A DNA stretch of 64,000 nt, taken from Candidatus Omnitrophota bacterium (GTDB taxonomy: Bacteria; Omnitrophota; Gorgyraeia; Duberdicusellales; 4484-171). Positions 1 through 64,000 of the stretch are shown piece by piece. The position numbers were made by a program, and so were the translations under genes. The stretch is taken from NCBI GenBank assembly GCA_021735655.1, contig JAIPGM010000001.1, forward strand, positions 277,262-341,261. Reading direction: 5' to 3'. The notes under the pieces are model-generated. The model worked only from the letters and a program-made list of their open reading frames with translations. It was not told the origin of the DNA and ran no database searches. Numbering within the stretch: the first letter of the stretch is position 1; every line of letters starts with the position of its first letter.

Positions 1-797
1 CCAAAGCCAGAAATATTGGTGCTTGTCAAGCAAAAGGGGATATTTTTTGTTTCATTGATTCCGATGTTAAAATATTTAGCAATACCTTGAGATTAATAAG
101 TGATTCATTTCAATCTTTACCAGAAATTGCTGCCGTTCAAACTGCATGCACAGAATATTGTAGATTCACGAATTTTGCAAGCCAATATCATAATTTATAC
201 CTATATTTTCACATTGAAGCAATCAGGTGTAAATATATTAGGACTTTCATCGGAAATTGTTTTGCAGTAAAAAAAGAAGACTTTGTTTCGGTAGGAGGGT
301 TTAATGAAAATATTAAAAATGCAAGCGTCGAGGATGGTGATTTTGGTATGCGACTGTCTGAGCAGGAAAGAATAATATATCTAAATAAAAACATTAAAAT
401 TGAGCACAGAAGTTATATTAAATTACGAGGCGTACTAAAAAGAATGTTTATTCAATCCCAAGATAAAGTGTATACTTTAATGAAAAATAAAAGTTTATTT
501 AAATTTTCTCCGGATAAAACTCCTCACTCGAAGGAAAAAATATTTTCAGTATTATTGTCGCCTTTGTTGCTGATCAGTTCCATTATTTTAATTTTTGCTC
601 CAAAAACGTATGTAATTTTTCTCTCAGCCTTATTGCTATATTTATTGTCTAGCAGGCAGTTTATCTATTTTACCTTGAAATCCAAAGGGATAATGTTTGC
701 AATTAAAGCTGCTGTTTTTTATTACCTTAATTGCTTAGTTGCTTTCGTTGGCATAACCTGGGGTGTAATCAAGTTTGGGGGGGGTAATATTATCTAA
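1..797 (+). CDS. GT2 polyprenyl-phosphate sugar transferase (ArnC/GtrB-like), 5'-truncated by the window edge
   Basis: Frame-3 translation from nt 3 gives KARNIGACQAKGDILCFIDSDV (DxD region). It continues into ORF 87..797. The C-terminal ~90 aa form hydrophobic helices, typical of ArnC/GtrB-type GT2. Stop TAA 795-797 overlaps the next ATG. Confidence 0.7.
   Translation, partial: KARNIGACQAKGDIFCFIDSDVKIFSNTLRLISDSFQSLPEIAAVQTACTEYCRFTNFASQYHNLYLYFHIEAIRCKYIRTFIGNCFAVKKEDFVSVGGFNENIKNASVEDGDFGMRLSEQERIIYLNKNIKIEHRSYIKLRGVLKRMFIQSQDKVYTLMKNKSLFKFSPDKTPHSKEKIFSVLLSPLLLISSIILIFAPKTYVIFLSALLLYLLSSRQFIYFTLKSKGIMFAIKAAVFYYLNCLVAFVGITWGVIKFGGGNII
777..784. repeat. G8 homopolymer inside the 3' end of the GT2 gene (codes ..FGGGNII*)
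   Basis: Direct read of gggggggg at 777-784 in an AT-rich background. Confidence 0.9.
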
Positions 798-1903
798 TGC
801 AGTATATTAAACAAATTTTTAAACTGATTAATAAGAAAAGTGTGAATCCAGAATATGTTACATTTTTTATTACTAATAAATGCAATGCAAAGTGTAAGCA
901 CTGCTTATATTGGTCTAGCCTTAATTCAGACGAAAACGAATTGTCTTGTGAGGAGGTTAAAAAGATATCGCAAAATATGGGCAACTTTATATTTTTACTT
1001 ATCACCGGCGGTGAGCCATTCATGAGAGAAGATATTTCAGAGATTGCTCGTATTTTTTATGAGAATAACAACATTAAAAAACTTTCCCTAGTGACCAATG
1101 GCTATTTTACTGATAAAATAATTGGACATACTAAGGAAATATTAAGAAGGTGTCCAAAATTACAGTTGAACCTAAGTATTTCCTTGGATGGCATTGGCAA
1201 AAGGCACGATGAAATTAGAGGCCTAGAGGGTATTTTTCAAAGAGCAATTAATACCATTGGCAATCTAAAAAAAGTTCAGAATTCTTATCCGAAATTATCT
1301 ATTTCAACCGTTTGCTCATTTTCAGTTTTAAATCAAAACGATATTTTTGATATTTATCATTACGCAAGGGATGTTCTTAAACTTGATTCATTTAATTGTC
1401 CTTTAGTTCGCGGTAATTTAAAAGACAACTCAATAAAATCAAGTGATATAGCTATATACAAAAAGCTTTCAGAGGTTGTGAGAGCTGATGTTGTCAGCGG
1501 TAAATTAAAAGGGGCCAGCGATCATTTTATATCTAATGTAATATCTGCGGCTAAATTTATTGCGACAGATTTAAGCGTAAAGACTTTTGAGGCTGACAAA
1601 TATATAACTCCCTGTTATGCCGGTAAAATAAATGTAGTTATTTACCCTGACGGAGGGGTGTTTCCTTGTGAATTGCGAAAGGAAAAGTTGGGAGATTTAA
1701 GGACGGCGAATTATGATTTTAAAAAAATATGGTTTTCAAAAAAATCAAAAAGAGTTCTTGAGAAAATAAAAGAAACTAAATGCCATTGTTTTCATGGTTG
1801 TAATATGTTACCTAATGTTTTATATAATTCTCGATATATACCTAAGATGACTGTGAATTATATAAATGTATTATTAAAGAGATCAGGCAATAACTACAAT
1901 TGA
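797..1903 (+). CDS. radical SAM protein with Cys-rich SPASM/twitch-like C-terminal region
   Basis: CNAKCKHC (CX3CX2C) at residues 29-36; GGEPF motif; C-terminal CYAGK..FPCE and CHCFHGC clusters. ATG overlaps the upstream stop (TAATG). Confidence 0.75.
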   Translation: MQYIKQIFKLINKKSVNPEYVTFFITNKCNAKCKHCLYWSSLNSDENELSCEEVKKISQNMGNFIFLLITGGEPFMREDISEIARIFYENNNIKKLSLVTNGYFTDKIIGHTKEILRRCPKLQLNLSISLDGIGKRHDEIRGLEGIFQRAINTIGNLKKVQNSYPKLSISTVCSFSVLNQNDIFDIYHYARDVLKLDSFNCPLVRGNLKDNSIKSSDIAIYKKLSEVVRADVVSGKLKGASDHFISNVISAAKFIATDLSVKTFEADKYITPCYAGKINVVIYPDGGVFPCELRKEKLGDLRTANYDFKKIWFSKKSKRVLEKIKETKCHCFHGCNMLPNVLYNSRYIPKMTVNYINVLLKRSGNNYN

Positions 1904-1904
1904 T

Positions 1905-2846
1905 ATGTTGACTAAAATTAACCTTCAAAAAATAAAATCTTTTACGATATCTATTGTTACGATAATTATTTTCGTTGTATTGTTTTCTAAGATAAATATT
2001 TATCAATTTGCCGAGCATCTCAAAGAGGCAAATCTATTTTTTTTATTATTAGGAGTCGGTATATTTATATTTACCGAATTATTTATTTCTTCTGTTCAGT
2101 GGGTAGAAATACTTCGACAGCTCAATTGCCATATTAGCTTGAAGGAAGCAATGTTTATAAGGATTGGAAGTATTCCGGCAAAATCGATGTTGCCATTTCG
2201 AAGCGGAGAGTTGTTAAGAGCTTTTTATCTTAAAAAACAGAAGCAATTTCCAGTTTCTTTGGGGGTTGGTTCTTTACTCTTTCAGCTCATAATTAATCTT
2301 TTAGTTTTAATTAGCATTATGTCGTCTGCTTACATTTATTTTTTTAAATTAGATAACATTATTTTTTTCTCATTAATCTTAGCATTTCTATTCATTTTTT
2401 GTATATTATCATTTAAATTTATAAATAAGTTTATTCTTTATTTGGCTAAAAAAGTAAATTTTCAATTTTATGAGTCTCTAAAGGCTTTATTCAATATTCA
2501 CAGGAATTTTAAATTAAAAAGTTTAGTGGTGATACTTTTTTATTCGGTTATTATGTGGGTCGGTGAATTGTTTATATTTATTTTTATATTTAAGACAGTC
2601 GGTTTAGATATACCACTATACGCGATACTTATATTTGTACCTTGGACAATCATAATAAGTAATATCCCCATAACCATTTCGGGTTTAGGGACAAGGGAGG
2701 CTAGCATAGTTTTACTTTTTTTACAATTTGGCTCACCTGAAAAATTATTGAGCAGTGGAGTGCTTATGTCATTTATCCAATTTGTTTTACCATTAACATT
2801 CAGTTTGTTATTCCTTAGAAAGTTTTTGAAAAAGATTATGGTCTGA
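1905..2846 (+). CDS. UPF0104 / lysyl-PG-synthase-TM-like flippase-type integral membrane protein
   Basis: 313 aa with ~8 predicted TM helices. Conserved ..ISGLGTREASIV.. segment typical of the flippase-like (LPG_synthase_TM) family. Starts 1 nt after the radical SAM stop. Confidence 0.6.
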   Translation: MLTKINLQKIKSFTISIVTIIIFVVLFSKINIYQFAEHLKEANLFFLLLGVGIFIFTELFISSVQWVEILRQLNCHISLKEAMFIRIGSIPAKSMLPFRSGELLRAFYLKKQKQFPVSLGVGSLLFQLIINLLVLISIMSSAYIYFFKLDNIIFFSLILAFLFIFCILSFKFINKFILYLAKKVNFQFYESLKALFNIHRNFKLKSLVVILFYSVIMWVGELFIFIFIFKTVGLDIPLYAILIFVPWTIIISNIPITISGLGTREASIVLLFLQFGSPEKLLSSGVLMSFIQFVLPLTFSLLFLRKFLKKIMV

Positions 2847-2977
2847 TTAATATTTTATGGTTTCTAGGAGAGTTTTTAAAGGTTAGTAATGCGGAAATAT
2901 TTGGCTAGATAAATAATTTATTATTTTTGAGCGGCAAAAAAAGATATATAGCATTAAGGTAGCAAAATGAGTATACG

Positions 2978-3721
2978 ATGAGCAAGATAATAGCAATTAT
3001 CCCTACTTACAATGAGGCTGGGAATATTTTACCTTTGTTAGGTAAACTTTTTTCTCTGGCAAGTAATATTTCTGTTTTGATAGTGGATGATAGCTCGCCT
3101 GACGGGACATCTCAAATAGTAATAAAGTTGCAAAGAGAATATCCTAAGCTACATTTAATAACTCGGGCATGTCGTCAAGGCTTGGGCAGTGCTTATATAG
3201 AGGGGTTTAAATATGCCCTAAAGAAAGGTTACGATATAATAATTCAAATGGACGCAGATTTATCTCACGCTCCGCGTGAGGTGTTAAAGATGATCGCTTT
3301 AATTGAGAGGTATGATCTAGTTATTGGCAGCAGATATATTAAGGGTGGAGGAGTCTACGATTGGTCATATCCGAGAGTTTTGTTGAGCCGCTGGGCAAAT
3401 ATTTTTTCAAAAATATTGCTTAGGACGCAGGTCTATGACTTAACCAGCGGATTCAAATGCTTGCGAAAGAATGTATTGGAAGAAATAGATTTCCAAACTA
3501 TATCTTCCAGAGGGTATGCTTTCCAGATTGAAATGGTTTTTAGAGCTTTAAGGAAAGGCTTTAAGGTAATTGAGCATCCAATTATCTTTCAAGGAAGAAG
3601 ATATGATAAGTCTAAAATGTCTTTGCCGATTGTCATAGAGGCTTTTATTAGAGTTTTGTGTTTGTTTTTTAATCGATTCTCCAGGGGGCGCAATACAGGA
3701 TCAAATATTATCAATAAATAA
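2978..3721 (+). CDS. GT2 polyprenyl-phosphate mannosyl/glycosyl transferase (Dpm1-like)
   Basis: IIPTYNE..VLIVDDSSPDGT..QMDADLSH motifs of Dpm1/GtrB-type GT2. Confidence 0.75.
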   Translation: MSKIIAIIPTYNEAGNILPLLGKLFSLASNISVLIVDDSSPDGTSQIVIKLQREYPKLHLITRACRQGLGSAYIEGFKYALKKGYDIIIQMDADLSHAPREVLKMIALIERYDLVIGSRYIKGGGVYDWSYPRVLLSRWANIFSKILLRTQVYDLTSGFKCLRKNVLEEIDFQTISSRGYAFQIEMVFRALRKGFKVIEHPIIFQGRRYDKSKMSLPIVIEAFIRVLCLFFNRFSRGRNTGSNIINK

Positions 3722-3872
3722 AGGCCTTTCGACTTAAAGGTTAGGGAAATTTTTTAAGAAATACGATTAAAAAAGTATTTGATTCTATATAGAATATGAT
3801 AAAATTAAGGGATAAAGAAGTGTGTTTTTATATTAGATGCACAATTTACAATGCTAAAGGGAGGTGTCCAAA

Positions 3873-4625
3873 ATGATTAGGACCATGGAAACTTTATGTT
3901 TTGCGGCTTTGATTTTTGCAATAACATTTGCTTTTACTCCATTAGCTTTAGCTTATGATTTAAGTAAGTATTACCCTTTAAATGAAGGTGATAGTTGGGA
4001 GTATTTAACAAGCGGAATAGGCTACGTTGAGGGTGGAGCAGATAAGGCAGAATTTTCCGATATGATTGAAGTAGATAAAATAGAATCAAAAGAATCTATT
4101 TCCGGTAAAAGGACCATGGTAAAGGTTTCGGGAGCCTTAGAGGAAAAAGAATGTTTGGCTGTAGACTCAGAAGGACTAAAACTGTACAAGTTAATAGATG
4201 GTCCAGGTGGTTATGATATATTTACCCCGCCGTTCATGCAGTTGGCAAATCTTGCAGTTGGAGAGAGTAAAACTTTCTTAAGCAATGCAATCGGGTATGG
4301 TGATCGCTCAAGTGAAGGAGCCAGACTGAATACAAATACGATAACATTGGAATCAGTGGAAAGAGTAGAAGTTCCCGCAGGATTATTTGATGATTGCCTT
4401 AAATTTACGTCGACGGGTGAAAGAGCCTACGCAGATGGCAATTATGAAAATATTGAGTCTACCGTTTGGCTTGCTTTAGGGGTAGGTGTAGTTAAGGCTG
4501 ATTATATTTATATCGAACATGATTTTTCTTCAGGCGAGGATAGTACTACTACCAACAAGCGAAATTTGGTTTCAGCAAAGGTAAATGGTCAACAAATCGG
4601 AACTCCAAAGGAAAGTCAAGAATAA
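3873..4625 (+). CDS. hypothetical secreted protein (signal peptide, cleavage near ALA-YD)
   Basis: ATG at 3873 preceded by RBS AAGGGAGGTG. The ORF track begins at GTG 3864. Hydrophobic N-terminus. No recognisable family. Confidence 0.4.
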   Translation: MIRTMETLCFAALIFAITFAFTPLALAYDLSKYYPLNEGDSWEYLTSGIGYVEGGADKAEFSDMIEVDKIESKESISGKRTMVKVSGALEEKECLAVDSEGLKLYKLIDGPGGYDIFTPPFMQLANLAVGESKTFLSNAIGYGDRSSEGARLNTNTITLESVERVEVPAGLFDDCLKFTSTGERAYADGNYENIESTVWLALGVGVVKADYIYIEHDFSSGEDSTTTNKRNLVSAKVNGQQIGTPKESQE

Positions 4626-4725
4626 TAAGGCCAGCGTGCAAGTTTTAGCTAATGAAACTTGATAATTTTTTTATTGCAGTTTCATAAATCCTTCTATACG
4701 ATTCAAATTCAATATTACAATTTAT

Positions 4726-4734
4726 GGGGGGGGG
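4726..4734. repeat. G9 homopolymer in the intergenic region upstream of the GT4 gene
   Basis: Direct read: tttatggggggggg ttaatcc. This is the longest G run in the window. It lies ~120 nt upstream of ATG 4856. Confidence 0.9.
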
Positions 4735-4855
4735 TTAATCCGATCAACATGTGAAGTTCCTCATGAATTGCAGTCTTATCAAAATACGCATAAACATAAA
4801 ATACGAATTAATAAAGATGTTAAGCTATATATAGTTGATAGTTGTAGGGCGAAAA

Positions 4856-5959
4856 ATGAAAAAAATTCTGGTTTTTAACGCTGGAGCTTATATCTACGGA
4901 GCAGAAAGAGGGTTAATTAATTTTATTAGAACTTTGTCTGATAAATTTGAAATAACGGTAGTCTTGCCTTCCCAAGGCCCCCTTTCTAAAAAAATCGAAA
5001 AATTAAATGTATCTTTAAAAATATTTCCGATACCGATCCTTAAAATCTCGCTTTCACCGCTATATTATATTTTTTTTCCTTTTCATTTTATTTTTTCCGT
5101 TATTTATTTTAGCATTTATGCAATCCGCAAAGATATTGAAATAATTTGTAGTAATTCTTTACTTTTAGTTTTTCCGGCTATTGTTGCTAAATTTACCAAA
5201 AAAAGACATATCTGGTATTTAAGAGAGTTTCTGCCTTCTAGTTTTTTGAATAAAGCTCTAGGGGCATTCATTATCAGATTTTCAAACCAAATAATATGTC
5301 AATCTCAAGCTATTAGGGAAGCCTTGCTTGGCAAAGAAAGGGGCATTATTATTTATGAACCTTTAAATGCTACGGACTATAAAATCTACAAATCAGATCT
5401 TGCAAGAAGTGAGCTAAATATCCCTATAAAATCAACGGTTATTTCAATAATTTCTCGAGTGCATCCTTCTAAGGGACAGTATGAATTTATAGTTGATATT
5501 AAAAGGACATTAAAGAAAAATCCCAACATCCTTTTGGTTATCGCCGGTGATATATCGCCGAACAATTTAAGAAATCGTTTATATAAAGCAAAAATAGAAA
5601 AATTGATAGAGGGGGATACTCTAAAAAATGTAGTCCTTTTAGGTTTTAGAGATGATGTTGATAGGATACTTTCTTTAAGCAATATTTGCGTTTTTCCTTT
5701 TAAAAGAAAAGAACCGTTTGGAATTTCTGTAGCTGAAAGTTTAACTTTTGGTAAAATAACTTTTTTTCCTCAGGTTGGAGGTCTAAAAGAAGTACGTGAT
5801 ATCTTTGGTCGGGGAAACGATTTTAGTATAGATAGGATTTGTGAGATAGCCTCAAACTTTGAACCAGCACGAGTAGAAAAGCTCCAAGAATTATATATCC
5901 CTGAAGAGCTTTCTATCGCGACATACAAAAATAAACTTATTCCTATTTTTGAAAATTAA
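4856..5959 (+). CDS. glycosyltransferase, GT4/GT1-fold family
   Basis: MKKILVFNAGAYIYGAERG N-terminus and a C-terminal Rossmann-like domain. Likely start ATG 4856 inside track ORF 4835..5959. Confidence 0.55.
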   Translation: MKKILVFNAGAYIYGAERGLINFIRTLSDKFEITVVLPSQGPLSKKIEKLNVSLKIFPIPILKISLSPLYYIFFPFHFIFSVIYFSIYAIRKDIEIICSNSLLLVFPAIVAKFTKKRHIWYLREFLPSSFLNKALGAFIIRFSNQIICQSQAIREALLGKERGIIIYEPLNATDYKIYKSDLARSELNIPIKSTVISIISRVHPSKGQYEFIVDIKRTLKKNPNILLVIAGDISPNNLRNRLYKAKIEKLIEGDTLKNVVLLGFRDDVDRILSLSNICVFPFKRKEPFGISVAESLTFGKITFFPQVGGLKEVRDIFGRGNDFSIDRICEIASNFEPARVEKLQELYIPEELSIATYKNKLIPIFEN

Positions 5960-7087
5960 ATGAAGCCGTTTAAAAAAAAGATACTTTTTATTATTACCCA
6001 CCTTGAATTGGGAGGAGCTCAGGGTCAGTTGCTTTTGCTTGTAAAAAATCTAGATAGAAACAAGTACTCACTGTATTTATCTTCCGGAGACCAGGGCTAT
6101 CTCAAGGAAGAATTTTTAAAACTCCCATATTTACATATAAAATTAATTCCGGAGTTGATAAGAAATATTAATCCTTTCTACGATTTTATTGCTTTTTTGA
6201 AATTATATTTCTATATCAAAAAAAATAAATTCGATATAGTTCATACTAATTCCCCTAAAGCTTCTATTTTGGGAAGATGGGCGGCTTATCTGGCAGGCGT
6301 AAAAGGTATTATTTACACTGTACACGGTTGGCCTTTTCATAAATTCATGAATCCGATAGTGCATTATTTATATATTTTAATTGAAAAAGTGACCGCCAAG
6401 ATTACAAAAAAGATAATAGTTGTTTCTGAAGCAGACCTTAGAACAGGAATAGAGAATGAAATCGCCGATAAAAATAGAATTTTTCTTGTTCATTATGGCA
6501 TAGAAATAGATAAGTTTAATAAGGTGTATGATCAAAGAAGCGAAATTTTTCCTGGTAATACTGTTTTTACAATCTCTTCGTTTAAGCCTCAAAAGGATAT
6601 TTTTAATTTTTTGAAATTAGCAAAAATGCTTCTTGATAGAAATCCTCAGTTGAATTTTATCATAGCCGGAGACGGACCTTTGCGTAAGAGAGTGGAGAAA
6701 AGGATAGAGTTACTAGGGCTAAGCGGTAAGGTGCACCTAAAGGGCTGGTCTGACGATGTTTCTCTTTTATTTAAAATGGCATCGTTGTTTGTGCTCACTT
6801 CTTTATGGGAAGGTCTACCAGTGTCTTTGATTGAAGCGGTTGTATCAGGAGTTCCGGTGGTAGTCACTAATACCGGTGGCATTTTCGATATAGTGAAAAG
6901 CGGCAATCAGGGGGTGGTCGTCAATCCAACCAATATTTTAGAAATAGAGAGCGCTTGTTGGGAAATATTGAAAAACTATGATAATTGGAGTACAATTGTC
7001 AGGAATGGCCGGAAAAAGTTAAATTTAAAATATTGGTCTTTTGCTAGAACGCTGAGAGAAATAGAAAATATTTATGCTACTATTTAA
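5960..7087 (+). CDS. glycosyltransferase family 4
   Basis: ITHLELGGAQ N-terminal motif; EGLPVSLIEAVVSGVPVV (E-X7-E region) typical of GT4. Confidence 0.7.
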   Translation: MKPFKKKILFIITHLELGGAQGQLLLLVKNLDRNKYSLYLSSGDQGYLKEEFLKLPYLHIKLIPELIRNINPFYDFIAFLKLYFYIKKNKFDIVHTNSPKASILGRWAAYLAGVKGIIYTVHGWPFHKFMNPIVHYLYILIEKVTAKITKKIIVVSEADLRTGIENEIADKNRIFLVHYGIEIDKFNKVYDQRSEIFPGNTVFTISSFKPQKDIFNFLKLAKMLLDRNPQLNFIIAGDGPLRKRVEKRIELLGLSGKVHLKGWSDDVSLLFKMASLFVLTSLWEGLPVSLIEAVVSGVPVVVTNTGGIFDIVKSGNQGVVVNPTNILEIESACWEILKNYDNWSTIVRNGRKKLNLKYWSFARTLREIENIYATI

Positions 7088-8078
7088 GTTGATAGAGCTG
7101 TTAGCGCTTTTCTTTTTTGCTTTTACGCTCAGTATATTTTTTCTTGCTATTTCAAGAAAGCTATCTTTAAAACACAATCTTTTTATCAGAGATAGAAATA
7201 TACCTTATATTGGGGGGGTTAGTTTTTCTCTGGTTTTTATCATTTGCCTTATTTTATTTTCTTTTATTAAAGCTAAAGTTGTGCCTTTTCAGTTTATTTG
7301 GATAATTACCTTTTCATTTATATTGTTGTTGGTTGAGTGGATAGACGATTTGAAGGATTTAAAGCTTAAGGCCAGAGTCCTGATTCAAATCATTTTTGTA
7401 TTTTTATTTCTCCTTTACGGAAAGCAAATCCAGATTTATTTTTTACCAAACTGGGCTAATTATCTTATTTCTTTTTTATGGATAGTAGGGATAACCAATG
7501 CTTTTAATCATCTTGATGTCGCTGATGGGCTATGTGCAGGTATAGCTTTGATTGTTAGCTTGGCATGTTTAGTGATAGCTTTAAAGACTGGAAGCTTTTT
7601 ATTGTTTGTTTTTGTTGCTCTTTTTGGGGTTCTTTTGGCTTTTCTTTTGTTTAATTTCCCTCCGGCTAAAATATTCATGGGTAATGCTGGAAGTCACTTT
7701 TTAGGCTTCTTGTTTGCAACCTTAAGCATTTATGGAGACTATGCCAGCTTCGATAATATTTTAGCCATTTTTTTGCCCCTGTTGGTTCTAGGATTGCCGA
7801 TTGTTGACACATTTTATCTCATTGTGGTGCGTGCTAGTAAGAAAATCTCTCCTTTACGGAAAAGTGATGATCACATCATTTTACGTTATTTGTTAAAGGG
7901 CTATTCTTACAAGCGGTCTTTGGCAAGTATTTATTTTTTAACTGCGGTTTGGTGTTTAAGTGCAATTCTTTTATTGAATGGTCCAGGCCTATGGTGTTTA
8001 ATTTTTCTGATTATTGCCTTTTTGGGAACAATTCTTATGATCATTAAGGCTAATGTCAGTAAATTTTCTAGTTGTTAG
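7074..8078 (+). CDS. polyprenyl-phosphate HexNAc-1-phosphate transferase (WecA/MraY family)
   Basis: Multi-TM protein with NAFNHLDVADGL and other MraY/WecA-family motifs. Confidence 0.7.
   Translation: MLLFKLIELLALFFFAFTLSIFFLAISRKLSLKHNLFIRDRNIPYIGGVSFSLVFIICLILFSFIKAKVVPFQFIWIITFSFILLLVEWIDDLKDLKLKARVLIQIIFVFLFLLYGKQIQIYFLPNWANYLISFLWIVGITNAFNHLDVADGLCAGIALIVSLACLVIALKTGSFLLFVFVALFGVLLAFLLFNFPPAKIFMGNAGSHFLGFLFATLSIYGDYASFDNILAIFLPLLVLGLPIVDTFYLIVVRASKKISPLRKSDDHIILRYLLKGYSYKRSLASIYFLTAVWCLSAILLLNGPGLWCLIFLIIAFLGTILMIIKANVSKFSSC
7212..7218. repeat. G7 homopolymer within the WecA-like gene (codes IGGV)
   Basis: Direct read of ggggggg. Confidence 0.9.
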
Positions 8079-9263
8079 TCCGAGGATTATCCACCAGAGA
8101 AAAGCTACTTGAGGAATAAAGAAAGAGAAATCGACAATATTATGCAGGAGAAACGACAACCCAGCTGCGAATATAGCTAATGATAGTAATGTGTTTTTCG
8201 AAGCTATAAGTATTTTTAAGTTCATTCTTACATAATTAAAAACTATCACTAGCCAGCTTAAAATTCCTATCATTCCAAGCTCACCCCAAATTTGAAGATA
8301 AGAGTTGTGGCTATAGCGAGACCCGGGCAAATAAAAATTGCCTAAACCGACGCCGACAAAAGGGTGTTGTTTGATTATTTCAGTTGTTCCGCGCCAGTAA
8401 GCGACTCTTTGGTGAATAGAAAAAAAGGGGTTGGTTATTTTTTCCGGATTGTTCAGACGTAGATAAAAAACAATTATTGATAATAAGCCGATTACAAGAA
8501 TAGCGGTAATGCTTTTTTTGTTTATTTTTTTACGCCAAAATAGTAGAAAAGGCAACAGACTAAGCAAGGATAACCATCCGCCGATAGATTTAGTAAAGAA
8601 GAAGGCAATAAAAGAAATAAGGACGCAAAAAAAGGCCAGGTATTTATCAAATACCCATTTAGCTTCTTCTTTTTTTTGTAAAAGTAGGCCAAGGCTGATG
8701 AAGATTAGTATTATTAGATAACCGGCTAAAAGATTGGGGTTAATGAAAGGGGCCAAGGCTCTTGATTGCGATAATAGCTCTTTTACAAAATAGTTATTAA
8801 ATAATGCCCAAAGGCTGTAAATGGCCACAAAGCAGCAACTCAGGAGGAGTGTTTTTATCAGAACTATTTGATTGTTTTTTGGGGTAAGCTTAGCGAAGTA
8901 AAATAATAACAGAATGATAAAAAAGTCATAAACTTTATTTAGATTTGATACAAGATCAGAAACAAACAGTGCTGAACCAAATAGGTTTAAGAAAAAAACT
9001 ATGATTATTAAGTTAAAAAAACTTTTCTTGATATTTTTTCGGAAGATAAAAATATATAAAAGGCTAGAGCAAAAAATTACAAAATTAACTGTTGAATCAA
9101 GCATCCTAGAGCCAAATATCGGCAGAAGCGGGTAAAGGAAAATACAGCTAACTATAATTTTCCATATTGCTGACTGTAGTTTTAATTTCTGTTTTTCAGT
9201 CAGAGGCCTGAGCGGTGAATTAAGTTTATTCGCTATTGATTTGGTTAAAGTAATTATTGGCAT
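7998..9263 (-). CDS. O-antigen ligase / polymerase-like (Wzy_C domain) membrane protein
   Basis: ~10 TM helices with HNSYLQIWGELGMIG, a characteristic Wzy_C/WaaL loop motif. Confidence 0.6.
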   Translation of the reverse strand: MPIITLTKSIANKLNSPLRPLTEKQKLKLQSAIWKIIVSCIFLYPLLPIFGSRMLDSTVNFVIFCSSLLYIFIFRKNIKKSFFNLIIIVFFLNLFGSALFVSDLVSNLNKVYDFFIILLLFYFAKLTPKNNQIVLIKTLLLSCCFVAIYSLWALFNNYFVKELLSQSRALAPFINPNLLAGYLIILIFISLGLLLQKKEEAKWVFDKYLAFFCVLISFIAFFFTKSIGGWLSLLSLLPFLLFWRKKINKKSITAILVIGLLSIIVFYLRLNNPEKITNPFFSIHQRVAYWRGTTEIIKQHPFVGVGLGNFYLPGSRYSHNSYLQIWGELGMIGILSWLVIVFNYVRMNLKILIASKNTLLSLAIFAAGLSFLLHNIVDFSFFIPQVAFLWWIILGLTTRKFTDISLNDHKNCSQKGNNQKN

Positions 9264-9351
9264 ATTTTTTAGGTTTGTTACTATTATAACTAGAATTTGA
9301 CATATAGTAAAAAGATTTATATACTTTAAAGGTAGATTTAAAAGGTAAAAC

Positions 9352-10638
9352 GTGAAAAAATTATTTTTAACTATAATTATTTTCGGGCTGTTATTTTTGA
9401 TATCTAGCTATCTCGAAGCTGCTATCTCTTATCGGTCGAGTAAGGTTTTTTTTGAGGGAAAACAGCTTTTAGTAGCTAAACCTGATAGTCAGGGTCGATA
9501 TAGCCAGGCTTCTCCCTTTATAATCAAAGGAGTTACCTGGTCTCCGGAGACAGCCGCTCCTGATTTTGGTCCTAACCCAATATGCCCAAACGAAACTGTA
9601 GAATATGGTTTTTTCTTTGATTGGGCCGGCCGTATACCTCAGGGGCATGAGATTTTTGTTTATTGGAAGGAGCGGCAGTTTGTTAAGCATTACTTAACTG
9701 ATGTTCCGCTGATGAGGAAGATGAATTTAAATACAGTTAGGGTTTATAGTTCCTTCGGCGATGATTTTAGAGAGGGCCGTAAGGTTTTAGATGAGTTATT
9801 CGATAATGGGATTATGATTATTATGAATGTAGCAATGTCTAAAGTTGACATTGATAACCAGAAGTATTTAAAAGTAGTCGAAGCTTACAAAGATCATCCG
9901 GCAATTCTTTTTTGGGCGATCGGTAACGAGTGGAATCTTGACTATAATAAATATTGGGGTTATGAAACAGTAGAAGCAGCAGCCCAAGCTACAAACCAGG
10001 TAGCTAAAGCAATAAAGCAAGTTGATCCAGATCATCCGGTGACCTCAGTTTTGGGTGATCGTTTTAGTGATTGCGATTTTGAAGATTCGGTAAGCCACAT
10101 ACTTGATATTTGTTTAGAGATAGATGTTTGGGGTTTTAATGTTTACCGGGGAAAAAGCTTTAGAGATTTTTTTTCACAAGTTGAGAGCTTAACTGAAAGA
10201 CCTTTTTATATCTCTGAGTTTGGAACCGACTCTTTTCGTACTACTAAATTCAAGGTGGTTGATGAGCATCAGGCTGACAACTGCAAAGGTTGGGAGCATG
10301 AGGCTTTACAGGCAAAGTTTGTTTTAGGCCTTTGGCGGGAGATAGAAAGTAATCTTTCGGGAATTCATTCCGATAAGCAGTGTTTAGGCGGCCTGGTCCA
10401 TGAGTTTAATGATTCGCTTTGGAAGGTTGGCTCTTATCATGTAGGTTTAGGAGGTTTAGTTGACTATTACTCCGAAGAAAGATCTAGTTTTAGAACTTAT
10501 AATACCGAAGGGTTTTATCTTCCTGGGGGTCACCCTGATGATGTGGCTAACGAGGAGTATTTCGGTATAGTTAACGCTGAACGCAAGCCTAAAGAAATAT
10601 TCTTTAAATTGCAGGAATATTACGCTAAGTTAAAGTGA
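9352..10638 (+). CDS. secreted TIM-barrel glycoside hydrolase (GH5-like)
   Basis: Signal peptide; AIGNEWNL (NE(W/P) acid/base-type motif); aromatic-rich barrel. Confidence 0.5.
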   Translation: MKKLFLTIIIFGLLFLISSYLEAAISYRSSKVFFEGKQLLVAKPDSQGRYSQASPFIIKGVTWSPETAAPDFGPNPICPNETVEYGFFFDWAGRIPQGHEIFVYWKERQFVKHYLTDVPLMRKMNLNTVRVYSSFGDDFREGRKVLDELFDNGIMIIMNVAMSKVDIDNQKYLKVVEAYKDHPAILFWAIGNEWNLDYNKYWGYETVEAAAQATNQVAKAIKQVDPDHPVTSVLGDRFSDCDFEDSVSHILDICLEIDVWGFNVYRGKSFRDFFSQVESLTERPFYISEFGTDSFRTTKFKVVDEHQADNCKGWEHEALQAKFVLGLWREIESNLSGIHSDKQCLGGLVHEFNDSLWKVGSYHVGLGGLVDYYSEERSSFRTYNTEGFYLPGGHPDDVANEEYFGIVNAERKPKEIFFKLQEYYAKLK

Positions 10639-10639
10639 T

Positions 10640-10668
10640 TTGACATATCAAGGTATATTCTATATAAT
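10640..10668 (+). promoter_or_regulatory. consensus sigma70-type promoter TTGACA-N17-TATAAT, 9 nt upstream of the lysS ATG (leaderless arrangement)
   Basis: TTGACA at 10640-10645, 17-nt spacer, TATAAT at 10663-10668. No SD before ATG 10678. Confidence 0.55.
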
Positions 10669-10677
10669 CAATACATC

Positions 10678-12093
10678 ATGGAATTGAATGAAAAACTAGA
10701 GAAAATAAGCGAAGAGTTTGGTAACCCCTTCTTGGAGACGAGCTTTCCTAAGTCTTTGACTATTAAAGAGATACTAGATGGATTTGAGGAGGAAAAAGAA
10801 GTCCTGGTTGCCGGAAGATTAATTTCTAAGCGTGAGCACGGAAAAAGCGGCTTTGCTCATTTGAGCGATCATACCGGAAGGATCCAGTTTTATGCTCAGG
10901 CTAATAAATTAGGGGATGTTTATAAGCTTTATAAGGAAATGGATATCGGCGATATTGTCGGAATCCGCGGCAAGTTTTTTGTTACTCGGACCGGTGAGCA
11001 AACGGTTTTAATCGATGAATTAAAACTCCTAGCTAAGGCTCTTCGGCCAATGCCTGAGAAGTGGCATGGCTTAAAAGATGTTGAAGTAAGGTATCGTCAG
11101 CGCTATTTAGATTTAATTGCTAACTCTCAGGTTCGTGATGTTTTTATAAAACGTTCTCAGATAATTTCTTTAATCAGAGAGTTTTTAAATCAGTTAAAGT
11201 TTATTGAGGTTGAGACACCGATGCTTCACACGGTAGCCGGAGGAGCAGCCGGTAGACCGTTTATGACCCATCATAATGCAACTGATGCTGATGTTTATTT
11301 GCGGATTGCTCCTGAGCTTTATTTGAAGCGGCTTTTAGTTGGTGGGCTTGAAAAGGTTTATGAGTTGAATCGAAGCTTTCGGAATGAAGGAACTTCAACC
11401 CGGCATAATCCGGAATTTACTATGCTTGAAGCCTATTCTTGTTATCAGAACTATGAATATATGATGAAGCTTTGCGAAGATTTGTTTTCTTATTTAGCTA
11501 AAGAAATAAACGGCAGCTGTGAGATTGAATATCAGGGGCAAAGGTTAGATTTAACTCCTCCTTGGCAGAGGATTTCTTTTGCTGAACTTTTTAAAAAAGA
11601 GTTTGATGTCGAATCTAGTGATTCTCAGAAGGAAATGTTTGATAAAATTAGTAAGAAATTAAAATTAGCAAAGGGTTTGAGTCGTTCTCAAATCCTGAAT
11701 ATAACTGAGGAGTTGATTGAGAAAAACTATCCTAAGGATAAACCAGCCTTCATTGTTGATTTTTTTACTTGGACTTCGCCTTTGGCTAAGCGCAAAAGGG
11801 ATAACCCAAACTTAGTTGAGCGGTTTGAACTTTTTGTTGCTGGACTTGAAGTTGCCAATGCTTACTCTGAGCTCAATGACCCGATTGACCAGAGAGCACG
11901 TTTTAAAAAGCAACTAGAGACTGAAGATGAGCTTCCAAAGAAAATTGATGATGATTTTGTTTTAAGTTTAGAATACGGAATGCCTCCAGCTACTGGCTTG
12001 GGAATCGGCATTGATAGGCTAGTTATGATTCTTCTCAACCAACCCTCGATAAGAGACGTGATTCTTTTTCCGCTGCTTAAACCTTTAGGTTAA
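10678..12093 (+). CDS. lysS: lysyl-tRNA synthetase, class II
   Basis: FRNEGTSTRHNPEFTMLEAY (class II motif 2) and an OB-fold N-terminus. Confidence 0.9.
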   Translation: MELNEKLEKISEEFGNPFLETSFPKSLTIKEILDGFEEEKEVLVAGRLISKREHGKSGFAHLSDHTGRIQFYAQANKLGDVYKLYKEMDIGDIVGIRGKFFVTRTGEQTVLIDELKLLAKALRPMPEKWHGLKDVEVRYRQRYLDLIANSQVRDVFIKRSQIISLIREFLNQLKFIEVETPMLHTVAGGAAGRPFMTHHNATDADVYLRIAPELYLKRLLVGGLEKVYELNRSFRNEGTSTRHNPEFTMLEAYSCYQNYEYMMKLCEDLFSYLAKEINGSCEIEYQGQRLDLTPPWQRISFAELFKKEFDVESSDSQKEMFDKISKKLKLAKGLSRSQILNITEELIEKNYPKDKPAFIVDFFTWTSPLAKRKRDNPNLVERFELFVAGLEVANAYSELNDPIDQRARFKKQLETEDELPKKIDDDFVLSLEYGMPPATGLGIGIDRLVMILLNQPSIRDVILFPLLKPLG

Positions 12094-13250
12094 TGTTAAC
12101 CGAAATTTATTTAGCTAGACGTTATATTTTTAGGGGTCGCACTCGACACATCTCTTTTATTGGTATCATTTCTTGTTTAGGAGTTGCTGTCGGGGTCGCC
12201 GCTTTGATTATCGCCTTTTCAATTGTAAATGGAATTGATGGCGGTTTGATGAAACGAATCATGCGTTTTCAGGATCACTTGACCGTTGATAGTTTCGATC
12301 AAGAAAGTCTGCTGGCGGTTAAACAAGATCTAGAAAACTGGGATGAGGTCGAGACAGCTCAAATTTCAGTTAATACTCAAGTTTTTGCTAAATTTGGTGA
12401 AACAATAATGCCTTTAGCTGTAAGAGGGGTGGACTTTTCTGACCCTAAAGCTAAAGAGGAATTTTCTCAATATATAAAGAAAGAGTTTGCCCAAGAGGGT
12501 TTTTTCATCGGCCAAGGCTTAAGCCAGCAGTTCTTTATCGATAAAAAAATAGAGTTTTACCCTTTAGAGAAAAACCTTAAACTTAAAAGCAGCAAGGTTA
12601 GAGGGGTCTTCAAAGTAGGCTTATACGATATTGATAATTATTATTTGATTACTGATTTAAAGAAAGCAAAGTCTCTTTCGGCTAATTATTCTTTATTCTT
12701 AGGGGTAAAACTCAAAAATCCCTACTTGGCTGATCAAATTAAGGAAAGGCTGTTAAATAAATATTCCAACAAGTTGTTGGTTAACAGCTGGATTGAGTCA
12801 AACTCAGCTCTTTTTGCTACCTTAAAACTAGAAAAGTTAGCCTTATTTATTATTTTAGGTTTAATTATTTTGGTAGCTTCGTTTAACATATTCTCGGCGC
12901 TGACAGTTAAGGTAGTTGAGAAGACCAAAGATATTGGAATTTTAAGGTCTTTAGGTTTCAGAAGAAGAAGCATCCGAACTATTTTTACCCTTGGCGGTTT
13001 AATGATTGGCTCAACCGGGGTAGTTTTGGGGTCTTTGCTCGGAGTTGGTACTTGTCTTGTGTTTGAGAAGTATCCTTTTGTTAAAATTCCGGCTGACATT
13101 TTTGGCACTGATTACTTGCCGTTGGTAGTTGACTATAAAGACGTATTAGCAATTGCTATCGTCGGTTTGATTATTTCTTTTATCTCTAGTTTTTTGCCGG
13201 CTTATCGAGCGAGTAAGCTTAATATTTGTGAGGCGCTTAGATATGAATGA
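12093..13250 (+). CDS. lolC: lipoprotein-release ABC permease (LolC/E/F, FtsX family)
   Basis: FtsX-type 4-TM topology with a large periplasmic loop. It is the single permease gene beside lolD. Confidence 0.75.
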   Translation: MLTEIYLARRYIFRGRTRHISFIGIISCLGVAVGVAALIIAFSIVNGIDGGLMKRIMRFQDHLTVDSFDQESLLAVKQDLENWDEVETAQISVNTQVFAKFGETIMPLAVRGVDFSDPKAKEEFSQYIKKEFAQEGFFIGQGLSQQFFIDKKIEFYPLEKNLKLKSSKVRGVFKVGLYDIDNYYLITDLKKAKSLSANYSLFLGVKLKNPYLADQIKERLLNKYSNKLLVNSWIESNSALFATLKLEKLALFIILGLIILVASFNIFSALTVKVVEKTKDIGILRSLGFRRRSIRTIFTLGGLMIGSTGVVLGSLLGVGTCLVFEKYPFVKIPADIFGTDYLPLVVDYKDVLAIAIVGLIISFISSFLPAYRASKLNICEALRYE

Positions 13251-13911
13251 GTTGATAGAATTAAAATCTGTAAACAAAACTTATAACAACGGTATGCCTT
13301 TTGCGGCTCTTTGTGATATATCTTTATCAATAGCTAAACAAGACTATTTGGCAATAACCGGTCCTTCGGGAGCCGGAAAATCAACCTTGCTTCATATTAT
13401 CGGCGGCCTTGAACTTCCGACTAGCGGTGAGGTATTTTTTCAAGAAAAGCAAATATCTAAGCTCAACGATCGCGATCTTTGCCTTTGGCGTAATAAAACC
13501 GTGGGTTTTGTTTTTCAGTTTTATCATTTAATCGAAGAGCTGAATGTATTGGAAAATGTAGCAATTGCCGTATTTGGTCAGATGCAAAAATACTCTTTCA
13601 AAAAAGCTAAGGAGTTGTTAAAATATTTAGGACTTGAAAAAAGAGTTGAGGCTTTTCCATCGCAACTTAGCGGTGGCGAAAAACAAAGGGTAGCTATTGC
13701 TCGAGCTTTGGTCAATGACCCTCAGGTGCTTTTTTGTGACGAACCGACTGGTAATCTTGATAAGGAGTCACAAGAGAGAGTGGTTAGTTTGCTTTCGAAT
13801 TTAAATAGGAGCAAGAAAAAAACAATAGTTTTAGTGACCCATAATCAGGAGCTAGCTAGACAGGCAAAAAAAGTTTTAGTTATTGAAGACGGAAAAATAA
13901 ACGGAGGGTGA
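13228..13911 (+). CDS. lolD: lipoprotein-release ABC ATPase
   Basis: Walker A GPSGAGKST; LSGGEKQRVAIARAL signature. Confidence 0.8.
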   Translation: MRRLDMNELIELKSVNKTYNNGMPFAALCDISLSIAKQDYLAITGPSGAGKSTLLHIIGGLELPTSGEVFFQEKQISKLNDRDLCLWRNKTVGFVFQFYHLIEELNVLENVAIAVFGQMQKYSFKKAKELLKYLGLEKRVEAFPSQLSGGEKQRVAIARALVNDPQVLFCDEPTGNLDKESQERVVSLLSNLNRSKKKTIVLVTHNQELARQAKKVLVIEDGKINGG

Positions 13912-13913
13912 GC

Positions 13914-14789
13914 ATGAAAGTTTATCTTAACCGAGAGTTAGTTGAGAAAAAAGACGCAAAGGTTTCAGTATTTGATCATGGATATCTTTACGGTGATGGA
14001 GTTTTTGAGGGAATAAGAACCTACGACTGTTTGGTTTTTAAACTGAAAGAGCATGTCGACCGATTGTATGAGTCTGCTCATTCAATTATGCTAAATATCT
14101 CTTTCACTAAAAAACAGATGGTGGAAGCAATTATAAAAACGCTTAAGGCGAATAAACTTAAAGATGGTTATATCAGGGTAGTTGTTTCCCGTGGTGAAGG
14201 CGATTTAGGTCTTGATCCGCGAAAATGTAAGGGCAATGAAACATTAGTTATTATTACTGATAAGATTACTCTTTATCCTAAACAGCTATATCAAAAAGGG
14301 ATGGAGATAATAACTGTTCCTACGGTACGTAATATTCCGGAAGCTTTAAATCCACAGATTAAGTCGCTTAACTATTTGAATAATATCTTAGCCAAGATTG
14401 AAGCGATCAACTCCGGTTATCAAGAGGCTTTGATGCTTGATCATCTCGGCTATGTAGCTGAATGTACTGGTGACAATATATTTATGGTTAAGAAGGGTAA
14501 GCTCTATACGCCACCTCAATGTATGGGTACTCTTCGGGGGATCACCCGCGATGCAGTACTTGATATTGCTAAGAAGTTAAAACTTTCTACCAATGAGCAC
14601 GTTTTAACCCGGCATGAACTCTATCTATCCGATGAATGTTTTTTAACTGGAACTGCAGCCGAAATCGTTCCGGTAGTAAAGGTAGACGGTAGGAGGATCG
14701 GCACTGGCATTCCGGGTAAATTTACTAAAAAAATAATGCAGGAGTTTAGGAATTTAACTAAAACTTCAGGTGTAAGGTATAAGTTGTAG
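13914..14789 (+). CDS. ilvE: branched-chain amino acid aminotransferase (class IV)
   Basis: VFDHGYLYGDGVFEGIR N-terminal motif. ATG 13914 (track ORF starts at GTG 13908). Confidence 0.8.
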   Translation: MKVYLNRELVEKKDAKVSVFDHGYLYGDGVFEGIRTYDCLVFKLKEHVDRLYESAHSIMLNISFTKKQMVEAIIKTLKANKLKDGYIRVVVSRGEGDLGLDPRKCKGNETLVIITDKITLYPKQLYQKGMEIITVPTVRNIPEALNPQIKSLNYLNNILAKIEAINSGYQEALMLDHLGYVAECTGDNIFMVKKGKLYTPPQCMGTLRGITRDAVLDIAKKLKLSTNEHVLTRHELYLSDECFLTGTAAEIVPVVKVDGRRIGTGIPGKFTKKIMQEFRNLTKTSGVRYKL

Positions 14790-14801
14790 GAAAATAAAGC
14801 T

Positions 14802-15287
14802 ATGCTTTGTGATATTTGCCATAAAAACATTGCTACAGTTCATCTTACCGAGATTATTAATGATAAGGTAGCTGAGATGCATATTTGCCAGGCTTGTGCT
14901 CAGAATAAGTCTGAAGGTCTTGCTCAGCAGCCGAATATTTCTGATTTTGTTGGCGGTCTGGTAAATGCTGATTTGACTAAAAAAGATAATCGAGCCTTAA
15001 AATGCCCGGCCTGCGGTTTTAACTATAATGATTTTAAGAAAAAAGGGAGGCTGGGCTGTGGCCGGTGTTATACAGCTTTTAGAAGACAGTTACTTCCTTT
15101 GCTTAAGAAGATTCACGGAGCAATCCGCCATACTGGTAAAATTCCTTTAGATGTTAAGAGACCGGTTTCTTCAGAAGTAAAGTTAAGAGAGTTAAATGAT
15201 CAGCTAGAGCGGGCGATCCAGCTGGAGGAATACGAAGCGGCAGCAAAAATTAGAGATAAACTTAAGAAGTTGGATAAAAACAAGTAG
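14802..15287 (+). CDS. mcsA: protein-arginine kinase activator McsA (zinc fingers + UVR domain)
   Basis: CDIC..CQAC and CPACG..CGRC pairs. C-terminal UVR-like LERAIQLEEYEAAAKIRD. Confidence 0.7.
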   Translation: MLCDICHKNIATVHLTEIINDKVAEMHICQACAQNKSEGLAQQPNISDFVGGLVNADLTKKDNRALKCPACGFNYNDFKKKGRLGCGRCYTAFRRQLLPLLKKIHGAIRHTGKIPLDVKRPVSSEVKLRELNDQLERAIQLEEYEAAAKIRDKLKKLDKNK

Positions 15288-15298
15288 TAATTTAAATA

Positions 15299-16366
15299 AT
15301 GTTTAGGAATTTTCTCGATAACAAAGATAGTTGGTTGAGCAAGAAGGGTCCGGAATCGGAGATCGTTTTCTCATCGCGCATCCGTCTGGCTCGTAACATT
15401 GACGGAATTCCTTTTCCTTCTAAAGCTACAATTGCTCAACGGGAGGAAGTATTCAAGTCAGCCAAGGAAGCCTATCCGCATATTAAAAGATTCAAGAATA
15501 GTTTTTTTGTTAACATGGATGACCTCGGAGAGCTAGATAGTCACTTTCTTCTTGAGCGGCACTTAATTGCTCAAGAGCACTTAGTCCAGGCTTCACACCG
15601 AGGACTTATTATGTCTAAGGATGAGGAGATTTCAATCATGGTAAATGAGGAAGATCACTTCCGGATGCAGGTAATTACCTCTGGTTTTGATCTGAAGAAA
15701 TGCTGGGATATTCTTGATAATATCGATAATGATTTGAGTAAAAAAATATCTTTCTCTTTTTTGCCCGATGTAGGCTATCTAACTGCTTGTCCGACTAATG
15801 TTGGAACCGCACTTAGAGCGTCATGTATGTTGCATCTCCCAGCATTAATCCTTACCAAACGGATCAATAAGATTTTAGAGCTTTTGGCCCGGATATCTTT
15901 TACTACTCGGGGTTTGTTTGGTGAAGGCACGCAAGCTTTAGGAAATTTTTTTCAGATTTCCAACCAAGTGAGTTTAGGTTTAAGCGAGGAAGAGCTAATC
16001 GACAATTTGATCAGTGTAGTTAACCAGGTCAAAAATCACGAAATCGGTGCTCGCAATATTTTGATTAAGAAGTACAAAAAGAATCTAGAGGATAATGTCT
16101 GGCGGGCTTTAGGAATTTTAAGAAATGCTCGTTTGATTAATAGCAAAGAAGCCCTGAGTCATCTTTCTATCTTGTCATTAGGCCTAGATTTAGGTATAAT
16201 TAAAGATGTAGATTTTTCAAAGTGTAAGACTGGCAAGAAGTTGTTGCGTAACTTATTTATTATGATTCAACCGGCTCATTTACAAAAAATTGAAGGCCGG
16301 ACTTTAAAAGAAAAAGAACGTGATTCAATTAGAGCCGATATTTTAAGAGAAAGGTTAGGAGGATAA
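15299..16366 (+). CDS. mcsB: protein arginine kinase McsB (ATP:guanido phosphotransferase)
   Basis: Active-site CPTNVGT motif of phosphagen kinases. Confidence 0.85.
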   Translation: MFRNFLDNKDSWLSKKGPESEIVFSSRIRLARNIDGIPFPSKATIAQREEVFKSAKEAYPHIKRFKNSFFVNMDDLGELDSHFLLERHLIAQEHLVQASHRGLIMSKDEEISIMVNEEDHFRMQVITSGFDLKKCWDILDNIDNDLSKKISFSFLPDVGYLTACPTNVGTALRASCMLHLPALILTKRINKILELLARISFTTRGLFGEGTQALGNFFQISNQVSLGLSEEELIDNLISVVNQVKNHEIGARNILIKKYKKNLEDNVWRALGILRNARLINSKEALSHLSILSLGLDLGIIKDVDFSKCKTGKKLLRNLFIMIQPAHLQKIEGRTLKEKERDSIRADILRERLGG

Positions 16367-16370
16367 TAAA

Positions 16371-18815
16371 ATGTTTAATCGTTTTACTGAAAGAGCAAGA
16401 AAAGTTTTAGTTTTGGCAAAAGAAGAGGCCCGTCGTTTTAATCACGATTATATTGGCACTGAGCATATCCTTCTAGGATTGATTCGCGAAGGCGAAGGGG
16501 TAGCCTGTGCGGTTTTGCAAAATTTAGGCGTTGATTTAGAACGTTTACGTATTGAAATTGAAAAGTTGATTTCTACCGGAAGTGTATCCTCGGTGTTGGG
16601 AGATATTCCTTTTACCCCTCGCGCTAAAAAGGCTTTAGAACTGTCGGCTGAGGAGGCTAGGAATTTAGGTCATAATTATATTGGAACCGAACATATACTT
16701 TTAGGTTTACTTCGTGAAGAAGAAGGCATTGCCTCACAGGTTTTAATTTCTTTAGGGGCGGATTTAAAAAGAATAAAAAATGAGATTTCTGCTCTTTTAG
16801 GCGGAGCAACACAAACTCAAAATCAGAATACTAATCAAAGTTCGTCGAAAACGCCGGCTTTGGATTCTTTTGGTCGTGACTTAACTAAGCTAACTCGTGA
16901 TGGAAAGCTTGACCCAGTTATCGGAAGAAAAACCCAAATTGAAAGAGTGATCCAAATTTTATCCCGAAGAACAAAAAATAACCCGGTGCTTTTAGGTGAA
17001 GCCGGAGTTGGTAAGACAGCGATTGTTGAGGGTTTAGCCCAGGACATTATTAAAGGTGATGTTCCCGAGGTTTTGCGGGGAAAACGAATAATAGTTTTAG
17101 ACTTGGCTTTAATGATTGCCGGAACCAAGTATCGCGGTCAGTTTGAGGAAAGAATAAAAGCGGTAATGGAGGAGATAAAGCGTTCTAAAGATGTAATTAT
17201 CTTTATCGATGAGCTCCATACTTTAGTTGGTGCCGGTGCCGCCGAAGGAGCGATTGATGCTTCTAATATTTTAAAACCAGCCTTAAGCCGCGGCGAAATC
17301 CAATGCATTGGAGCAACTACTCTTGATGAATATAGAAAACATATTGAGAAAGATGCTGCTCTTGAGCGGAGATTTCAGTCAATATATGTTGAACCCAATA
17401 GCGTTGAGGAAACTATTCAGATTTTAGAAGGTTTGCGTGATAAGTACGAAGCTCATCATCGGGTTAAATTTACCGACGAGTCATTATCGGCTGCGGCAAA
17501 ACTGTCTGATCGTTATGTTTCGGGAAGATTTTTGCCGGATAAAGCTATCGATTTAATTGATGAGTCGGGTGCCCGATCAAGATTGAATGTATTAACCGCA
17601 CCTTCAGAAATAAAGGAACTAGAGGAGAGAATTTCTAATATTATTATTGAAAAAGAAGCGCTTATTAAGCAACAGGATTTCGAAAAGGCTGCTCGTCTTC
17701 GTGATGAAGAAAAAACTTTGCGCCTTAAGTTGGAGGTTTTAAGAAAAGAATGGAGTAAGAAAAGAGATCAGATTACTCCTGAGGTTGGATATGAAGAAAT
17801 TGCTCGGCTAGTAGCTAGCATTACTGGTGTGCCGATCTATCGTTTAGAGGAAAAAGAATCAGAAAAACTTTTAAAGATAGAGCATGATCTACGTGAAAGA
17901 GTGGCCGGGCAAGATGAAGCAATTGATGCAATTGCTCGTTCAGTTAGAAGAGCCAGGGCTGGAATCAAAGAACCGCGTCGGCCGATTGGTTCGTTTTTGT
18001 TTATGGGCCCTACCGGGGTAGGCAAGACTTTGCTTGCTCGGGCTTTAGCTGAATATATGTTTGGTAATGAAGAAGCACTTATCCAATTGGACATGAGTGA
18101 ATATATGGAAAAATTTAATGTTTCAAGGTTGCTTGGGGCTCCTCCGGGATATGTTGGTTATGAAGAGGGGGGTCAGCTTACTGAGCGCGTGAGACGTCGG
18201 CCCTATTCGGTTGTGCTTTTAGACGAAATTGAAAAAGCTCATCCTGATGTGTTTAATATACTTTTACAAATTTTAGAAGAAGGAAGATTAACTGATAGTT
18301 ATGGTCGAAGAGTTGATTTTAGAAATACAATTTTGATTATGACTTCTAATGTCGGAGCTGGAATAATCAGAAAGCGGGGCTCTTTGGGGTTTAAAGCAAT
18401 TAGTGAAGATATAAGCTATGAAGAAATGAAGAATCTTCTTCTTGAAGAAGTAAAGAAGACCTTTAAGCCGGAATTTTTAAATCGTTTAGATGAGACGGTT
18501 GTTTTTAGGCCATTGAATAGAAAAGATTTGGCAAGGATAGTAGATATCGAAATAGCTTATGTTAATAGTCGAATAGCTGAGCAAGGTTTTGAAGCTATAC
18601 TAAGCCCTAAAGCTAAGGATTTATTTATTGAAAAAGGGTTTGATCCGGTTTTTGGCGCAAGACCCTTAAAGAGAGTTATTCAAAGATTCCTTGAGGATCC
18701 TTTGGCTGAGGATATTATTAGAGGCAAATTTACCGAAAAGCTAAAAAAGAAGTCAGAGAGCGATAAAATAAAGATAAAAGTAATTAAAAAAGGGGGAGCT
18801 TTAGTATTTGAATGA
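16371..18815 (+). CDS. clpC: ATP-dependent Clp protease ATP-binding subunit ClpC
   Basis: Two Clp_N repeats; two AAA+ modules (GEAGVGKT, GPTGVGKT); middle UVR-like linker. Confidence 0.9.
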   Translation: MFNRFTERARKVLVLAKEEARRFNHDYIGTEHILLGLIREGEGVACAVLQNLGVDLERLRIEIEKLISTGSVSSVLGDIPFTPRAKKALELSAEEARNLGHNYIGTEHILLGLLREEEGIASQVLISLGADLKRIKNEISALLGGATQTQNQNTNQSSSKTPALDSFGRDLTKLTRDGKLDPVIGRKTQIERVIQILSRRTKNNPVLLGEAGVGKTAIVEGLAQDIIKGDVPEVLRGKRIIVLDLALMIAGTKYRGQFEERIKAVMEEIKRSKDVIIFIDELHTLVGAGAAEGAIDASNILKPALSRGEIQCIGATTLDEYRKHIEKDAALERRFQSIYVEPNSVEETIQILEGLRDKYEAHHRVKFTDESLSAAAKLSDRYVSGRFLPDKAIDLIDESGARSRLNVLTAPSEIKELEERISNIIIEKEALIKQQDFEKAARLRDEEKTLRLKLEVLRKEWSKKRDQITPEVGYEEIARLVASITGVPIYRLEEKESEKLLKIEHDLRERVAGQDEAIDAIARSVRRARAGIKEPRRPIGSFLFMGPTGVGKTLLARALAEYMFGNEEALIQLDMSEYMEKFNVSRLLGAPPGYVGYEEGGQLTERVRRRPYSVVLLDEIEKAHPDVFNILLQILEEGRLTDSYGRRVDFRNTILIMTSNVGAGIIRKRGSLGFKAISEDISYEEMKNLLLEEVKKTFKPEFLNRLDETVVFRPLNRKDLARIVDIEIAYVNSRIAEQGFEAILSPKAKDLFIEKGFDPVFGARPLKRVIQRFLEDPLAEDIIRGKFTEKLKKKSESDKIKIKVIKKGGALVFE

Positions 18816-19735
18816 AAAATTGCCTTTTTATGCTCCTCTTTTTTATTATTCTGAGTTTAATCGGAATATCTGCTTTTCCATTTTCAGAAAATTACATCGA
18901 ATTTAACTTAAACAATAGAGAAATAAAATTAGTAGACTTTAACCTTGGTGATTATGCTCTAAGTGGAGATTTTTCGCTGGGCAGCTATCAAGATCAAGGT
19001 TCTTTGATTTACGAGGTTGAGGGGCGTAACGTTTCTATTGGTGCTTCGGAGGGGTCGTCTTTGACCTTCGGTGATAAAACAATACCTTGGCTTGCGCTTA
19101 AAGCAGTAAAACGGGGTGAGGTTATTTTTATCGAGCAACTTTGTTGGCCGCAAGCTTTAATCAAAGGGAGTATTGACTTAGCTAAGTCTAATTTTTCTTT
19201 GGATATTAATACCGAGTGGGATGCGGCAAATCAGTTTTTAGAGGGGCACTTAAAAGTTTCGGCTAAGGCTTGGGGCAGTAGTAGTAATTTTTCACTCAGC
19301 GGTTTTTTAACTATTGACCAGGGGACCTATAAGGGTAGGGAGTTTGCCCATTTACGTTTAGATCTTTTGGGGAAACCACCGGTACTCAATATTACTGATT
19401 CAGAGTTTGTTATGACTGATGGTACGGTAGCAACTCTTGAAGGAGATAAAGTTCTAGATTTAAGAAATCTGTATAGCTATATACCACAAGCCGAATATCG
19501 GGCTAAAAAGGCCTTTATTGATGAGTGGCAACTCTTTTCGGAAGATGAAAGTAGGTTCGGATTAAAGAAAAGTCTTGATGAGAATATAGATGTTTCGGTT
19601 GGAACCGACAAACAAGAAGATTCAGCTTCGCCTGACACCGAGTTGCGTTACAGGATGAAAGATGATAAGTATTTGAAGCTAAAAATGCAAGAAAATAGCA
19701 CCGTTATTGGTATTGAAAAGCGAAGGGATTTTTGA
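18812..19735 (+). CDS. hypothetical secreted protein, translationally coupled between clpC and mlaE
   Basis: Signal peptide. ATGA overlaps at both ends. No recognisable family. Confidence 0.35.
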   Translation: MKNCLFMLLFFIILSLIGISAFPFSENYIEFNLNNREIKLVDFNLGDYALSGDFSLGSYQDQGSLIYEVEGRNVSIGASEGSSLTFGDKTIPWLALKAVKRGEVIFIEQLCWPQALIKGSIDLAKSNFSLDINTEWDAANQFLEGHLKVSAKAWGSSSNFSLSGFLTIDQGTYKGREFAHLRLDLLGKPPVLNITDSEFVMTDGTVATLEGDKVLDLRNLYSYIPQAEYRAKKAFIDEWQLFSEDESRFGLKKSLDENIDVSVGTDKQEDSASPDTELRYRMKDDKYLKLKMQENSTVIGIEKRRDF

Positions 19736-20499
19736 TGAGCCTATTGAAATCAGTTGGCCAATTATTTCATTATTTGGGTAGTTTGGGATTTTTCGCTAAA
19801 GATACCATTCGTTGGATTTTTATCAAAAAGCGCAGCTTAAGGGCAATTGGTAGAGAGATTGTCTTTATCGGTATCGATAGCCTGCCTTTGGTCTCGCTTA
19901 TTTCATTTTTTCTTGGAATAATTATTGCTTTTCAGACTGCTTATCAATTAAGAGCATTTCGTTCGGAAATTCAGCTGGCAACCTTAGTCGCTCTTTCGAT
20001 GGTTAGGGAGTTGGGCCCGGTTATCGGAGCATTAATCGTTGCCGCTAGAAGTGGTGCTTCAATCACTGCCGGGATTGGCTCGATGAAGATAAGTGAGCAA
20101 ATAGATGCTTTAGAGACTTTCGGGGTGGATCCGATAGATTATCTGGTTGTGCCTAAGTTTTTAGCTTTAGCAATTTGCATGCCGATTCTAATTATCTACG
20201 CTGATTGTATGGGGATAATCGGCGGTTATCTTGTCGGTACAACTAAGTTTGGAATTAGCCTCGGTTTATATTTTAGAATGACTTTTCAAGCTTTAGGCGG
20301 CCGAGATATTATGAGCGGCTTGGTTAAGAGTTTTTCCTTTGGCAGCATTATTGCTTTTGTATCTTGTTATGAAGGATTTCGTCCTTCTTCTTCGATTGAC
20401 GTATCGCGTTCAGTTACTCATTCGGTAGTGCGTTCGTTTATCTTTATTGTTGCTTTTGATTGTGTATTAACGGCACTTTTTTACTTTACTGGAGTATGA
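19732..20499 (+). CDS. mlaE: phospholipid ABC transporter permease
   Basis: MlaE/YrbE-family multi-TM permease. Confidence 0.8.
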   Translation: MMSLLKSVGQLFHYLGSLGFFAKDTIRWIFIKKRSLRAIGREIVFIGIDSLPLVSLISFFLGIIIAFQTAYQLRAFRSEIQLATLVALSMVRELGPVIGALIVAARSGASITAGIGSMKISEQIDALETFGVDPIDYLVVPKFLALAICMPILIIYADCMGIIGGYLVGTTKFGISLGLYFRMTFQALGGRDIMSGLVKSFSFGSIIAFVSCYEGFRPSSSIDVSRSVTHSVVRSFIFIVAFDCVLTALFYFTGV

Positions 20500-21248
20500 T
20501 AAAAATAAGAGGAATAAGCAGGTCGTTTGGCGAAAAACAGATTCTAAAAGGAATCAACCTTACGGTTAATAAGGGGGAAACTTTCCTTTTGATTGGACGC
20601 AGTGGCGCCGGGAAAACTGTCCTTTTAAAGAATATTATCGGCTTGCTTCGACCGGATCATGGTACAATTTGCATTGATGATGTTGATATTACTCAGTTGA
20701 GCAAAAAGAAATTAGAAAAAGTAAGGTTAGAATTTGGTTTAGTTTTTCAAGGCAGTGCTTTGTTTGATTTTTTAAGTATCGAGGAAAATGTTGGATTTTT
20801 TCTTTATCAGCATACAACTTTGAGTAAACGGCAGATAAGAAAAAAGGTTACCGAAACATTAGCCTTGGTAGGGTTAAAGGGGATAGAAGATTCTTATCCT
20901 TATGAATTAAGTGGTGGAATGAGAAAGCGGGTTGCTATAGCTCGCTCAGTTATTTATAATCCGAAAATTATAATTTATGATGAGCCGACAACCGGAATTG
21001 ACCCGATCGCTGTTGACAAGATAGTTTCTTTAATTGAAGATCTCCATCGGCGCCTCGGGATTACCTCAGTAGTGGTAACGCATGATTTAGAAGTCGGCTT
21101 AAGGCTTGCGGATCGATTGGCTTTTCTGCTTGGTGGCAAGATAATATTTGAGGGCGATAAAGAAGATCTAAAAAATAGTAAAGACGACCGCCTTATTCAA
21201 TTCTTAAAAGGGTCTTCTGGAGGCCCAATACAGGAAATGGAGGTATAA
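20496..21248 (+). CDS. mlaF: phospholipid ABC transporter ATPase
   Basis: MIKIRGISRSFG..GRSGAGKT Walker A; LSGGMRKRVAIAR. ATG 20496 overlaps the mlaE stop. Confidence 0.8.
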   Translation: MIKIRGISRSFGEKQILKGINLTVNKGETFLLIGRSGAGKTVLLKNIIGLLRPDHGTICIDDVDITQLSKKKLEKVRLEFGLVFQGSALFDFLSIEENVGFFLYQHTTLSKRQIRKKVTETLALVGLKGIEDSYPYELSGGMRKRVAIARSVIYNPKIIIYDEPTTGIDPIAVDKIVSLIEDLHRRLGITSVVVTHDLEVGLRLADRLAFLLGGKIIFEGDKEDLKNSKDDRLIQFLKGSSGGPIQEMEV

Positions 21249-21250
21249 AT

Positions 21251-21967
21251 ATGACTGTAAAAAATCTTTGGGATAGGAAGAAAAATATCGTTTACATTAA
21301 AGTGGGGAGTTTTTTCTTAGGAGCGTTGATTATAGTATTCATTACACTGATTTCCTTGAAAGAGGTAAATATTTTTAAAGGTACCTATGAAGTGACGGTT
21401 ACCTTTGATTTTGCCGAAGGGTTAGCGAATGCTTCCCCGGTCCGTTTTTGCGGTGTAGACGTAGGTGAGGTAAGAACGGTAGTAGTTAAGGAGATTGGCG
21501 ATAAGCCGTTGGTATTTGTTTATGCGAAGATAGAAAAAGGAGTGAATATTCCTAAAGACTCCTATTTTTTTGTAAATAGTTTAAGCTTGTTCGGTGAAAA
21601 GTATCTAGAGATCGATCCGCCGCAAAAGGTAACTGCTTATATCCAAGAGGGTGATATTGTTGAAGGAATCTCTCCGGTTCCCTTGTTTGATATTTTTGCC
21701 AGTGCTTCCAAAACCATGAATGAGGTAAGAGCTTTTTTAAGAGAGGGCGAAATTAAACAGTCAGTTGCCAATATAGTTAATAATATTGAAGATGTTACTT
21801 TAGAAGTGAAGGGTTTACTTGAAGATATGAAGGACAAACAAGGGACCATCGGACGCTTGCTGTATGACGATTCACTTTATCAAACAACCGAGGAGTTTAT
21901 CGGAGATTTGAAGGCTCATCCTTGGAAGTTATTACATAAGCCTAAAGATCGCAAAAAAAGAAAATAG
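21251..21967 (+). CDS. mlaD: MCE-domain periplasmic substrate-binding protein
   Basis: N-terminal TM helix plus an MCE domain (GTYEVTVTFDFAEGL..PVRFCGVDVGEV). Confidence 0.7.
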   Translation: MTVKNLWDRKKNIVYIKVGSFFLGALIIVFITLISLKEVNIFKGTYEVTVTFDFAEGLANASPVRFCGVDVGEVRTVVVKEIGDKPLVFVYAKIEKGVNIPKDSYFFVNSLSLFGEKYLEIDPPQKVTAYIQEGDIVEGISPVPLFDIFASASKTMNEVRAFLREGEIKQSVANIVNNIEDVTLEVKGLLEDMKDKQGTIGRLLYDDSLYQTTEEFIGDLKAHPWKLLHKPKDRKKRK

Positions 21968-22067
21968 GAAATTTTAGAAGGTAGTTAATTGATTAAAGAT
22001 GCAGTCTTTATCACGTCGGTTTTAGTATTAACTACTTACCAATTACCAATTATTCAATTATATAATC

Positions 22068-23393
22068 ATGTTTAATTGTTCCGGATGCGGGTATCAATCG
22101 GTTAAATGGTTGGGCAAATGCCCTACTTGCCAAGGCTGGGAGACTTTTGTTGAGGAGGTAAAAAAAACCTCCGGTGGCGTTAGAAAGGAGAAGCGTTTAC
22201 CTCAACTTATCGGTGAAATAGATTCAAAAGAGCTATCGCGGATCGAAACCGGAATTGGGGAGTTTGATCGAATGCTCGGCGGTGGGCTTGTTCCCGGCGA
22301 GGTAGTGCTTATTGGTGGTGAGCCCGGCGTAGGCAAGTCAACTCTTTTGCTGGAAGTGGCTGCCCGTCTCACCAAAAATGGTAAGACTCTCTATGTTAGT
22401 GCTGAAGAGTCAATTGAGCAGCTAACTCTTAGAACTAAACGTTTTCAAAGCGATACCAAAAAACTTTATATTCTTGATGAAGACAATGTTGAATATATCT
22501 ATAAAGCGATTCAGGAGAATGGATTCAAATTTGTGGTAATTGATTCGATTCAGGTAGTTTATTATCCGCAACTTGATGGTTCCAAGGGAAGCATCTCTCA
22601 GATTAGAGGCTGCACTGATTACCTTACTCAGATAGCCAAAACCTTGGGAATTGTTATTTTTATGGTTGGCCATGTTACTAAGGATGGTGCAATTGCTGGG
22701 CCTAAAGTACTTGAACATATTGTCGATTGTGTTCTTTATTTTGAAGGTGAATCACTTTCGAATTATCGTATTTTACGGTCAATGAAGAATAGGTTTGGAC
22801 CGACTGGGGATTTAGCTGTTTTTGAGATGAAATCAATTGGGTTAGCGGAGGTTAAGAAGACCACTGATATTTTTCTTCCTCATCGTGAGCAATCATTTCC
22901 GGGGAGCTGTGTTGTTTGTGTAATTGAAGGGTTGCGACCATTGTTGATTGAGCTTCAATCTTTAGTCAGTCGGGCTTCTTTTGGAGTGGCCCGTCGAAGA
23001 AGTCTTGGTTTTGATTTCAACCGGTTTTCACTTTTGGTGGCGATTATTGAAAAACGCTTAAAATTATCTCTTTCCAGCGAAGATATTTTTTTAAATGTTG
23101 CCGGGGGCTTGAGACTTAATGACCCCGCAGCAGATTTTGGTGCAGTGATGGCAATTATATCTAGCTTTCGGGATAAGAATTTACCTCCCGAGACGCTTTT
23201 TATCGGAGAGGTAGGGCTGGCCGGTGAGCTGCGGCGTGTTTCTAACATAAATTTGCGACTGAAGGAAGCTCAAAGAGCTGATTTTAAATATTGTATAATT
23301 CCTGAGCCTAACCTAAAGGAGGTGGATAAAGGTTTTAGTTCAAGAATTAAAAGTTATGGTTGTCTAAAAGAGGCAGTGAAAGAGGTATTCTGA
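22068..23393 (+). CDS. radA: DNA repair protein RadA/Sms
   Basis: N-terminal C4 zinc finger CSGCG..CPTCQ; RecA-like GEPGVGKST; Lon-like C-terminal domain. Confidence 0.9.
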   Translation: MFNCSGCGYQSVKWLGKCPTCQGWETFVEEVKKTSGGVRKEKRLPQLIGEIDSKELSRIETGIGEFDRMLGGGLVPGEVVLIGGEPGVGKSTLLLEVAARLTKNGKTLYVSAEESIEQLTLRTKRFQSDTKKLYILDEDNVEYIYKAIQENGFKFVVIDSIQVVYYPQLDGSKGSISQIRGCTDYLTQIAKTLGIVIFMVGHVTKDGAIAGPKVLEHIVDCVLYFEGESLSNYRILRSMKNRFGPTGDLAVFEMKSIGLAEVKKTTDIFLPHREQSFPGSCVVCVIEGLRPLLIELQSLVSRASFGVARRRSLGFDFNRFSLLVAIIEKRLKLSLSSEDIFLNVAGGLRLNDPAADFGAVMAIISSFRDKNLPPETLFIGEVGLAGELRRVSNINLRLKEAQRADFKYCIIPEPNLKEVDKGFSSRIKSYGCLKEAVKEVF

Positions 23394-23451
23394 GTGAAAA
23401 AAGTATTCATTAATCAATTCTGCAAAAAGCAGACATGCTGAGGAGGTTTTT

Positions 23452-24438
23452 ATGGGTTTATTTTTTTTAAGAATCTTGTTTATTTTAATTTTTATCGGAA
23501 TGGGTTATGTTCTGGGCGGAACCGATTCAATATTTTTTGCGGCAATCGGCGCTGCGGTTGGTATCGTTGTCGTTCTCTTTGAGGTGTTTGCCCGGCGAGT
23601 TTCCTTAAAAGGCTTATCTAGCGCAGTATTTGGAATAATGCTGGGGCTTTTGTTGGCTTGGATATTTTCTGAAACCTTAAACCAATTTTCATCATCTCCA
23701 GATTTCCCTTCCCAAGTAGTTAATAATATTAGAATATTTGTCACTTTCATCTTTGTTTACTTGGGACTCACCTTAGGCCTAAAAGGCAAAGATGACTTCC
23801 ATTTAATTATTCCTTATATTAAGTTTAAACGTCAAGAGTTGAAGGAAGAAATTATTGTCATGGATACTAGTGTTATTATTGACGGAAGGATACTAGATCT
23901 TGTGAAGACTAGGTTTATCGAAGCTAAGTTTTTAGTTCCTCGGTTTGTACTTAATGAACTTCATGCTTTGAGTGATTCCACTGATCATATGAAACGCCAA
24001 AAGGGGAAGCGGGGTATTGAAATTCTACATTCTTTAAAACAAGAGCCAAACATTGACGTTGAAATATATGATAAGCCGGTAGAAGGGGTTAAAAGTGTAG
24101 ATGAGAAGATTATCCGTTTGGGTCAAGAGCAAGATGCTAAGGTCATGACCACTGATTATAATTTAAACCGGATAGCTCAGTTGCAGGGCGTAGGTGTTTT
24201 AAATATCAATGATTTAGCTAATGCTTTGAAGCCAACTTTTGTTGCCGGTCAGCGTTTTCAACTCAAGTTGATAAAAGAAGGTAAGGAACAGAGCCAGGCT
24301 ATAGGTTACCTAGAGGACGGAACTATGGTTGTGGTTGAGGGTGGTCGACGCTTAATCGGTAAAATTGTAACTATTGAGGTTACTTCGATTTTACAGAGTT
24401 CAAGCGGAAGAATTGTGTTTACAAAATTAGCAAAGTAG
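23452..24438 (+). CDS. PIN/TRAM-domain membrane-anchored protein (YacL-like)
   Basis: N-terminal TM helices, a PIN domain (IIVMDTSVIIDGR) and a C-terminal TRAM-like barrel. Sits downstream of radA as in Bacillus. Confidence 0.7.
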   Translation: MGLFFLRILFILIFIGMGYVLGGTDSIFFAAIGAAVGIVVVLFEVFARRVSLKGLSSAVFGIMLGLLLAWIFSETLNQFSSSPDFPSQVVNNIRIFVTFIFVYLGLTLGLKGKDDFHLIIPYIKFKRQELKEEIIVMDTSVIIDGRILDLVKTRFIEAKFLVPRFVLNELHALSDSTDHMKRQKGKRGIEILHSLKQEPNIDVEIYDKPVEGVKSVDEKIIRLGQEQDAKVMTTDYNLNRIAQLQGVGVLNINDLANALKPTFVAGQRFQLKLIKEGKEQSQAIGYLEDGTMVVVEGGRRLIGKIVTIEVTSILQSSSGRIVFTKLAK

Positions 24439-24441
24439 GTA

Positions 24442-25104
24442 ATGAACCTTGGCGTAGTAATTGTTTCTGCTGGCATTGGCACGCGGCTCGGAAAGCGAGA
24501 TAAGCCAATTTTAAAGTTAGGCTCGAAGCCTCTTTTTTCCCATAGCTTAGAAGTTTTTAAAAGTCTAAAACAGGTAAAGCAGATTGTTTTGGTGTTGAGA
24601 AAGAGCCATTTTCGTTTAGCTCGAAAGTTTATTCAAGACGGCCGAGTGATTTTAGTTGAGGGTGGCGCACGGAGAAGAGATTCAGTATATAACGGTTTGT
24701 TGGCTTTAGACGGCGGTATTGATTCGGTTCTTGTCCACGACGGAGCCAGGCCGCTGATAAGTAGAGAACTAGTAATTAAGGTAATCAAAGCACTTAAAAT
24801 TAATCCGGCAGTAATTTTAGGAGTTAAAGCTACTGATACCTTGAAGTTGACTAAAGGAAAGATTATCAAAAAGACTGTTAAGCGGGATGATTTTTATTGT
24901 GCTCAAACCCCGCAAGGTTTTAGAAAAGATTTAATAGTCGAGGCTTATAAAAAGTTTAAGTCAAAAGCAATCACCGATAGTGCCCAGGCGGTTGAGCTTT
25001 TAGGTAAGCGAGTTAAAATCGTAGAGGGGGATAGATATAATATTAAAATAACCTATCCCCAAGATATAGCTTTAGCTGAAGCTATATATAGACTTAAGAG
25101 GTGA
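24442..25104 (+). CDS. ispD: 2-C-methyl-D-erythritol 4-phosphate cytidylyltransferase
   Basis: VIVSAGIGTRLG N-terminal motif. Confidence 0.85.
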   Translation: MNLGVVIVSAGIGTRLGKRDKPILKLGSKPLFSHSLEVFKSLKQVKQIVLVLRKSHFRLARKFIQDGRVILVEGGARRRDSVYNGLLALDGGIDSVLVHDGARPLISRELVIKVIKALKINPAVILGVKATDTLKLTKGKIIKKTVKRDDFYCAQTPQGFRKDLIVEAYKKFKSKAITDSAQAVELLGKRVKIVEGDRYNIKITYPQDIALAEAIYRLKR

Positions 25105-25110
25105 AAGGAT

Positions 25111-25587
25111 ATGAATGGTTATCAAGTTGGTTTGGGGTTTGATGTTCATAAATTTAGCACAAAGAAGAAAAGCTTAATTCTGGGCGGGATGAAGATTCCG
25201 GCTGCCTTTAGTCTTGAAGCAGTTTCTGATGGAGATTTAATATTACATGCAGTAAGTGATTCGATACTTGGCGCAGCTGGTTTAGGCGACATCGGTGATT
25301 ATTTTCCTCCTGAGAGCAAGCAGTCAAAGAATATCGATAGCATAGATATCACTCGCTTTGTGCTTAAAAAAATCGGCGGCAAATACAAAATTGAGAATGT
25401 TGATATTATTATCGTAGCCGATAAACCTCGTCTAGTTAAGTATAAACAGGCAATTACTAAATCTTTGAGGAAGATCCTAGTAACAGTAAATGTGAACCTA
25501 AAGATTAAATCGAAAGAGGGCCAAAACATTCTTGGTACCAAAAATGGTATGAGCTGTTTAGCTGTAGCTCTTTTGAAGGAAAAATGA
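25111..25587 (+). CDS. ispF: 2-C-methyl-D-erythritol 2,4-cyclodiphosphate synthase
   Basis: GFDVHKF..SDGDLILHAVSDSILGAAGLGDIG motifs. Confidence 0.85.
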   Translation: MNGYQVGLGFDVHKFSTKKKSLILGGMKIPAAFSLEAVSDGDLILHAVSDSILGAAGLGDIGDYFPPESKQSKNIDSIDITRFVLKKIGGKYKIENVDIIIVADKPRLVKYKQAITKSLRKILVTVNVNLKIKSKEGQNILGTKNGMSCLAVALLKEK

Positions 25588-26987
25588 GTATCAAAATATA
25601 TAATTCGCTGAGCAGGAAAAAGGAAGAGTTTAAACCTTTGAGAAAAGGTAAGGTTTCAATGTATGTTTGCGGTCCGACCGTTTATGGCGAGCCGCACATC
25701 GGACACGTGCGCAGCGCCTATATATTTGATGTTATTCGACGCTATTTTGAATCTAAAAAATACAAAGTTAAATTTGTTAGGAATGTAACCGATATTGACG
25801 ATAAGATAATTAATAAGGCCAAGGAAGAATTTAAAAATGAGGATATAAATATCGCAGTTAAGAAGGTTTCAGAAAAGTATCTTAAGGCTTATCATGAATG
25901 TATAGATGAATTGGGAATAAAGAAACCTACCCATGAACCAAAGGCTACTGAATATATCAAGAAGATGATAGCTTTTATACAAAAGTTAATCAAAAAAGGC
26001 GTTGCTTATGAGTCAGGAGGAGATGTCTATTTTGATATCACCAAGGCTATCGGCTATGGTAAATTATCTAACCAGAGCTTAGAGATGTTGGAGTCAGGAT
26101 CGAAAAAAGATCAAATCGGGATTAAGCATAACCAGTTAGATTTTGCTCTTTGGAAGAAGGCCAAACCTGATGAACGCAGTTGGAATAGTCCTTGGGGACA
26201 GGGGCGCCCGGGTTGGCATATTGAATGCTCGGTTATGAGTTCTGATATTTTAGGCAGTCAGTTTGATATCCATGGCGGAGGAATTGATCTTATTTTTCCT
26301 CATCATGAAAATGAAATCGCTCAATCTGAAGGCGCCGGCGGAAAATTTGCTAGGTATTGGATTCATAATGGTCTTTTGACAATTAATAAAGAGAAGATGG
26401 CTAAATCATTAGGCAATTTTATTACTATTAATGAGCTAGAAGATCGAGGCTACCCTCTAGATGTGCTTAAACTTTTATTTTTGCAAAGTCATTATTCACA
26501 TCCGGTAGATTTTACTTGGGAAAGAATGGAGGAGTTAAAGAAAGCTTACGAAAGAATTTTGATATTGGTCGATAAGGCTAAGGGTGTCCAGAGTGGTCTT
26601 GGAGAGGAAGGTATGCTTATGTATAAACAGCAGTTTACTGAAGCGATGGATGATGATTTTAATGCCGCAAAGGCTTTAGCTGTATTATTTGATTTAGTTG
26701 CAAGGTGTAATAAACTTTTAGAAAGCGACCAGGAGAATAAACAATTCATGCTTCGCCGTGGGGTAGAACTAATAAAAGAAATGGGAGGTATTCTTGGGCT
26801 TAGCTTTAAACAGGAGATAGCTAAAGGAGTGTCGGTTGAGGAGATAGATGAGAAGGTTAAACTTAGGTCAGAGTGTAAGCAGAAGAAAAAGTTTGACCAG
26901 GCTGATTCAATCAGGAAAGACTTAGAAGCTAAAGGAATCATTTTAGAAGACACTAAGGATGGAACAACATGGCGAAGAAAGCTTTAA
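25584..26987 (+). CDS. cysS: cysteinyl-tRNA synthetase
   Basis: HIGH (PHIGH) and KMAKSLGN (KMSKS) class I motifs. Confidence 0.9.
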   Translation: MSIKIYNSLSRKKEEFKPLRKGKVSMYVCGPTVYGEPHIGHVRSAYIFDVIRRYFESKKYKVKFVRNVTDIDDKIINKAKEEFKNEDINIAVKKVSEKYLKAYHECIDELGIKKPTHEPKATEYIKKMIAFIQKLIKKGVAYESGGDVYFDITKAIGYGKLSNQSLEMLESGSKKDQIGIKHNQLDFALWKKAKPDERSWNSPWGQGRPGWHIECSVMSSDILGSQFDIHGGGIDLIFPHHENEIAQSEGAGGKFARYWIHNGLLTINKEKMAKSLGNFITINELEDRGYPLDVLKLLFLQSHYSHPVDFTWERMEELKKAYERILILVDKAKGVQSGLGEEGMLMYKQQFTEAMDDDFNAAKALAVLFDLVARCNKLLESDQENKQFMLRRGVELIKEMGGILGLSFKQEIAKGVSVEEIDEKVKLRSECKQKKKFDQADSIRKDLEAKGIILEDTKDGTTWRRKL

Positions 26988-27601
26988 AAGCCAAGAAAAA
27001 AGCAATTTTTATTACCATTGAAGGGCTAGAAGGTTGTGGAAAAAGCAGCGTTATAAAATTTTTAAATAATTTTTTAAGGCGGAAAAAGTTTTCGGTTAAA
27101 ATTTATCGTGAGCCAGGCTCAACCGCAATCGGTGAAAAGATCCGAAAAATTCTTTTAGATAAAAAGAACAAGAAATTGTCGGCACACACAGAACTCTTGT
27201 TATATTTAGCAGCCAGAACCCAGCTCATCGAGGAGGAGTTAGAAAAAAGCCTGTTGAAATATGATTTTGTTATTTGTGATCGTTTTTTTGATTCTACTCT
27301 AGTTTACCAAGGCTTTGCTCTTGGCTTAAAGAAAGCTACTGAACTTTCAGTTAAAATATTTTCTTTAGGAATTAAGCCGGATTTAACATTTTATCTTGAT
27401 CTTCCGGCAAAAAAAGGCCTTAGTCGCTTAAAGACGCGTGATCGGATCGAGTCGCGGCCTTTAAATTTTCATAATAAGCTACGCAAAGGATTCTTACAGC
27501 TTTCAAAAAGATATCCTCGCCGGATAAAAACTATTGATGCCCGCGGAGATTTAGAAAGTATCTATAAAAAAATAAGCAGAATTTTAGTCAAGTATTGTTA
27601 A
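26969..27601 (+). CDS. tmk: thymidylate kinase
   Basis: FITIEGLEGCGKSS P-loop. Confidence 0.85.
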   Translation: MAKKALKAKKKAIFITIEGLEGCGKSSVIKFLNNFLRRKKFSVKIYREPGSTAIGEKIRKILLDKKNKKLSAHTELLLYLAARTQLIEEELEKSLLKYDFVICDRFFDSTLVYQGFALGLKKATELSVKIFSLGIKPDLTFYLDLPAKKGLSRLKTRDRIESRPLNFHNKLRKGFLQLSKRYPRRIKTIDARGDLESIYKKISRILVKYC

Positions 27602-27631
27602 TTTTTAATAGTCGCCAAATTGACGCTTACG

Positions 27632-28414
27632 ATGGACCAAAGCCAAGAGTTATTTAGTTATTTCCATACCCTTAAAAAACATTCCTGCATTGGAGTCGGC
27701 TATACTTTTATCGGAGAGGACTTTTCGCAAGTTCCCGATATTATAAAATTGATAAATTGTCAAGATGCAGATCGTTTTTGTAATAGTTGCTGGGATTGCA
27801 AACGGATCGACGAGGCTAATCACCCGGATTTATTGACAATTGAGCCGCAGGGCTTAACTATAAAAATCGAAGCTATTCGTGAGGCGATTCGTTTTCTTTC
27901 TTTAAAAAGTTTTCGTCTAACACGTAAAGCTATAGTTATAAAAGGTGCCCAAAATTTAACTCCCCAGGCTGCAGCAGCATTTCTGAAGACTTTGGAGGAG
28001 GCCCCGGACAATTCTTTCATTGCTCTTTGTATGTCAAAATTAGACGGGGTTCCGGCAACAATTATCTCGCGTTGCCGGAAGATTTTCTTACCGTTTAGCC
28101 AAAATAGCCTAGTTTCGAGCGATCGGGAACTTATTTTTGATCTTTTCGCCGGCCGGGATCTGTTTTTTAAGGACCGTAAGGAATTTTCTGTTTTCTTATG
28201 GGGACTAATTGCTTTGCTGCATACTGATTTATTGGTAAAAAAGGGTGGGCGAAATAATCAGTTGTCTAATTATAAGGAATGTGCGATAATTTTAAATTCT
28301 TACAGTCCGTCCCGAATCAGCAGTATTTTAGAGGATTTATTGAAAATTTACAGTGCTCATGGTAGCGTGAATATTAATTTAGCCCTGAATTTAATAAAGG
28401 CTAAACTAAAATAA
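27632..28414 (+). CDS. holB: DNA polymerase III delta' subunit
   Basis: AAA-like clamp-loader fold with a CxxC zinc module. ATG 27632 (track ORF starts at TTG 27620). Confidence 0.65.
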   Translation: MDQSQELFSYFHTLKKHSCIGVGYTFIGEDFSQVPDIIKLINCQDADRFCNSCWDCKRIDEANHPDLLTIEPQGLTIKIEAIREAIRFLSLKSFRLTRKAIVIKGAQNLTPQAAAAFLKTLEEAPDNSFIALCMSKLDGVPATIISRCRKIFLPFSQNSLVSSDRELIFDLFAGRDLFFKDRKEFSVFLWGLIALLHTDLLVKKGGRNNQLSNYKECAIILNSYSPSRISSILEDLLKIYSAHGSVNINLALNLIKAKLK

Positions 28415-28424
28415 GGAAAAGATA

Positions 28425-29219
28425 ATGAAAGTTGCTTTAGTACGGTTGCGCGAAGCTGGACAGCTGATGACTTATAAGGTTACCGAGGACGTCAGTGTTC
28501 ATGATTATGTTATTGTTGAGGCCGATCGGGGACTTGATTATGGTGAGGTCATCGAAGTAAGTGAGGCCAACCTTTGTCCAAAAAGTGAGAGTAAGGAAAG
28601 TTCGGTCAAAAGTATTGTCCGAAAGCTAACTCCCCCAGACAAGAAGGTGATTAAAGCAAATAGGCAGGAATCCAAAGATGCGATGCGCTTATGTGCGCGT
28701 AAAATTAGAGAGTACAAATTAGCGATGAAGTTGGTTGACGCTGAGTATTCTTTCGATAAGAAAAAAATTGTTTTTTATTTTACTTCTGAAGGAAGAGTAG
28801 ACTTTCGGGAACTAGTAAAAGAGTTAGCCAAAGTTTTTAAGATTAGAATAGAGATGCGGCAAATTGGCGTACGCGACGAAGCCAGGCTTTTTGGCGGCGT
28901 AGGACCTTGCGGTCACTCTCTTTGTTGTATCCGATTTTTGAAAAGTTTTGAGCCGGTAAGTATGAAGATGGCTAAGGCTCAGAAATTACCTTTAAGTAGT
29001 GGTAAAATTTCCGGTATTTGCGGAAGGTTAATGTGTTGTCTTTTTTATGAGTACAAGAATTATCGTGAATTATCTAAGGGATTACCTAAAGAGGGCCAAA
29101 CTATCGATACTGAACAAGGAAAGGGTAAGGTAATTTCAGTAAATGTTTTAAAGCGGCTTGTCTGTGTTCAGTTTGAAGATGGCCGAACAGAAAAAATCAC
29201 CTTTAAAGAAAATGAGTAA
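28425..29219 (+). CDS. ricT: PSP1 C-terminal domain protein (RicT/YaaT-like)
   Basis: PSP1 domain with conserved Cys cluster (GPCGHSLCC..CGRLMCC). Confidence 0.7.
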   Translation: MKVALVRLREAGQLMTYKVTEDVSVHDYVIVEADRGLDYGEVIEVSEANLCPKSESKESSVKSIVRKLTPPDKKVIKANRQESKDAMRLCARKIREYKLAMKLVDAEYSFDKKKIVFYFTSEGRVDFRELVKELAKVFKIRIEMRQIGVRDEARLFGGVGPCGHSLCCIRFLKSFEPVSMKMAKAQKLPLSSGKISGICGRLMCCLFYEYKNYRELSKGLPKEGQTIDTEQGKGKVISVNVLKRLVCVQFEDGRTEKITFKENE

Positions 29220-30765
29220 GTTTTATCTTACTACCCCTATTTATTATGTGAATTCCGAACCGCATATCGGCCACGCCTATACCAATATAATTTCTGATTG
29301 CACGGCTCGTTATCAACGCTTGAAAGGCAACCAGGTTTTCTTTTTGACTGGCACTGATGAACATGGCGAAAAAATAAAGAAGGCTGCTGAGGCTCAGCAA
29401 CAAGAGGTTAAGGTTTTCATCGACAATAAGGCAGAGATATTCAGGAAGTTGTGGGAAAAACTAAATATTTCCAATGATTTTTTTATTCGGACCACTGATG
29501 ATTTCCATAAACAAGTAGTTCAGGTGGTGGTTAGTAAATTAATTGAAAAGGGTGATATCTATAAGGCCAAATATAAGGGGTTTTATTGTACCCCTTGTGA
29601 AGGTTTTTGGACTCCGGTTCAAGTTAAGGAAGCTGGAGGTTGTCCGGACTGTAAGCGGGAGGTTCAGCTTATCGAAGAGGATAATTATTTCTTTAAACTT
29701 TCAAAATATCAGGATTGGTTAGTTAGTCATCTTAAAAATAATCCTGGTTTTGCGCAACCCAAGAGTCGTTATAATGAGGTATCAGCATTTTTAGAAAAGA
29801 ATAAGTTGGAGGATTTGTGTATTTCCCGTCCTAAAAAGCGTTTAAGTTGGGGGGTTGCTTTTCCCGGTGACGATCAATATGTAATTTATGTCTGGTTTGA
29901 TGCTTTAATTAATTATATTAGTGGAGCCGGTTACAGTATAGATCAGGAAAAATTCTCTCGACTTTGGCCAGCCGAGATTCATTTTATGGCTAAGGATATC
30001 CTACGCCACCATGCCATATTTTGGCCGATAATGCTAAAGGCTTTGGATCTTGAACTGCCTAAAGTTGTTTTTGCCCATGGTTGGTGGAAGTTTGAGGGTG
30101 AAAAAATGTCTAAATCAAGAGGGAACATCGTCAATCCTTTTGACGTTATCGAGACTTTAGCTATTTCACTCTCAGGAAGCAAAGAGATGGCCGTAGATGC
30201 TTTACGATACTTTTTGTTGCGCGAGGTACCAATAGGTTCTGACGGTACTTTTTCTTGGCCGGCTTTGTTTAATCGAACTAACTCTGATTTAGCTAATGAT
30301 TTAGGTAATTTAGTCTATCGGACCTTAAATATGGCTGAAAAGTATTTTGAAGGTAAAGTTAAGCCCTCAAAGAGCAGTCTCCCTTTTGAGTTTAAGCAAA
30401 GTCTTGGTAACCTTGAGGCTAGGTATTCTGAGCTTATGGATAGTTGTGCTTTTTCAGTTGCCCTAGAGGAAGTTTTTGGTTTTATTAGAGCCATGAATAA
30501 GTTTATCGAAGACTCAAAGCCTTGGACTCTTTGGAAAGAGAAAAAGGTTGAAGAACTTGAAAACTTTTTATATTATCTTCTTGAAGGCATTCGTATATCA
30601 GCTTTGTATTTATCTGCGGCTATGCCGAATGCGGCTAAGTCGATTTATTCTCAGTTAGGGCTAACTCAGGGTGAATTTTCTTTAGCTTCAGCTAAATGGG
30701 GCACTCAGAAAGAATTCAAAATAAAAAAAGAAAAACCGCTTTTTCCACGCATTGATGCTGATTGA
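29212..30765 (+). CDS. metG: methionyl-tRNA synthetase (short form, no C-terminal tRNA-binding domain)
   Basis: HIGH (PHIGHAY), KMSKS, zinc knuckle CTPCEG..CPDC. ATG 29212 with RBS. Track ORF begins at TTG 29158. Confidence 0.9.
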   Translation: MSKFYLTTPIYYVNSEPHIGHAYTNIISDCTARYQRLKGNQVFFLTGTDEHGEKIKKAAEAQQQEVKVFIDNKAEIFRKLWEKLNISNDFFIRTTDDFHKQVVQVVVSKLIEKGDIYKAKYKGFYCTPCEGFWTPVQVKEAGGCPDCKREVQLIEEDNYFFKLSKYQDWLVSHLKNNPGFAQPKSRYNEVSAFLEKNKLEDLCISRPKKRLSWGVAFPGDDQYVIYVWFDALINYISGAGYSIDQEKFSRLWPAEIHFMAKDILRHHAIFWPIMLKALDLELPKVVFAHGWWKFEGEKMSKSRGNIVNPFDVIETLAISLSGSKEMAVDALRYFLLREVPIGSDGTFSWPALFNRTNSDLANDLGNLVYRTLNMAEKYFEGKVKPSKSSLPFEFKQSLGNLEARYSELMDSCAFSVALEEVFGFIRAMNKFIEDSKPWTLWKEKKVEELENFLYYLLEGIRISALYLSAAMPNAAKSIYSQLGLTQGEFSLASAKWGTQKEFKIKKEKPLFPRIDAD

Positions 30766-31543
30766 TTCTCATTGTCACCTCAATAACCTTTCAGAAATAA
30801 CCAGAAAAGAAATTCTGGATACTTCAAGAAATGACTTTCAATATTGCTTTATCGATTCGAGTATAGACCTGAATAGTTCTTTAGCTTCTAGTCGATTGTC
30901 GGCGAGTTGCGACCATGTCTATACATCATTAGGTTTTCATCCCTTATCGGGAGAGAGCTTTGATCATCAAACACCAAAAGCTTACGGAAATCTAATTAAA
31001 AATAATGATAAAGTTATTGCTGTCGGTGAAATCGGTCTTGACTACAAAGCGACTATATCAACCAAAAAACAGGAAGAAATTTTTAAGACTTTTATTAAAA
31101 TTGCTAAAGATAATAATTTGCCGATAACTATACATAATCGTATTAATCCTTTAGGAGATAAGTTAAATGAGCCTCAACGGGTATTGGATATATTGGATGA
31201 ATTTTATCAAACTTACGAAATGGTGATATTCCATTGTTTTTCTCATTCGGTCCAAATTTTAGAAAGAATTATTAAGAAGATGGGTTTTGTCTCTTTTTCT
31301 TTGAATATTTTGCGTAAGAGTAATAAAATACTTAGATCTTTAGAGAAATGCCCTTTAGAAAATATTTTGTTTGAGACCGATTCTCCTTATATGAGAATAA
31401 AAGATACCAATTCCACGCCTTTAGATATAGGTAAAGTCTACGATCGGGCAGCTCAAATAAAAGGTGTGGCGAGGGATGAATTAGAAAAACAAGTTTTTTT
31501 AAATGCCAGAAAGGCATTTTCATTTAACCCCGGAGGCAAATGA
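30752..31543 (+). CDS. tatD: TatD-family metal-dependent hydrolase
   Basis: IDSHCHL N-terminal motif and TIM-barrel pattern. Confidence 0.8.
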   Translation: MMLIDSHCHLNNLSEITRKEILDTSRNDFQYCFIDSSIDLNSSLASSRLSASCDHVYTSLGFHPLSGESFDHQTPKAYGNLIKNNDKVIAVGEIGLDYKATISTKKQEEIFKTFIKIAKDNNLPITIHNRINPLGDKLNEPQRVLDILDEFYQTYEMVIFHCFSHSVQILERIIKKMGFVSFSLNILRKSNKILRSLEKCPLENILFETDSPYMRIKDTNSTPLDIGKVYDRAAQIKGVARDELEKQVFLNARKAFSFNPGGK

Positions 31544-32580
31544 TGACTTCGCTAAGATTTAAAAATAATCGTTTGTTTTATCTTGACCAGACTCAGCTGC
31601 CGCTAAAAGAGCTTTGGCGAGAGTGCCGGAGGCTAGAAGATGGCTTTTTGGCAATTAAACTCTTGCGAGTCAGAGGAGCTCCGTTGATTGGAGTCTTTGC
31701 GGCTTATTGTGTTGCAATTCATCTTAACAACCTTTCAAAGTCCAAAGATGTTTTTTTGAGGCAATTTAAAAAGTCTTTGAAAGATTTAGAGGCTTGTCGG
31801 CCGACAGCAGTTAATCTTTCCTGGGCCCTTAATCGCCTCAGGAAGGCAGCCAATAAGGTTAGCGGGCAAAGTATTTCAGTCATTAAAAGGGAAGTATTAA
31901 ATGAGGCTAAGGCAATTCATAAACAGGATGTTTTGTTGTGTAAACAAATGGCTGATTGCGGTTTAAAGCTAATTAAAAAAGGTGATCAGATTCTAACTCA
32001 TTGTAATACCGGATTTCTTGCTACTTCAGGACAAGGTACAGCCTTAGCGGTGATTTATCAGGCTGCGAAAAAGTATAATAATAAAATAGTTGTATATGCT
32101 GATGAGACTCGACCGCTACTACAAGGTTCACGCCTCAGCGCTTGGGAACTAATAAAGAAAAAAGTACCTTCTTATGTTATCTGCGATAACATGGCCGCTT
32201 CACTTATGGCTAAAGGCAAGATAGATAAAGTTTTCCTTGGGGCTGACCGCATTTCAGCCAACGGTGATGTAGCTAATAAAATTGGTACTTATAATGTTGC
32301 GGTTATTGCTAATTACCATAAAGTACCTTTCTATGTGGTTGCACCATTTTCTACTTTTGATTTATCATTAAAAAGCGGTGCTTCTATTCCGATTGAGGAA
32401 CGAAAGCCTGATGAAGTACGTAAGGTGGTAAGCAAAGTTTATATAGCGCCAAAGCAGGCTAAAGTTTGTAATCCGGCCTTTGATGTAACTCCGAGTAGGC
32501 TGATTACAGCTATTGTTAGCGATAAAGGGATTATCTATCCGCCGTTTAGAAAGAATATTAAAAAGGTGTTGTGTCGATGA
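31540..32580 (+). CDS. mtnA: methylthioribose-1-phosphate isomerase (eIF-2B-like family)
   Basis: GADRISANGDVANKIGTY signature of the MtnA/eIF-2B family. Confidence 0.75.
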   Translation: MMTSLRFKNNRLFYLDQTQLPLKELWRECRRLEDGFLAIKLLRVRGAPLIGVFAAYCVAIHLNNLSKSKDVFLRQFKKSLKDLEACRPTAVNLSWALNRLRKAANKVSGQSISVIKREVLNEAKAIHKQDVLLCKQMADCGLKLIKKGDQILTHCNTGFLATSGQGTALAVIYQAAKKYNNKIVVYADETRPLLQGSRLSAWELIKKKVPSYVICDNMAASLMAKGKIDKVFLGADRISANGDVANKIGTYNVAVIANYHKVPFYVVAPFSTFDLSLKSGASIPIEERKPDEVRKVVSKVYIAPKQAKVCNPAFDVTPSRLITAIVSDKGIIYPPFRKNIKKVLCR

Positions 32581-33425
32581 AGGAATTAGCTTGGATTGAT
32601 TACTTGAGACAAATAGTTCCCAAGAGCCGGGAAGTTTTAATCGGCATCGGCGATGACTGTGCTCAAGTTAAATCCAGAAGCGATAAGTTATTACTTAAGA
32701 GCGATTTATTTATTGAGAATATTCATTTTAAGTTAGGAAAGACAGGGTTTAAAACAATCGGTTTGCGGGCAGTAGCAAGAGTGCTTTCAGATTTTGCTGC
32801 TTGTGGAGGAGTTCCAAAATTTATCGGTATTTCAATAGGCATTCCCAGCTATTTAAAAATTAGCGACGTAAAGAAGATATTGGGAGCAGTTTTAATTCAG
32901 GCTAAGAAATATAAATTCTCTTTAGTTGGTGGTGATACTGCTAAAAGTGCAAAATTATTTTTAGATGTTTGGGGGTTAGGTGTAGCCCCTAAATTTATCT
33001 CAAGAGACGGCGCAAAGGTTGGAGATTATATTTTTATTACTGGAAAGTTAGGTACAAATAGGTTAAATGAGCCTTTTGAGCCAAGGCTTAAGGAGGCCCA
33101 ATATTTAGCTAAGAATTTTAGATTAAATTCGATGATCGATATATCCGATGGTTTTATTGTAGATCTTTATCGAGTTTTGACTTTAAGTAAAAAAGGTGCT
33201 TGTCTTAATAAAGAGGCTATACCTGCCGTCAACGGGAAAGCTGATTTTTATCGCGGAGAAGACTATGAATTGATTTTTACTGTAGATAAGGCTGAGAAGA
33301 AGCTTAAAACTTTGGAAAAGAAATTCTACTGTGTTGGTAGGGTGAAATCTAAGCAGTTTGGGTATAAAATTGAGAAAAACAATAAGTTATATAATTTATC
33401 GCCGAACGGTTACTTGCATTTTTAA
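32571..33425 (+). CDS. thiL: thiamine-monophosphate kinase
   Basis: GIGDDCAQV and GGDTA AIR-synthase-like motifs. Confidence 0.7.
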   Translation: MSMKELAWIDYLRQIVPKSREVLIGIGDDCAQVKSRSDKLLLKSDLFIENIHFKLGKTGFKTIGLRAVARVLSDFAACGGVPKFIGISIGIPSYLKISDVKKILGAVLIQAKKYKFSLVGGDTAKSAKLFLDVWGLGVAPKFISRDGAKVGDYIFITGKLGTNRLNEPFEPRLKEAQYLAKNFRLNSMIDISDGFIVDLYRVLTLSKKGACLNKEAIPAVNGKADFYRGEDYELIFTVDKAEKKLKTLEKKFYCVGRVKSKQFGYKIEKNNKLYNLSPNGYLHF

Positions 33426-33430
33426 TTGAG

Positions 33431-33910
33431 ATGAAGTTTAATTTGACATTAAAGTTAAAGAGTTTATCGGCTACGGAAACTAAGCACTACGGTGAATTGT
33501 TTTCAAAGGCTTTGTCTGGTCGGGACCTGGTTGTATTAGTTGGAGCCTTGGGCGGCGGTAAAACTACCTTTACCAAGGGCATTCTTAAAGGTTTAGGTTA
33601 TCGGGGTCGGGTTCTAAGCCCATCATTTACTTTAGTACGTGAGTATCTAACTAAAAAGTTTAAGACCTATCATGTTGATTTATATCGCTTGGATAAAAAT
33701 GAGGCCTTAAACCTAGGGCTTGATGATTTTATCTATTCCGATAATAGTCTTACTTTGATTGAGTGGGGTGATAGGATAGATAAGGAATTGGATAAGTATA
33801 TAGTGGTTAAGTTCTCATACTTAGCTGAAAGTTCAAGGCAGTTATTAATTTCAACGGTAGGTTATAATAAGCAGAAAATAAAAGCCATAAAAGGATTGAT
33901 TAACAAATGA
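33431..33910 (+). CDS. tsaE: tRNA t6A37 biosynthesis ATPase TsaE
   Basis: P-loop GALGGGKTTFTKG. Confidence 0.8.
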   Translation: MKFNLTLKLKSLSATETKHYGELFSKALSGRDLVVLVGALGGGKTTFTKGILKGLGYRGRVLSPSFTLVREYLTKKFKTYHVDLYRLDKNEALNLGLDDFIYSDNSLTLIEWGDRIDKELDKYIVVKFSYLAESSRQLLISTVGYNKQKIKAIKGLINK

Positions 33911-34572
33911 ATTTATTAGTAGTTGATGCCAGTTCTGAGAATATCTCACTAGCTATAAAATATAAAGGAAAGCTAGTGGCTGATTTTAATCGAAAGAAAC
34001 GCTTTGGGGCGTCTTTACTTATTCAGCAGATTGACAGGCAGTTAAGTAAGAATAAGCTAAGTCTAAAGTCAATGGATGCTTTTGTAGTTGGCAGTGGCCC
34101 AGGTTCTTTTACTGGCCTTCGGATATCCTTTAGCGTAATTAAAGCCTTTATGTTGGTAACTAAAAAACCGACTATCGAGGTGGGAAGTTCTTATTCTTTA
34201 GCTTATGCTTTGAGGAATAAGTCTAGCAAAATAGCGGTTATTTCCGATGCCCGGCGAGGTTTAATCTACGGAGTTTGTTTTAAGTCTAGATTGGGAGTTT
34301 TAAGGAAAGAGGCTAAAGAAAAACTTTACAAACTAGAGGAGTTTATCAAGAACAAAGAGGATTATCTTTTTTGTACCTATGATAAAGATCTAAGAGATCA
34401 GGTTTCCAATTTAAATAAAAAGATTGGGTTTTATGATAAAGATTTATACCCTAAGGCTCGGGATTTGCTACTTGAGGCTGAGCTGTGTTATAATCAAGGT
34501 AAGTTTACCACAATTGACAAGTTAAAGCCTTTATATCTACATCCAAAAACATGCCAAATCCAAAAAAAATAA
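33907..34572 (+). CDS. tsaB: tRNA t6A37 biosynthesis protein TsaB
   Basis: YeaZ-like ASKHA fold. Adjacent to and coupled with tsaE. Confidence 0.7.
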   Translation: MNLLVVDASSENISLAIKYKGKLVADFNRKKRFGASLLIQQIDRQLSKNKLSLKSMDAFVVGSGPGSFTGLRISFSVIKAFMLVTKKPTIEVGSSYSLAYALRNKSSKIAVISDARRGLIYGVCFKSRLGVLRKEAKEKLYKLEEFIKNKEDYLFCTYDKDLRDQVSNLNKKIGFYDKDLYPKARDLLLEAELCYNQGKFTTIDKLKPLYLHPKTCQIQKK

Positions 34573-35675
34573 TTCGTCCGCTTTGGATTGAAGTTGATTT
34601 AGCGGCTTTAAGTAGTAACTTTAAAGCAATCAAAGCTTACCTTGAGCCAAAAACTAAGATAATTGCAACTATCAAGCAGTCTGCCTATGGGCATGGTCTT
34701 GTTCCAGTAGCCAAACAGTTAAAAAAAGACGGCGTAGATATTTTTGGTGTTGGCAGTATTGAGGAAGCCCTGGCTTTGCGTGAGGCTGGTTTTGATTCCC
34801 CGGTGATTGTTTTAACGGCAGTCTTAAGTAATTTTTGTAATTTATTTTTAGAACACAAGGTTATTCCGACAATAGTCGATTTAGAATTTGCTAAAAAATT
34901 AAATCGTTTGGCTAAAAAGATGGGTCGTAAAGTAGCCGTTCATGTAAAGGTTGATACCGGGATGGGTCGTTTAGGGTTTCATTATAAACAAGCTGACCAA
35001 TTTGTCAGGGAGTTAGCTAAACTTAAAAATATAATTCTTGAGGGTATTTATACCCATTTCCCGGCCGCTGACAGTGACCCTGGTTTTACTCAGTATCAGA
35101 TAGATGCTTTTAATGGTTTTATCGAGCAGTTAAAAACCGAAGGTATATCATTTAAATATCAACATTGCGCTAACAGTATTGGGTTATTGCGTTACAGTCA
35201 CACTTATTTTAATATGGTTCGTCCCGGGCTCATTCTTTATGGGGTTAAACCTCAGGCTGAGGTAGATATCGGAATTAAACCGGTATTAAGTTTAAAGTCA
35301 AGGATTGTCTTTATTAAACAGGTTAAAAAAGGCTCAGGAGTTAGTTACGGAAGAACCTACATAGCTAAGAATAACCGCAATATCGCTACGGTGGCGGTTG
35401 GCTACGCTGATGGTTATCCTTGGTCTTTGTCTAACAAGTCTAAAGTTTTAATTAAGGGTAAATTTTTCGAGTTAGTCGGTAGAGTTTGCATGGATCATAT
35501 TATGATAGACTTAAAAGGTAGAAGCGATATTAAGGTTGGTGAAGAAGTAATTTTAATTGGTGAAAGCAAAACTAAGAAAATATTGGCTGAAGACTTAGCT
35601 GAACTGGCTCAAACTATTCCCTATGAAATTGTAAGTAGACTTTCCGAGAGAATACCTCGAATTTACAAGAAGTAG
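34551..35675 (+). CDS. alr: alanine racemase
   Basis: PLP-Lys motif IIATIKQSAYGHG. C-terminal beta domain. Confidence 0.85.
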   Translation: MPNPKKIIRPLWIEVDLAALSSNFKAIKAYLEPKTKIIATIKQSAYGHGLVPVAKQLKKDGVDIFGVGSIEEALALREAGFDSPVIVLTAVLSNFCNLFLEHKVIPTIVDLEFAKKLNRLAKKMGRKVAVHVKVDTGMGRLGFHYKQADQFVRELAKLKNIILEGIYTHFPAADSDPGFTQYQIDAFNGFIEQLKTEGISFKYQHCANSIGLLRYSHTYFNMVRPGLILYGVKPQAEVDIGIKPVLSLKSRIVFIKQVKKGSGVSYGRTYIAKNNRNIATVAVGYADGYPWSLSNKSKVLIKGKFFELVGRVCMDHIMIDLKGRSDIKVGEEVILIGESKTKKILAEDLAELAQTIPYEIVSRLSERIPRIYKK

Positions 35676-35684
35676 AAATTTCTT

Positions 35685-36269
35685 TTAAGCCCCGGTGTGA
35701 TAGATATAAAATGCTTCATCATTGCCAACAACTGGATGTATGCGAAAGGTTCCATTAGTTAGAATACCATTATCAAGGGTATCGTCAATTTTCTGTAATG
35801 GTTCAGCTTTTGGTGCACAAAAAACACCTGGCGTAGGAAAGCAATGGTTAGAAATTAAAATACTAAGCTCATAAGGAGCTCCATCTGCTTCGAGATCATA
35901 ACAATAAAGAGCATAAATTCCTCCCCAGGGATGCATGACCATACTACCGTCTAAGTATGGACCGTCCCAACCTCTAATCGTTGCACCAGAGGTTGCATTA
36001 ACCAAAGTAGAACTATATACCGGTACCCATTCTGTTTCATCTACGAAACCATCGGCGGGGTCATCGTCGGGAAATTCTTCTAATGGCCATTGAGCGGTAT
36101 CAGCGTAATGGGATAAGATAGCAGTCTTGGTAGCTTTAATATCAGCTATAGCCCGAGTGACTTTAGCCTTCTCAATAGCCCTGAAAGCATTAGGAGCAAT
36201 GATTGCCGCTAGAATTGCAATGATAGCAATGACTACGATAAGTTCGATTAGAGTGAATGATTTTTTCAT
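35685..36269 (-). CDS. GspG/PulG-like pseudopilin (prepilin-type N-terminal methylation domain)
   Basis: MKKSFTLIELIVVIAIIAILAAI class III signal. GspG-like WDGPY and HPWGG motifs. Confidence 0.75.
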   Translation of the reverse strand: MKKSFTLIELIVVIAIIAILAAIIAPNAFRAIEKAKVTRAIADIKATKTAILSHYADTAQWPLEEFPDDDPADGFVDETEWVPVYSSTLVNATSGATIRGWDGPYLDGSMVMHPWGGIYALYCYDLEADGAPYELSILISNHCFPTPGVFCAPKAEPLQKIDDTLDNGILTNGTFRIHPVVGNDEAFYIYHTGA

Positions 36270-36289
36270 AAAAAATTTCCTTTTGAATA

Positions 36290-36298
36290 ATTATATCA
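36290..36298 (-). promoter_or_regulatory. extended -10 element (TGATATAAT) upstream of the pseudopilin gene 35685..36269
   Basis: The minus-strand sequence reads TGATATAAT and is followed by RBS AAGGAA. It is duplicated upstream of the paralog. Confidence 0.4.
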
Positions 36299-36346
36299 CA
36301 ACAGGAAGAGGTAATTTAATAGGGTAATTTGCTGTTTGCCTAAATA

Positions 36347-36973
36347 TTATGGAGTATAGCGATCGTCATAATCCCAAAATAATATCCAGTGAATATCAGA
36401 CATTGACCCTCCGGCTGATCCGCGAACATTACCGGTATTGAGCGGCCAATCTTCGTCATCATCCACCATAGTGTCTAACTTTTTAGCAGCACTCTGTGGC
36501 ATTCGACAGGTACTAGGATTAATAACGCCTTCAACGTAAGGATAACAATAATTATCTATTTCTAAAACTAATTCTTCTATGCCATTTACCGGATCGCTAT
36601 AATCTTGCCAACAAGTAAAAGCATATTGGCCTCCCCAAGGATGCATTCCGGGAGTCTTTTCCACATAAGGTCCATCCCAGCCTGGCCAGGTTGCTGGTGC
36701 CCAATGCAGAGTAATATTGAGAGGATTTGTGTCTAAAGGGTTTTGACCTGGTAACAAGTGCATTTGCGTACCAGTGTAGCCATCCATAACTTTACGTCCA
36801 GTATCAGCATAAAGAGCACCAACTGAGGTTTTAAGAACTCTGGAATCAGCAATTACTCTGGCAACTTTGGCTTTTTCAATGGCCTTAAAGGCATTAGGAG
36901 CGATAATTGCTGCAAGGATAGCAATGATAGCAATGACTACGATAAGTTCGATTAGAGTGAATGATTTTTTCAT
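36347..36973 (-). CDS. GspG/PulG-like pseudopilin paralog
   Basis: The first 30 aa are identical to the neighbour. WDGPY and HPWGG motifs. C-terminal domain is divergent. Confidence 0.75.
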   Translation of the reverse strand: MKKSFTLIELIVVIAIIAILAAIIAPNAFKAIEKAKVARVIADSRVLKTSVGALYADTGRKVMDGYTGTQMHLLPGQNPLDTNPLNITLHWAPATWPGWDGPYVEKTPGMHPWGGQYAFTCWQDYSDPVNGIEELVLEIDNYCYPYVEGVINPSTCRMPQSAAKKLDTMVDDDEDWPLNTGNVRGSAGGSMSDIHWILFWDYDDRYTP

Positions 36974-36993
36974 AAAAAATCTCCTTTTGAATA

Positions 36994-37002
36994 ATTATAT
37001 CA
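36994..37002 (-). promoter_or_regulatory. extended -10 element (TGATATAAT) upstream of the pseudopilin gene 36347..36973
   Basis: Same motif and spacing as the copy at 36290-36298. Followed by RBS AAGGAG. Confidence 0.4.
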
Positions 37003-37028
37003 CGATAAGATGGATTTAATAGTGTAAT

Positions 37029-38114
37029 TTACCTTATTAGGCGCAATCCGGTTACGCCGATAGTTAAAAAGAATAGTGGCGCCATCCAAGGGCTAATCAT
37101 TGGCAGAATAATGCCTGATTTTCCTAAAGCAACGCTAAATGAAGAGATAAAGTAGTAGATAAAGATAAAGATAAACCCTACCCCCAAGGAAGTAAGGCCA
37201 ACCTTACGTTTTTTAATTTCTAGAGCAAAGGGTAGAATTCCGATAACTAAGAAGAAATGGGAGAAAGGCTCGACTAATTTTTGGTTATAGTGAATGATTA
37301 ATTCTTTTAGTTTTTCTTGTGAGCCGATTTTTTTTAACTGATCTATTTCACGTTGTAAATCATTGAGAGGAGTGAATTCCAGGAGAATACTTTTTTTAAG
37401 TAGAAGTTCCTGAGGGTTTTCAGCTAAGGGAATAGGCTTTTTGTCCAAGTTTTGGCTGTTGATGCTTTTACCATAGCGGTCAAAGGTATTTTCTTTAACT
37501 AATGTAGCGGTCCACTGTTCATTTTTATAGTAGATAGTTTTACAGATTATTTCTTTTATAAAGTCACCTTCTTTGTCTTCTTGAAAGATTGCAACATCAG
37601 TTAAGATTTTTTCACTTGGTGAAAATTCCCGGGCAAAGAAAATCATTCCACCTGAGGAGAACTTAAAGTTTCGCTCAAGCGAAGATCCGGAGAGGTCTTT
37701 TTTTATGAAGTTTCTTTTAATTTCTTCAACTTCTCTTTGAGATTTAATCAGTACTTTTTCTTGAAGGTAGAAGGCGCCAGAGGAGACAACAATTGAAAAC
37801 AAAATCAGCGGCAAAGACAGGGACATAATGCTTACTCCGGCTGAGCGCATTCCGGCAATTTCGTTACCCCGATTGAGTTCCCCTAAGGTATAAAGCATAC
37901 TGATCAGGAGTGCAAAAGGGCTTACCCATTTGAAGATCCAAGGAATCATACTTAGATAATAACGCACGAGCATTAGAAATGGTATTTTTGATTTTAGGAT
38001 ATCGGCAAGATTACTGAAGGTATCAATGACAAAGAAAAGACCGATAAATATGGCTAGGATAGAAATATATCCTAAAACAGCACTTTTTAAAGTATATTTA
38101 TCGAGAATGCGCAT
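37029..38114 (-). CDS. lptG: LPS export ABC permease (YjgP/YjgQ family)
   Basis: 6-TM permease with a periplasmic beta-jellyroll domain. Second gene of the lptFG pair. Confidence 0.7.
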   Translation of the reverse strand: MRILDKYTLKSAVLGYISILAIFIGLFFVIDTFSNLADILKSKIPFLMLVRYYLSMIPWIFKWVSPFALLISMLYTLGELNRGNEIAGMRSAGVSIMSLSLPLILFSIVVSSGAFYLQEKVLIKSQREVEEIKRNFIKKDLSGSSLERNFKFSSGGMIFFAREFSPSEKILTDVAIFQEDKEGDFIKEIICKTIYYKNEQWTATLVKENTFDRYGKSINSQNLDKKPIPLAENPQELLLKKSILLEFTPLNDLQREIDQLKKIGSQEKLKELIIHYNQKLVEPFSHFFLVIGILPFALEIKKRKVGLTSLGVGFIFIFIYYFISSFSVALGKSGIILPMISPWMAPLFFLTIGVTGLRLIR

Positions 38115-39186
38115 ACTTATAGATAAGAGAAACTCCTAAAAGCATAATTATAAAACTGGATAGCCAAATTCCGATCCAAGGGGTTACTATTTGACGTTCG
38201 ATTAAGGCTTTACCTAGTATTGAAAGCAGGTAGTAGGTTAGTGCACCTAAACAGGCAATACCGAAGTTAATCGATTTTTCCCGGTGGCGTACAACTAGAG
38301 ATACTCCGAAACCTAAGATAGTGAAGGCAATGATCGAGAAGGATAGATTTATCCTTTCGTGAAATTCAGTCAGAAAATCGGTCGTTTCTATGCCTTTTTG
38401 CCGGTATTGTTTAATCTTACTGAGTAGCTCTTCTATTCTCATGTCTGAAGGTTTCTTTTCGGTTTTAGTCGGTTTTTCTTTTTCAATCGGGATATTTTTA
38501 AAGAAGATTTTAAATTCACCACGTACATCACGTTTGCCGGCGGAGTCGATGTCATGATAATAGACATCTTCCAGTTTCATTTTTAGCACGTCTTTCTCTA
38601 CGATGAACTCTCCTTGTTTAGCTACGATCATTGTGGTCGCTTTTTTATTTTCCTTATCGAGCATATAAATTATGACATTTTTTAATTTATTTTCTTGCTT
38701 ATCGGATACATAGATGACATGATTTTCGAAATGCTCTAAAAAGACCCCCGGCTCAATAAAGGCCGATATATTTTTCATAAGTATTTTTTTTACATTATGG
38801 TAGCGGTAGGTAAGTTGAGGCACTACCTTATCATTTAGAATAAATAGTAGCAATGCGAAGATTGTTCCAATAATCAGAAAAATGTGTAGTATTTTAAAAG
38901 TTGAGACCCCGGCTACTCGCATGGCAATTACTTCATTGTCGGCGATTAATCGGCCCATAGATAGGAGTACACCCATGAAGAATGCTAATGGTAGGGTGTA
39001 GCGCATGAGCGGCGGGAAGGCAAATGACAACAAAGTAAAGGCGTCTTTAATATTAACGCCTTTACGAACAATCATATCTGAGAGATCAATCAGTTTGCCC
39101 ATCAACAGCACGGTGCTTAAAATAAGAAGCGAGAAGATAAAAACAGTAAAGAAATCTTTAATGATGTAGCTGCGGATTATTTTCAT
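38098..39186 (-). CDS. lptF: LPS export ABC permease (YjgP/YjgQ family)
   Basis: Same family. First gene of the pair. Overlaps lptG. Confidence 0.7.
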   Translation of the reverse strand: MKIIRSYIIKDFFTVFIFSLLILSTVLLMGKLIDLSDMIVRKGVNIKDAFTLLSFAFPPLMRYTLPLAFFMGVLLSMGRLIADNEVIAMRVAGVSTFKILHIFLIIGTIFALLLFILNDKVVPQLTYRYHNVKKILMKNISAFIEPGVFLEHFENHVIYVSDKQENKLKNVIIYMLDKENKKATTMIVAKQGEFIVEKDVLKMKLEDVYYHDIDSAGKRDVRGEFKIFFKNIPIEKEKPTKTEKKPSDMRIEELLSKIKQYRQKGIETTDFLTEFHERINLSFSIIAFTILGFGVSLVVRHREKSINFGIACLGALTYYLLSILGKALIERQIVTPWIGIWLSSFIIMLLGVSLIYKYAHSR

Positions 39187-39914
39187 GATTGTTGTTTAAA
39201 TTGGTTTCTTACAGTTTTGGATAAAGTTAGGGCTGTGATTATATTGGCACCTTTTTCTTTTAGGGCTTCTGAACACGCAAAAATAGTTGATCCAGTAGTG
39301 AAGATATCATCAACTAGAATAAGATTTAGGTTTTTCACAGCGTTGCTTGCGTTAAATATTCCTTTTACATTATTTTGTCTTTTAAGCCTGGCCAGTTTTG
39401 TCTGAGAAGGCCTGAATCTCGTGACACTTATTATATCATTTCTTAGGGGAATATTGAAATGATTTGATAGGAAGTTAGCTAAGACCTCAGCTTGGTTATA
39501 ACCCCTCATTTTTAGTTTATAACGGTGCAAGGGAACGGCAGTTATGCAGTGATAGCGATAAGCAGAAAATTGGATATCTTCTAGATGCTTAATTATTAGC
39601 TGAGCTAGGAGGTCACCTAAATAATCGCAATTACGGTATTTAAATAGCTGAATTAGCTTAGTTAAGGGCTCTTTATATTCGGTTGCACTGATTGCTCGCA
39701 TATAGGGGTATAGTTTAGTTTTACATTTATTGCAGGTTAATTTTTCTGGTTCATCTATTTTTCGTAAACAATAGCGGCAAAGAGGCGGTTTTAAGAACTT
39801 TATTTTTTTATAGCAGTCATTACAGAGCTGTCCCTGATGTATTTTTTTCTCGCAGCTAAAACAGGTTAAGGGAAAAAGTAAATTCTTGGCAGTTTTTATA
39901 TACTTTTTAAGCAC
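39183..39914 (-). CDS. comF: ComF-family protein (double zinc ribbon + phosphoribosyltransferase domain)
   Basis: N-terminal CxxC pairs; PRTase motif LILVDDIFTTGSTI. Confidence 0.75.
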   Translation of the reverse strand: MLKKYIKTAKNLLFPLTCFSCEKKIHQGQLCNDCYKKIKFLKPPLCRYCLRKIDEPEKLTCNKCKTKLYPYMRAISATEYKEPLTKLIQLFKYRNCDYLGDLLAQLIIKHLEDIQFSAYRYHCITAVPLHRYKLKMRGYNQAEVLANFLSNHFNIPLRNDIISVTRFRPSQTKLARLKRQNNVKGIFNASNAVKNLNLILVDDIFTTGSTIFACSEALKEKGANIITALTLSKTVRNQFKQQS

Positions 39915-40021
39915 AAGGGCTATTGTATTAGCTTTTTTTTTAATTTCAATAGTTAGTTTGTTTCGTTATTTTTAGATTTGTAGTATAATATTGTTTATAG
40001 AGTAATTGAGAAGGGGGATTG

Positions 40022-42694
40022 ATGTTACTGTTTGGATTTGTTATATCTCTAATTTATTGGATTTTTTCCGCCCTGAGCGACATGCTTATTTTTGGTCAGG
40101 GAACTTTTTTTGAAAATCTTACTGCCCCTAGCTCTCAAGAATTAATTCATCGCTTGTCAGTAGTTTTAGTTCTAATAATATCCAGTGGCTACTTTAGATA
40201 TTTTATCGGAAAGCGTCAGGTTATCGAGAATGAGCTTGATCAGGAGTATTGCCTTTCTCCAATAGCTCTAAATAGGATTGGGGCTATGACCTTTGTTTTT
40301 GATCCTACCGGTAAAATTTTACGTTTTAATCAGGCTTGCGAAAAAATAACCGGTTATACATTCGGTGAAGTAAGGAATAAATCCTTTTGGAAACTCTTTT
40401 TAGAGCCGGATACTGCTGAATTGATGAGGGAGCGACTTAATTGGATTAGTAGCAAATCGTTCCCTAGAGAGTATGAGAATATTTGGTTAGTTCGTAATCG
40501 GCAGCGTATTTTTATAAAATGGCACAACACGATGGTTTTAGACAAGGAATCAAAGCTAAAATACATTGTAAGCGTTGGCACAGATATAACCGAATACCAG
40601 CAAAAACAAAATATATTCAGGGGTTTTAATCGACAATATCAGGGGCTAATTGATAATATTGGTATCGGCATTTCGGTTGTCTCTCCGGATTTATCGATTG
40701 CTTATAAAAATCGCCAATACAAAGAATGGTTTCCCAAAGGAGATGTTTCTAGCCAATCGGTCAGCCATGATATTCTTAGTAATTTTTCTTCTCAAAATTG
40801 CGGCAAGTGTCCGAGTTGTAAAGTTTTGTCTGATGGCGTGGCTCATGAAGCAATGATTGAGGTTGACGCTTTAGGTAAAAGGATGGTTTATAAAGTTTCT
40901 GCATCGGCAGTTATTGACACTGAAGGTAAAATCGTTGGTGCGATAGAAACAATTCAGGATTTTACAAAAATTAATCATCAGGAAGTCGAAATAAGACGCA
41001 GCTACCTTGCTCAGGCAGTAATTAATTCTCTTTTACGTTTTTCTTTAGAGAATATTACTCTTGAGGGTTTTTTAAAATGTGCCCCGGGCATTATTGTATC
41101 TACCCCTTGGCTTAGTTCAAAATCCAAGGTGGCGATTTACTTAGTTGGAGATGAACCGGAAGTCTTAGTCTTGAGAGCTCAGGTTAATTTTTCTAAAGAA
41201 GAGATCCCGGGTATAAAGCGTTTTGCTTTTGGTGAGCATATTGCTGGTCGAGCTGCCCAGTTGGCAAGACCACAATTTTCAGCCCATATTCAGGAAGGTA
41301 ATGAGATCGGAATTAAAAATGGCGGAATTAACGCCCATTATTGTTTGCCGATCATCTACTCAGGGGCAGTTTTGGGGGTAATAGATATATATATGGAAGA
41401 TGGCCATATCCAGAGTAAACAGGAGGAAGAGTTTTTATCGGCCATTGCTAATACTTTAGCTGGAGTAATCCATCGTAAAGAAGTCGAGGAACGATTAGGC
41501 AAGACAAATGATTGTTTTGTGAGCTTGGGAATAGACCCGGTTGCTAATATTCAGAGCTTTGTTGCTTTAAGCGGCGAAATCCTTGAAGTTGATACGATGT
41601 TTTATCAGCAATTTAATCCAGATACAAATTCTTTTGAGATTCTCGGTGAGTATAATAGCTCTGGTAGCTATAAGCCGTTAGTAAAATATTATAAGAGTGC
41701 TTGTCATGAGACTATGAGAGCTGAAGGCGAGATATTAGTTAAAGATGTATCAGAAATTTCTCAATCGACAAAAAATTCTAAACTTCATACTTTTGTTGGC
41801 CAGGCAGTTAGGTGCGGAGGTAGCTATGTTGGCTTGCTGAGTGGTTTCTACAGGGACTATTTTAGACTTAGGGAAGATGATCGCAAGTTCTTAGGGGTTA
41901 TTGCCTCAGCCATCGGCGTTGAGGAGGAACGTATAAAGTCGAAGCGGCATCTTGATGTTGCTTATGATAGATTAAAAGAGGCTCAACATGAGCTCGTTCA
42001 GTCTGAAAAGCTAGCGGCTTTGGGACGATTTTCTTCGGGTATGGCCCATGAGGTAAAGAATCCTTTGGGTATTATTTTGGGAGGTATTGAGTTTTTAGAA
42101 AAAAAACTAGTTAAAGCAGACAAAGATGAAAGGTTAGCTATTAAAAAAATTAAAGAGTCTACTCTGCGGGCCGACAGCGTAGTACGTAATCTTCTTAAAT
42201 TTGCAATGCCTTCGGAAATAAAAACCGAAAAACTTAATCCAGTTGATTTGATTAACGATACCCTCACGTTAGTTAAGTATCGGATTTCTTTAATTAATGT
42301 TAAAATTGATACTGATTTTACTAAAGAAGATATTTTCGTTTCCGGAGACAAAAACCAGCTACAGCAAGTTTTATTTAATTTAATAATGAATGCCGTCGAT
42401 GCTGTAGCTAAGGGTTCGATTATTAAGATAAAAACTTTAAAAGTCTCGGCTGGTTATTTAGCCTATCCAGCCTGCGTTATTGAAATAAACGACACCGGCC
42501 AAGGTATATCTGAAGATAATTTATCTAAGCTGTTTGAGCCTTTTTTTACTACAAAGCGTGATAAGAAGGGGACTGGTCTAGGGTTATCAATTTCTAAAAT
42601 AATAGTTGAGAACCATAAGGGTAAGTTAACTATTGATAGTGAGTTTGGGAAGGGGACTATGGCGAGAGTTATTCTGCCGATAGCCGCTGGATAG
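40022..42694 (+). CDS. sensor histidine kinase with 2 TM helices and multiple PAS and GAF domains
   Basis: HisKA H-box GMAHEVKNPLG; HATPase N/G boxes (NLIMNAVDA, GTGLGLS). Upstream PAS and GAF repeats. Confidence 0.8.
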   Translation: MLLFGFVISLIYWIFSALSDMLIFGQGTFFENLTAPSSQELIHRLSVVLVLIISSGYFRYFIGKRQVIENELDQEYCLSPIALNRIGAMTFVFDPTGKILRFNQACEKITGYTFGEVRNKSFWKLFLEPDTAELMRERLNWISSKSFPREYENIWLVRNRQRIFIKWHNTMVLDKESKLKYIVSVGTDITEYQQKQNIFRGFNRQYQGLIDNIGIGISVVSPDLSIAYKNRQYKEWFPKGDVSSQSVSHDILSNFSSQNCGKCPSCKVLSDGVAHEAMIEVDALGKRMVYKVSASAVIDTEGKIVGAIETIQDFTKINHQEVEIRRSYLAQAVINSLLRFSLENITLEGFLKCAPGIIVSTPWLSSKSKVAIYLVGDEPEVLVLRAQVNFSKEEIPGIKRFAFGEHIAGRAAQLARPQFSAHIQEGNEIGIKNGGINAHYCLPIIYSGAVLGVIDIYMEDGHIQSKQEEEFLSAIANTLAGVIHRKEVEERLGKTNDCFVSLGIDPVANIQSFVALSGEILEVDTMFYQQFNPDTNSFEILGEYNSSGSYKPLVKYYKSACHETMRAEGEILVKDVSEISQSTKNSKLHTFVGQAVRCGGSYVGLLSGFYRDYFRLREDDRKFLGVIASAIGVEEERIKSKRHLDVAYDRLKEAQHELVQSEKLAALGRFSSGMAHEVKNPLGIILGGIEFLEKKLVKADKDERLAIKKIKESTLRADSVVRNLLKFAMPSEIKTEKLNPVDLINDTLTLVKYRISLINVKIDTDFTKEDIFVSGDKNQLQQVLFNLIMNAVDAVAKGSIIKIKTLKVSAGYLAYPACVIEINDTGQGISEDNLSKLFEPFFTTKRDKKGTGLGLSISKIIVENHKGKLTIDSEFGKGTMARVILPIAAG

Positions 42695-42696
42695 GG

Positions 42697-42724
42697 TTGA
42701 CATCTTTTAATAAAGGTGTATTAT
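42697..42724 (+). promoter_or_regulatory. sigma70-type promoter TTGACA-N16-TATTAT for the receiver gene
   Basis: TTGACA at 42697-42702, TATTAT at 42719-42724, then RBS AGGGAGG and ATG 42744. Confidence 0.5.
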
Positions 42725-42743
42725 TTTTTTAGGGAGGTTATTG

Positions 42744-43133
42744 ATGAAAAAGATACTAATTATTGATGATGAAGAAGATCTGTCCTTTTTTGTCAAAGCG
42801 AACCTAGAGTTAGTTGAAGGCTATGAAGTTACAACGGCCACTAGCGGTAAAGAAGGTATTAGAGTCGCCGCCAAGTACATGCCGAATATAATACTTCTTG
42901 ATATTATGATGCCGGGTATGGATGGCTATGAGACTTTAGATAAACTTAAGAGTTCAAAGAAGACAATGTCTATTCCGGTAATTATGCTCACTGCTAGGGC
43001 TGACGAAGAGTCTAAAGTAAAAGCGGCAAGTGCTTATAACGAAGATTATTTGATTAAACCTGTCCAAATAGATGTTTTAAGGGCAAAAATTGAAGAAGTG
43101 CTAAAACGTCGGAACTTTGAAGAAGACTTGTGA
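42744..43133 (+). CDS. single-domain response regulator (CheY-like receiver)
   Basis: ILIIDDEED..LLDIMMPGMDGYE..K motifs (acidic pocket, Asp, Lys). Confidence 0.8.
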   Translation: MKKILIIDDEEDLSFFVKANLELVEGYEVTTATSGKEGIRVAAKYMPNIILLDIMMPGMDGYETLDKLKSSKKTMSIPVIMLTARADEESKVKAASAYNEDYLIKPVQIDVLRAKIEEVLKRRNFEEDL

Positions 43134-43172
43134 TTTTAGCCTAAAGCTTTAAAACATAACCCAGTCCAACCT

Positions 43173-43508
43173 ATGCGTTTTTTTTCTTGGCCAACAGTAA
43201 TTACTTTTTCTTTGCTAATTTTCGTACTTTCTATTTCTCCGATTGGCGTAGCCGAAGAAATTGTCTTTCCTTTTTTAGATAAATTTTTCCACGGATTAGC
43301 TTATTTTTTGCTTAGTTTTGTAACGGTGAATACTTTCCGCAAAGCAAATAAAAAGCATGCTGTACTTGGTGGATTCATTTATTCCTTTTCGCTGAGCATA
43401 TTGATCGAAATAGCTCAGTACTTTATTCCCTATCGAAGTTTTCAGGTCACGGATATAGCTGCTAATTTTTTGGGAAGTTTTTTGGGTTGTTTGCTTAGAG
43501 TTATCTAG
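43173..43508 (+). CDS. VanZ-like family membrane protein
   Basis: Small 4-TM protein with VanZ-like DKFFHGLAYFLL and DIAANFLG motifs. Confidence 0.6.
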   Translation: MRFFSWPTVITFSLLIFVLSISPIGVAEEIVFPFLDKFFHGLAYFLLSFVTVNTFRKANKKHAVLGGFIYSFSLSILIEIAQYFIPYRSFQVTDIAANFLGSFLGCLLRVI

Positions 43509-43520
43509 TTAAAGATAGGC

Positions 43521-45086
43521 ATGAAAAATAATATTAATAATTTAAATCAACTTTTAGACAATGCAGTTTCTAAATTTGCTAATCGTCCGGCATTAATTTT
43601 TGGAGCCCGCAAAATAACCTACCAGCAGTTAAAAGTCTCGGCAGACAATTTAGCGACTTCTCTTTATCGTTTAGGAATAAGATCCAAGGATAAGGTTGCT
43701 GTTTGGTTGCCCAATTGCCCGGAGTTTGTATTTTCTTTTTTTGCGATTACCCGGCTAGGCGCAGTAGTTGTTCCGATTAATACGATGTTTAAGCGAGAGG
43801 AGGCCCGTTATTTAGTTTCCGATTCTCAGGCAAAAATTCTAATTTGTTCTATTGATAAAGTGGAAGATGTTGAGAATATTCTTTCGCGTGTTGATACGCT
43901 TATGAATATAATTTCTCTACCGGCCCCGAGTCAAAGCAGGCTGATGCTTAGCTTTCATTCTTTAGTTAGGAATTCTAAAGGGAATTTTAAAAGGTGCGAA
44001 GTGGTTGAAAATGATTTAGCTGAAATAGTTTACACTTCCGGAACAACCGGAAAACCTAAGGGCGCCTGCCTCAGTCATAAAAATCTTATTTCTAACATTA
44101 AGGATTGTTCGCAAGTTATAAAATTCAGCAAAGCTGATTCGGTGGTTTGTATTTTGCCTCTTTTCCATTCTTTTGCTTCAACCGTTTGCATGCTGCTTCC
44201 TATTTATAATGGCGGTCTAGTAGTTATTATGCGCTCAGTGCGTCCGTTTAAGCGAGTCATTCGGACAATTTTTCGTCATCGGATTACTATTTTTGTCGGG
44301 GTACCTTCACTTTATAGTATTTTGAGTGCGATGAAGCTTACTAAGCTGCGCTGGGTTTTAAATGTTTTTATTAATCCAATTCGTCTGTGCATATCTGGTG
44401 CGGCAGCTCTTCCTTTAAAAGTAGCTAAAGATTTTGAGAAGAATTTTAAGCGACCCTTGCTTCAAGGCTATGGTTTAACTGAAGCTTCACCGGTAGTTTC
44501 CCTCAACCTTTTAGATAGAAAACTCAAACCAGGTTCAGTCGGCCGGGTTCTTCCTTCGGTTAAGGTTAAGATTGTAGGTAAAGATGGCCTGGAAGTTGTC
44601 TTGGGTGAGGTTGGTGAATTATTGGTTAAAGGCCCTAATGTAATGAGTGGTTATTATAATTTAATTGAGGATACAAAAAAAGCCTTAAAAGAAGGCTGGC
44701 TTTATACTGGCGATTTAGCTAAGATGGATGAAGCAGGCTGTATTTATATCATTGGTCGCAGCAAAGAGATGATTAATGTGAGAGGTTTTAATGTTTATCC
44801 TCGGGAGATTGAAGATTTACTTTATCAATATCCGAAGATAAAGGAGGCTGCGGTGGTCGGTGTTTCCCATCGACATCGGGGAGAGGTCCCGGTTGCTTTT
44901 GTGGTTACAGAGGGTAAAATAGAACAGCGTGAAATTATTAATTATTTAAGGTCGAATTTAGCAGCCTATAAAATACCGCTTAAAGTTTTCTTTAAAGAAA
45001 ACTTGCCTAAAAATGCTACCGGAAAGATACTAAAAAGAGAGCTGGGAGATGAGGTTAGGGCAACTTTCGAAGGAATAAAGGAATAA
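43521..45086 (+). CDS. long-chain fatty acid--CoA ligase (AMP-binding superfamily)
   Basis: TSGTTGKPKGA AMP-binding motif. C-terminal GDEVRA.. plus Lys. Confidence 0.8.
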   Translation: MKNNINNLNQLLDNAVSKFANRPALIFGARKITYQQLKVSADNLATSLYRLGIRSKDKVAVWLPNCPEFVFSFFAITRLGAVVVPINTMFKREEARYLVSDSQAKILICSIDKVEDVENILSRVDTLMNIISLPAPSQSRLMLSFHSLVRNSKGNFKRCEVVENDLAEIVYTSGTTGKPKGACLSHKNLISNIKDCSQVIKFSKADSVVCILPLFHSFASTVCMLLPIYNGGLVVIMRSVRPFKRVIRTIFRHRITIFVGVPSLYSILSAMKLTKLRWVLNVFINPIRLCISGAAALPLKVAKDFEKNFKRPLLQGYGLTEASPVVSLNLLDRKLKPGSVGRVLPSVKVKIVGKDGLEVVLGEVGELLVKGPNVMSGYYNLIEDTKKALKEGWLYTGDLAKMDEAGCIYIIGRSKEMINVRGFNVYPREIEDLLYQYPKIKEAAVVGVSHRHRGEVPVAFVVTEGKIEQREIINYLRSNLAAYKIPLKVFFKENLPKNATGKILKRELGDEVRATFEGIKE

Positions 45087-45093
45087 GGATAAA

Positions 45094-45753
45094 ATGAATT
45101 CCCATAATAAAGCGTTTGAAATTGTTTTTAATGACGAATATTTAGTTGTTGTAAATAAAATTGCGAAAATTTTAGTTCAACCTGCATCTAGCAAGAAAGA
45201 GGTGACTTTAACCACGCTTATTGCTAAAGAGTTAAATGAGAAAGTTTTTCCTTGTCATCGATTAGATCGAGAAACTACTGGTTTGATTATTTACGCGAAA
45301 AGCTCAGCCATCCAGACTGATCTTACCTGGCAGTTCAGAAAGAGTGAAGTTAAAAAAAAGTACATTGCTTTTGTTAAGGGTCGTTTAGATGGAAGGGAAG
45401 GCTTACTTGATGATCAGATAATCGATCGCGAGGGGAAACGTTTTGGTGAAAAACCCAAAAGAGCAAAAACAATTTATAGGGTGTTAGAAAGATTTCCTAA
45501 TTTCAGTGTTTTAGAACTTACTCCTTTAACTGGAAGAACTAACCAGTTGCGTATACAACTAGCTAATATCGGTTATCCGATCTTAGGTGAAACAAAGTAT
45601 GCCTTCCGGAAGGATTTTGCAATTAGATTTCGACGGCTGGCTTTGCACGCTTTTTATTTGCAATTTCTTCATCCGGTGAGCTCCGATAAGGTTAATTTAA
45701 AGATCAATTTAGCTAATGATATGAAGGATTTTTTAGATAAAAGGAGAAAGTAA
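45094..45753 (+). CDS. RluA-family pseudouridine synthase
   Basis: HRLDRETTGLIIYAKS catalytic Asp motif. Confidence 0.8.
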   Translation: MNSHNKAFEIVFNDEYLVVVNKIAKILVQPASSKKEVTLTTLIAKELNEKVFPCHRLDRETTGLIIYAKSSAIQTDLTWQFRKSEVKKKYIAFVKGRLDGREGLLDDQIIDREGKRFGEKPKRAKTIYRVLERFPNFSVLELTPLTGRTNQLRIQLANIGYPILGETKYAFRKDFAIRFRRLALHAFYLQFLHPVSSDKVNLKINLANDMKDFLDKRRK

Positions 45754-45806
45754 ATAATTTTCAAAAAAAATCTTTACATAAGAGGCATTAATGATAGACT
45801 AAAATT

Positions 45807-46355
45807 ATGAGAGAAAAGGCGTTTACTTTAATCGAATTAGTAGTGGTTATTGCTATTATTGCCATCCTTGCTTCTATTGTCGCTCCTAATGCTTTTAGGT
45901 CAATCGAGAAGTCAAAGGTCGCTCGAGCAGTAAGCGACATAAAAACTCTGCAAGGAGCCGCAAGTAATTATTATGTGTCCACTAATAAACGGGCGCCGAC
46001 CTACATGATGGAGGATTCTACAACTTACCTTAACAATCCCTATATAACTGATTCGGGAGATGCCGGTTGGAATGGTGCTTATCTTGAACAGTGGCCCGCA
46101 CACCCTTGGGGAGGTAGCTACGGCTGGATTCAGAACTATGCTTGGGACGGAGACGGTTCTTTAAATGATGGTATTGTTGTCATGGATGATGACCGGCCGG
46201 GAATGGGAGTTGCGGATAACCAGGGACAAGTTCCTCAAAAAGCACTGATAAAAATTTCTGAGATTTTAGATGACGGCACTCTTACCAGTGGAACAGTCCA
46301 GTCACCAATCAGCGGTGAAGCTGGAACCTTAGGTGCTCTGACTTTTCATAATTGA
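45807..46355 (+). CDS. GspG/PulG-like pseudopilin paralog (third copy)
   Basis: MREKAFTLIELVVVIAIIAILA; GWNGAYL and HPWGG motifs. Confidence 0.7.
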   Translation: MREKAFTLIELVVVIAIIAILASIVAPNAFRSIEKSKVARAVSDIKTLQGAASNYYVSTNKRAPTYMMEDSTTYLNNPYITDSGDAGWNGAYLEQWPAHPWGGSYGWIQNYAWDGDGSLNDGIVVMDDDRPGMGVADNQGQVPQKALIKISEILDDGTLTSGTVQSPISGEAGTLGALTFHN

Positions 46356-46484
46356 ACGTTTTGTAAAAATAAAAAGAGCTGGCTAAAAACTTAAATAGTA
46401 CAAAATTTAGAGATTACCTGACCAGCGAACAATTTAATTCAACCGACCTAAACTCACCGTTTCTTTAAGCTAAAAAACATTTAT

Positions 46485-46513
46485 TTGACTAAAAAACTAG
46501 TGATTAGTATAAT
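46485..46513 (+). promoter_or_regulatory. consensus promoter TTGACT-N17-TATAAT, 9 nt upstream of the thioesterase ATG (leaderless arrangement)
   Basis: TTGACT at 46485-46490, TATAAT at 46508-46513, ATG 46523. No SD. Confidence 0.55.
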
Positions 46514-46522
46514 TGTTACCTT

Positions 46523-46906
46523 ATGCATACGATAGAAAAAAAGATTTACTACCACGATACTGATTGCGGAGGAGTGGTCTATTATTCTAATTACCTGAAG
46601 TATCTTGAAGAAGCCAGAACCGAATTTTTACTCGATAAGGGTTTGGATGTAGATAAATTGGCCAAAGAAGATACTTTGTTTGTGGTTGGTAGTGTAAATA
46701 TTAGTTATAAGGCTCCGGCTAAATATGCCGATAAGCTAGCAATCTATACTGAGGTTATTAAAAAGAAAAACGTATCTTTGGAGTTTTCCCAAGAAGTAAA
46801 AAGAGCTGATCAGGTGTTAGTTTCAGCAATTACTAAACTTGTTTGTGTGGGGAGTAATTTTAAGCCCAAGGCGATGTCAAAAGAGGTAAACGAGAGGATA
46901 GGATAA
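46523..46906 (+). CDS. acyl-CoA thioesterase, YbgC/4HBT family
   Basis: YYHDTDCGGVVYYSNYLKYLEEARTEF hotdog-fold signature. Confidence 0.75.
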   Translation: MHTIEKKIYYHDTDCGGVVYYSNYLKYLEEARTEFLLDKGLDVDKLAKEDTLFVVGSVNISYKAPAKYADKLAIYTEVIKKKNVSLEFSQEVKRADQVLVSAITKLVCVGSNFKPKAMSKEVNERIG

Positions 46907-47259
46907 TGACATATTCGATTTTTGATAAAGATAAGGGTACAGTAATAAGTGGTAAAGCCAGGATAGCTAAGAGTTTTGGCTTGCGTCTAAAGGGGTTAAT
47001 GTTTAAAAAGGAAATTGATGAAAAAGAAGCCCTTATTTTTCATAATGCGCCGGCGATTCACACTTGTTTTATGAGGTTTGCTATTGATATTGTGTTTTTG
47101 GATAAGAGCAATAAGGTAATAAGAATTTGTGAAGCAGTTAAGCCTTGGAAAATGGTTACTTGCTCCAAGGCGGCTATTACTATAGAACTTCCTGCCAATC
47201 GCGCCAAGCGCAGATCTTTGGCCCTAGGTGATCAATTAGAGATAACTCTTGGAGATTGA
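46906..47259 (+). CDS. DUF192 (COG1430) family protein
   Basis: GLMFKKE..HTCFMRFAIDIVFLD pattern. Confidence 0.55.
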   Translation: MTYSIFDKDKGTVISGKARIAKSFGLRLKGLMFKKEIDEKEALIFHNAPAIHTCFMRFAIDIVFLDKSNKVIRICEAVKPWKMVTCSKAAITIELPANRAKRRSLALGDQLEITLGD

Positions 47260-47364
47260 AAAGCCTAAGTAATTTCAGGCCTATTTCTAAATTATATTGA
47301 CTAGGTTTAACTTTTAGTTTATGATAGGCTTTGTTCTTATAATATATAGGTATGGGAGGTTTAA

Positions 47365-48372
47365 ATGATTAAGGCTGCAGTATTAGGAGCAACCGGTTTT
47401 ACCGGCGAAAAATTGATTGAAATTCTACTTAATCACCCTAAGGTGCAGATTGGCTATATCTGCGCAAAGGTTGAAAAAATTCAGAAATTTTCAACTATTT
47501 TCCCTCATTTTAAAAACAAATTGGATATGGTTTGTGCCAATCCTGATCTTGAGCAGGCGGCCAAACTGGCTGAGGTTATATTTTTAGCTTTGCCGCATAA
47601 GTTATCTTATACGGTGGCGCCTTTTTTCTTAGAGAAAGGAAAGCTAGTAGTAGATTTGTCAGCTGACTACAGACTAAAAGATCCGAAGGTTTATGAACAA
47701 TTTTATAAGGCTAAACATAAGGATTTAAAAAATTTAAAGAACTCGGTATATGGGCTTCCGGAATATTATAAAGAGAAGATAAAAAAGGCGAAACTTATCG
47801 CTAACCCAGGCTGTTATCCTACGGTCTCAACTTTAAGTCTAGCTCCTTTGTTGAAAGAAGGCGTAGTTAAGAATGTAATTATTGATGCTAAAAGTGGGAT
47901 TAGCGGTGCCGGAAGAAATCCGGATTTAACTTATCGCTATGATCATTTAAGCGGTAATCTGTTTGGCTATAAACTTTTTGATCATCAGCATTTACCGGAG
48001 ATAGAACAGGTGCTTTCTAATATTAGTAAAAAGAAAGTTTCACTTAGATTCACTCCGCACGTTATTCCGGCTGAGAGAGGAATTTTGGCGACTATCTATG
48101 CTGATTTAGTCAAACCGGTCAAAGAAAATACGGTTAACAGTATTTATGCTCAGTACTACAAGAAAGCCCCTTTCGTGAGGTTGTTTAAGCAGAAGCTTCC
48201 TCAATTAAAAGATGTTGTCGGTAGTAATTTTTGTGATATTGGTTTCCAGATTAAAGATAAAAAGATAGTCATCATTGGAACGATTGATAATTTAATAAAA
48301 GGTGCCGCCGGCCAGGCAGTGCAAAATATGAATATAGCTTTAGGCTGGGATGAAAAACTGGGTTTATTATGA
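47365..48372 (+). CDS. argC: N-acetyl-gamma-glutamyl-phosphate reductase
   Basis: GATGFTG N-terminus and active-site GCYPT. Confidence 0.9.
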   Translation: MIKAAVLGATGFTGEKLIEILLNHPKVQIGYICAKVEKIQKFSTIFPHFKNKLDMVCANPDLEQAAKLAEVIFLALPHKLSYTVAPFFLEKGKLVVDLSADYRLKDPKVYEQFYKAKHKDLKNLKNSVYGLPEYYKEKIKKAKLIANPGCYPTVSTLSLAPLLKEGVVKNVIIDAKSGISGAGRNPDLTYRYDHLSGNLFGYKLFDHQHLPEIEQVLSNISKKKVSLRFTPHVIPAERGILATIYADLVKPVKENTVNSIYAQYYKKAPFVRLFKQKLPQLKDVVGSNFCDIGFQIKDKKIVIIGTIDNLIKGAAGQAVQNMNIALGWDEKLGLL

Positions 48373-49457
48373 AATTACCACAAGGTTTTCTTTCTTCCGG
48401 AATCAATTGCGGGTTAAAAAGAAAAAAGTTGGATCTTGGACTTATTTATGTTGAGGATTTTGCTAAGGTAGCCGGATTTTTTACAACGAATGCTAATCTT
48501 TCTTATTCGGTCGTAGCGGCTAAGAAAAATATTAAAAATCCGATTAAGGCGGTTTTAGTCAATAGCGGAAATGCGAACTGTTATTCTCATAAGTCTGGTT
48601 TAAAAGATACCGAAGATATAGTTTTAAAGTTAGCTAAGAAGCTAGGAGTAAAACAATCTAGCATCTTGATTGCTTCTACTGGTATTATCGGTAAAAAATT
48701 ACCGAAGCAAAAAATCATATCGGGATTAGAGCCTTTAATAAAGAACTTGGGAAAGCAGTCTAAGAATTTTTCAGAGAGCATTCTTACTACGGATGCCTTT
48801 GTTAAAACTGCCGGCAAACAGATTCTTAAAGGTAAGGCCAGCGTGGTTGGCTTTGCCAAGGGCGCTGGGATGATTTGTCCTAATATGGCTACAATGTTAG
48901 CTTTTGTGCTTACTGATTGTGATTTACCGCAGGCTGTTTTTAAAAAAATTGCTAAAGAAGCAGTTGAAGAAAGTTTTAATTCAATAAGCGTTGATGGTTG
49001 TATGAGTACTAATGATACCTTAATATGTCTTTCGAGCGGAAAGGTTCCTTTAAAGAACAAAGCTCAAATAGCTGATTTTTCTAAGAGTTTAAAGGTTGTA
49101 TGTTTAGAATTAGCCAAGCTAATAGTCAAAGATGCCGAAGGGGCAAGTAAATTTATTCATATTCGGATAAAGGGAGCAAAAACTAAACTTGAGGCAAAGA
49201 AGTGCGGTTTAGCTTTAGCAAATTCCAATCTTTTTAAATGTGCTATTTATGGTGAGAATGCAAATTGGGGAAGGATTATCCAAAGTTTGGGGCAAGTCGG
49301 GGTTAAGTTGGGAGAAAATATAGGTATTAAAACAAATTCCCTTAAGAAGAGAAATATTGATATAGCGATTGACCTAAAGAGAGGTAGGTCGTCAGCAAGC
49401 ATTTACACCTCGGATCTAACCCCGCAGTATGTTAAGATAAACGCTGAATATAGTTAG
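48369..49457 (+). CDS. argJ: glutamate N-acetyltransferase / ornithine acetyltransferase
   Basis: Autoproteolysis site PNMATMLAF (ATML). Confidence 0.8.
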   Translation: MKLPQGFLSSGINCGLKRKKLDLGLIYVEDFAKVAGFFTTNANLSYSVVAAKKNIKNPIKAVLVNSGNANCYSHKSGLKDTEDIVLKLAKKLGVKQSSILIASTGIIGKKLPKQKIISGLEPLIKNLGKQSKNFSESILTTDAFVKTAGKQILKGKASVVGFAKGAGMICPNMATMLAFVLTDCDLPQAVFKKIAKEAVEESFNSISVDGCMSTNDTLICLSSGKVPLKNKAQIADFSKSLKVVCLELAKLIVKDAEGASKFIHIRIKGAKTKLEAKKCGLALANSNLFKCAIYGENANWGRIIQSLGQVGVKLGENIGIKTNSLKKRNIDIAIDLKRGRSSASIYTSDLTPQYVKINAEYS

Positions 49458-49465
49458 GAGTTAAT

Positions 49466-50317
49466 ATGGTTCAAGAAGCAATAAAAAAAGCCGATGTTTT
49501 AATTGAGGCGCTGCCTTATATCAAGAAGTTTCATAAAAAGATATTTGTAATTAAGTATGGAGGTTCAATTCTAGGCGAAGAAAGAGTCAGGAAGTGCGTT
49601 CTTGAGGATATTGCTTTTTTAAGATTTGCCGGTATTAGGCCAATTATCGTTCATGGCGGTGGACCTAATATTACTGAAAGACTCAGAGACCATAAGGTGG
49701 CAACTGAATTTGTTGACGGCATGAGAGTGACTGATCAGTTTACTTTAAATGTAGTCGAAGAGGAGCTTAATAAATTAAATGATCTTATTCTTGGCGAAGT
49801 AGCAACCCATCAAGTTAAGGCCCTAGGTTTTAAGAAGAAGAATAGTATCTTAAGGGTTAAGAAAAAAAAGAGTAAGGTTGACCTAGGTTTGGTCGGTGAG
49901 ATGGTCGGTTTCGATAAAGAAACGTTATTTAAGGCTTTAGAGAGCGGTATTCCGGTTATTTGCCCGATGGGTGTATCAGCTGACGGAGTTTCCTATAACA
50001 TAAATGCTGACGAGGTAGCTTTTTTTCTGGCCTCTGAGTTAAAGGCAGAAAAGTTAGTTCTCTTAACCAATGTTTTAGGAGTAATGAGAGACCCTAAGGA
50101 CGATCACTCTTTAATTTCAACTATAACTGCCAAAGAGGTAAAAGAGTTAATTCAGGAAAAAATAATCGATGAGGGTATGGTGCCAAAGGTTATGGCTGCC
50201 AAAAAAGCAATTAATAACGGTGTAGGCAAGGCTCATATTGTTGATGCCAAAATTCCCCATGCTTTGCTTTTAGAGATATTTACCGATCAGGGTATTAGCA
50301 CCGAGATAGTAAAATAG
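49466..50317 (+). CDS. argB: acetylglutamate kinase
   Basis: VIKYGGS..VHGGGP amino-acid-kinase motifs. Confidence 0.9.
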   Translation: MVQEAIKKADVLIEALPYIKKFHKKIFVIKYGGSILGEERVRKCVLEDIAFLRFAGIRPIIVHGGGPNITERLRDHKVATEFVDGMRVTDQFTLNVVEEELNKLNDLILGEVATHQVKALGFKKKNSILRVKKKKSKVDLGLVGEMVGFDKETLFKALESGIPVICPMGVSADGVSYNINADEVAFFLASELKAEKLVLLTNVLGVMRDPKDDHSLISTITAKEVKELIQEKIIDEGMVPKVMAAKKAINNGVGKAHIVDAKIPHALLLEIFTDQGISTEIVK

Positions 50318-50327
50318 GATTGATTAA

Positions 50328-51509
50328 ATGAACATTAAGAAGTTATATAAGGATTATTCGTTAAATACTTACACTAGAGTAGGTCCGGTATTTGTTAAAG
50401 GTAAGGGAAGCTGGCTTTGGGATGCCCAAGGTAATAAATATTTGGATTTACTTCCCGGCTGGGGGGTATCAATTTTGGGCCATTGTCATCCGAGAATCGC
50501 GGCGGCTATTAATAAACAGACAAAAAAGTTAATTCATCTTCCGAATAATTTGTTTTTTAAAGAGCAGGCCTTATTAGCTAAAGAGATTGTGAAAAAGAGT
50601 TTTCCGGCTAAGGTATTTTTTGCTAATTCCGGGGCTGAAGGCATTGAAGGGGCGATAAAGCTTAGCCGTCTCTTTGGTAAAGGAAAAAGATATGAGTTGA
50701 TTACTATGAAAAATTCCTTTCACGGAAGAACTTTCGGTGCTCTTTCAGCGACAGCCCAAGCTAAATATAAAAAACCGTTTAAGCCGATACTCGGAGGTTT
50801 CAAAGAAGCAAAGTTTAATGATATAAAGAGCTTTAAGAATAAGGTTAATAAAAAGACGGTCGGGGTAATCCTAGAACTAATTCAGGGAGAGGGTGGAGTA
50901 AACGTAGCTGATAAAGATTATATAAGGCAGTTAAAGCAATATTGCCAAAAGCATAGCCTTTTATTAATTATTGATGAGGTCCAAACCGGAATGGGCAGAA
51001 CTGGAAAACTGTTTGCTTATCAGAATTATTCCATAACTCCTGATATAATGGTTTTATCAAAGGGTATCGGGGCAGGAGCCCCGATGTCAGCAATAGTTGT
51101 TAACAAGAAAATAGCTGATATAATTAAGCCGGGGATGCATGCTTCAACTTTTGGCGGATCGCCTTTAGTGACTGCGGCCTCACTTGAAACTTTTAAGGTA
51201 ATTGATCAAGAGAAGCTTCTTGGTAAGGTTAAAAAGAATGGTGACTATCTTCATAAGAGATTTTTGACTTTCAAGAAAAAGTATTCGTTGGTTAAAGCAG
51301 TGAGAGGAAAAGGCTTAATGCTGGGAATCGAGCTATCAATTGATGCGCAGCCTTTATTTTTAGAGTGTTTAAAGAGGAAGTTAATAATAAACGCTACCCA
51401 TAGAACAGTTTTAAGGATGTTACCGGCCTTAAACGTAACTAGATCTGAGTTGGATCAGGGTCTAGAGATATTAGATGCGGTATTAGCTAAGTTTGCTAAA
51501 AAAAAGTAG
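50328..51509 (+). CDS. argD: acetylornithine aminotransferase
   Basis: Class III aminotransferase: DEVQTGMGRTG and PLP-Lys LSKGIG. Confidence 0.85.
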   Translation: MNIKKLYKDYSLNTYTRVGPVFVKGKGSWLWDAQGNKYLDLLPGWGVSILGHCHPRIAAAINKQTKKLIHLPNNLFFKEQALLAKEIVKKSFPAKVFFANSGAEGIEGAIKLSRLFGKGKRYELITMKNSFHGRTFGALSATAQAKYKKPFKPILGGFKEAKFNDIKSFKNKVNKKTVGVILELIQGEGGVNVADKDYIRQLKQYCQKHSLLLIIDEVQTGMGRTGKLFAYQNYSITPDIMVLSKGIGAGAPMSAIVVNKKIADIIKPGMHASTFGGSPLVTAASLETFKVIDQEKLLGKVKKNGDYLHKRFLTFKKKYSLVKAVRGKGLMLGIELSIDAQPLFLECLKRKLIINATHRTVLRMLPALNVTRSELDQGLEILDAVLAKFAKKK

Positions 51510-51516
51510 AGCCAGA

Positions 51517-52452
51517 ATGAATCATTTTATTGCCCTTAAATATTTTTCTCAAGGAGAGATTGAAAAGCTTATTGATTTAGCGATAAAGATAAAAAGCAAT
51601 CGAAGTCTTTATCGAGATTCACTGAAGGGAAAATCAATAGGGCTTATTTTTGAAAAACCGTCCTTGAGGACTAAGACTGCTTTTTATATTGGGGCGGTAC
51701 AGTTAGGCGCTGAAGCTATTTACTATACCCCTCAAGAGATAAAAATCGGAGAAAGAGAATCGGTTGGTGATATTGCCGGAACTTTTTCAGTGTATTTAGA
51801 CGCGGTAGTTTTGCGTACCTTTTCGCATGATACAATTTTAGAGTTTGCAAAACTTTCAAAAATACCGATAGTTAATGCTTTAAGTGATTTTTTTCATCCT
51901 TCGCAAGTATTAGCCGATATTCTTACAATCAAGGAAGCTAAGGGCGATATAAAAAAGTTAAAAATCGTCTATGCCGGTGACGGTAATAATGTTTGCAACT
52001 CTTTAATTCATGCATTTTCTATTTTAGGTGGCAATTTGACTCTAAGTATTCCTAAAGGCTATGGGTATGGGCTTAAGAATAAAGTTTTAGCTGAGGCTAA
52101 GGCTCAGGCAGAGATTTCCGGGGCAAAGATATCTTTTAATCCTTCACTTAGTGAAGCAGCCAAAGGCGCGGATGTTCTATACACCGATGTTTGGACTTCA
52201 ATGGGCAAGGAGTCGGAAAGAAAGAAAAGAAAAAAAGCTTTTAAAAACTTTCAGATAAATGATAAAATCTTAAAAGCTGCTAAGAGTGATTGTATCGTGA
52301 TGCATTGTCTTCCGGCTCACAGAGGGGAGGAGATTACCGATTCGGTAATTGACAGTAAAAATTCGGCAGTCTTCAAGCAGGCTGAGAATCGTCTCCATGC
52401 GGCAAAGGCAATTTTAGTTTATCTTTTAAAAGGTAATAAGGCGGATAAATAA
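51517..52452 (+). CDS. argF: ornithine carbamoyltransferase
   Basis: STRT-like SLRTKT and HCLP motifs. ATG 51517 after the argD stop. Confidence 0.85.
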   Translation: MNHFIALKYFSQGEIEKLIDLAIKIKSNRSLYRDSLKGKSIGLIFEKPSLRTKTAFYIGAVQLGAEAIYYTPQEIKIGERESVGDIAGTFSVYLDAVVLRTFSHDTILEFAKLSKIPIVNALSDFFHPSQVLADILTIKEAKGDIKKLKIVYAGDGNNVCNSLIHAFSILGGNLTLSIPKGYGYGLKNKVLAEAKAQAEISGAKISFNPSLSEAAKGADVLYTDVWTSMGKESERKKRKKAFKNFQINDKILKAAKSDCIVMHCLPAHRGEEITDSVIDSKNSAVFKQAENRLHAAKAILVYLLKGNKADK

Positions 52453-53624
52453 TGAAAAAAGTAGTTTTAGCTTATTCGGGAGGATTAGATACTTCTTGTT
52501 GTGTGGCTTGGCTTAGAGATAAAGGCTACAAGGTGGTAGCTTTTTCTGCTAATTTAGGCAGTGAGTTCTCACCTAAAGAGCTTAAAAGCATGGCTAAGGC
52601 CAGCGGAATATCTAAAATCTATATAAAAGATTTACAAAAAGAATTCGCTGATCAGTATATACTTCCGGCACTTAAGGCCGGGGCAGTTTACCAGAATAAA
52701 TATCTTCTGGCGACAGCTCTTGGACGTCCTTTAATTGCTAAATATTTAGTTGAAGTAGCCAAAAAGGAAAAAGCAACTTATGTTGCTCATGGCTGTACGG
52801 CTAAGGGTAATGACCAGGTAAGGTTTGAGATAGCAGTGAAAGCTTTGAATCCTAGACTAAAGGTTATTGCTCCCTTGAGAGAGTGGCACTTAACCTCTAG
52901 AGATTCAGAGATTAAATATGCAAAAAGTAAAAAGTTGCCGATTAAATCAACCAAGAAGAAGATTTACAGCATTGATAAAAATATTTGGGGAGTAAGCATT
53001 GAAGCCGGCAGCCTCGAAAATTTGGACAACGAGCCTCCAGAAGATGCTTTTATTTTAACTCAAAGTTTAAAAAAGGCTCCCTCTAGTCCTCAATATTTAG
53101 ATATTGAGTTTTCTAAAGGAAAGCCAGTTAAGCTAAACGGGAAATCTACGGAGTTGGTGGCGCTTATAAACAAGCTTAATAAAATCGGTGGCAAACACTC
53201 AATCGGCAGGACTGATGTTATTGAGGACAGGGTTGTCGGTATAAAGTCGAGAGAGGTTTATGAGGCTCCGGCAGCTTGGATATTGCACTTAGCTCATAAG
53301 GAGCTTGAAAGTTTAGTCTTAGACAGAGAGACTCTTTCACAAAAAGCGCTTTTAGCCTTGAAATATGCCCAACTGGCCTATCAAGGTTTGTGGTTTTCTA
53401 AGCTGAAGATCAGCCTTGATGCGGCGATTTTAGAAACTCAAAGCAAAGTAAGCGGAAAGATAAGATTGAAACTATACAAAGGAAATATAATTATCGCTAA
53501 AAGAAGTTCGCCGCACTCTTTATATAAGGAAGAGCTGGCAACTTACGGTGAAAAAGATAAATTTAACCGAGATTGGGCCGAAGGGTTTATTAAAATCTGG
53601 GGAATGCCCTTTGTTGGTAAATAG
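52452..53624 (+). CDS. argG: argininosuccinate synthase
   Basis: AYSGGLDTS PP-loop. Confidence 0.9.
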   Translation: MKKVVLAYSGGLDTSCCVAWLRDKGYKVVAFSANLGSEFSPKELKSMAKASGISKIYIKDLQKEFADQYILPALKAGAVYQNKYLLATALGRPLIAKYLVEVAKKEKATYVAHGCTAKGNDQVRFEIAVKALNPRLKVIAPLREWHLTSRDSEIKYAKSKKLPIKSTKKKIYSIDKNIWGVSIEAGSLENLDNEPPEDAFILTQSLKKAPSSPQYLDIEFSKGKPVKLNGKSTELVALINKLNKIGGKHSIGRTDVIEDRVVGIKSREVYEAPAAWILHLAHKELESLVLDRETLSQKALLALKYAQLAYQGLWFSKLKISLDAAILETQSKVSGKIRLKLYKGNIIIAKRSSPHSLYKEELATYGEKDKFNRDWAEGFIKIWGMPFVGK

Positions 53625-53627
53625 AAT

Positions 53628-53690
53628 ATATCCGCCTCGCTAGATATACGGTAAATTTCCTCCGTAAATTTACCGTAACTCGGCGGATAT
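53628..53690. repeat. long nested inverted repeat (hairpin) in the argG-argH gap
   Basis: Outer arms ATATCCGCC (53628-53636) and GGCGGATAT (53682-53690). Inner perfect 11-bp arms ACGGTAAATTT (53648-53658) and AAATTTACCGT (53666-53676) around a 7-nt loop. Confidence 0.8.
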
Positions 53691-53745
53691 CAATTCAACT
53701 AAGCATTTTTCGAAGAAAAATGCAAGTTTCATTGAGGAGGTAAAC

Positions 53746-55140
53746 ATGGCTGATAAATTATGGGGTGGAAGATTTAGGAAGGAAGTAAATAAAGATTTTT
53801 TTGAATTTCAGAAATCAATACAATATGATTATAAAATCGTTGAATATGATATCTATCATTCAATTATTCACGTTACCGCCCTGGAAGAGGCCGGGCTTTT
53901 AAGTAAAGACGATGCCATTAAATTAACTTCTGTTTTAAGCGATATTTTTCAAGAGGTTAGAGAAGGAAGATTCAAGTTTAACCCTAATTCTGAAGATATC
54001 CATACTGATATTCAAAATAGAGTCTCTAAAAGGTTAGGGAAGCTGGCTCAGAAGTTACATACTCTACGTTCAAGAAACGATCAAGTTGTTTTTGATGAGA
54101 AGTGGTATTGCTATCGGGAAGGGGTCTATACTTTAAGTCTGATTAATGTAGTTTTGGCTAATCTGAATCATCTCGGCAACACTTACCGAGATACGCTTAT
54201 TCCCGGCTATACTCATACTCAGCGAGCTCAGGTAGTCTCATTTATTAACTATACCGGAGCTTTCTTTTGTATGTTTGAAAGGGATTTTGAGAGATTAGAT
54301 GCCTTCGTAAAGAAGTCAGAGATCTATATCGGTTCCGGTGCTTTGGCCGGAAGTGCTATTCCTAAGGCAGCCTATAGTGAGGCTTTAAAAAAGTTTTTGG
54401 AAAGTTCAAAAGCACAGTTAAAACATTCTAAGTCTTACACGGTTAAAAATTCTTTAGATAATGTTGCCAGCCGTGATTTTGTAATTGAGTTTTTGAGCAT
54501 TCTATCAATATTACAGATGCATTTGTCACGCATGGCTGAAGATTTTATCCTTTATTCGACCAAAGAGTTTGGATTTCTTGATTTACCGGAGGAGTTCTGC
54601 ACCGGTTCATCACTTATGCCGCATAAGAAAAACCCTGATTTTCTAGAGTTAGTCAGGGGAAATACCGGAAAAATATATGGTAATATAGTTTCAGTTTTAA
54701 CTATGATGAAGGGGCTACCGTTAACTTATAATCGGGATATGCAGCTAGATAAAGAGCCGCTCTTCTCATCTACCGAGGTAGTAGAACAAGAGCTAAAAAT
54801 AGTTGCCGGGCTAATTGCTGGTATAAAGTTGAATAAAAAAAGAATTCTTGAAGCCCTTGAAGATGAGGAGCTTTATGCTACAGAATTAGTAGAGTTTTTG
54901 GTTCATGCCGGGGTTGCTTTCTCGGAAGCCCATACTACGATTGGAAAGCTGATAATTTATTCCGAAGATAACAAAATTAAGATTAAAGATATGTCGGATA
55001 AAATTTTAAAAAAGTTTAATTCGTCGTTGAATCATAAAAACGTAAATCAAATAATGAGCGCCGAGCATGCGGTGGCGTCAAAAAAATCGTTACCGAAACA
55101 GAAGCATACTACTTCCAAAAAACCTTCTAAGAAGAAGTAG
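53746..55140 (+). CDS. argH: argininosuccinate lyase
   Basis: Fumarase/ASL family: GSSLMPHKKNPD signature. Confidence 0.9.
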   Translation: MADKLWGGRFRKEVNKDFFEFQKSIQYDYKIVEYDIYHSIIHVTALEEAGLLSKDDAIKLTSVLSDIFQEVREGRFKFNPNSEDIHTDIQNRVSKRLGKLAQKLHTLRSRNDQVVFDEKWYCYREGVYTLSLINVVLANLNHLGNTYRDTLIPGYTHTQRAQVVSFINYTGAFFCMFERDFERLDAFVKKSEIYIGSGALAGSAIPKAAYSEALKKFLESSKAQLKHSKSYTVKNSLDNVASRDFVIEFLSILSILQMHLSRMAEDFILYSTKEFGFLDLPEEFCTGSSLMPHKKNPDFLELVRGNTGKIYGNIVSVLTMMKGLPLTYNRDMQLDKEPLFSSTEVVEQELKIVAGLIAGIKLNKKRILEALEDEELYATELVEFLVHAGVAFSEAHTTIGKLIIYSEDNKIKIKDMSDKILKKFNSSLNHKNVNQIMSAEHAVASKKSLPKQKHTTSKKPSKKK

Positions 55141-55146
55141 CCTAAA

Positions 55147-56403
55147 ATGCACGAATTTCGTTTTAAGAAAAACAGACTTTATTGTGAGGATTTGCCGGTT
55201 CAAGAACTAGCCACGAAATACGGAACCCCTCTTTTTGTCTACAGCTCAAGGACAATCGTTGATCACTTTTTAAAGATTAAGAAGGCTTTTTCTTCGATTA
55301 AACCCTTAATTTGCTATTCAGCCAAAGTTAATTCTAATCTTTCGATCATGAAGCTTTTGGTGGATCAAGGAGCCGGATTGGATATTGTTTCCGGTGGTGA
55401 GCTTTATCGGGCTAAAAAAGTAAAATGTCCGGCTAAGAAAATAGTTTACGCTTCAGTCGGCAAAACTGATCGGGAGATAAAAGAAGCGCTTGATTACGGT
55501 ATATTGATGTTTACCGTCGAGTCTTTGGCCGAGCTAAAAAGAATTAATGCTTTAGCCAGAAAGCTAAAGCTAAGGGCGGATGTGGCCTTAAGGCTTAATC
55601 CTGATGTTGCGCCTAAGACTCATAGTTATATTATTACCGGTAAAAAGGAAACCAAGTTTGGAATGGACATCGATACGGTAAAAGAAATCCTTCTAGTTAG
55701 AGATAATTATCCATATTTGAATATAATTGGCATCCATATTCATATTGGCTCGCAAATTACCGAAAGCGCACCGTACTTAAAAGCGATTCGAAAGGTAAAA
55801 GAATTAGTCGATGAGGTTTCACGAGCCGGAGTTCAATTGAAATATTTTGATATCGGCGGGGGGTTGGGTATAGTTTACAATAAGGAAAAAGCTCAGACTG
55901 CTCAAAGCTTTGCTAAACAAGTTTTGCCGTTGCTGAAAAGCATCGGCTTAAAGGTAATACTTGAGCCGGGTCGTTTTATTGTCGGTAATAGCGGTATTTT
56001 AGTTACCAAGGTAATTTATTTAAAGGATACTTTTAAGAAGAGGTTTATAATTGTTGATGCGGCCATGAATGATATGATTAGGCCGTCTTTATACGGGGCT
56101 TATCATAATATAATTACCGTAAAAAAGGCTCAGAGTAAGAAAGCAAAGCCTAAGAAATTAGTTGATGTGGTGGGGCCGATCTGTGAGAGTGGTGATTTTT
56201 TAGGTAAAGCCAGGAATCTAACTGTAAATGAGGGTGACTATTTGGCAATTATGGCCGCCGGAGCCTATTGCTTTAGCATGAGCTCGAATTATAATTCACG
56301 ACCCCGCGCAGCTGAGATAATAGTAAAGAAAGACAAGGCTCAGCGTATCCGCCGAAGAGAAAAGTATGCCGATTTAGTTAAATCCGAAAGGATTGTTTTT
56401 TAA
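55147..56403 (+). CDS. lysA: diaminopimelate decarboxylase
   Basis: PLP-Lys CYSAKVN; GGGLGI; C-terminal CESGD. Confidence 0.9.
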   Translation: MHEFRFKKNRLYCEDLPVQELATKYGTPLFVYSSRTIVDHFLKIKKAFSSIKPLICYSAKVNSNLSIMKLLVDQGAGLDIVSGGELYRAKKVKCPAKKIVYASVGKTDREIKEALDYGILMFTVESLAELKRINALARKLKLRADVALRLNPDVAPKTHSYIITGKKETKFGMDIDTVKEILLVRDNYPYLNIIGIHIHIGSQITESAPYLKAIRKVKELVDEVSRAGVQLKYFDIGGGLGIVYNKEKAQTAQSFAKQVLPLLKSIGLKVILEPGRFIVGNSGILVTKVIYLKDTFKKRFIIVDAAMNDMIRPSLYGAYHNIITVKKAQSKKAKPKKLVDVVGPICESGDFLGKARNLTVNEGDYLAIMAAGAYCFSMSSNYNSRPRAAEIIVKKDKAQRIRRREKYADLVKSERIVF

Positions 56404-56409
56404 AACATA

Positions 56410-57222
56410 ATGACTACGATAACTTTTTATAAACTGCAGGCTTCCGGTAATGATTTTATTCTTATTGATAATCGTAAGACAAAGCTTAAGGCCGGCCAGC
56501 TAAAAAAGCTTGCCCGAAAGTATTGTCAGCGCAAATTGTCTATCGGAGCTGACGGCCTTTTGGTTATTGAGTCTTCGAAGAAAGCATCTTTCAGGATGAG
56601 GATTTTTAATGCTGACGGCTCAGAGGCCGAGATGTGTGGAAACGGCGCTCGCTGTACTGCTTATTGGGCCAAGAGTAAAGCTAAACAGGTTAAGTTTGAA
56701 ACTCAAGCCGGAATAATTGAAGCTTGCTTAAAAGCTGATAGGGTTGCTATTAAGCTTAGCGACCCTAAACAGATTAAGGTGCGTATCCCAATTGTTGTTT
56801 TGGGTCGAAAGATACATCTAAATTTTATCAATACCGGCGTGCCACATGTGGTTATTTTTGTTTCTGGATTAGATAAAATCGATGTTGAAAAAATAGGCCG
56901 GGCAGTACGATTTCATAAAAAGTTTCAACCGGCCGGGACAAATGTTAACTTTGTTGAGATAATTAATGATAACTTTGTTCGGGTAAGAACCTATGAGCGG
57001 GGGGTTGAAGCTGAAACTTTAGCTTGTGGCACTGGAAGTGTTGCCGCGGCAATTTTATTAAAATTTAAACTTAAAGTCACAAGCGGTAATCATAAGGTTA
57101 GAGTCTTAACTAAAAGCCAAGAAACCTTAAGCGTGCATTTTAGTAAGATTGATGATAAAGTAAGGGATGTTTGGCTTAAAGGCAAAGCTGATCTGGTTTG
57201 CCAGGGAAGTTTAAAGTTTTAA
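56410..57222 (+). CDS. dapF: diaminopimelate epimerase
   Basis: Two catalytic Cys motifs: MCGNGARC and CGTGS. Confidence 0.85.
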   Translation: MTTITFYKLQASGNDFILIDNRKTKLKAGQLKKLARKYCQRKLSIGADGLLVIESSKKASFRMRIFNADGSEAEMCGNGARCTAYWAKSKAKQVKFETQAGIIEACLKADRVAIKLSDPKQIKVRIPIVVLGRKIHLNFINTGVPHVVIFVSGLDKIDVEKIGRAVRFHKKFQPAGTNVNFVEIINDNFVRVRTYERGVEAETLACGTGSVAAAILLKFKLKVTSGNHKVRVLTKSQETLSVHFSKIDDKVRDVWLKGKADLVCQGSLKF

Positions 57223-57239
57223 ATTATTTAGGAGGATTT

Positions 57240-58118
57240 ATGCTTAAAGGAAGTATTGTCGCTATAGTAACGCCTTTTGACTCTCAAGGAAATATAAACG
57301 AAGCTAAGTTGAAAGAGTTGATTGATTGGCATATTGATTGCGGCACCGACGGTATTTTAGTTTGCGGGACGACTGGAGAAAGTGCAACTCTTACTCATCC
57401 TGAACATAAGCGGATTATTGATTTAGCGGTTTTGCATATAGATAAAAGAGTTCCGGTTTTGGCTGGTTGCGGTTCTAATTCAACTCATGAGGCTCTTGAT
57501 CTGGTTACTCATGCCAAGAGCGCTGGAGCAGATTTTGCTTTAGTAATTACTCCTTATTATAATAAACCCACCCAAGAGGGGCTTTATCGGCACTTTAAAG
57601 AAATAGCTGATAATGTTGATATGCCGATAATTATTTATAATGTTCCTTCGCGCACCGGAAGCAACATCCTTCCTGAGACCGTGGCTAGAATTTATAAGGA
57701 TTGTAAGAATGTTGTCGGGATTAAAGAAGCTAGTGGTTCACTTGATCAAATTACTAAGATAATGAGTTTGGTAGACGATAAGTTTCTGCTTTTTTCAGGA
57801 AGTGATGAGATCAATTTGCCGATACTTGCTACCGGCGCATCAGGAGTAGTTTCGGTGGCCGCAAATATCGTACCTAAGGAAATCCATCAGCTGGTAGCGA
57901 AGTTTTTAGAGGGTGATTTAGCTGAGGCTAGAAAAATTCAACTCCATCTTTATGAGTTAATTAAAACTCTTTTTGTTGAAACAAATCCGATCCCGGTAAA
58001 AACTGCCTTAGGGCTTATGGGGTTAATTGAGCCGAATATGCGCCTACCTTTATGTAATTTGAGTGAGACAAATCTAAGTACTTTAAAGATAGTTTTGAAA
58101 AAGTATAAGTTAATTTAA
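57240..58118 (+). CDS. dapA: 4-hydroxy-tetrahydrodipicolinate synthase
   Basis: GTTGES and active-site Lys region (IVGIKEASG). ATG 57240 with RBS AGGAGG. Confidence 0.9.
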   Translation: MLKGSIVAIVTPFDSQGNINEAKLKELIDWHIDCGTDGILVCGTTGESATLTHPEHKRIIDLAVLHIDKRVPVLAGCGSNSTHEALDLVTHAKSAGADFALVITPYYNKPTQEGLYRHFKEIADNVDMPIIIYNVPSRTGSNILPETVARIYKDCKNVVGIKEASGSLDQITKIMSLVDDKFLLFSGSDEINLPILATGASGVVSVAANIVPKEIHQLVAKFLEGDLAEARKIQLHLYELIKTLFVETNPIPVKTALGLMGLIEPNMRLPLCNLSETNLSTLKIVLKKYKLI

Positions 58119-58136
58119 TAGTTTAGGGAGGATATA

Positions 58137-58853
58137 GTGGTTAAATTAGGCATAAGCGGTGCCCGGGGAAAGATGGGTGAGCGGATAATTGCCTTGGCTA
58201 AAGAGTCAGGTGATTTTCAGATAATTTTTGGCTTGGAGCGCTTGGACCATCCTGACATCGGAAAGAATATCAATGGGGTGCCGATAGTTGAATCCCGTGA
58301 CTATATCCAGCAGTGTGACTGTTTGATTGATTTTAGTGCCGCCAAGGCGATAACTGATAATTTATCTTACTTAACGGAGTTTAAGAAGTCAGCAGTCATC
58401 GGTATAACCGGCTTAGATTCATCTAGTCAGGAAAAAATAAAGTCGGCAGCAAAAAATATCCCGATAGTTTTTTCACCGAATATGAGTGTGGGAGTTAATA
58501 TTTTGTTTCGTTTATTAAAAGAGGCAGCCAAAAGTTTAGCTGGCTACCAAGCCAGTATTTTTGAGGCTCATCATATCCATAAGAAAGACTCTCCTTCGGG
58601 AACCGCTAAGAAAATAGCAGAAATTATTAACGGTTATGATTTTAATATAAAAGTTGAAGATATCGAAGCTAAGCGTGAGGATGAAATCGTTGGTGATCAT
58701 AAAGTAGTTTTTGAAAGCGATCTTGATAAGCTAGAGTTATCCCATTCGGCTAAGACCAGAGATATTTTTGTTCAGGGAGCATTAGTTGCCGCTAGTTGGG
58801 TTAAAGGTAAACCGGCTGGTTTATATTCGATGGAGGATGTTTTAGGAAAATGA
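58137..58853 (+). CDS. dapB: 4-hydroxy-tetrahydrodipicolinate reductase
   Basis: GARGKMG NAD(P)-binding; E-AHHIHKKDSPSGTA motif. GTG start with RBS AGGGAGG. Confidence 0.8.
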   Translation: MVKLGISGARGKMGERIIALAKESGDFQIIFGLERLDHPDIGKNINGVPIVESRDYIQQCDCLIDFSAAKAITDNLSYLTEFKKSAVIGITGLDSSSQEKIKSAAKNIPIVFSPNMSVGVNILFRLLKEAAKSLAGYQASIFEAHHIHKKDSPSGTAKKIAEIINGYDFNIKVEDIEAKREDEIVGDHKVVFESDLDKLELSHSAKTRDIFVQGALVAASWVKGKPAGLYSMEDVLGK

Positions 58854-59998
58854 AAAAATTTGAATTGTCAGAACGGCTAAAAAAATTCCCACCGTACTTA
58901 TTTGCTGAAATTGACCGGCAAAAGTCACTTTTAAGAAAGAAGCGGGTTGAATTTATCGATCTTAGTATCGGTGATCCGGATATTGCCGCACCATTAGCCG
59001 TAATCAACAGCTTAAGCAAAGCCGCAAAAATAAAGATTAATCAGAAGTATGCTTTAGATCAAGGAAAGACCGCTTTTCGTTTGGCTATAAAAAAATGGCA
59101 GAAGAAGCGTTTTGGAGTATCAGTTGACGCTGAAAGTCAGGTGCTTCCTTTAATCGGCTCAAAAGAGGGTTTGATTCATTTTCCTTTAGCTTTTGTTAAC
59201 TCCGGTGAATATATAATTGTGCCTTCACCCGGGTATCCCGGCTATAAAAGTGCAGCTCGTTTTGTAAGCGCAAAGATTCATGAATTACCGCTCCTTGAGA
59301 AGAACAGATTTTTGCCTGAGCTCTCAAAGATTCCGCTTGGGGTGAGAAATAAAGCCAAACTTATCTATTTGAACTATCCGAATAATCCGACAACAAGCCT
59401 GGCCCCTTTAGGATTTTTAAAAGAGGTGGTAAATTTTTGTTCTAAATATGGAATAATCCTTGCTTATGATAATGCTTATTCGGAAATTTACTTTAAAGAT
59501 AAGCCGCACAGTGTATTAGAAGTTAAAGGAGCCGATGAGGTTGCCCTGGAGTTCCATTCACTATCAAAGACATATTGTGTAACCGGCTTCAGGGTTGGTT
59601 GGGCCAGCGGTAATCCCCAATTAGTTAAAGGCCTGCTTAAGGTTAAGGCTAACGTTGATTCAGGAATTTTCGGCGCAATTCAAGAGGCAGCAATAACTGC
59701 TTTAGATACCCAGAGCGGTTACGTTAATAATTTGAGAAAAACGCTTAGACAACGAAGGGATATCTTTATTGATGTTTTAGAAAAATCAGGCATTGAGCCT
59801 TGCTATTGCGACTCAACTTTTTATGTTTGGGCTAGAGTCCCGAGAAAGTTTAAGTCTTCGATAGACTTCTCTAAATACTTGCTTCAAGAAAAAAGAATTG
59901 TTGCAACTCCCGGTTTAGGATTTGGAAAGTACGGCGAAGGGTTTATTCGCTTTGCTTTAACTGTAGATAAGAACATTTTAAGAAAGGTTAGGATATAA
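58850..59998 (+). CDS. dapL: LL-diaminopimelate aminotransferase (class I aminotransferase)
   Basis: N-terminal YLFAEI..IDLSIGDPD pattern of DapL. PLP-Lys SLSKTY. Located in the dap cluster. Confidence 0.65.
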   Translation: MKKFELSERLKKFPPYLFAEIDRQKSLLRKKRVEFIDLSIGDPDIAAPLAVINSLSKAAKIKINQKYALDQGKTAFRLAIKKWQKKRFGVSVDAESQVLPLIGSKEGLIHFPLAFVNSGEYIIVPSPGYPGYKSAARFVSAKIHELPLLEKNRFLPELSKIPLGVRNKAKLIYLNYPNNPTTSLAPLGFLKEVVNFCSKYGIILAYDNAYSEIYFKDKPHSVLEVKGADEVALEFHSLSKTYCVTGFRVGWASGNPQLVKGLLKVKANVDSGIFGAIQEAAITALDTQSGYVNNLRKTLRQRRDIFIDVLEKSGIEPCYCDSTFYVWARVPRKFKSSIDFSKYLLQEKRIVATPGLGFGKYGEGFIRFALTVDKNILRKVRI

Positions 59999-60529
59999 GT
60001 GTTAAGCAAGTGTAGTTTTAAAATAATTTTGTTTTTGTTGGCGAGTAGTTTAATTGCCGGCAGTAACTTTGCTTTGGATATTGAGAGCGATGCTTTTAAG
60101 AATGGCGGTTATATTCCTGATCGCTACACCTGTGATGCCCAGGATTTTTCTCCGGTTCTTTCCTGGAGCAATGCGCCTCAAGCAACCAAGAGTTTTGCCT
60201 TAATTGTCGATGACCCCGATGCTTCGTTTAAGGTTTGGGTCCACTGGGTAATTTTTAATATACCGGCTGAGACTAGCAAGCTCAAAGAGAACATTACCAT
60301 TGATGAGCTAAGTTCTTTAGGAATAGTTCAGGGAACCAATGACTTTGAAGTTTTGGACTATCGAGGTCCTTGTCCGCCTCAAGGTAAACCCCACCGTTAT
60401 TCTTTCAAGCTCTACGCTTTAGATATGAAACTTTCGTTGGAGGAGGGAGCGACTAAAAGTGAGCTCATAAAAGCAATCCAGGGTCATATTATCGCTGAAA
60501 CTAAAATAGTCGTTTCTTATCAGCGTTAA
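59999..60529 (+). CDS. secreted PEBP-family protein (YbhB/YbcL-like)
   Basis: Signal peptide. PEBP motifs DPDAS..HWV and GPCPP..HRY. Confidence 0.7.
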   Translation: MLSKCSFKIILFLLASSLIAGSNFALDIESDAFKNGGYIPDRYTCDAQDFSPVLSWSNAPQATKSFALIVDDPDASFKVWVHWVIFNIPAETSKLKENITIDELSSLGIVQGTNDFEVLDYRGPCPPQGKPHRYSFKLYALDMKLSLEEGATKSELIKAIQGHIIAETKIVVSYQR

Positions 60530-60588
60530 TTAAAAATAGTTAAGGTAGTTTTCGTTAAATGCAGTATTCACTTTTATTGTTAAATTAA

Positions 60589-62137
<1,549 letters not shown>

Positions 62138-62159
62138 GTTGTTAACATAGTTATAATTT

Positions 62160-62236
62160 CGCGGGGTGGAGCAGCCTGGTAGCTCGCAAGGCTCATAACC
62201 TTGAGGTCTTGGGTTCAAATCCCAACCCCGCAACCA
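62160..62236 (+). tRNA. initiator tRNA-fMet (anticodon CAT), CCA encoded
   Basis: CGCGGGG..CTCATAA..TTCAAAT..CCCCGCAACCA. It has the C1:A72 mismatch and the A11:U24 pair, and is near-identical in architecture to E. coli tRNA-fMet. The anticodon stem has 2 rather than 3 consecutive G:C pairs. Confidence 0.85.
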
Positions 62237-62247
62237 TCTTTATAAAA

Positions 62248-62283
62248 GCCCAGATTAATTAATTTTAGTCTGGGTTTTTTATT
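62248..62283 (+). terminator. rho-independent terminator after the tRNA
   Basis: Stem GCCCAGA/TCTGGGT with an AT-rich loop, followed by TTTTTTATTT. Confidence 0.6.
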
Positions 62284-62377
62284 TGGGTAGAGGAAAGGGC
62301 GTTCGGATAACACTGGGATAACAAAAGTATCCTGTAGACTTTTATTCCTCGCCCCATAAAGACCCCCACCCCATCCG

Positions 62378-62417
62378 ATTTAGCCCCAGATATAGTTATA
62401 AGGGCTGTTTTTGGTGC
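62378..62417. repeat. 40-bp direct repeat, copy 1 (ATTTAGCCCCAGATATAGTTATAAGGGCTGTTTTTGGTGC)
   Basis: 38/40 identical to the copy at 63096-63135. It contains the AGCCC..GGGCT inverted pair followed by a T-run. Confidence 0.85.
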
Positions 62418-62521
62418 GTAGAGGAAATTTTAAAAAATACTCTTAGGCTATCTAAAAGGGGTATGAAATTTATTTTTTTATCTTTTTTGAGAATGGTATA
62501 ATGTTGTGTAAGGAGAACGAA

Positions 62522-63034
62522 ATGGATACAAAAGAAAAACAGAAGATACTTGAAAGGTATTTGCATATACCTGAAGAAGAGCTAAGTGAAATGCTCTTAG
62601 CTGATGAAAAGGGATATAAAGATGGCGTCTATCAGTTGCTTTTGGACGCCGCTAAGTCAAGAGGCTTTGGTGCAGGAACAAGGGAAATTCTCATTAAGGC
62701 TTCATCTTTGCAACGAGAAGTTAAAGAAAAGCTCGCTTTGCAAACATTAACTCCTACACAAAAAAGGATATTTACTATACTCCCAGGTTTTGCTATGTGG
62801 CATTATTTTTTTGCTCCAAAAGAATGTAAACAAAGAAAAAAAGATGCAATACGATGTCATTGGCGGGGATGGAGAAACTACCTACTGTTAATTTTGGCTG
62901 GTGCAGTGTGTGTAACTATCTTTTCAGGCACTCAAACGACACTAGACCAGATTATGCTTATTTTTGTACTCGTTCTTGCAACTATATGTATATCAATATA
63001 CCTACATCTACAAGAAAGAAAAAATAAGAAATGA
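62522..63034 (+). CDS. hypothetical protein with a soluble N-terminal domain and 2 C-terminal TM helices
   Basis: Extended -10 TGGTATAAT at 62494-62502; RBS AAGGAG; ATG 62522. No recognisable family. Confidence 0.4.
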   Translation: MDTKEKQKILERYLHIPEEELSEMLLADEKGYKDGVYQLLLDAAKSRGFGAGTREILIKASSLQREVKEKLALQTLTPTQKRIFTILPGFAMWHYFFAPKECKQRKKDAIRCHWRGWRNYLLLILAGAVCVTIFSGTQTTLDQIMLIFVLVLATICISIYLHLQERKNKK

Positions 63035-63095
63035 AACAGTATGCCTTATTTTTTCTCATAACTACCTTCATACTTCTCTATAAATAGGTTTTCAA

Positions 63096-63135
63096 ATTTA
63101 GCCCCAGATATAGTTATAAGGGCTGCTTTTGGTAC
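63096..63135. repeat. 40-bp direct repeat, copy 2
   Basis: ATTTAGCCCCAGATATAGTTATAAGGGCTGCTTTTGGTAC. Confidence 0.85.
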
Positions 63136-63210
63136 TTAAATCAAATTCTAGAAAGCGGGTTTATTATTTTACTTTAAAAGAAACTGGGTTGGGTGTAGAA
63201 TAAGGCTAAT

Positions 63211-63639
63211 ATGCAAGCTAAAATCAAGAAAATCATAAAGAGAGAAGGGTTAATTATCTTAGGGATTATACTCTGTGGAGTTTTTTTAGCTTATTTAGGC
63301 GGTTTCTTATCTTTTCAAAAGTCTAATTGTTCTTTTCAAAAGTCTAATTGTTATTTTTTTAATCAGAGGTATAAACAACCAGGAACATCGGATAAGTATT
63401 TGTCTAAAGAAAAAATATTAGAAGATATCCGTGGAGAATACCCTCAATATGATTCCGTAGATGATGCCATTTTCGCAAAGGTGATTGAGAATGAATTGAA
63501 GCGGTGTGGGCAGTCAGGAAAACTTAGACTATTGGTTCGGACGGCAGGGTTCTGTGGTATTTTTTTACTTTTTTTGGGTTATCCCATCTACCTATCTATC
63601 CGTTTCATTATCTGGGCAATCAAAGCCTTGAGGAAATAA
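63211..63639 (+). CDS. hypothetical small membrane protein containing an internal 7-aa tandem duplication (SFQKSNC x2)
   Basis: N- and C-terminal TM helices. RBS AAGG upstream. No family. Confidence 0.4.
   Translation: MQAKIKKIIKREGLIILGIILCGVFLAYLGGFLSFQKSNCSFQKSNCYFFNQRYKQPGTSDKYLSKEKILEDIRGEYPQYDSVDDAIFAKVIENELKRCGQSGKLRLLVRTAGFCGIFLLFLGYPIYLSIRFIIWAIKALRK
63310..63351. repeat. perfect 21-bp tandem repeat x2 (CTTTTCAAAAGTCTAATTGTT), in-frame
   Basis: Direct read. 21 bp equals 7 codons. Confidence 0.9.
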
Positions 63640-63650
63640 TAGGAGGTAAT

Positions 63651-63743
63651 ATGTTAATAAGAAAATTAATGCATTGGTATATAATTGCGGCAGCAGTAGG
63701 CACAATACTGATGCTTTTGTTATTTTTGTTTGGAGTATTATAA
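63651..63743 (+). CDS. small hydrophobic peptide ORF (30 aa, MLIRKLMHWYIIAAAVGTILMLLLFLFGVL), absent from the ORF track
   Basis: Strong RBS AGGAGGT 7 nt upstream of the ATG. Single TM helix. Confidence 0.35.
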   Translation: MLIRKLMHWYIIAAAVGTILMLLLFLFGVL

Positions 63744-63752
63744 GGGGCTAAT

Positions 63753-63833
63753 ATACAATTTAAAACCAAGAAAATCATAACAAGAGAAGGGTTAATAAGT
63801 TTAGGGTTACTCATCCTTGGTGCAGCTAATTAG
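63753..63833 (+). pseudogene. degenerate duplicate of the 5' end of gene 63211..63639 (no ATG; reads IQFKTKKIITREGLISLGLLILGAAN*)
   Basis: ~75% nucleotide identity to 63204-63262. The start codon is mutated to ATA and the reading frame is truncated after 26 codons. Confidence 0.35.
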
Positions 63834-64000
63834 ATAGCTAATTTTTGTGTTAGATGAAAAATAAAAGGAGATGATACGATAATTGTTCAATGATAGTTGG
63901 TGAAAACTCTGGATTATCAGTAGAATAAATAGATAGTCACAGAGTAGATAGGTTATAGGTTGTATTGTTTTTCTGGGGCTTAATTGACCCCGTAAAGGAG

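Follow-up and report, generated by a model that had tools for sequence, protein, structure and literature searches.

The closest likenesses to the element described here are found among repeats and RNA processing sites of other bacteria and of a phage. The ERIC/IRU sequences of enterobacteria and the Correia elements of Neisseria are imperfect palindromes of ∼100–150 nt that occur in many copies, occupy transcribed intergenic sites, including those within operons, and form long hairpins in mRNA; cleavage by RNase E or RNase III and changed expression of neighbouring genes have been reported for both (background of PMC3049150). The BOX elements of Streptococcus pneumoniae (boxA-boxB(n)-boxC) resemble the present family in that modules can be absent, swapped, or in tandem, in their stable predicted RNA structure, and in their location near gene starts; boxA and boxC reportedly raise downstream expression, and the majority of BOX copies (70 in Table 1) have at least one CDS downstream of them, although small repeats are over-represented between convergent genes (PMC3049150). 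A looser likeness is that to REP/BIME (REPIN) sequences, which are short extragenic palindromic repeats, multi-copy and homogeneous within a genome; according to PMC2817692, a REP unit is a much shorter imperfect palindrome (about 20–40 nt), usually present in >100 copies per genome and in alternating orientation within BIMEs.

The element in question lies between argG and argH in the 64-kb window (the whole stretch of Omnitrophota DNA that was analyzed; all features given below are on its + strand); it is modular and 121 nt long, and its hairpin 1 (P1, internal loop, P2) is the previously noticed 63-nt palindrome. Compared with REPs as described there, the Omnitrophota arrays are head-to-tail, the unit is 85–140 nt long and composed of two unlike hairpins, and there is one copy in this 64-kb window. 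ERIC and Correia differ in phylum and in being one palindrome with terminal inverted repeats, whereas the Omnitrophota unit has two unlike hairpins in fixed 5′-3′ order, is essentially sense only, and ends in the downstream Shine-Dalgarno, the spacing of which to the start codon is fixed; TA-type target duplication, as in ERIC and Correia, was not found in the Omnitrophota family. BOX elements also have terminal inverted repeats and no sequence relationship to this family, which, in contrast, is tied to Shine-Dalgarno and start sites. The MIRUs of mycobacteria, direct repeats of 46–101 bp, have no strongly covarying fold of two hairpins and probably carry small coupling ORFs; they too form intercistronic operon spacers in a single orientation, with one to few head-to-tail copies touching the flanking stop and start signals, but the Omnitrophota module is RNA-like and structured, and argG already ends upstream of it. 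Finally, the early and late RNase III sites of phage T7 are intercistronic structures of about 60 nt (lower stem, asymmetric internal loop, upper stem, loop) that recur before many genes of one genome, have conserved loop nucleotides, and lie just 5′ of the next ribosome-binding site, although this likeness is one of shape and position only, the sequences being unrelated. Against this background, the element is probably best explained as a duplicative, transcribed, Shine-Dalgarno-bearing leader module with a putative function, a variant of ERIC/BOX/Correia-like structured repeats.

The argG–argH spacer and its two hairpins

As the preliminary description had stated, argG ends at 53624 and argH starts at 53746, and this spacer is the sole large gap of the arg cluster; the other arg junctions all proved to be overlaps or gaps of ≤10 nt. 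The nested palindrome at 53628–53690 was confirmed by reading of the sequence and by fold statistics. Its outer arms, ATATCCGCC (53628–53636) and GGCGGATAT (53682–53690), form the 9-bp helix P1 as claimed, with both-side changes in 8/8 pairs across the family. The inner arms, TACGGTAAATTT (53647–53658) and AAATTTACCGTA (53666–53677), do pair perfectly, but over 12 bp rather than 11; sequence reading and covariation support this helix (P2), which has both-side changes in 10/12 pairs. Between the helices lies an asymmetric internal loop, with TCGCTAGATA on the 5′ side (53637–53646; consensus UcgcuaaAua, the UC.C and purine-rich positions being conserved across genomes) and ACTC on the 3′ side (53678–53681; family consensus acUc). 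The 7-nt loop CCTCCGT (53659–53665) is also as first described; in RNA it is CCUCCGU and includes a UNCG-type UCCG. In the window copy only, the CCUCC of this loop is complementary to the Shine-Dalgarno, and an anti-Shine-Dalgarno pseudoknot was rejected as a family feature: CCUCC/GGAGG pairing was −9.3 kcal/mol in the window (shuffle fraction 0.02), but 37 representatives gave −3.1 versus −2.6 kcal/mol in shuffles.

The folding energy of 53625–53695 was well below that of shuffled sequences (−25.2 versus −10.5 ± 2.5 kcal/mol in 200 dinucleotide shuffles; z −5.97; 0/200 as good). The inner palindrome alone is not exceptional, since the AT-rich window holds five other perfect 12-nt inverted repeats within 100 nt; that the palindrome is non-random follows from the match of the family covariance model R2 to the window copy (126.3 bits, E 3e-30, model positions 1–120 of 120), which is itself one of the 56 training sequences of R2, the R1 model having been built from 53625–53745. 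This match runs end to end over the full element at 53625–53745, comprising hairpin 1, hairpin 2, the Shine-Dalgarno, and a spacer, and the minimum free energy of 53620–53750 was −37.6 kcal/mol (z −5.07). The identical 121 nt are also present in an independent Logan assembly of SRR12088349.

Three features of the spacer had gone unnoticed earlier, namely the second hairpin, the union of palindrome and second hairpin in one conserved unit, and the coincidence of the unit's end with the argH Shine-Dalgarno. Hairpin 2 (53690–53735) consists of three predicted helices separated by TC/TC internal loops: P3 (TCAAT, 53690–53694, with ATTGA, 53731–53735), P4 (AACT, 53697–53700, with AGTT, 53725–53728), and P5 (GCATTTTTC, 53703–53711, with GAAAAATGC, 53715–53723). 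The P5 hairpin, GCATTTTTC-GAA-GAAAAATGC at 53703–53723, is thus extended by AACT/AGTT and TCAAT/ATTGA; P4 and P5 covary and were both recovered by MAFFT and RNAalifold, and T53690 is common to P1 and P3. The argH Shine-Dalgarno GGAGG (53736–53740; family consensus AUUGAGGAGG) directly adjoins P3 and is unpaired in the minimum free energy structure, and the argH start codon ATG (53746–53748; TIGR00838 argH, 431 bits) follows it after 5 nt. Hairpin 2 of the window copy contains a small ORF (MQVSLRR*) that other copies do not conserve, and an integron attC site was likewise rejected, as P1 lacks RYYYAAC/GTTRRRY cores when the consensus is read and the neighbours are housekeeping genes.

Two stable hairpins in the sole large gap of the arg cluster might suggest intrinsic termination or attenuation, by which transcription of argH would be lowered or gated compared with that of argG, and 53703–53723 was terminator-like in a lenient scan in which hairpin 1 was unlisted. 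We consider this very improbable. No T-run lies directly 3′ of the palindrome, as already observed in the preliminary description, leaving hairpin 1 without a U-run behind it, and the bases of the "tail" behind hairpin 2 (AAGUUUCAUUGA) pair within P4 and P3, a pairing backed by covariation; the attenuator proposed earlier is unsupported for these same reasons. In addition, the P5 stem is A/U-rich, and the element also precedes ribosomal-protein, dnaK, and efp genes, where constitutive termination would be costly. Transcription probably begins at the sigma-70-like TTGACT-17-TATGAT just upstream of argC (47297–47325), which by its match to the consensus is the likely operon promoter and would place the element inside the arg transcript. 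A promoter within or just before the element was not supported: several subfamilies have −10-like A/T hexamers upstream, but neither a −35 nor the spacing is consistent, and initiation there is disfavoured because it would fall inside P1.

Copies of the element in Omnitrophota genomes

The distribution of the family was assessed with the covariance model and one pattern scan of GTDB genomes. In total, ∼90 copies were recovered from ∼24 MAGs, almost all labelled Omnitrophota or bins like them. The pattern scan yielded 72 stretches, and the covariance model matched at all 46 Omnitrophota-, 19 "Planctomycetia"-, and 4 "Methanosarcinales"-labelled loci; pattern matches in Caldisericota and Poribacteria had no covariance model match, and the one in Victivallales (L100) scored only 29.5 bits. 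Units are 85–140 nt long and keep two unlike hairpins, but modules vary, with short and long variants of hairpin 1, swapped P5 modules, loops from 3 to >50 nt, and some copies in head-to-tail arrays of 2–3. No further copy was found within the 64-kb window (R2, filters off), which therefore holds one copy only. The REP-like repeat suggested earlier was thus borne out as a dispersed, multi-copy family but not in size or orientation pattern, and, although such dispersal had been expected to mark a generic repeat, these copies are tied to translation starts and "generic" does not apply.

The family apparently represents an undescribed group of structured repeats just 5′ of many Omnitrophota genes, a large number of them core housekeeping genes. 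A search of the window against Rfam 15 returned only a tRNA at or above the gathering threshold, E-value mode applied to 53560–53800 gave chance-level matches only, and at 18 loci with family copies the tmRNA, tRNA, and group I intron matches did not overlap any of the listed copies. The searchable literature on repeats, RNA motifs, MITEs, and structured RNA in Omnitrophota/Omnitrophica, the coverage of which is incomplete, held no description of it.

The position of the copies relative to genes is highly regular. A Shine-Dalgarno and, 3–10 nt later, an ORF-opening start codon were present in 65 of the 69 pattern-found copies, an association that the search pattern (...TCATTGAGG) partly ascertains, together with the 3′ half of the alignment; the 18 copies found by the covariance model only, which are free of this bias, have the same arrangement in 8 cases, and 7 are upstream members of tandem arrays. 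Spacing between Shine-Dalgarno and start across the family is 3–10 nt (mode 6–7), orientation is sense in nearly every copy, and a co-directional ORF ends ≤60 nt upstream of ∼40/87 copies. Downstream genes include those for L21, L9, L35, S6, EF-P, DnaK, ACP, HU, GreA, thioredoxin, GlnA, ferritin, and argH, along with others for pilins, ParA, a histidine kinase, and BioY (functions partly read by eye), and, judging from gene identity, they are presumably highly expressed. Orthologues of efp, cobT, rpoA, ilvC, hcp, argH, nifU, and pilT carry the element in different genomes. The stretch from Shine-Dalgarno to start was predicted to be more open than control starts, a modest gain (0.52 versus 0.44; p 8e-4). 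Of the roles first proposed, that of an mRNA structural element is thus supported by this anatomy, including the sense orientation, the Shine-Dalgarno at the 3′ edge, the start 3–10 nt on, and the UNCG-like loop.

Alignment of the copies gave paired bases in 95.7% of stem cells, against 73.0% in shuffles and 35–49% with slid partners. Both sides changed in 31/38 pairs, and doubly changed cells numbered 440 versus 114, a level reached in 0/500 shuffles; an independent analysis with MAFFT and RNAalifold recovered P1, P3, P4, and P5, with 20/25 pairs doubly changed. P1, P2, P3/P4, and P5 are supported by compensatory changes, P3 (TCAAT/ATTGA) itself being invariant, in part forced by the search pattern. 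Compensatory changes are therefore shown, in the aligned copies, to keep the family's stems between genomes, and identity in hairpin 1 is 77% within a genome versus 41% between genomes. Among the unpaired nucleotides, conservation across genomes is seen on the two sides of the internal loop (5′, UC.C...A.A; 3′, acUc), in the apical loop (U.CG), and in the TC/TC loops; of 34 long copies, ∼21 have a UNCG-like P2 loop.

Such conserved unpaired nucleotides are what would be expected of a leader that is riboswitch-like or binds a protein or sRNA, serving as the cis target of a ligand or trans-acting factor, in which the internal and apical loops would be the binding site and the downstream genes a post-transcriptional regulon. 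Tandem copies occur in some riboswitches as well, the downstream set is rich in genes for translation, chaperones, and core metabolism, and the Shine-Dalgarno adjoins the structure. However, the downstream functions are too heterogeneous for a single metabolite, no alternative fold that sequesters the Shine-Dalgarno is conserved (the loop–Shine-Dalgarno pairing of −3.1 versus −2.6 kcal/mol noted above), near-identity of stems within a genome is unexpected of independently evolving aptamers, and no Rfam family matches, making this reading improbable.

The preliminary description had also raised a double-stranded DNA operator of a dimeric arginine repressor (ArgR/AhrC). The cluster is indeed one for arginine biosynthesis and the 12-bp inverted repeat is perfect, but this reading can be set aside almost entirely. 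The ARG-box core has the consensus TGAATWWWWATTCA; with ≤2 mismatches, it was matched 10 times versus 14.2 expected, none of the matches lying near arg genes, at 53625–53745, or upstream of argC. Furthermore, the sequence of the palindrome differs completely between copies while pairing is kept, loop length varies, copies precede unrelated genes, and the element is missing from the arg clusters of the closest relatives.

Insertion at the argG–argH junction

Conservation of the element between argG and argH, which the preliminary description had proposed looking for in relatives, was absent from the closest of these (ArgG 80–89% identical). In L082 (ArgG 89% identical) the two genes overlap by 8 nt and the junction reads CCCTTCATTGGAGGTAATCATGGCTGA; the same 8-nt overlap is present in L083–L087 (ArgG 82–84%), and L088–90 (ArgG 80%) have a 28-nt spacer. 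The ArgG identity matrix gives ((window,L082),(L083,L085)),L088, in which the window and L082 are sisters. The closest relatives being without the unit, ∼120 nt were inserted at the argH Shine-Dalgarno in the window lineage; an affine-gap aligner placed the segment missing in L082 at 53618–53737, with boundaries ambiguous by 8–10 nt because TTYRTTG(A)GG occurs at both ends (53610–53617 and 53728–53737). Comparison of the junctions thus shows that an overlap of 8 nt between argG and argH gave way to a structured spacer of 121 nt and that argG acquired a new stop codon. Of two equally good placements of the junction, one puts this TAG (53622–53624) inside the inserted segment, and the C-terminus of ArgG is MPFVGK* in the window versus MPFIGGNHG* in L082.

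Among 525 kb of argG-centred loci, no further copy was found except in L020. There (L020/L147) the same architecture lies between argG and argH with compensatory stems, so that the element is present in the window and the distant L020 and absent from all closer relatives. This sporadic distribution could also be produced by a selfish, palindromic mobile repeat acting at the DNA level (MITE/REP-like), with no RNA function, that is tolerated where the ribosome-binding site is restored, the position at start codons being insertion bias or survivorship. Copies are near-identical within a genome whereas genomes differ, and this homogeneity is more in line with gene conversion or selfish proliferation than with selection acting on every copy independently. 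Stems are nearly pure Watson-Crick, with G.U (21) not in excess of A.C (19) in ∼2000 cells, which is atypical of structures under selection at the RNA level only and fits a palindromic repeat of DNA; as there is no G.U/A.C asymmetry, the strand test is either uninformative or speaks against a pure RNA-level reading. The arrays in tandem and the exchange of modules recall BIME or BOX mosaics; in L082 the empty site looks like the 3′ end of the element, a hint of homology-guided insertion, and in L123 an old GGAGG immediately precedes the element.

We nevertheless regard a purely selfish repeat as rather unlikely. The 121-nt unit has no MITE-type terminal inverted repeats, as the 9-bp arms enclose hairpin 1 alone and the unit opens with an A/T-rich leader and closes with ...CAUUGAGGAG; nor is there a consistent target duplication, the junction between window and L082 being ambiguous between GG, GGTAAA, and TTYRTTG(A)GG. 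Orientation is essentially always sense, the distance to the start codon is fixed, and in genomes whose proteins are only 60–80% identical the same core housekeeping genes again carry the element, diverged but with its structure preserved, which implies long retention. The UNCG-like loop and the strand-asymmetric spectrum of mismatches (pyrimidine-pyrimidine 63 versus purine-purine 4) point to the RNA strand. Insertion through duplication of the target Shine-Dalgarno was also considered and not supported: L123 has GGAGG on both sides of the element, but GGAG/GAGG showed no enrichment in 5′ flanks family-wide (12/79 versus 15–16/79 in control bins).

Putative roles of the element

As a Shine-Dalgarno-bearing leader module, the reading preferred here, the element would be transcribed within the arg operon mRNA and act in cis. 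Hairpin 2, a stable helix, would leave GGAGG and AUG unpaired at its foot, giving argH an autonomous, insulated ribosome-binding site, and the long, internally looped hairpin 1 would be a transcript-segmenting or stabilising structure, possibly a target of a double-strand-specific RNase, like ERIC, Correia elements, and the phage T7 sites. The family may have spread via a copy-paste or gene-conversion process. There is one copy in 64 kb, the nearest relatives manage without the element, and the window copy itself could be a tolerated, recent insertion without benefit. More tentatively, the family might be a phylum-specific, self-propagating "plug-in leader", a modular structured RNA with its own ribosome-binding site that, whether by recruitment or by homing, has come to lie where translation of many core Omnitrophota genes starts and is perhaps the common cis-target of a trans-acting nuclease or RNA-binding factor; if so, it would be a new class of cis-RNA coupling mobile-repeat dynamics with global post-transcriptional control.

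To our knowledge, almost nothing is known of the gene-expression signals of Omnitrophota. These bacteria are uncultured and ultra-small and were reported to be unusually active per cell (PMC10066038). In about two dozen MAGs, genes for ribosomal proteins, chaperones, elongation factors, and biosynthesis have at their ribosome-binding sites a very strongly covarying, 120-nt element that is absent from Rfam 15; it could be either a lineage-specific solution for presenting translation starts or processing operon mRNA, or a repeat colonising those sites. Annotators should be cautious at such sites, since the element changes gene ends, as in the shortened ArgG and the abolished argG/argH overlap. 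The element is also a marker for Omnitrophota contigs, and it flags probable mis-binned contigs in the "Methanosarcinales" MAG.

The argG-argH spacer

The argG (52452-53624) and argH (53746-55140) genes are separated by a 121-nt spacer (53625-53745), the sole sizable gap in argC-J-B-D-F-G-H-lysA-dapF; the remaining junctions overlap or have gaps of ≤10 nt, which bears out the preliminary description. The palindrome reported there at 53628-53690 has the sequence described, except that its inner perfect arms (P2, 53647-58 and 53666-77) pair over 12 bp, not 11. Its proposed RNA structure was supported by a predicted energy of -25.2 kcal/mol for 53625-53695, compared with -10.5 ± 2.5 for dinucleotide shuffles (z ∼ -6). 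In the predicted fold, this hairpin 1 is a helix of 20 or more bp with a conserved asymmetric internal loop. A second hairpin, previously overlooked, is formed by GCATTTTTC-GAA-GAAAAATGC at 53703-23 and lengthened by AACT/AGTT and TCAAT/ATTGA pairs (hairpin 2, stems P3-P5); GGAGG (53736-40) adjoins its 3′ strand, and the argH ATG lies 5 nt further. For the entire spacer, the predicted energy is -37.6 kcal/mol (z -5.1); the Shine-Dalgarno sequence and start codon are unpaired in this fold, and an identical spacer is present in an independent Logan assembly. The G+C content of the window is ∼37%, and ArgG assigns it to a Candidatus Omnitrophota MAG.

Two suggestions made for the palindrome were not sustained. 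An attenuator separating argH expression is disfavored since the element fails the defining tests of an intrinsic terminator, and an ArgR operator, for which a perfect palindrome had seemed suited, was excluded by the ARG-box search, in which the element failed the defining tests, and by the distribution of the family to which it belongs; even taken together, terminator/attenuator and operator are now very improbable.

Elsewhere in the region, every listed ORF of plausible gene size at 44-57 kb is on the plus strand, and GC skew stays above zero in all 2-kb bins of 1-64000 (0.05-0.26), consistent with one replichore. ArgJ (48369-49457) has 362 aa, compared with profile lengths of 400-405, and matches in two stretches; this shortening is a lineage trait, because the ArgJ proteins of relatives have 360-363 aa.

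Insertion into the argG/argH junction

Loci containing argG were collected from JGI metagenomes and the closest homologs. In the nearest locus, L082 (ArgG 89% identical), and in L083-L087 (82-84%), the end of argG and the start of argH share 8 nt (ATGGCTGA or GTGGATAA); the spacer is 28 nt in L088-90 (80%) and 1-70 nt in most other loci. Conservation of the element between these genes, raised as a check in the preliminary description, was thus not found in the closest relatives (L082-L090), although a distant locus, L020, has the same layout. The overlaps and short spacers, together with an ArgG identity matrix giving ((window,L082),(L083,L085)),L088, indicate that the 121-nt spacer was most simply gained in the lineage of the window. 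Aligned with L082, the window has ∼120 specific nucleotides, placed either at 53618-53737 or at 53610-53727 plus GA, since both ends carry TTYRTTG(A)GG, where L082 has a single native TTCATTGGAGG. The element inserted into the junction changed the ArgG tail from MPFIGGNHG* to MPFVGK*, placed a new stop at the end of argG, and remade the Shine-Dalgarno sequence of argH as GAGGAGG, so that a gene overlap was replaced by a structured spacer carrying both signals.

The 148-nt spacer of L020 (identical to L147; ArgG 67% and ArgH 72-75% identical) keeps the linkers ATCAATTCRACTA and AAGTYTCATTGAGGAG and has different stems: CCGCC/GGCGG is replaced by CCCGAC/GTCGGG, ACGGTAAATTT/AAATTTACCGT by TGTCAAAATT/AATTTTGACA, AACT/AGTT by GACT/AGTC, and GCATTTTTC/GAAAAATGC by ACGTTTTTT/AAAAAACGT, with a loop of 12 rather than 3 nt. 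With a covariance model derived solely from the window copy (R1), L020 scored 67.8 bits (E 6e-13) and nothing else matched in 593 kb, and the family covariance model (R2) found only L020 in 525 kb of argG-centered loci. The window copy itself reached 126 bits with R2 (E 3e-30), and no further copy was found in the 64-kb window with filters off.

A family of structured repeats

A single scan of GTDB species-representative genomes with the pattern CAATTCNACTN{14,44}AGTNTCATTGAGG recovered 72 stretches, labeled as Omnitrophota MAGs (46), “uncultured Planctomycetia” bins (19), one “Methanosarcinales” MAG (4), and singletons (3). R1 had 112 matches in these loci and was without a match only in the Caldisericota and Poribacteria loci, the Victivallales match being weak (29.5 bits). 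For many MAGs, several contigs carry copies (among the 56 best, nine are from JAHJHM01, eight from JBDRIY01, and six from CAZSRG01), head-to-tail arrays of two to three copies occur (L119:624-996, L121:3773-4023, L144:4552-4826, L107:111-385, L129:2906-3154, and L116:5326-5708), and a short variant has a small hairpin 1. In the 56 best copies, aligned to the model, 95.7% of pair cells were canonical, whereas column shuffling gave 73.0% and sliding the partners 35-49%; 31 of 38 pairs changed on both sides, and doubly changed cells numbered 440 vs. 114, a value reached by none of 500 shuffles. Because that alignment was model-fitted, the analysis was repeated with MAFFT and RNAalifold on 28 diverse copies, which recovered P1, P3, P4, and P5; here, 20 of 25 pairs had changed on both sides.

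Among 69 pattern-found copies, 65 have RGGRG and, after a further 3-10 nt (mode 6-7), ATG, GTG, or TTG as the start of an ORF, which had to span 40 aa or more. The 18 copies found by the model only are free of GAGG ascertainment; eight share this arrangement, seven lie upstream within tandem arrays whose final copy shows it, and three fit neither description. A co-directional ORF ends ≤60 nt upstream of ∼40 of 87 copies, which are therefore, as in the window, intercistronic. Pfam confirmed the downstream genes as encoding L21, ferritin, MotA/ExbB, NifU, BioY, EF-P, class-IV aminotransferase, thioredoxin, hybrid-cluster protein, glutamine synthetase, YebC, ACP, GreA, DnaK, PhoU, transaldolase, HU, L9, L35, and S6, and those recognized by eye include RpoA, ClpB, IlvC, CobT, PilT, and ParA; judging by their identities, these genes may be highly expressed. 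The element recurs across genomes before orthologs of efp, cobT, rpoA, ilvC, hcp, argH, nifU, pilT, and motA, whose proteins are 60-90% identical between genomes.

The element is a small interspersed structured repeat, in kind like ERIC, Correia, BOX, BIME, or MIRU, but unlike these it has a fixed two-hairpin order, essentially exclusive sense orientation, an integral Shine-Dalgarno sequence set at constant spacing from the start codon, an apparent bias, judged from gene identities, to core housekeeping genes, and near-restriction to Omnitrophota-type genomes. The REP-like option of the preliminary description therefore holds as to an interspersed structured repeat and fails for REP itself on unit size and alternating orientation. 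MITEs were rejected on terminal inverted repeats, of which the family unit has none, and the element fails every Rfam family (no match in Rfam 15). Literature searches found no description of the family, which is, within the reach of these tools, undescribed.

Several loci stand apart. Four contigs of JAIWAR01 (“Methanosarcinales archaeon”; L105, L127, L145, and L152) carry the bacterial element, with bacterial-type genes downstream in two (YebC in L127, RpoA in L145), and are probably mis-binned Omnitrophota contigs. The IMG/VR contig L163 (IMGVR_UViG_3300050033_000550) has three minus-strand matches (1995-2099, 2993-3147, and 7912-8004; scores of 56, 28.5, and 18.2 bits), of which the best two each closely precede a minus-strand ORF. 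Either the contig is doubtfully assigned to viruses, or a leader of host type is employed by a phage. L132 (PMCS01) has paralogous genes of 137-151 aa in an array, pilin-like at the N-terminus (MLVRLRKAQSTAEYA...), and a copy stands before each (3739-3874, 5141-5305, 6305-6437, and 7007-7137), with CACAC/GTGT or GCGC/GCGC as P4 and GGGGG as Shine-Dalgarno sequence; a weak fifth match (3010-3133) is without such a gene.

Constraint, spread, and proposed role

Hairpin 1 is 77% identical within MAGs and 41% between them. Upstream of orthologous 61-aa genes, L154:3575 and L137:6689 share a P4/P5 type and each has the hairpin 1 of its own genome, so that hairpin 2 is locus-specific in this pair, and P5 is wholly replaced between the orthologous copies of L149 and L111. 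This is the behavior of a modular repeat copied or homogenized within genomes. At an ilvE-like gene, the window (start ∼13914, region 13858-13914) represents an empty site compared with L123, in which the old GGAGG precedes the element and the gene follows it, with GGAGG on both sides; family-wide, no GGAG/GAGG enrichment was found in 5′ flanks. The within-genome homogeneity argues against a purely RNA-level constraint, as does the rarity of G.U pairs (21), which equals that of A.C (19) in ∼2000 cells; a selfish repeat without function is accordingly worth considering, if rather unlikely.

An RNA-level role is favored by the essentially invariant sense orientation with fixed Shine-Dalgarno/start geometry, a UNCG-like apical loop in ∼21 of 34 long copies, sense-strand mismatches that are pyrimidine-pyrimidine in 63 cases vs. 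purine-purine in four, and a modestly greater predicted openness from Shine-Dalgarno to start (0.52 vs. 0.44 at control starts of the same loci; Mann-Whitney p 8e-4). A leader responding to a ligand or trans-acting factor is improbable here. Phage T7 RNase III sites are a precedent for a hairpin with a processing or stability role. By analogy with these and with ERIC and Correia elements, hairpin 1 may be a processing or stability determinant. The element would be transcribed within the arg operon mRNA, as a near-consensus sigma-70-like site before argC suggests (TTGACT-17-TATGAT, 47297-47325), and hairpin 2 would act as an insulator, keeping GGAGG and AUG free of pairing at the base of a stable helix and uncoupling argH initiation from argG termination. 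We consider this composite reading, with a transcribed element, an insulating hairpin 2, and a processing or stability function for hairpin 1, reasonably probable. For hairpin 1, ERIC and Correia elements serve as precedent (PMC3049150).

A second near-consensus sigma-70-like site, TTGACT-17-TATAAT (46485-46513), precedes a ybgC-like thioesterase gene. Upstream of transaldolase, where L097 carries a family copy, the matching site of L156 (JALOBR01; 3850-3985) is occupied instead by an unlike structured spacer of very high predicted stability (-48.8 kcal/mol) in which a 28-nt direct repeat, GAATTGCGTCGGTATTGCCCTTCTGGGC, occurs twice; it could belong to another leader family or be a relative that has diverged. 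On the minus strand of L158 (4662-5347), from the Omnitrophota MAG JAQUOR01, Rfam hits to tmRNA (4947-5347, 112.9 bits) and a group I intron (4662-4959, 56.3 bits) adjoin or overlap, and may represent an intron-associated tmRNA gene.

Follow-up and report, generated by a model that had tools for sequence, protein, structure and literature searches.

Additive flexible genomic islands lie beside tRNA genes and are built by integrases, with examples in Alteromonas and Prochlorococcus. The locus described here follows an initiator tRNA gene in a 64-kb stretch of Omnitrophota DNA (called the window below, at its full length), and it is the same as those islands in several ways: the islet begins at the 3' end of the tRNA, its presence and content vary between close relatives and within a species, its cargo is small and accessory with some of it found on mobile elements elsewhere, and direct repeats bound a module. 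It is different in that the tRNA 3' end is not what the repeats copy, neither the window nor the gene lists for the relatives' complete islets yielded an integrase, the module is a single 718-bp gene and not a multi-kb element, and the block at the left end of the islet is itself patchily distributed.

Integron cassettes, including CALIN and SALIN (Cury et al. 2016, PMC4889954; Loot et al. 2023, bioRxiv 10.1101/2022.09.11.507474), are a second system to compare with. As in these, single-gene modules stand in one orientation with a repeated site carrying GTTATAA between them, the homolog of the first cargo gene (ORF1) is a true cassette, the attC model gives a weak match over the first repeat copy, and arrays without an integrase are known. 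In contrast, the repeat sequence is conserved on both sides of the putative crossover, the R''-L''/L'-R' hairpin is missing in the second copy and marginal in the first, the genes have their own promoters, and no intI or attI was identified. The third comparison is with intrinsic terminators and REP-like palindromes. An intrinsic terminator has a G+C-rich stem, a loop of 3-8 nt and a U-tract directly after the stem. The repeat is likewise an intergenic palindrome, short and imperfect, with a T-run after it, but its loop is too long, its stem is weak and not conserved, its loop is better conserved than its stem, and there are 2 copies in 64 kb at a single locus.

We propose that this repeat, R, is a recombination junction repeat that bounds cassette-like modules in a variable islet between the initiator tRNA and a conserved ompA-uppS-cdsA-dxr block. 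This reading is tentative, with a probability of about 0.45.

The variable islet beside the initiator tRNA

The features of the region are given in Table 1. The original prediction placed the repeats after tRNA-fMet and its terminator, and both are found there. The tRNA has the C1·A72 mismatch, read from the sequence, which is a hallmark of initiator tRNA. The terminator hairpin is conserved in a relative, L020, and the version in another, L010, shows compensatory changes in the stem. A minus-strand ORF (62265-62369) was considered for the spacer that follows and rejected as coding, for it is frame-shifted in L020. The Rfam search of 61500-64000 at E<=10 found the tRNA only, the rest being sub-threshold noise.

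Table 1. Features of the tRNA-adjacent region (positions in the window)
Feature	Position	Strand	Basis or remark
Initiator tRNA-Met(CAT)	62160..62236	+	ARAGORN; Rfam tRNA 61.5 bits; anchors the variable islet on its left
Intrinsic terminator hairpin of the tRNA	62243..62283	+	fold -21.6 kcal/mol, z -4.8; T-run after
Conserved non-coding spacer, ~95 nt, long imperfect hairpin (consensus)	62284..62377	+	fold z -1.5 and -2.5
Weak attC-like match over spacer and R1 core	62317..62404	-	L004-attC model 18.1 bits, E ~0.006 per 8 kb
Repeat R, copy 1 (R1)	62378..62436	+	invariant 30-nt core 62378-62407; GTTATAA at 62395-62401
Extended -10-like promoter TGGTATAAT for ORF1	62494..62502	+	read from sequence
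RBS of ORF1, AAGGAG	62510-62515	+	read from sequence
ORF1, 170 aa, two C-terminal hydrophobic segments	62522..63034	+	gene carried by the R1-R2 module (718 bp)
Repeat R, copy 2 (R2)	63096..63154	+	invariant core 63096-63125; left edge sharp
Extended -10-like promoter TGTAGAAT for ORF2	63194..63201	+	promoter scan: TTTAAA-17-TAGAAT ending at 63201
ORF2, 142 aa, N- and C-terminal hydrophobic segments	63211..63639	+	family with invariant termini and hypervariable middle
ORF3, 30-aa hydrophobic peptide	63651..63743	+	called as a gene in L001
Start-less fragment of ORF2 paralog (ATG to ATA)	63746..63809	+	85% identical to 63204-63268
Fragment like the 3' half of L004 attC sites (TAGCTAATTTTTGTGTTAGATG)	63833..63858	+	BLAST match to L004 101-133 and 1966-1985
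Conserved segment common to a distant relative	63865..63981	+	90.6% identical to the final 117 nt of contigs L035 and L037; no Rfam match

How variable is the locus? Among relatives whose enolase is 83-93% identical, the distance from the tRNA to the ompA-like gene is ~0.17 kb (L005), 0.25 kb (L008), 1.85 kb (L020) or 9.3 kb (L032), and synteny is lost in L023. L008 and L010 have an identical enolase protein and an identical tRNA and belong to one species, and their divergence begins exactly after the CCA end. Several contigs of relatives terminate within the tRNA or just downstream. Close relatives thus differ at this tRNA in the presence as well as the content of the islet, and the earlier description of the region as variable is borne out. 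Since orthologs of ompA and uppS were not found in the 64-kb window, the islet here is at least 1.76 kb long. The locus is a fairly ordinary kind of gene-gain hotspot, strain-variable and beside the initiator tRNA.

The tRNA terminator, the spacer and R1 form a non-coding block of 190 nt, and its sequence (62237-62433) is 86.9% identical to L020, compared with 80.2% for enolase, 75.4% for ftsB and 74.2% for dapA-PBP. The same block is not present in L005 or L008, which are equally close relatives, so its distribution is patchy.

Is there any enzyme nearby that could build such an islet? A phmmer search of the window with an integrase seed brought up no tyrosine recombinase, and no integrase stands among the Pfam families listed (25 to a list) for 61 ORFs, in agreement with the earlier note. 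The genes upstream of the putative array are eno, ftsB and the tRNA, with no intI or attI identified in the window. In the complete islets of L020 and L032 no called gene has a listed Pfam integrase or resolvase domain. A repeat of the tRNA 3' end (last 12-25 nt, 1-5 mismatches) was looked for in 62237-64000 and in the L020, L032 and L023 islets, and there was none; judged by sequence comparison, R is not tRNA-derived. The suggestion of att-like repeats is kept in one part, in that breakpoints coincide with the edges of R and the ORF1 homolog is an integron cassette, and weakened in the other, as neither a tRNA-derived att repeat nor an integrase came to light in the window or in the relatives' complete islet gene lists. 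A chromosomal dif/Xer site was also considered and rejected: R has no 11-6-11 architecture by eye against the E. coli and B. subtilis dif sites. The locus is not the chromosome terminus either, because gene orientation in the relatives does not change from one side of it to the other.

The repeat and its edges

The original prediction reported a 40-bp direct repeat on both sides of ORF1, and sequence reading and pattern search agree with it. The copies (62378-62417 and 63096-63135) are both on the + strand, are identical at 38 of 40 positions and start 718 bp apart. Even with 3 mismatches allowed there is no third copy in the window, and dinucleotide-shuffled sequences never matched (0/100). 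The 40-mer is the core of a longer repeat R of 55-59 nt, with similarity spanning 59 nt at 86% (62378-62436 against 63096-63154). R1 and R2 differ only at positions 31, 39, 41, 44, 46, 47, 53 and 56, that is, at 0/30 positions in the first 30 nt and 8/29 in the remainder (Fisher p=0.002). In their right arms, R1, R2 and the copy in L020 differ pairwise to about the same degree (6-7 of 26). As the core is identical at 30/30 positions while the right arms are about equally diverged, the copies do not come from one recent plain duplication. These statistics are thin, since three copies are known, from two genomes.

The edges of R coincide with breakpoints in homology. The similarity between the window and L020 ends at the right edge of R (~62433), with unrelated genes thereafter. 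R2 lies directly after ORF1 and its left edge is an abrupt break, and contig L022 stops 19 nt past the GTT of R. An empty site or excision product, with R followed directly by ORF2, was not found. An independent assembly of run SRR12088349 by Logan (L001) matches the window at every base from 57000 to 63891, where its contig ends, and both R copies are included. The arrangement is not peculiar to one assembler, since the two assemblies agree, with the same reads behind both.

As to occurrence elsewhere, both R copies in the 64 kb are at the tRNA-adjacent locus. The core pattern TTAGCCCCAGATN{7,11}AAGGGCTG had 2 unrelated chance matches in genome_contigs and 0 in metagenome_contigs. A relaxed pattern, TTAGNNCNAGATATAGTTATAAG, also had 0 matches in metagenome_contigs, though the L020 copy would fit it, which indicates that this collection holds no samples of these relatives. 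Five matches in viral_contigs were rejected as chance, as their similarity to R in BLAST goes no further than 15-18 nt, and blastn of 62237-64000 against plasmids and phages gave no match.

The most probable course of events is the following. The 718-bp ORF1 module would have been added by recombination at R, and the insertion would leave it flanked by two R copies that share the core but not the right arm. The enzyme might act in trans or be encoded beyond the window; or else R copies might simply have undergone homologous recombination of the ordinary kind, or gene conversion. Each cargo gene brings its own promoter, and R could give weak termination between modules. The repeat itself, the hypervariability of the locus, the match between breakpoints and the edges of R and the mobile-pool character of the cargo are shown; that R is the actual recombination substrate, and which enzyme would use it, are matters of inference. 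Several points speak against recombination at R, among them the lack of an empty site and the small number of known copies. Site-specific recombination does not of itself account for the identical 30-nt core, which is explained equally well by gene conversion or by selection on a binding site. No recombinase was found in 64 kb, and the constant position of R, on the coding strand and upstream of a gene, fits a cis role too. A more specific version, that R is the ~30-bp site of an undescribed Omnitrophota cassette-shuffling system, is improbable in our view. In it, a recombinase encoded elsewhere would insert or exchange modules, each of one gene and its own promoter, at a fixed place just downstream of tRNA-fMet, using a site that is neither a tRNA-derived att nor a canonical attC and is maybe a distant kin of attC.

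Could R1 and R2 instead be neutral remains of a segment that was duplicated or rearranged locally long ago, left in fast-evolving intergenic DNA with no current function? The region holds other local duplications: the 5' fragment of ORF2 (63746-63809), 21 nt repeated in tandem within ORF2 and, in relatives, duplicated terminators. The GC content of the islet (34.4% vs 37.2 ± 2.1%) shows no compositional anomaly. However, divergence along the repeat is uneven (0/30 vs 8/29), between species R and its block are better conserved than the adjacent protein genes, and the breakpoints match the edges of R in independent comparisons. We consider such a relic quite unlikely, and keep recombination at R as the preferred reading.

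If R is truly a recombination site, the locus would show how a little-studied and mostly uncultured phylum gains accessory genes one at a time beside a tRNA, with neither a resident integrase nor a tRNA-derived att, and this hotspot would be linked to the integron cassette pool. On present evidence, what we have is a well-documented small flexible genomic islet, which is of use for annotation and for strain-level population studies and is no surprise to specialists.

A possible cis-acting role of the repeat

Another explanation is that R is a cis-acting RNA or DNA element, either a weak terminator or insulator or a 5'-leader or operator, which is copied with each cargo gene or selected beside it, the recombination being incidental. 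The position of R suits this explanation. Each of the three known copies (3/3) has the + orientation and precedes a gene of the same strand, with 76-105 nt from the end of the 40-mer to the ATG, and in the window these genes encode small proteins with hydrophobic segments of transmembrane length (ORF1 and ORF2), as was claimed at the outset. The AGCCC/GGGCT pair (62382-62386 and 62402-62406) with its T-run, also noted before, gives a simple stem of 5-6 bp with a loop of 13-15 nt. The pair and the T-run are present in the window, but the L020 copy has a C·A mismatch in the stem and an interrupted T-run, so that it is the 15-nt loop, not the stem, that is invariant. This invariant AGATATAGTTATAAG is a possible protein-binding site. 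In addition, the 3' part of R1 resembles the tail of the tRNA terminator (D3, 76% over 25 nt).

Is R then a terminator? The scan with a terminator consensus did not call it, its loop being 13-15 nt long, and its folds are unremarkable (z -1.8, -0.2 and 0.0). R is not a good terminator. An alternative hairpin of 15 pairs fits the three copies, with 44/45 cells paired and 6/6 one-sided changes keeping the pairing; but a double compensatory change occurs in no pair, and R matches no Rfam family at E<=10. The gap from the right end of the 59-nt repeat to the -10 varies (~58, 42 and 20 nt), which speaks against an element of promoter geometry. Taken with the points in its favor, a cis-acting R is a doubtful alternative, though one to be weighed beside the junction repeat.

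Two promoter candidates in R were rejected. For a sigma-54 promoter in its TGGTGC part, the GG-N10-GC spacing is unmet in all copies (by eye). For a sigma-70 promoter inside R there is no -35 at workable spacing, and real-looking promoters lie downstream of R. The nonamer TGGTATAAT is found upstream of the first cargo gene of L020 as well.

Cargo genes and integron cassettes

What do the modules carry? ORF1 hit no Pfam family at the cut-off and had 0 matches in PHROG and PADLOC, and for the cargo as a whole Pfam, PHROGs and PADLOC gave no function above threshold. Viral relatives of the cargo come down to one partial match of 30 residues. The proposal that ORF1 and ORF2 belong to one paralogous family is rejected (BLASTP E=1.6). 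For ORF1, only 23 relatives were found among 1.84 billion representatives. The sole homolog with resolved context, P0002 (53% identity), is a single-gene cassette flanked by attC sites in contig L004, where the hairpins on both sides show compensatory changes and form a genuine integron attC array. Homologs of ORF2 also occur in mobile contexts, one of them (L012) being an element at tRNA-Leu that carries integrase and resolvase genes. With the ORF1 homolog in an attC cassette and ORF2 relatives in an integrase-bearing element, the cargo, as judged from its homologs, belongs to the mobile gene pool.

This leads to a further question: whether the region is itself a decayed or atypical integron cassette array (CALIN or SALIN). 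ORF1 would then be a captured cassette, the attC-like site would be that at 62317-62404, R would contain its R' box (GTTATAA), and the integron integrase would have been lost or lie elsewhere. The DNA similarity between the ORF1 region and the L004 cassette begins 17 nt before the ATG, at the G|TT boundary of the cassette. Isolated cassettes and small integrase-less CALINs are common (Loot et al., bioRxiv 10.1101/2022.09.11.507474; see also Cury et al. 2016). When a covariance model is built on L004's four genuine attC sites, its top match in 60-64 kb is at 62317-62404(-), with G and T bulges as in the model, and the homologous site of L020 is likewise the top match of its region (13.1 bits). 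The attC 3'-half-like fragment at 63833-63858 points the same way, and 63776-63858 scores 11.3 bits (E 0.36).

However, the same model gives the true attC sites 58-92 bits, whereas the sites in the window stay below 20 bits. In the match at R1, one strand of the R-L spacer is shorter by a 4-nt deletion, which from established attC geometry would alter the spacing of the R-box and L-box. Its single-stranded DNA fold is not stable and gives no attC-like hairpin (z -0.3 and +0.4), and the substitutions in L020 break the L''/L' pairs instead of keeping them. R2 lacks the 5' half, the region after ORF1 scoring 6.8 bits (E 5.5), and a second close site at the 3' end of the cassette, as a CALIN has (at least 2), was not found in the window. 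Conservation continues 35 nt beyond the putative G|TT crossover, which is not a product of integron recombination. The cargo genes carry their own promoters and intI was not found in the window. By this model R is not a convincing attC, and an integron array at the locus is very unlikely.

The conserved segment at 63865..63981 deserves a remark. It is shared with L035 and L037, whose core genes are only ~67% identical to those of the window, and three contigs break in it or at it. Possibly a mobile element, or one present in many copies, begins here.

The islet after the initiator tRNA

The window carries two copies of a repeat, R, downstream of its tRNA-fMet gene: R1 before the small gene ORF1, and R2 between ORF1 and ORF2 (coordinates are collected in the table). 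The locus was compared in relatives with enolases 83-93% identical to that of the window. On contigs L005, L006 and L007 (enolase 93%) the tRNA is followed after about 170 nt by an ompA-like gene and uppS-cdsA-dxr-rseP, and on L008 (92%) the same block follows after about 245 nt. Three unrelated small genes occupy 1.85 kb before ompA on L020 and L021 (88%), about 15 genes occupy 9.3 kb before ompA on L032 (83%), and on L023 (84%) synteny stops at the tRNA. The predicted variable region is thus confirmed, and judged by sequence comparison the stretch after tRNA-fMet is a hypervariable islet. L008 and L010 agree in enolase protein and in tRNA and diverge exactly after the CCA end of the latter, and contigs of several relatives terminate within the tRNA or just downstream. 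Since no ortholog of ompA or uppS was found in the window, the islet there must be at least 1.76 kb long and extend beyond the window end. The remaining window genes are housekeeping ones: arginine/lysine biosynthesis, tRNA synthetases and LPS export, then eno and ftsB. A MAG named Candidatus Omnitrophica bacterium has proteins 100% identical to ORF1, ORF2 and the enolase, with locus tags K9L86_00925 and K9L86_00930 on a 341-kb contig.

Is this a classical integrative island? In the tRNA, C1 and A72 are mismatched, as is typical of bacterial initiator tRNAs, and on its 3' side lies the predicted terminator, a strong one. No partial tRNA copy was found in the window part of the islet or in the complete islets of relatives, whose gene lists hold no integrase. 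No recombinase was detected among the matches listed for the window either, a good but not absolute negative that agrees with the original prediction. With neither tRNA copies nor an integrase in the sequences covered, the islet does not qualify as a classical tRNA-att integrative island. Duplicated terminator or terminator-plus-promoter segments also lie in the islets of L023 and L032, enclosing 2.7 kb and 5.7 kb of genes, so boundary repeats seem typical of this hotspot generally; their sequences are unlike R.

The initiator tRNA has a different T-stem in each relative compared (window against L005, L008, L020 and L035), always with compensatory changes (TTGGG, TCAGG, GTAAG, AGTAG, ACAAG), and the remainder of the molecule hardly varies. 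In several relatives a group I intron splits this gene in the anticodon loop; the window gene is intron-free. The L035 intron (also in L036 and L037) matches Rfam RF00028 (66.9 bits in L035) and carries a PD-(D/E)XK (PF11645) ORF, as does the I-Ssp6803I intron in the tRNA-fMet gene of cyanobacteria. L005, and likewise L006 and L007, has at the same position an insertion without an ORF, about 230 nt long in L005; it scores below the Rfam gathering score, and ARAGORN missed the L005 tRNA gene. This polymorphism is probably why contigs L009 and L011 break off 28 nt into the tRNA.

Features of the locus and of related contigs
Feature	Contig	Position (strand)	Remark
tRNA-fMet	window	62160-62236	C1·A72 mismatch
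Left-end block	window	62237-62433	terminator, 95-nt spacer, R1
Best attC-model match	window	62317-62404 (-)	R1's GTTATAA as R' box
R1	window	62378-62436 (+)	40-mer 62378-62417
-10-like element	window	62494-62502	TGGTATAAT, also in L020
ORF1	window	62522-63034 (+)	
R2	window	63096-63154 (+)	40-mer 63096-63135
-10-like element	window	63194-63201	TGTAGAAT
ORF2	window	63211-63639 (+)	
Tandem duplication in ORF2	window	63310-63351	perfect, 21 nt; peptide SFQKSNC twice
Start-less ORF2 copy	window	63746-63809	ATG to ATA
Terminal segment	window	63865-63981	non-coding
Inverted match to R	window	63972-63985	TCTGGGGCTTAATT
Cassette array	L004	1-2632	four attC hairpins
Duplicated segments	L023	11649-11688, 14368-14407	
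Duplicated segments	L032	14154-14195, 19811-19852	
Group I intron	L035	11595-12310	
ORF-less insertion	L005	11570-11870	

The repeat and its left-end block

The predicted pair of 40-mers was found again (38/40 identity, 718 bp start to start). With up to 3 mismatches allowed, the 64 kb of the window hold no third copy, and 100 shuffled sequences gave no match. The repeat is in fact longer, 59 nt at 86% identity, with a sharp left edge beginning ATTTAG and a right edge fading near AAATTYT. An independent Logan assembly, made from the same reads (run SRR12088349), shows no difference from the window over 57000-63891, both repeats included. No further relevant match to R was found in the scanned genome, metagenome and viral contig collections, and blastn of 62237-64000 against plasmids and phages gave nothing relevant. 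Within the window, R is a real boundary repeat specific to this locus, a small flexible islet adjoining tRNA-fMet.

R1 and R2 do not differ in their first 30 nt, and all 8 differences fall in the next 29 (Fisher p=0.002). A related copy in L020 differs from each of them at 4 of 30 core positions, while the right arms of the three copies are about equally distant from one another (6-7 of 26 positions). Such equidistance beside an identical core indicates that the pair is no plain recent duplication; from the pattern of substitutions, the core would be homogenised, constrained or a place of exchange. That R is a neutral relic is improbable.

The left-end block that holds R1 is 86.9% identical between window and L020, against 80.2% for enolase, 75.4% for ftsB and 74.2% for dapA-PBP. 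It is absent from the equally close relatives L005 and L008, and L010 carries a variant of its terminator; the block is therefore patchy and better conserved than the surrounding core genome. Homology to L020 ends at the right end of R, with unrelated cargo beyond, and a third contig of the L020 species terminates 19 nt past the GTT of R.

Might R instead be a cis-acting terminator or regulatory element? Each copy precedes a -10-like element, but at about 58, 42 and 20 nt (R1, R2, L020), so R is no promoter element of fixed geometry. L020 does not preserve the AGCCC/GGGCT stem of the original prediction (2 of 5 pairs are T·G and C·A), although the 15-nt loop between its arms, AGATATAGTTATAAG, is invariant. 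An alternative 15-pair hairpin fits all three copies (44/45 cells paired), three sequences being too few to establish a structure; it shows six one-sided and no double changes, and its folding energy is ordinary (z -1.8, -0.2, 0.0). R was not called in the terminator scan and has no Rfam match. A cis-acting role is rather unlikely on this evidence, and it and recombination at R are not mutually exclusive. As further candidates, a dif/Xer site and a sigma-54 promoter were rejected on inspection.

Cargo genes and the relation to integrons

Both genes encode small proteins with hydrophobic segments of transmembrane length, as predicted, but they are mutually unrelated and form no paralogous family. 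Neither reaches the Pfam cut-off for any family or the PHROG and PADLOC thresholds. The ORF1 family is very small: a search of 1.84 billion proteins gave 23 representatives at E<=1e-3. Its sole homolog with resolved context, P0002 (53% identity), is a single gene on L004, flanked by sites of 75-80 nt that adopt the classical attC hairpin fold, with ATAAC/GTTAT R boxes, bulged bases in the L stem, compensatory changes in 4 pairs and fold z-scores between -2.4 and -4.7. L004, an ENA metagenome contig of 2.6 kb, is a clean integron cassette array with single genes between its hairpins: a DUF4145 protein gene, the ORF1 homolog and two unknown genes. In the ORF2 family the terminal membrane segments are near-invariant (MN..IKKIIAREGLIILGII and GYPIYLLIRFIIWAIKTL), and the middle is hypervariable and of very different lengths; one member is part of a tRNA-Leu integrative element that has an integrase and a resolvase. 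Both cargo genes are thus members of the mobile gene pool. The first 32-45 coding nt of ORF2 show 87-91% DNA identity to homologs otherwise 33-35% identical (L015-L019).

A covariance model of the four L004 sites, which scores them at 58-92 bits, has its best match in 60-64 kb of the window across R1 (18.1 bits, E about 0.006 for 8 kb), and the homologous L020 site is the top match of its region (13.1 bits). However, one spacer strand of this match is gapped by 4 nt, the site has no stable fold as ssDNA, L020 substitutions break its L pairs, R2 lacks the 5' half (6.8 bits), and conservation extends 35 nt past the putative crossover. For these reasons R is not classed as attC; a decayed or atypical relationship is possible. 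Solitary cassettes and small arrays lacking an integrase are known (bioRxiv 10.1101/2022.09.11.507474). That the region is a decayed integron-type array is improbable. Such isolated or integrase-less forms were reportedly also described by Cury et al. in 2016.

We tentatively prefer, at a probability of about 0.45, that R served as junction or substrate when recombination inserted the one-gene ORF1 module, through either a site-specific enzyme acting in trans or exchange or conversion driven by homology. Loci of this kind are well known, and the particulars here are a modest variant: a repeat neither tRNA-derived nor classed as attC, modules of one gene each with its own promoter, and a left-end block that is conserved but patchy.

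The end of the window

After ORF2 stands an 85% identical copy of its first 65 nt, promoter-proximal bases included, which lacks the ATG and stops after 26 codons and is thus a pseudogene fragment of an ORF2 paralog. The terminal segment has no Rfam match. It shows 90.6% identity to the final 117 nt of L035 and L037, two contigs with a core-gene identity to the window of only about 67%. L035 and L037 end at this segment and the Logan contig ends at 63891; the segment resembles the beginning of a multicopy or mobile element. Within it, TCTGGGGCTTAATT matches at 13/14 positions the inverted complement of R's first 14 nt plus the preceding A (AATTTAGCCCCAGA), a match that may be chance; a related version occurs in L035. 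The segment also holds a conserved mini-ORF of 12 codons (MIVGENSGLSVE / MTVGENSGSSVE).
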